NCBI GenBank assembly: GCA_016840425.1
Contig: JAEOSI010000118.1
Location: forward strand, 1 to 7,167
Direction: 5' to 3'
From: Candidatus Wukongarchaeum yapensis
GTDB lineage: Archaea > Asgardarchaeota > Wukongarchaeia > Wukongarchaeales > Wukongarchaeaceae
DNA: 7,167 bases
Part shown: positions 1 to 7,167 of the stretch, one piece after another
Layout: each line of letters starts with the position of its first letter
How positions within the stretch are numbered: the stretch's first letter is position 1
The notes under the pieces: generated by a model
Database searches by the model: none
Seen by the model: only the letters and a program-made list of their open reading frames with translations
Told to the model about the DNA's origin: nothing
Made by a program: the position numbers and the translations under genes

Positions 1-1
1 G

Positions 2-28
2 GAAAAGATCAAGGATTGTGATGGTTGA
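2..28 (+). CDS. possible 3' end of an upstream gene (partial, ...EKIKDCDG*)
   Basis: Frame open from the window edge to TGA 26-28, which overlaps ATG 28-30 (TGATG coupling arrangement). Only 8 codons are visible. Confidence 0.25.
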   Translation, partial: EKIKDCDG

Positions 29-687
29 TGTATCGTGCTTCAACATTTTCTTCTACGGAGGAACGCAGACTTTTAGAAATGGCTCAAGATCATATGAGGT
101 TTGTTCTTCAAGCCGTTCGAGAACTAAGAAACTCGGTAGATCTATGGATCAATAACGATGATGAAAAGTTATTGGAAACAGCCAATAAAGTGATCGAGCT
201 TGAAGAAGAAGCAAATAAGGTAAAGAAGGAGTTTTTAGACGAGCTTTCAAAGGCTTCCCCATCTCTTATGAGCAAAGAAGACCTACTGCGCATGATCTCT
301 TCAATAGATAAAATCGCGGATAAAGCCGTGGGTGCAAGTTTCTTCTTAACAACTCTTTCAGGATGGATTCCGCCAAAAGATTTTGAGAAAAAACTCAAAG
401 CCTTTTGTGATGAAAGCTTTCAATGCGCAGAAAACCTAAGAAAAGCTATTTTCACGTTAGTTAACTCCCCTCGAAAAACGATAGAAATCACAGATAAGAT
501 CGATAAAGGGGAAAATAAGACCGATAATCTCTTCAGAGAGATAACAGTATACACTTATGAATTTAATAAAGATCCTTTTCTCGCTATGAAACTTAAAGAC
601 CTCTTTTTACGCATAGAAGAAATAGCTGACATGTCTGCAGAAGCTGCAGGCACACTAAGACTCATATCACTCTCCCGCATAGCATAA
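28..687 (+). CDS. DUF47 / PhoU-like phosphate transport regulator family protein
   Basis: About 219-aa all-helical protein with two PhoU-like halves: 'LEEEANKVKKEFLDEL...KEDLLRMISSIDKIAD' and 'ENKTDNLFRE...IEEIADMSAEAA'. Start is ATG 28, or TTG 25 as in the ORF track. Confidence 0.85.
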   Translation: MYRASTFSSTEERRLLEMAQDHMRFVLQAVRELRNSVDLWINNDDEKLLETANKVIELEEEANKVKKEFLDELSKASPSLMSKEDLLRMISSIDKIADKAVGASFFLTTLSGWIPPKDFEKKLKAFCDESFQCAENLRKAIFTLVNSPRKTIEITDKIDKGENKTDNLFREITVYTYEFNKDPFLAMKLKDLFLRIEEIADMSAEAAGTLRLISLSRIA

Positions 688-734
688 ATTACTGTTTTCT
701 CAAAAAAACTGTACGCCTTTTTAAGGGATTAAAA

Positions 735-1346
735 ATGGACAAAGTCAAGGAAGAAAGAGGAGAAGAGAAAGAAGAAAAAAAGGAGAAGAAGGAAGGAGAA
801 AAAATAAAGGTTGAACTGCTACAAGACAGGGCTATTGTTTGGGATACCAACTCTGCACGCAAACTTTATGCAGAAGGTTATTTCGGAAAACCCCTAGGCA
901 TACGAAAACCAAAAGGCACAGAATTCGACCGCCCCCTAGAGCTAAGCCTTTTCGAGACCCTTTACCTAGCAGAAAAAGGGAAAATAGAGGTTTTAGACAG
1001 TGTTTCAGGCCTACCCATCAAAATAGAAGAATTGAAAAAGCAAAGCAAAAAAAGCCACGATCTATTCCTAGACAAATACACAGTCTACAAAGACCTAAGA
1101 GAAAAAGGCTACGTAGTCAGACCAGGTTTAAAGTTCGGAACACACTTTGCAGTATACGAAAAAGGACCAGGGATCGACCACGCTCCCTTTCTAACCGAAG
1201 TAACACCCAAAGGAACCTCCCTCTTTCCTATCTCATTAGTGAGGGCAGGAAGACTAGCAACAACAGTCCGAAAACGTTACGTAACCGCGATAATCTCCCC
1301 CACAGGAGAAGTAAAATACCTCGTCTTCTCGTGGTACAAACCGTGA
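735..1346 (+). CDS. endA: tRNA-intron (splicing) endonuclease, catalytic alpha subunit
   Basis: Motifs 'LELSLFETLYL' and 'YTVYKDLREKGYVVRPGLKFGTHFAVY'. Catalytic triad intact: Tyr141 (AVY), His149 (DHA), Lys180 (VRK). Charged E/K-rich N-terminal extension. Confidence 0.95.
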   Translation: MDKVKEERGEEKEEKKEKKEGEKIKVELLQDRAIVWDTNSARKLYAEGYFGKPLGIRKPKGTEFDRPLELSLFETLYLAEKGKIEVLDSVSGLPIKIEELKKQSKKSHDLFLDKYTVYKDLREKGYVVRPGLKFGTHFAVYEKGPGIDHAPFLTEVTPKGTSLFPISLVRAGRLATTVRKRYVTAIISPTGEVKYLVFSWYKP

Positions 1347-1506
1347 ACCATGAGAAGAAATTAGTGATTAGTAAAAAATAAAAAGGTAAAAATTCGTAAA
1401 AATAATGTTAAACATAAATCGCTAACTTTAAAAGTCTAGGATCAATTTATAACCTAATAGAAAGAAAAAAGATCGTATCCATATTACTAATTGCTTTTTG
1501 TTTTTC

Positions 1507-1565
1507 ATATTCGTAAAATTGGAGAATAGAGAAACTTGTCTATTCACAAAAAAATTTGCGAATAT
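1507..1565. repeat. nested inverted repeat / long hairpin
   Basis: ATATTCGTAAA 1507-1517 pairs with TTTGCGAATAT 1555-1565 (11 bp, one G-U on the + strand). GAATAGA 1524-1530 pairs with TCTATTC 1539-1545. Confidence 0.55.
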
Positions 1566-1600
1566 TTAAAAAGATCGTGTCTTTCGGCAACGCGGGAGGT
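1556..1600 (+). promoter_or_regulatory. putative BRE/TATA and RBS for the Cys-rich gene
   Basis: TTTAAA at 1565-1570 preceded by GCGAATA. GGAGG at 1595-1599 lies 9 nt before ATG 1609. Confidence 0.5.
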
Positions 1601-1608
1601 TATAGTCC

Positions 1609-1980
1609 ATGGCCCGTACTGATACTTTAAAAGACTCTAGACCAACGACTTTTAAAAAACGTTTCTGTCATGTTTTTTGCCAAAATTTTAGGTGCACCCA
1701 GAACGCGTTATACATCACCAAGAACAAAAAAACCAATAATAAAGTAGCAAGATGCAATTTTGCAGACGATTTATGCATAGGATACAAATGCAAATACGCA
1801 GTTTGTAACATACACAAATTAAGAGCAGACGGCGTATGCGGAAAATCGATACAAAAACAAAGACCAAGCATCTCAGACGTATGGACCGAGGATCAAGAGG
1901 ATGAAAACGAGACCTTAATGCGAACTTACATGCGAAAAAGCAAAGCCCTAAAAAAACTCAGAAATATAGACCTAGATTAA
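1609..1980 (+). CDS. uncharacterised Cys-rich (putative metal-binding) archaeal protein
   Basis: 123 aa with a strong RBS. Eight Cys within 58 aa (C20, C24, C29, C49, C56, C61, C66, C77), including 'DLCIGYKCKYAVC...DGVCG'. Charged C-terminus. Confidence 0.8.
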   Translation: MARTDTLKDSRPTTFKKRFCHVFCQNFRCTQNALYITKNKKTNNKVARCNFADDLCIGYKCKYAVCNIHKLRADGVCGKSIQKQRPSISDVWTEDQEDENETLMRTYMRKSKALKKLRNIDLD

Positions 1981-2065
1981 AAAACAAGTCTAATTAAAAA
2001 TTAAACCAAAAACCTACCTTATCTTTTTTTTTAAAAGACCATTAGAGAACAGTATTTTTACAGTC

Positions 2066-2093
2066 TTTTTTATGGTTAAAAGACCATAAAAAA
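2066..2093. repeat. perfect 11-bp inverted repeat (terminator-like hairpin or operator)
   Basis: TTTTTTATGGT-TAAAAG-ACCATAAAAAA, located between the Cys-rich gene and the KaiC-like gene. Confidence 0.55.
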
Positions 2094-2212
2094 ATAAAAA
2101 TTAAAAGTTCCAAAATATATATAGTAGAAGTTTAAAAATCTAAAAGCAGATGTTATCTTTTTAATTCTACAAAACTTAAAGTTTTCAATTTTTTATAAAA
2201 ATCCTATGGAAG

Positions 2213-2959
2213 GTGAAAATTTTGAAGTCTACTTTTGAAAGCGCAAAGCTAGGTATTCCCCTCCTAGATGAGTCTTTAGGCGGAGGAATTCCAAGAGGAT
2301 CCCTCGTATTAATAGAAGACGAGTTGGGTTATAATGCCAATATACTCCTTACAAAATTCCTAGTGGAGGGTCTGCAACAAGGTGAATACGGGTTTATTTT
2401 AAGCGTAGATCATCCCCAAGAATATCATTTTGCCCAGATAAGCAAGCTTGCAATGAATCCAGAAACCCTAATAGAAACAGGCAGACTCATCTACATAGAC
2501 GCCTTCTCCTCACCCCGTGGCGGATACCACGACCCAAAAAGAGTCTCAAAAGAGAGAATATCAGACCTCAGCAATCTTTTCGAGGTAAACGAAACAATCC
2601 GCCGCACCCTACTGCACGTTAGCGAATCACTCGCTGTACGCGGAATCATAGACAGTTTTTCAACAATGCTAAATCTTTCAGATTCCCTAAAATCCTCTAT
2701 CTTCTTCTTACAAAACCGTTCAGCTTTAGACAAATCAAGATTAAGCACAACCTTTATGCTAGTACACGCAGATGCCCACGACCCCTACACGCTAAAAGCC
2801 TTAGAACACTTAGCAGACGGCGTAATAACCATAAAAGGAAAAAGTGCAAGCTCATCCCAAGCCATACTAAGAATAGCAAAAATGCGCGATATAGACTATT
2901 CAAGAGAACTCTTCAACTTCGAATGGTACAAAGGAAAACTAACAATGACAAAATTATAA
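2213..2959 (+). CDS. KaiC/RAD55 (RecA-superfamily) ATPase-like protein with degenerate Walker A
   Basis: 'LGIPLLDESLGGGIPRGSLVLI', Walker-B-like 'RGIIDSFS', 'LEHLADGVI' and 'LRIAKMR' are all typical of the family. The P-loop reads EDELGYNAN, with no GKT/S. The true start may be TTG 2222, since GGAAGGTGA overlaps the GTG. Confidence 0.85.
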   Translation: MKILKSTFESAKLGIPLLDESLGGGIPRGSLVLIEDELGYNANILLTKFLVEGLQQGEYGFILSVDHPQEYHFAQISKLAMNPETLIETGRLIYIDAFSSPRGGYHDPKRVSKERISDLSNLFEVNETIRRTLLHVSESLAVRGIIDSFSTMLNLSDSLKSSIFFLQNRSALDKSRLSTTFMLVHADAHDPYTLKALEHLADGVITIKGKSASSSQAILRIAKMRDIDYSRELFNFEWYKGKLTMTKL

Positions 2960-2991
2960 TCCCCAACCCCAACTCAGAAAATAAAGAGCTA

Positions 2992-3012
2992 CTTCCTCCC
3001 CTTTTTATCTTT
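2992..3012 (+). terminator. pyrimidine/T-rich archaeal terminator candidate
   Basis: CTTCCTCCCCTTTTTATCTTT about 30 nt after the KaiC-like stop codon. Confidence 0.35.
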
Positions 3013-3123
3013 ATGTCGCCAAGAAGATTCTACTCTCAAGATAAGGGATAGCTTCTGATCAATGTCTATTAAGTGCGTTTTTATACGGATACGGAAACAC
3101 TTCCTGTAAAAGCGGGATAATTC

Positions 3124-3212
3124 ACACTTCTCAGTCCTGCGCGGGCAAATCATAAGCGCCTAAAACAGAAAAAATAAACGCTTCAAAACCAAGCCCTCAT
3201 CATTGAAAGTAT
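3124..3212 (-). ncRNA. box C/D 2'-O-methylation guide sRNA
   Basis: Minus strand reads AUACUUUC-A-AUGAUGA (C, 3203-3197), GGGCUUGGUU (guide), UUGA (D', 3186-3183), AGCGUUUA-12 nt loop-UAGGCGCU (8-bp stem), U-AUGAUUU (C', 3153-3147), GCCCGCGCAGGA (guide), CUGA (D, 3134-3131), GAAGUGU. The terminal stem and 3-nt bulges give K-turn geometry at both motifs. Confidence 0.85.
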
Positions 3213-3236
3213 AAAAACATCCCGCTTAAATTCTAA

Positions 3237-3249
3237 TTTAAATCCTTTT
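3237..3249 (-). promoter_or_regulatory. BRE-TATA promoter candidate for the sRNA
   Basis: Minus strand AAAAGGA-TTTAAA, with the first T about 30 nt upstream of 3212. A second TATA-like TATAAA lies at 3260-3255. Confidence 0.5.
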
Positions 3250-3333
3250 AACCTTTTATACATAAAATTTTCTTTCTTTAAAACTCTAAAACTTTTTAAT
3301 CCAATATCTGAATACCATTATCTACCCAAAGAA

Positions 3334-3351
3334 ATTATTATTATTATTATT
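3334..3351. repeat. (ATT)6 microsatellite
   Basis: Six consecutive ATT units directly visible, upstream of the CxxC microprotein gene. Confidence 0.8.
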
Positions 3352-3387
3352 TTGAATTAGTTTAGCGGTTTTGCGAGGTTATCTTTC

Positions 3388-3540
3388 ATGTTTATTAACC
3401 CGAGACTAAGGTTTTTTTTCATACTGTTCCTTGCCCTATTGTTCCTTTCTATAGGCATAGTAGTAAACCAATATGACGACATTAAAGAGTATGCTGCATC
3501 ATTTTGTGATTCTTGCACAGCAGGTCTACCAAAACCCTAA
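3388..3540 (+). CDS. 50-aa membrane-anchored CxxC microprotein (CD1871A-like), missing from the ORF track
   Basis: MFINPRLRFFFILFLALLFLSIGIVVNQYDDIKEYAASFCDSCTAGLPKP*. One TM helix and a C-terminal CDSC. GAGGT RBS at 3375-3379. Lies 40 nt upstream of a 4Fe-4S membrane protein gene, the gene order I recall for this family. Confidence 0.85.
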   Translation: MFINPRLRFFFILFLALLFLSIGIVVNQYDDIKEYAASFCDSCTAGLPKP

Positions 3541-3580
3541 TCCTCAAAACCCTTAACGAAAGAGAAAGAGGTAAAAACGT

Positions 3581-4525
3581 ATGACACTAAAAGACAAAAT
3601 CTCACCAGAAGAAGTAGCCGCTAGAAGACGAAGAATAAAAACTCTAAGACTCTTTATCCAAATCCTCATTCTCCTCATCATAAACGCTCAAATATTCGGG
3701 GCTGCAGACACAGGGTTTCCCGCCCCCGTACTCTATCCAGCAGGGGCTCCCTACACCGTGATGGTTGGCGCCTACTACGCTTTTGAAAAAACCATGACTT
3801 CGGGCGCTTTACCCTTCCTTGCCCTGGGCGTCATTTTTTTAATCACCGTCGTTTCAGGTCGCGCTTTCTGCGGCTGGGCTTGTCCCTTCGGCCTAGCACA
3901 GGATGTGGTTGGTTACGCTCCAACAAAGAAAAAAAGACCCGACCGCATCATTAACAAAGACTTGCAATTTTTCGCTCAATTATTCCTATTCATAAGCATA
4001 ATCATCGGTCTATACGTTGGCTGGAAAACATACAAAGGAACAGACGCCGACGTAAGGGAAGGTTTAGGCGTGTTCTCAGACGCACCTTTTGCAGTATACT
4101 CCCCCGCAGCAACCCTTTTCGCCACAATACCCTACATGATCGGCTGGTACCCTGATTATGACGACCCCATAGCCTTCACCGATTTCGGCATACTCTTCTG
4201 GCTAAGATTATTATTCCTTATAGCAATCCTATACACAGTAGCATACGTCCCCCGCGCCTTCTGCCGATGGTTCTGCCCTCTGGGCCTAATCATGGGAGAA
4301 TGCGGAAAATACAGCCTAATAGGCCTATCAAGAAACCCCGCAAGATGTGATAAGTGCGGAGACTGCGAAAAGGTATGCCCCATGGGGGTTAGAATCCTCG
4401 ACTACCCTTATGAAAGGATCTCAGACCCCTACTGTATCCTCTGTATGGACTGTGTAGCAGCATGCCCAAAAGACGCCCTAGAAATAACCTTCAACATCCC
4501 AAAAAAGAGCTCTGAAAAGAAATAA
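3581..4525 (+). CDS. 4Fe-4S binding membrane protein, NapH/MauN/YccM family
   Basis: Several TM helices, 'GRAFCGWACPFG' and 'FCRWFCPLG', plus two ferredoxin motifs CDKCGDCEKVCP and CILCMDCVAACP. GAGGT RBS upstream. Confidence 0.92.
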   Translation: MTLKDKISPEEVAARRRRIKTLRLFIQILILLIINAQIFGAADTGFPAPVLYPAGAPYTVMVGAYYAFEKTMTSGALPFLALGVIFLITVVSGRAFCGWACPFGLAQDVVGYAPTKKKRPDRIINKDLQFFAQLFLFISIIIGLYVGWKTYKGTDADVREGLGVFSDAPFAVYSPAATLFATIPYMIGWYPDYDDPIAFTDFGILFWLRLLFLIAILYTVAYVPRAFCRWFCPLGLIMGECGKYSLIGLSRNPARCDKCGDCEKVCPMGVRILDYPYERISDPYCILCMDCVAACPKDALEITFNIPKKSSEKK

Positions 4526-4556
4526 AAAATGCATCAAAAAATAACTTCTATACAAC

Positions 4557-4811
4557 CTATTTTTCTTCTTCTTTTTCTTCGTCCTCTTCTTTTATCGCCC
4601 TATTTTCGCCCCACCTATGTTCGTTTATCTTCAACCAGTTTTCCTCAATTTTAGGAGGTCTTATAAGAAACAAAGGATCTAGGGAAGTTATATCCTCAAT
4701 AATATTCTCCTTTTTTTCTTTTTTACGCTTTCTAACTTCAACAAAAGCTATAAGTAACCCATCGTCTTCCCCTATCTGTCTTATAACAATCTCTTGGACC
4801 GGGAAACTCAA
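4557..4811 (-). CDS. small hypothetical protein (84 aa, TTG start)
   Basis: GGAGTG RBS-like motif 8 nt upstream of the TTG, a TATA box upstream, an acidic C-terminal tail, and no overlap with + strand genes. No family recognised. Confidence 0.5.
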   Translation of the reverse strand: MSFPVQEIVIRQIGEDDGLLIAFVEVRKRKKEKKENIIEDITSLDPLFLIRPPKIEENWLKINEHRWGENRAIKEEDEEKEEEK

Positions 4812-4893
4812 GGCACATACACTCCAACGCGAGAACCAAAATTCTTACGTTGATCACGAACAGCACAAGTATGTTTAATAAAGCGCTTTTGAG

Positions 4894-4902
4894 TATTTAT
4901 AA
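4894..4902 (-). promoter_or_regulatory. TATA box candidate for the minus-strand small ORF
   Basis: TTATAAATA on the minus strand, predicting a TSS near 4872-4874. Confidence 0.4.
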
Positions 4903-5250
4903 TCTTATATTTAATCAATAATCTAGATAAAAGAATAACCGCATAACAATTATAAAGATTATGCAAAATTTATCTCACCATTTCAAATTTAAAATCCTGT
5001 TAATTTAATATAAAAAAACGACATAATATCCATAGATAGAGAATTTTTAACTTTTCATAATATCACATGCCATACGATTCAAAAACTATTGATGTCCTAA
5101 ACCATCAAATTAAGTTAAAGAACATTTTGCACTAATTTAAAAAGTTTGTTTGGTGTGAGAAATTTTTAGTTTAAAATACAATGGTGGCATGGAAAGTGGA
5201 TAGTGCCGCGAAATCCGTTAAGTATATAGTTTAGATAATATTAATCATTG

Positions 5251-5256
5251 TTTAAA
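5251..5256 (+). promoter_or_regulatory. TATA candidate implying a leaderless S9 peptidase mRNA
   Basis: TTTAAA starts 30 nt before ATG 5281 and no RBS precedes the ATG. An alternative TATA-like sequence lies at 5218-5229. Confidence 0.35.
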
Positions 5257-5280
5257 AAATTGGTTTGAGAGCTGATTCTA

Positions 5281-7104
5281 ATGGCAAAAGAGATAACATT
5301 AGAGAAGTTAGCAAAAATTCCAACAATCATGCAACTTAGAACTAATAAAGAAAAAGATAAAATAGGTTTTTATTGGAACAAAACCGAAAGGAATGAATTC
5401 TATATACTCGATCCTAAAATAAAAGAATACAAAAAAATAACCGATGGTGAGCTCCCACGAGCTATTCGAGCAGGATATTTATGGTTAAATGATAGTAAAC
5501 AAATAATATATACCAGAGATAAAGATGGTGACGAACAACATGATCTCTTTTTGTTTAATATTGAGACAAAAGAATCTATACAACTATCAGAAACACCAGA
5601 TGCACTAGATATTCCTTTTGCAATAAGTCCAGATGGAAATTTTCTCTGTTTTGGATCTTCAAGAGCAGGACAAATAAACTTGTTTAAAATGAATATTGAA
5701 TCCAAAGAGGTCGTTCAACTAACGGATCATAAATCTCCTACTTGGTTTGGTGCAGTCTGGAGTAAGAACAAATGGATCTATTATTCTTGCAATGCGACAG
5801 AGAATTTAAAAAATGTAGATATTTGGGCTGTTAAAGAAGATGGTAGTGAGAAAAATCTAGTTTTTCAAGTGACAGACGATTCTGAAGATTTAGTGTTTGA
5901 TGCGTCTGATGATGGAATGATTTTAGCTATTGAAAGTAATGCTAAAGGTGTAAGACAAGCAGGAATCTTGATGACTGAAACAAATGAGGTTAAATGGTTT
6001 GGAGATGCCAAATATGACGAAACTGTTATCGAATTAAGCAAAGATGCAAAGAATCTTTTAGTACTAAGAAACAGACAAGCAGAAATAATACCAGTTCTAT
6101 ATAAATTAGAAACGGGTGAAGGGAAAGCACTAGACTTTAAAGGCGTTATATCTGCCTTTCAAGGAAAATTCAACATATCATTCTGTTTAGATGACAAATA
6201 CCTTGTATATACACGTTCAGATCCGAAAACTCCGCAAATATTGGCCTTATATGATATAGAAAAGGAAAAAGAAGAGATCATCATTCAACCCCAAACTGAT
6301 TTAACTGAAGAAACTTTTTACGATTCCGAATATGTCAAATATCCTTCTTTTGATAATCTAGAAATTTCTGCAATATTATATAAACCAAAAATTGAGAAAG
6401 AAAAGAAATATCCTGCACTTATAATTGTTCATGGAGGCCCTGAATCTCAGTTCTTCAGAAACTTTAATATGATCGGACATGTATTTGCCCACAATGGATT
6501 TGTACTCTTACAGCCAAACGTTAGAGGATCAACAGGATATGGAAAAGAGTTTCTGGAAATGAACTACCTAGATTGGGGTGGAGGCGATGCAAAAGATGTA
6601 ATTCATGGAAAGAAGTTCCTAGAAACTCTAGATTACGTGGATCCTGAAAGAATAGGGGTCTTTGGAGGATCTTACGGAGGTTTCATGACTTTTCTCCAAA
6701 TGACAAAATACGCTGATGCGGGTTGGAAAGCTGGTTCTGCCTGGATTGGAGTCTCTAATTTGAAAACATTCTTTGATAACTCAAAGCCATATTTCAAGTA
6801 CTTTATCATATCTCACCTAGGAACATATGAAGAACAAAAAGAACTTTGGGAAGATAGATCAGCAATAAATCACATTAAAAAGATAAAAGCACCAATCCAA
6901 ATGATCCACGGCGTTAATGACCCAAGATGTCCTATTATAGAGTCACGTCAATTTAGAGATAAACTAGTGGAGATGGGTAAGAAAGAAGGTGAGGACTTCG
7001 AATATGTGGAATTCGCTGATGAAGGGCATGGTGCGTATTCTGATATGAATATGAGAATAAGAACTTTCAAATTATTCCTAGATTTCTTCAAAAGAAGATT
7101 ATAA
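5281..7104 (+). CDS. S9 family serine peptidase (acylaminoacyl-peptidase / DPP-like) with N-terminal beta-propeller
   Basis: 'VHGGPESQ', 'PNVRGSTGYG', nucleophile motif GGSYGG, Asp in 'GVNDPRC' and His in 'DEGHG'. TolB/PD40-like propeller repeats ('AISPDG', 'QLTD'). No signal peptide evident. Confidence 0.95.
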   Translation: MAKEITLEKLAKIPTIMQLRTNKEKDKIGFYWNKTERNEFYILDPKIKEYKKITDGELPRAIRAGYLWLNDSKQIIYTRDKDGDEQHDLFLFNIETKESIQLSETPDALDIPFAISPDGNFLCFGSSRAGQINLFKMNIESKEVVQLTDHKSPTWFGAVWSKNKWIYYSCNATENLKNVDIWAVKEDGSEKNLVFQVTDDSEDLVFDASDDGMILAIESNAKGVRQAGILMTETNEVKWFGDAKYDETVIELSKDAKNLLVLRNRQAEIIPVLYKLETGEGKALDFKGVISAFQGKFNISFCLDDKYLVYTRSDPKTPQILALYDIEKEKEEIIIQPQTDLTEETFYDSEYVKYPSFDNLEISAILYKPKIEKEKKYPALIIVHGGPESQFFRNFNMIGHVFAHNGFVLLQPNVRGSTGYGKEFLEMNYLDWGGGDAKDVIHGKKFLETLDYVDPERIGVFGGSYGGFMTFLQMTKYADAGWKAGSAWIGVSNLKTFFDNSKPYFKYFIISHLGTYEEQKELWEDRSAINHIKKIKAPIQMIHGVNDPRCPIIESRQFRDKLVEMGKKEGEDFEYVEFADEGHGAYSDMNMRIRTFKLFLDFFKRRL

Positions 7105-7122
7105 AAACTTCAAGAGAAGATT

Positions 7123-7167
7123 ATGAAAGTTTTGGAAATTTGGAAATGTCGTGAAAGGAATATTTCA
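7123..7167 (+). CDS. possible start of the next gene (partial, MKVLEIWKCRERNIS...)
   Basis: ATG 18 nt after the peptidase stop, with the frame open to the window end. Only 15 codons are visible. Confidence 0.2.
   Translation, partial: MKVLEIWKCRERNIS

Follow-up and report, generated by a model that had tools for sequence, protein, structure and literature searches.

We propose that the minus strand at 3212-3124 of the window (the whole 7,167-nt stretch of DNA analysed here, contig C113 of G000, a 92%-complete, low-GC (38%) archaeal MAG of 2.16 Mb) carries the gene of a dual-guide box C/D sRNA of an Asgard archaeon, transcribed independently and aimed at tRNA-Leu; we give this reading a probability of about 0.8. 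The anatomy of the sequence, its conservation, its complementarity to leucine tRNAs and the conservation of that complementarity across genera point to a transcript that would assemble into an RNP and would methylate its target. Judged on its sequence, the RNA of this locus is a real, previously unannotated archaeal box C/D guide sRNA of an ordinary RNA class, which most likely directs ribose methylation of leucine tRNAs. It is modestly unusual in four respects: its internal K-turn is closed by a hairpin, its terminal stem is long and composite, both of its guides are predicted to act on one tRNA, and we found no precedent for its predicted site.

L7Ae, Nop5 and fibrillarin bind box C/D sRNAs, and 2'-O-methylation is directed to the nucleotide opposite the fifth nucleotide upstream of box D or D' (N+5). 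From 3212 to 3124 on the minus strand the order is terminal stem, C, guide, D', hairpin, C', guide, D, terminal stem, and the boxes C (AUGAUGA, 3197..3203) and D (CUGA, 3131..3134), closed by a terminal stem, read exactly as the sequence-only reading had reported. The 5' arm of that stem, AUACUUUC (3205..3212), is the canonical stem of the C/D K-turn; an unpaired A (3204) lies between it and box C, and GAAGUGU (3124..3130) forms the 3' arm. The D' guide, GGGCUUGGUU (10 nt, 3187..3196), is followed by box D' (UUGA, 3183..3186), which is read from the sequence and from the orthologue alignment. A hairpin at 3155..3182, the canonical stem of the internal C'/D' K-turn, then joins D' to C' through 8 bp and a 12-nt, U-rich loop, as had been described (5' arm AGCGUUUA, 3182-3175; loop, 3174-3163; 3' arm UAGGCGCU, 3162-3155). 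Box C' (AUGAUUU, 3147..3153), with an invariant UGAU core and two variable last nucleotides, precedes the 12-nt D guide GCCCGCGCAGGA (3135..3146).

Both box pairs have, by sequence, the K-turn layout that had been claimed for them: next to a canonical stem comes a bulge of 3 nt whose last nucleotide is U, followed by tandem G.A/A.G pairs and a U.U. The bulges are AAU in C/D, where the stem reads ...UUUC/GAAG..., and UAU in C'/D', where the bulge overlaps box C' as (A)UGAUUU; the C'/D' boxes, UUGA and UGAUUU, are degenerate beyond the G.A core. The guides are GC-rich in AT-rich DNA, again as first noticed (60% and 75% GC, against 32-40% locally), and their lengths of 10 nt and 12 nt lie inside the 10-12-nt range of archaeal guides (PMC7994747), the D' guide at its low end, a point against the reading. 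All sequence-level features that define a dual-guide RNA are present, and the genome encodes Nop5, fibrillarin and L7Ae, which supports the proposed box C/D identity. Two further features extend the original description: a 6-bp outer stem, in which CGGGAU (3219..3224) pairs with AUCCCG (3113..3118), its 5' arm being separated from terminal-stem arm AUACUUUC by a short internal loop; and a U4 run (3111-3108), so that the stretch read on the minus strand is 3225-3108. As a side observation, in the protein-free MFE fold the guides partly pair with one another (3196-3187 with 3146-3143, minus strand; GGGC with GCCC), and such guide-guide pairing could hold the naked RNA closed before RNP assembly.

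The sRNA is antisense to both flanking genes and so needs its own promoter. A TATA about 30 nt upstream had been noted, and a TATA-like box, TTAAAAGG (3244..3251, minus strand), which aligns with TATAAAAG in both orthologues, indeed ends at 3244, 31 nt before the terminal stem (3212) and some 19 nt upstream of the outer stem (3224). The usual archaeal spacing between TATA box and start would place initiation near 3221-3223. A second A/T-rich box, ATTTAAAT (3236..3243, minus strand), is an alternative TATA, with a start near 3213; its counterparts in the orthologues, ATTTAGAT and ATTTAGAC, are less TATA-like. After the outer stem, the U4 run (3108..3111, minus strand), kept in all three orthologues, is a candidate archaeal terminator; both transcript ends are predicted ones. 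Among the public sequencing runs listed for the locus none was of RNA, and the contigs obtained were DNA contigs.

A KaiC-like gene lies on one side of the sRNA and small-CxxC/ferredoxin genes on the other, and the order is the same, again antisense, in the metagenome contig SMTZ1_10006693 (SMTZ1), which supplies the third orthologue. Elsewhere in the genome, Nop5 and fibrillarin are adjacent, in an operon, on contig C172 (fibrillarin 321 bits, Nop 228 bits), and L7Ae is on C125 (90.7 bits). Some observations on the neighbourhood are recorded in their own right. The KaiC-like ATPase (2213-2959, plus strand) also matches PAXNEB (Elp4 family) and may be an archaeal Elp4/6-like RecA-fold protein. 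At 3388-3540 (plus strand) a 50-aa membrane peptide with a C-terminal CDSC motif is predicted; directly downstream is a NapH-like polyferredoxin (3581-4525, plus strand) with Fer4_5 and dicluster domains, and the pair is syntenic in the SMTZ1 contig. A tRNA-splicing endonuclease gene with the N- and C-terminal domains of Pfam tRNA_int_endo (735-1346, plus strand) lies about 2 kb from the sRNA; the proximity is probably coincidence, although relevant to intron-rich tRNAs. Between a 123-aa ORF and the KaiC-like gene there is a strong A/U-rich double hairpin (2038-2094, minus strand), which has sub-threshold Rfam matches only (pntA, mir-4677) and may be terminator-like. A 54-aa ORF at 2989-3153 was rejected as coding: it stops after 10 codons in G001, the sole congeneric genome compared (87%-complete), and is frameshifted in SMTZ1.

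Such an arrangement of boxes is rare by chance. A four-box regular expression finds this single site in the whole 2.16-Mb genome, while the site counts in ten genomes shuffled by a dinucleotide-Markov procedure were 0, 0, 0, 0, 0, 0, 0, 0, 0 and 1 (about 0.1 per genome), none in the ten with a terminal stem of at least 4 bp. The 118-nt RNA that includes the outer stem has a fold z of -4.45 here and of -4.77 in G001. Archaeal C/D sRNA families are usually lineage-specific; for this reason no Rfam match was expected, and the cmscan of the window that had been proposed as a check gave nothing overlapping 3100-3230 with Rfam covariance models at E up to 10. A weak sR52-like Rfam match at 4532-4589 was rejected, as the boxes are absent. 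Three whole-genome searches for further C/D sRNAs showed no enrichment over shuffles: the strict four-box regular expression; C/D boxes with a stem of at least 5 bp; and UGAUGA-N10-13-NUGA half-mers with 9-mer complementarity to rRNA.

Box conservation in relatives had been posed as a test, and boxes C, D' and D are kept in G001 while the flanks diverge: the element is about 93% identical there, amid much more diverged intergenic DNA, and C' differs in its last two nucleotides only. The same three boxes are invariant in SMTZ1. Among variants on Logan contigs, from other sediment metagenomes, changes avoid boxes C, D' and D and the D' guide, which has no variant in G001 or in the Logan contigs; its identity in SMTZ1 is by construction, because that contig was found through an exact match to the D' guide. 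In the D guide, variation is confined to the unpaired k1 and to k8, which faces the sole C/U-polymorphic position of the three target sites. Covariation, the other proposed check, is seen as pair swaps in the outer and terminal stems among orthologues, the outermost outer-stem pair being C-G here, U-A in G001 and U-G in SMTZ1. In the internal hairpin, changes among orthologues are U-G to C-G and U-G to U-A, but pair 2 of this stem is mismatched in two of the three orthologues, which counts against it. Model R1, built from the three close orthologues, found no match outside the genus among 150 Asgard genomes, and exact-pattern scans of metagenome and genome collections returned, beyond true orthologues, chance or coding matches in bacteria and Bathyarchaeota.

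A pattern of C', D guide and D, followed by a covariance model, recovered orthologues in other Asgard genera: one in G075 of family f7 (L042:1463-1528), one in G008 of family f8 (L041:1417-1478) and one in each of four genomes of genus g7 (L055, L056, L063, L059). All six align with the window's RNA along their whole length (alignment A5). Across the nine sequences of the family the terminal stem keeps its four innermost pairs, two of which show swaps of C-G to U-A. These RNAs differ from those of the window's genus in being 60-70 nt long, with a 4-8-nt K-loop spacer where the latter have the 28-nt hairpin, a 12-nt rather than a 10-nt D' guide, and a UGAUGA-type C' box; box C reads AUGARGA in them. 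In the window's genus C' is UGAUUU and D' is UUGA. As a side observation, the four g7 sequences (L055, L056, L063, L059) have a terminal D box of CUCGA or CUUGA, with one extra nucleotide inside CUGA, and a box C of UGAUGAAG or UGAUGAGG, apparently a variant of the terminal K-turn peculiar to this lineage.

In each of these organisms the D guide pairs with the native tRNA-Leu at the site seen in the window's genus, and N+5 is again that G: G008 has 10 Watson-Crick pairs, G075 has 12 paired positions and g7 has 8-9 Watson-Crick pairs plus wobbles. The D' guides of G075 and g7 cover the same D-arm stretch as the window's, with 7-8 Watson-Crick pairs. Against the main reading, the N+5 nucleotide of D' differs by genus: it is C11 or C12 in G075 and g7, but in the window's genus, whose D' guide is two nucleotides shorter, it is nucleotide 13 (N13), where most isoacceptors form a wobble. 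The window's sRNA belongs to a small family that spans at least four Asgard genera and is aimed at tRNA-Leu.

In this genome ARAGORN reports 4 tRNAs when intron mode is off and 18 when it is on. Inserts hide most tRNA-Leu genes from it and from the Rfam tRNA model; 33 tRNA candidates were therefore gathered through complementarity of T arm and acceptor. Removal of the D-loop inserts in silico confirmed tRNA-Leu(CAG) on C70 and tRNA-Leu(UAG) on C268. Five tRNA-Leu genes were seen in all (C70:3988-4090(-), C268:11131-11243(-), C123:15076-15207(-) and those on C189 and C89; L033, L040, L037, L039, L035), all with non-canonical inserts of 16-28 nt: in CAG and UAG these lie in the D loop, and in GAG, UAA and CAA they lie in the variable arm and anticodon loop.

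With tRNA-Leu(CAG) (G000:C70:3988-4090(-)) the D guide forms 10 contiguous Watson-Crick pairs (k2-k11) and one G.U, and with tRNA-Leu(UAG) and (GAG) nine Watson-Crick pairs and two G.U. The duplex lies across the variable-arm/T-stem junction, where it takes in the variable arm's 3' strand and the T stem's 5' strand, and it places N+5 on a G two nucleotides 5' of the T stem, in a Watson-Crick C:G pair. The D' guide pairs at all 10 positions with nucleotides 9-17a, in the D arm, of these leucine tRNAs, tRNA-Leu(CAG) among them, through 7 Watson-Crick and 3 G.U pairs. Shuffled guides reach a run of at least 10 on the tRNA set with a probability of 0.015, and a D' guide fully paired in the same tRNA with a probability of 0.013, giving a joint value of about 2-5e-4. 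Against this, k8 in G001 is an A facing a C in its tRNA-Leu(CAG), an A.C mismatch that leaves 6 + 3 Watson-Crick pairs; one complete target-type gene (CAG) was recovered from G001, that for UAG not being found and that for GAG being cut by a contig end. The sequence-only reading gave no targets, and the best-supported target is tRNA-Leu rather than rRNA. Matches to the guide complements elsewhere in the genome fell in coding sequence and were rejected as targets; of three matches to TGCTGCGTGGGC, the two on C181 fall in sequence that codes for HEAT repeats and the one on C198 in apparently non-tRNA sequence.

The two guides differ at N+5. Methylation reportedly requires a Watson-Crick pair there, and in Pyrobaculum guide interactions that are conserved yet do not methylate have been documented (PMC6009581). 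The D guide has such a pair; the D' guide has it only with tRNA-Leu(CAA), where nucleotide 13 forms A-U, and makes a G.U there in four of the five isoacceptors. From the reported need for this N+5 pair and the known non-methylating contacts (PMC6009581) we take D to be the conserved methylation guide and D' a tether: the D' arm is more likely a second tether, or a folding clamp, than a methylation guide. The same facts, together with tRNA-Leu genes whose unusual D-loop and variable-arm inserts require processing, would also suit an RNA that guides no methylation but binds L7Ae, perhaps with Nop5 and fibrillarin, through its K-turns, as a folding or processing chaperone of tRNA-Leu, as an orphan or as a regulatory antisense. 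We think this improbable, since the D guide keeps its Watson-Crick C:G at N+5 in all genera examined the box-to-box spacing is the canonical 12 nt, and the sRNA strand has no ORF or UTR downstream, the 54-aa ORF being stopped after 10 codons in G001.

Slightly less probable still is a real target in 23S rRNA, with the D guide directed to LSU G1746 (own numbering), which aligns near E. coli 1593 in domain III, and the D' guide at LSU 1702-1711. Two nearby rRNA sites are a common pattern of archaeal double guides, and here nine contiguous Watson-Crick pairs adjoin box D at LSU 1742-1750 (near E. coli 1589-1597), with the best D' match to rRNA (8 Watson-Crick, 1 G.U and 1 mismatch) 40 nt away. 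Shuffled guides, however, reach at least 9 bp in about 10% of trials; the G001 LSU is identical there, yet the change in its guide gives an A.C mismatch; k10 and k11 are mismatched to the LSU site but invariant; and the D' match contains a mismatch, with a wobble at N+5. The guides of the other-genus orthologues, moreover, track tRNA-Leu. We therefore rejected the 9-bp match at LSU 1742-1750 as a chance-level one that is unsupported in G001. That the locus is no gene at all, being a chance arrangement of motifs or acting at the DNA level, for example as a protein-binding site, is very unlikely: the absent Rfam match (E up to 10) and the lack of enrichment of canonical UGAUGA-N10-13-CUGA half-mers in the genome would fit it, but only about 0.1 sites are expected per genome, the shuffled sites lack the stem, and the conserved island amid diverged flanks, the compensatory changes in stems and the orthologues in four genera with guides fitting their own tRNA-Leu all argue against it.

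Returning to a methylation guide for tRNA-Leu, we propose the following course of events. A primary transcript of about 105-118 nt, with the outer stem, would yield a mature core of about 90 nt. L7Ae would bind two K-turns, the terminal C/D and the internal C'/D', the latter with the 8-bp hairpin as its canonical stem, and a Nop5 dimer with two fibrillarins would next assemble on the RNA. The 12-nt D guide would bind the CUN-reading leucine tRNAs (anticodons CAG, UAG and GAG) and so bring fibrillarin to the G that lies two nucleotides 5' of the T stem; this would be G47 if the last three nucleotides of the variable region, U-G-C, are numbered 46-48. Meanwhile the 10-nt D' guide would pair with nucleotides 9-17a in the D arm of these tRNAs. 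A large review of thermophile tRNA modification (PMC6313347) does not contain the terms 'position 47', 'Gm47', 'Um47' or 'position 13', and on that basis we describe the predicted sites as ones for which we found no experimental precedent.

The nearest known systems are archaeal dual-guide C/D sRNAs that act on tRNAs; among the examples in Pyrobaculum, sR46, sR61, sR123 and sR126 have both guides on one tRNA, and Pae sR64 targets G51 in the T stem (PMC6009581). The window's sRNA shares with these the boxes C, D', C' and D, guides of 10-12 nt, the N+5 rule and, presumably, L7Ae, Nop5 and fibrillarin, as well as a tRNA target and a D guide that covers the 5' strand of the T stem. The placing of both guides on one tRNA, rare in Pyrobaculum, is predicted here. 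Unlike these sRNAs, it has an 8-bp hairpin with a 12-nt loop closing C'/D' where they have a K-loop of 3-9 nt, and a predicted site in the variable region of a class II tRNA-Leu; sequence similarity and an Rfam family are absent, and the host is no hyperthermophile but a low-GC (38%) Asgard archaeon.

The length of the D'-C' stem-loop had been singled out as unusual, rightly so, given spacers of 4-8 nt in K-loops of all six orthologues of other Asgard genera. The 28-nt hairpin occurs only in G000, G001 and the SMTZ1 contig, and is therefore a lineage-restricted insertion. Archaeal C'/D' motifs fold as an internal k-turn or k-loop (PMC8413462), so that an internal K-turn at C'/D' is a known archaeal option, here unusually long. 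[quoted passage not shown] The window's RNA resembles the former in an internal C'/D' with an intact stem I and tandem G.A pairs, and the latter in being a C/D guide on a leucine tRNA; it differs from eukaryotic snoRNAs in its archaeal size, symmetric canonical boxes and guide spacing. We considered whether a Snu13-like L7Ae, unable to bind K-loops, forces the stem-closed C'/D', and rejected this: loop 9 of the host protein (L025:1411-1791) is G-I-D-V-P-A-A, of archaeal type, and not V-S-R-P...I, the mark of a Snu13-type loop 9 (PMC8413462), and the protein scores 149 bits as archaeal L7Ae against 82 bits as 15.5K/Snu13. Since loop 9 is of archaeal type, the stem is not needed for the eukaryotic reason.

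A bolder combination of these elements is possible, though we hold it only tentatively and think it on the whole doubtful: a new Asgard Gm, a D' clamp with a chaperone role, and a hairpin in place of the K-loop. The D guide may direct a 2'-O-methylguanosine, so far undescribed and conserved in Asgard archaea, within the variable region of those leucine tRNAs that read CUN codons. Precursors of tRNA-Leu have, in these genomes, non-canonical introns in D loop and variable arm, and the D' arm may be a non-methylating clamp on the D arm, making the RNP a folding or processing chaperone for these precursors. The hairpin, which in the window's genus would have replaced the K-loop, could alter RNP architecture (mono-RNP versus di-RNP, for example) or recruit an extra factor, and may be a naturally occurring archaeal step on the way to the stem-closed C'/D' seen in some eukaryotic snoRNAs.

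The practical value of the finding lies mainly in annotation, with a modest evolutionary data point, because the RNA class is a textbook one. The literature that we searched contained no published C/D sRNA catalogue for Asgard archaea, and this work adds to the group a curated, target-assigned C/D sRNA family, from which a specific and testable ribose methylation of tRNA-Leu is predicted. The K-loop and hairpin-closed orthologues also form a natural pair for the effect of C'/D' architecture on archaeal sRNP assembly, a question that bears on how eukaryotic snoRNPs became asymmetric.

Follow-up and report, generated by a model that had tools for sequence, protein, structure and literature searches.

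The window, by which we mean the whole 7,167-nt stretch that was analysed (contig JAEOSI010000118.1; all coordinates refer to it), carries a predicted box C/D sRNA in an intergenic gap flanked by genes for a KaiC-like ATPase and a 4Fe-4S membrane protein. The sRNA reads on the minus strand. Its source assembly has 2.16 Mb at 38% G+C, with introns in most tRNA genes, and the Asgard class of the source organism is represented by three genomes in the collection that was searched. The sequencing runs that contain the stretch are DNA metagenomes from marine sediment, mangrove and marsh, with no RNA run among them. The elements of the locus, compared where indicated with the sole genus-mate of the source organism, are as follows:

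3235-3250, minus strand: TATA-like A/T-rich element UUAAAAGGAUUUAAAU, putative archaeal promoter of the sRNA, kept in the genus-mate
About 3227-3108, minus strand: the box C/D sRNA as a whole, predicted from sequence
3219-3227, minus strand: 5′ arm of a terminal inverted repeat, AAGCGGGAU, extending the terminal stem and paired with 3118-3110 in the predicted fold
3197-3203, minus strand: C box AUGAUGA, read directly from the sequence, identical in the genus-mate
3187-3196, minus strand: D′ guide GGGCUUGGUU, 10 nt, without a convincing target
3183-3186, minus strand: D′ box UUGA, a degenerate CUGA, identical in the genus-mate
3154-3182, minus strand: D′-C′ spacer, 29 nt, predicted by folding to form a hairpin, which is kept in the genus-mate
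3147-3153, minus strand: C′ box AUGAUUU, degenerate, with UGAUUU found also in Desulfurococcaceae loci
3135-3146, minus strand: 12-nt D guide GCCCGCGCAGGA, able to pair with the variable-arm/T-stem junction of tRNA-Leu so that G47 lies at N+5
3131-3134, minus strand: D box CUGA, read directly from the sequence, identical in the genus-mate
3108-3118, minus strand: 3′ arm of the terminal inverted repeat, AUCCCGCUU, running into a UUUU tract, from the fold and the comparison with the genus-mate

The original prediction had given both guide strings and their complements correctly, and the interval that it assigned to them, 3135-3196, spans exactly from guide to guide when read on the minus strand. 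Its target bases under the N+5 rule, A (or G by wobble) for the D′ guide and G for the D guide, were likewise confirmed.

The TATA-like element at 3235-3250 would act as the promoter; the genus-mate version, UAUAAAAGAUUUAGAU, lies about 25 nt upstream of the start of the conserved block. The UUUU tract that follows AUCCCGCUU is the likely terminator. Folding of 3100-3240 (141 nt) gave −42.5 kcal/mol as against −30.1 kcal/mol for shuffled sequences (z = −3.56), and in the prediction the 9-bp repeat formed by AAGCGGGAU (3227-3219) and AUCCCGCUU (3118-3110) is part of the terminal helix. In this model the terminal pairing would join the C and D boxes and allow them to form a kink-turn. The internal boxes are less regular: D′ and C′ both keep the G-A step and are degenerate elsewhere, and from the C box to the hairpin there is no GA step other than that of UUGA. 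UGAUUU as a C′ box directly before the same guide is found in four Desulfurococcaceae loci (L066, L098, L102 and L105). The predicted spacer hairpin has 8-9 bp, with arms at about 3182-3176 and 3161-3155, and could supply the canonical stem of a C′/D′ kink-turn. Archaeal C/D sRNPs normally use guides of ~12 nt, which is the length of the D guide; the D′ guide is shorter, at 10 nt. A published compilation gives a range of 10-12 nt for guides in archaeal C/D sRNAs (PMC4644070).

Searches of the window with Rfam models returned no family match at E values up to 1, probably because the long internal hairpin breaks the C/D models. The locus thus adds an unrecognised guide RNA, missed by Rfam models, to the annotation of a very poorly sampled Asgard class. 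Of the proteins needed for a C/D RNP, Nop5 (PF01798, 2.4e-67) and fibrillarin (PF01269, 2.3e-96) are encoded in the same genome by adjacent genes, which form an operon on contig C172. A pattern scan of the source genome for canonical C/D sRNAs gave no clear case beyond the sRNA in the window and no excess of 12-nt spacing.

A BLAST search among 40 relatives recovered a single orthologue of the sRNA block, in 'Candidatus Hodarchaeota archaeon DZ1B.339' (G001), the genus-mate referred to above. The block is 92% identical there, and the similarity extends no further than the flanking stem and U-tract. An indel of ~82 nt follows immediately after the 3′ arm and U-tract. The block is a conserved island, and the sequence on either side of it has diverged. 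In the terminal stem, one C-G pair is replaced by U-A, with both sides changed. The spacer hairpin is also kept: C-G and U-A stand in place of U·G, and one pair is lost. A 54-aa minus-strand ORF at 3153-2989, which starts within the C′ box, was considered as a gene and rejected, since the ~82-nt indel removes most of it in the genus-mate.

Complementarity of the D guide to tRNA-Leu

With default settings ARAGORN reported 4 tRNAs in the source genome, none of them in the window, and its intron mode mislabelled tRNA-Leu genes. Because the genes were missed or mislabelled by tRNA finders, five tRNA-Leu genes were located through the pairing of their T arms and acceptor stems. When the D-arm introns of the CAG and UAG genes were removed, ARAGORN placed the variable stem and then U46-G47-C48 in both. 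Three of the five genes (CAG, UAG and GAG) carry a complement of the D guide where the variable arm meets the T stem. The junctions are listed here with their pairing to the D guide:

tRNA-Leu(CAG), C70:3988-4090: junction GCCUGCGCGGGU; positions 2-11 Watson-Crick, position 12 G·U, −24.9 kcal/mol
tRNA-Leu(UAG): junction GCCUGCGUGGGU; 9 Watson-Crick and 2 G·U pairs, −23.0 kcal/mol
tRNA-Leu(GAG): junction ACCUGCGUGGGU; 9 Watson-Crick and 2 G·U pairs, −22.8 kcal/mol
tRNA-Leu(UAA): junction GCCUCCGCGGGU; target base mismatched to the D guide
tRNA-Leu(CAA): junction GCGUUCGUGGGU; mismatched to the D guide at two bases, including the target base

A perfect D-guide duplex would have −26.9 kcal/mol. 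The base at N+5 is G47, immediately 5′ of C48, and it forms a G-C pair with the guide in tRNA-Leu(CAG). In a shuffle control, 11 of 300 shuffled D guides reached 10 contiguous Watson-Crick pairs somewhere in the 8.7 kb set of stable RNAs (~0.04, a moderate level of significance). The original prediction had directed the D guide to the G just before C48 of tRNA-Leu, and this assignment held: 10 Watson-Crick pairs and one G·U pair are formed with the CAG species, and the same register recurs in the 38 archaeal loci described below. Targeting of G47 in tRNA-Leu(CAG, UAG, GAG) by the D guide is, on the comparative evidence, a well-supported prediction.

The D guide of the genus-mate has A at position 8, which creates a C·A mismatch with its own tRNA-Leu(CAG). 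Among the CUN tRNA-Leu genes of that genome only CAG is fully assembled; GAG is cut by a contig end and UAG is not assembled.

A shared D guide in diverse archaea

The D guide was sought in ~186,000 species genomes with the pattern TGAT-N2-4-CCCRCGCAGG-N-CTGAG. This returned 52 loci, 38 of them archaeal and 14 bacterial; from the size of the pattern alone, some tens of matches are expected by chance, nearly all in bacteria. The distance from C′ box to D box is exactly 12 nt in all 38 archaeal loci, whereas the bacterial matches are spread among the spacings that the pattern permits. The archaeal members of the set belong to Desulfurococcales, Acidilobaceae, Sulfolobales, Zestosphaera, Caldisphaera, Thermogladius, Micrarchaeota and two Asgard lineages. 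The window reads UGAUUU-GCCCGCGCAGGA-CUGA, that is, the family core CCCRCGCAGG followed by one base and the D box, at the 12-nt spacing, and a 23-mer within it, UGAUUUGCCCGCGCAGGACUGAG, is identical in four Desulfurococcaceae loci.

Sites complementary to the shared core point to the same target. One genome was examined from each of Desulfurococcaceae, Acidilobaceae, Sulfolobales and Micrarchaeota, and in these the tRNA-Leu genes are the only place where CCUGCGYGGG recurs; its other occurrences in the four genomes are the antisense of the sRNA gene and a few scattered sites, none of them in rRNA-like sequence. Position 8 of the D guide varies (G at 28 loci, A at the other 10), and since the opposite tRNA base is U or C, a G·U pair at this position appears to be widely tolerated. 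Within the phylum, of which 400 genomes were searched, the pattern was found in the source genome, its genus-mate and Ca. Baldrarchaeum yapensis. In the sole other member of the order (G002), U replaces G47 in tRNA-Leu (GCCUUCGAGGGU, GCCUUCGCGGGU); the D guide is absent from that genome, and a search of it for a compensating guide yielded one match, which has no box features.

The other arm of these RNAs is variable. At 30 of the 38 archaeal loci, all crenarchaeal, GCUCGAAAGG occupies the D′ guide position; its complement is the anticodon loop of tRNA-Glu(UUC), with U34 at N+5. The D′-C′ loop in these 30 is 3-5 nt except at L068, L073 and L097. The sRNA of the window has neither GCUCGAAAGG nor the 3-5 nt loop, features that define a crenarchaeal subgroup and not the whole D-guide family; the D′ guides of Baldrarchaeum and of Iho-sR306, a published sRNA of Ignicoccus hospitalis, are different again. 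On the sequence comparison, the family is an old and widespread set of predicted archaeal guides in which tRNA-Leu remains the constant target of the D guide and the D′ guide moves from one target to another.

Taken together, these data make it probable that the locus encodes a box C/D methylation-guide sRNA whose D guide acts on G47 of tRNA-Leu(CAG, UAG, GAG) and whose D′ guide is without a convincing target. The unusually long terminal stem would bring the C and D boxes together, and the 8-9 bp hairpin would close the two degenerate internal boxes, UUGA (D′) and AUGAUUU (C′). Together with L7Ae, Nop5 and fibrillarin, the D guide would pair with the variable arm (3′ strand) and the T stem (5′ strand), placing the ribose of G47 in the methylation register. 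Pairing would most likely take place on intron-bearing tRNA-Leu precursors. A point against this reading is that the target spans two helices of the folded tRNA, so that access would need an unfolded precursor. The same position is the likely target of the widespread family as a whole.

The D′ guide and alternative readings

By Watson-Crick pairing alone the D′ guide does no better than chance. The best that it reaches anywhere in the stable RNAs is a run of 7 bp, and 198 of 300 shuffles equalled or beat this. A split-match scan of exon junctions and introns gave nothing plausible for this guide. Among anticodon loops the best candidate was tRNA-Gly(UCC), with 7 bp and A37 in register, and it was set aside as no better than shuffles. 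A weaker 16S rRNA alternative that had been put forward for this guide, GAYUAAGCC, is absent from the source 16S, which reads GGCUUAGCUAUGC there.

The original prediction had proposed that both guides may act on one tRNA-Leu, with Am13 as the product of the D′ arm. In its fullest form this reading has the D′ guide bind nucleotides 9-18, the 5′ half of the D arm, and either methylate position 13 or simply clamp that strand, while the D guide methylates G47, the two together acting as a chaperone of intron-bearing pre-tRNA-Leu. The D′ guide does pair, without a gap, at all ten positions with nucleotides 9-18 of tRNA-Leu CAG, UAG and UAA, but this takes three G·U pairs, including the one at N+5 (G13). 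This strand is GACCGAGUCC in CAG and UAG and GGCCGAGCCC in UAA; in the three tRNA-Leu that match the D guide it is GACCGAGUCC or GUCCGAGCCA. In tRNA-Leu(CAA), where it is AGCCAAGUCA, nine of ten positions are paired, including 2 G·U, and A13 forms a Watson-Crick pair at N+5. Duplex energies range from −12.4 to −16.7 kcal/mol, compared with −16.9 kcal/mol for a perfect duplex, and just 4% of shuffled D′ guides pair as well with the three CUN tRNA-Leu. In four of the five tRNA-Leu genes a D-arm intron lies just 3′ of nucleotides 9-18, which would leave this strand unpaired, and thus free, in the precursor. Dual guides acting on one tRNA are described, as rare cases, in Pyrobaculum (PMC6009581).

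Several observations nevertheless make a shared tRNA target unlikely. The pairing criterion (up to three G·U pairs, nucleotides 9-18) was chosen after the match had been seen, and 53% of shuffled guides pair as well somewhere in the stable RNAs. A G·U pair at N+5 makes a poor methylation substrate, and this is the pair formed in those tRNAs to which the D guide is matched: the CUN species have G13 and three G·U pairs, while in CAA, the sole tRNA-Leu with A13, the target base of the D guide is mismatched. No single tRNA in the genome carries both GCCAAGCCY and CCUGCGYGGG. The tRNA motifs that the original prediction had expected fared unequally, in that the variable-arm motif AGGCCUGCG(C/U)GGGUUC occurs verbatim in CAG and UAG, but the D-arm motif GCCAAGCCUGG is absent; the CUN tRNA-Leu read GACCGAGUCCGG or GUCCGAGCCAGG in the D arm, and AGCCAAGUCAGG is found in tRNA-Leu(CAA) only. 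The D′ guide is also short, at 10 nt as against ~12, and it occurs in two genomes only, in identical form. Moreover, targeting of the same tRNA by both arms is not a trait of the family, since 30 of the 38 D′ guides are aimed at U34 of tRNA-Glu(UUC) and that of Baldrarchaeum is a different sequence again.

A role of the D′ arm as a second methylation guide is thus not supported by its complementarity, and the arm most likely serves only as a second protein-binding module. The narrower proposal, in which the Asgard sRNA is a two-point clamp on intron-bearing pre-tRNA-Leu, with the D′ arm holding nucleotides 9-18 while the D guide methylates G47, is quite improbable. If true, it would mean that non-canonical tRNA introns are linked both to the access of a guide RNA and to the way in which the tRNA core folds.

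A target in rRNA for the D guide would leave its match to tRNA-Leu incidental. Most archaeal C/D guides target rRNA, and the best rRNA match of the D guide is to 23S rRNA at UCCUGCGCG, ~1740 nt into the molecule, where nine contiguous Watson-Crick pairs run from position 1 with a G at N+5 (−17.9 kcal/mol). This duplex is both shorter and weaker than that with tRNA-Leu, and no rRNA match of 10 bp or more, which the original prediction had held would count against it, was found in the source genome. In the genus-mate, the 23S site is unchanged, but A8 of the guide cuts the match to 7 bp. Comparison with relatives is no more favourable, given the lack of complement sites in rRNA-like sequence of the four crenarchaeal and Micrarchaeota genomes and of an rRNA target for the published relative Iho-sR306. 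We consider a 23S target very unlikely. Equally remote is the chance that the locus is a decayed remnant, or a set of chance box motifs in an A/T-rich spacer, with no working guide: its degenerate D′ and C′ boxes, 10-nt D′ spacing, lack of an Rfam match and apparent isolation in a simple pattern scan of the genome fit such a reading, but the identity of UGAUUUGCCCGCGCAGGACUGAG with Desulfurococcaceae sRNAs, the conserved island in the genus-mate, the pairing kept through substitutions in both stems and a fold well below shuffles argue against it.

Relation to known guide RNAs

The preferred reading, a box C/D guide acting through its D arm on G47 of tRNA-Leu, connects the window to RNAs that have been described before. 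Sac-sR114 of Sulfolobus acidocaldarius and Iho-sR306 of Ignicoccus hospitalis are box C/D sRNAs detected by RNA-seq (Dennis et al. 2015, PMC4644070, Additional file 1). Iho-sR306 is entered there as 'NP', with no rRNA target for either guide, in a compilation that covers rRNA targets only (PMC4644070). Both are among the 38 archaeal loci and, in the assignment made here, share the tRNA-Leu G47 register. As in the window, their D-guide core CCCGCGCAGG directly follows the C′ box and ends one base before the D box. They differ in being compact (~58-63 nt, with a D′-C′ loop of 3-5 nt), where the window has a 29-nt hairpin spacer and a long terminal stem, and in their 12-nt D′ guides (the Sulfolobus type being GCUCGAAAGG, for U34 of tRNA-Glu(UUC)), to which the 10-nt D′ guide of the window is unrelated. 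Judged by its D guide and box spacing, the window RNA is an Asgard member of the Sac-sR114/Iho-sR306 guide family. The membership of Sac-sR114 makes the prediction for the family testable in the tractable S. acidocaldarius.

The second Asgard lineage provides a closer look at the shared arm. The Ca. Baldrarchaeum yapensis sRNA (JAEOSH010000001.1:1421-1475; L075/L050) consists of AUGAAGA, a 12-nt guide, CUGA, a 3-nt loop, GUGAUGA, the D guide UCCCACGCAGGG and CUGA. The D guide would form the same 10 Watson-Crick pairs as that of the window and select the same N+5 G; all four Baldrarchaeum tRNA-Leu genes read GGCCUGCGUGGGUUC, and tRNA-Leu is the only recurring complement. Otherwise this RNA is unlike that of the window, being compact and canonical, with its 3-nt loop, a UGAUGA C′ box and an unrelated 12-nt D′ guide, GUGCCUGCGUCG. 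It gives sub-threshold Rfam matches to snoPyro_CD, sR1 and sR5.

The original prediction did not count its two positions among the standard C/D-guided tRNA sites. For G47 this must be revised, as C/D-guided methylation of G47 in tRNA-Leu(UAA) had already been predicted for Pyrococcus furiosus (Lowe lab snoRNAdb, cited in Wolff et al. 2020, PMC7668247), and G47 is for that reason not new as a predicted target. The Pyrococcus prediction resembles that for the window in assigning C/D-guided ribose methylation to a position labelled G47 in a class II tRNA-Leu. It concerns another phylum and another isoacceptor, the numbering of long variable arms is ambiguous, and the two are likened by target and not by guide sequence. 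According to that study, the predicted G47 methylation of P. furiosus tRNA-Leu was not detected by mass spectrometry, and S. acidocaldarius tRNA-Leu bears no mark on G47 in a supplementary alignment that is garbled and of uncertain coverage (PMC7668247).

The use of a single arm also has a precedent. In Pyrobaculum, according to Lui et al. 2018 (PMC6009581), ~80% of tRNA-targeting sRNAs have a single guide on a conserved structural region of the tRNA, with the other guide targetless, and isoacceptors with a sequence in common can be served by one guide; 23 target positions are given. The pattern seen in the family, a constant D guide beside a D′ guide that changes, fits this single-guide mode. 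The likeness of the Pyrobaculum RNAs to the window lies in the one-guide mode, and no sequence relationship is shown. More generally, tRNA-directed C/D guides are well established (PMC7994747), and with a G47 prediction for tRNA-Leu already known, the window offers no new mechanism. What is particular to it is the C′/D′ motif closed by a hairpin, the long terminal stem, the short D′ guide and the occurrence of such an RNA in an Asgard class with hardly any sampled genomes.

D′ guides of the tRNA-Leu guide family

Within the family of archaeal sRNAs that share the tRNA-Leu D guide core, the D′ guide GCUCGAAAGG was found in crenarchaeal members L066, L059 and L085 and in 27 further loci. In the crenarchaeal members this guide complements tRNA-Glu(UUC) at its anticodon loop, which places U34 in register, so that one sRNA would serve two different tRNAs. 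U34 of tRNA-Glu(UUC) was not found as a target of GCUCGAAAGG in the accessible literature. The D′ guide of the Candidatus Baldrarchaeum yapensis sRNA (L050/L075:1421-1475), GUGCCUGCGUCG, includes CCUGCGU, which is the tRNA-Leu target in the sense orientation; a 7 bp pairing with the D guide of the same RNA is therefore possible.

tRNA-Leu genes, their introns and the 16S rRNA

The source genome (G000) carries five tRNA-Leu genes and a 16S rRNA gene at the following positions:

C70:3988-4090, tRNA-Leu gene
C268:11131-11243, tRNA-Leu gene
C89:3462-3612, tRNA-Leu gene
C189:13116-13256, tRNA-Leu gene
C123:15076-15207, tRNA-Leu gene
C165:13039-14575, 16S rRNA gene

A D-arm intron of 18-40 nt, near positions 21-23, interrupts four of the five tRNA-Leu genes, and three genes additionally contain a variable-arm intron. 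None of the five was matched by the Rfam tRNA model in this genome, and ARAGORN at default settings counted only 4 tRNAs genome-wide. In the order-mate G002, the tRNA-Leu(CAG) gene (L152; G002:C19, about locus 1450-1590) seems to have a T-loop intron, with the layout GGGUUCAAA...intron...AUUCCC, beside a D-loop intron.

The 16S rRNA of the source genome, which was recovered from sediments, has an A-rich insertion, CCCAGAAAACCAAAAAAAAACUUCCGGG, about 870-900 nt into the gene and immediately 5′ of the conserved AAACUUAAAGGAAUUG; its G+C content is 59%, versus 38% for the genome.

Genomic surroundings of the sRNAs

A second locus, UUUUCAAUGAUGGGGGUUUGGUUUU, is retained in both the source genome and its genus-mate G001:

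G000:C118:20133-20169, minus strand, similar to the sRNA 5′ part
G001:C36:11697-11734, minus strand, similar to the sRNA 5′ part

Its identity to this 5′ part, which comprises the leader, C box and D′ guide, is 81%, and no obvious D box lies downstream of the locus. Immediately past the U-tract of the sRNA itself, ∼82 nt (window 3108-3020) are present in the source genome and absent from the genus-mate.

At four family loci from Thermoproteota and uncultured-archaeon contigs (L086, L108, L062 and L082), a tRNA gene lies upstream, with 10-25 nt between its 3′ end and the start of the sRNA; this arrangement fits the tRNA-sRNA dicistrons known from Ignicoccus and Nanoarchaeum.
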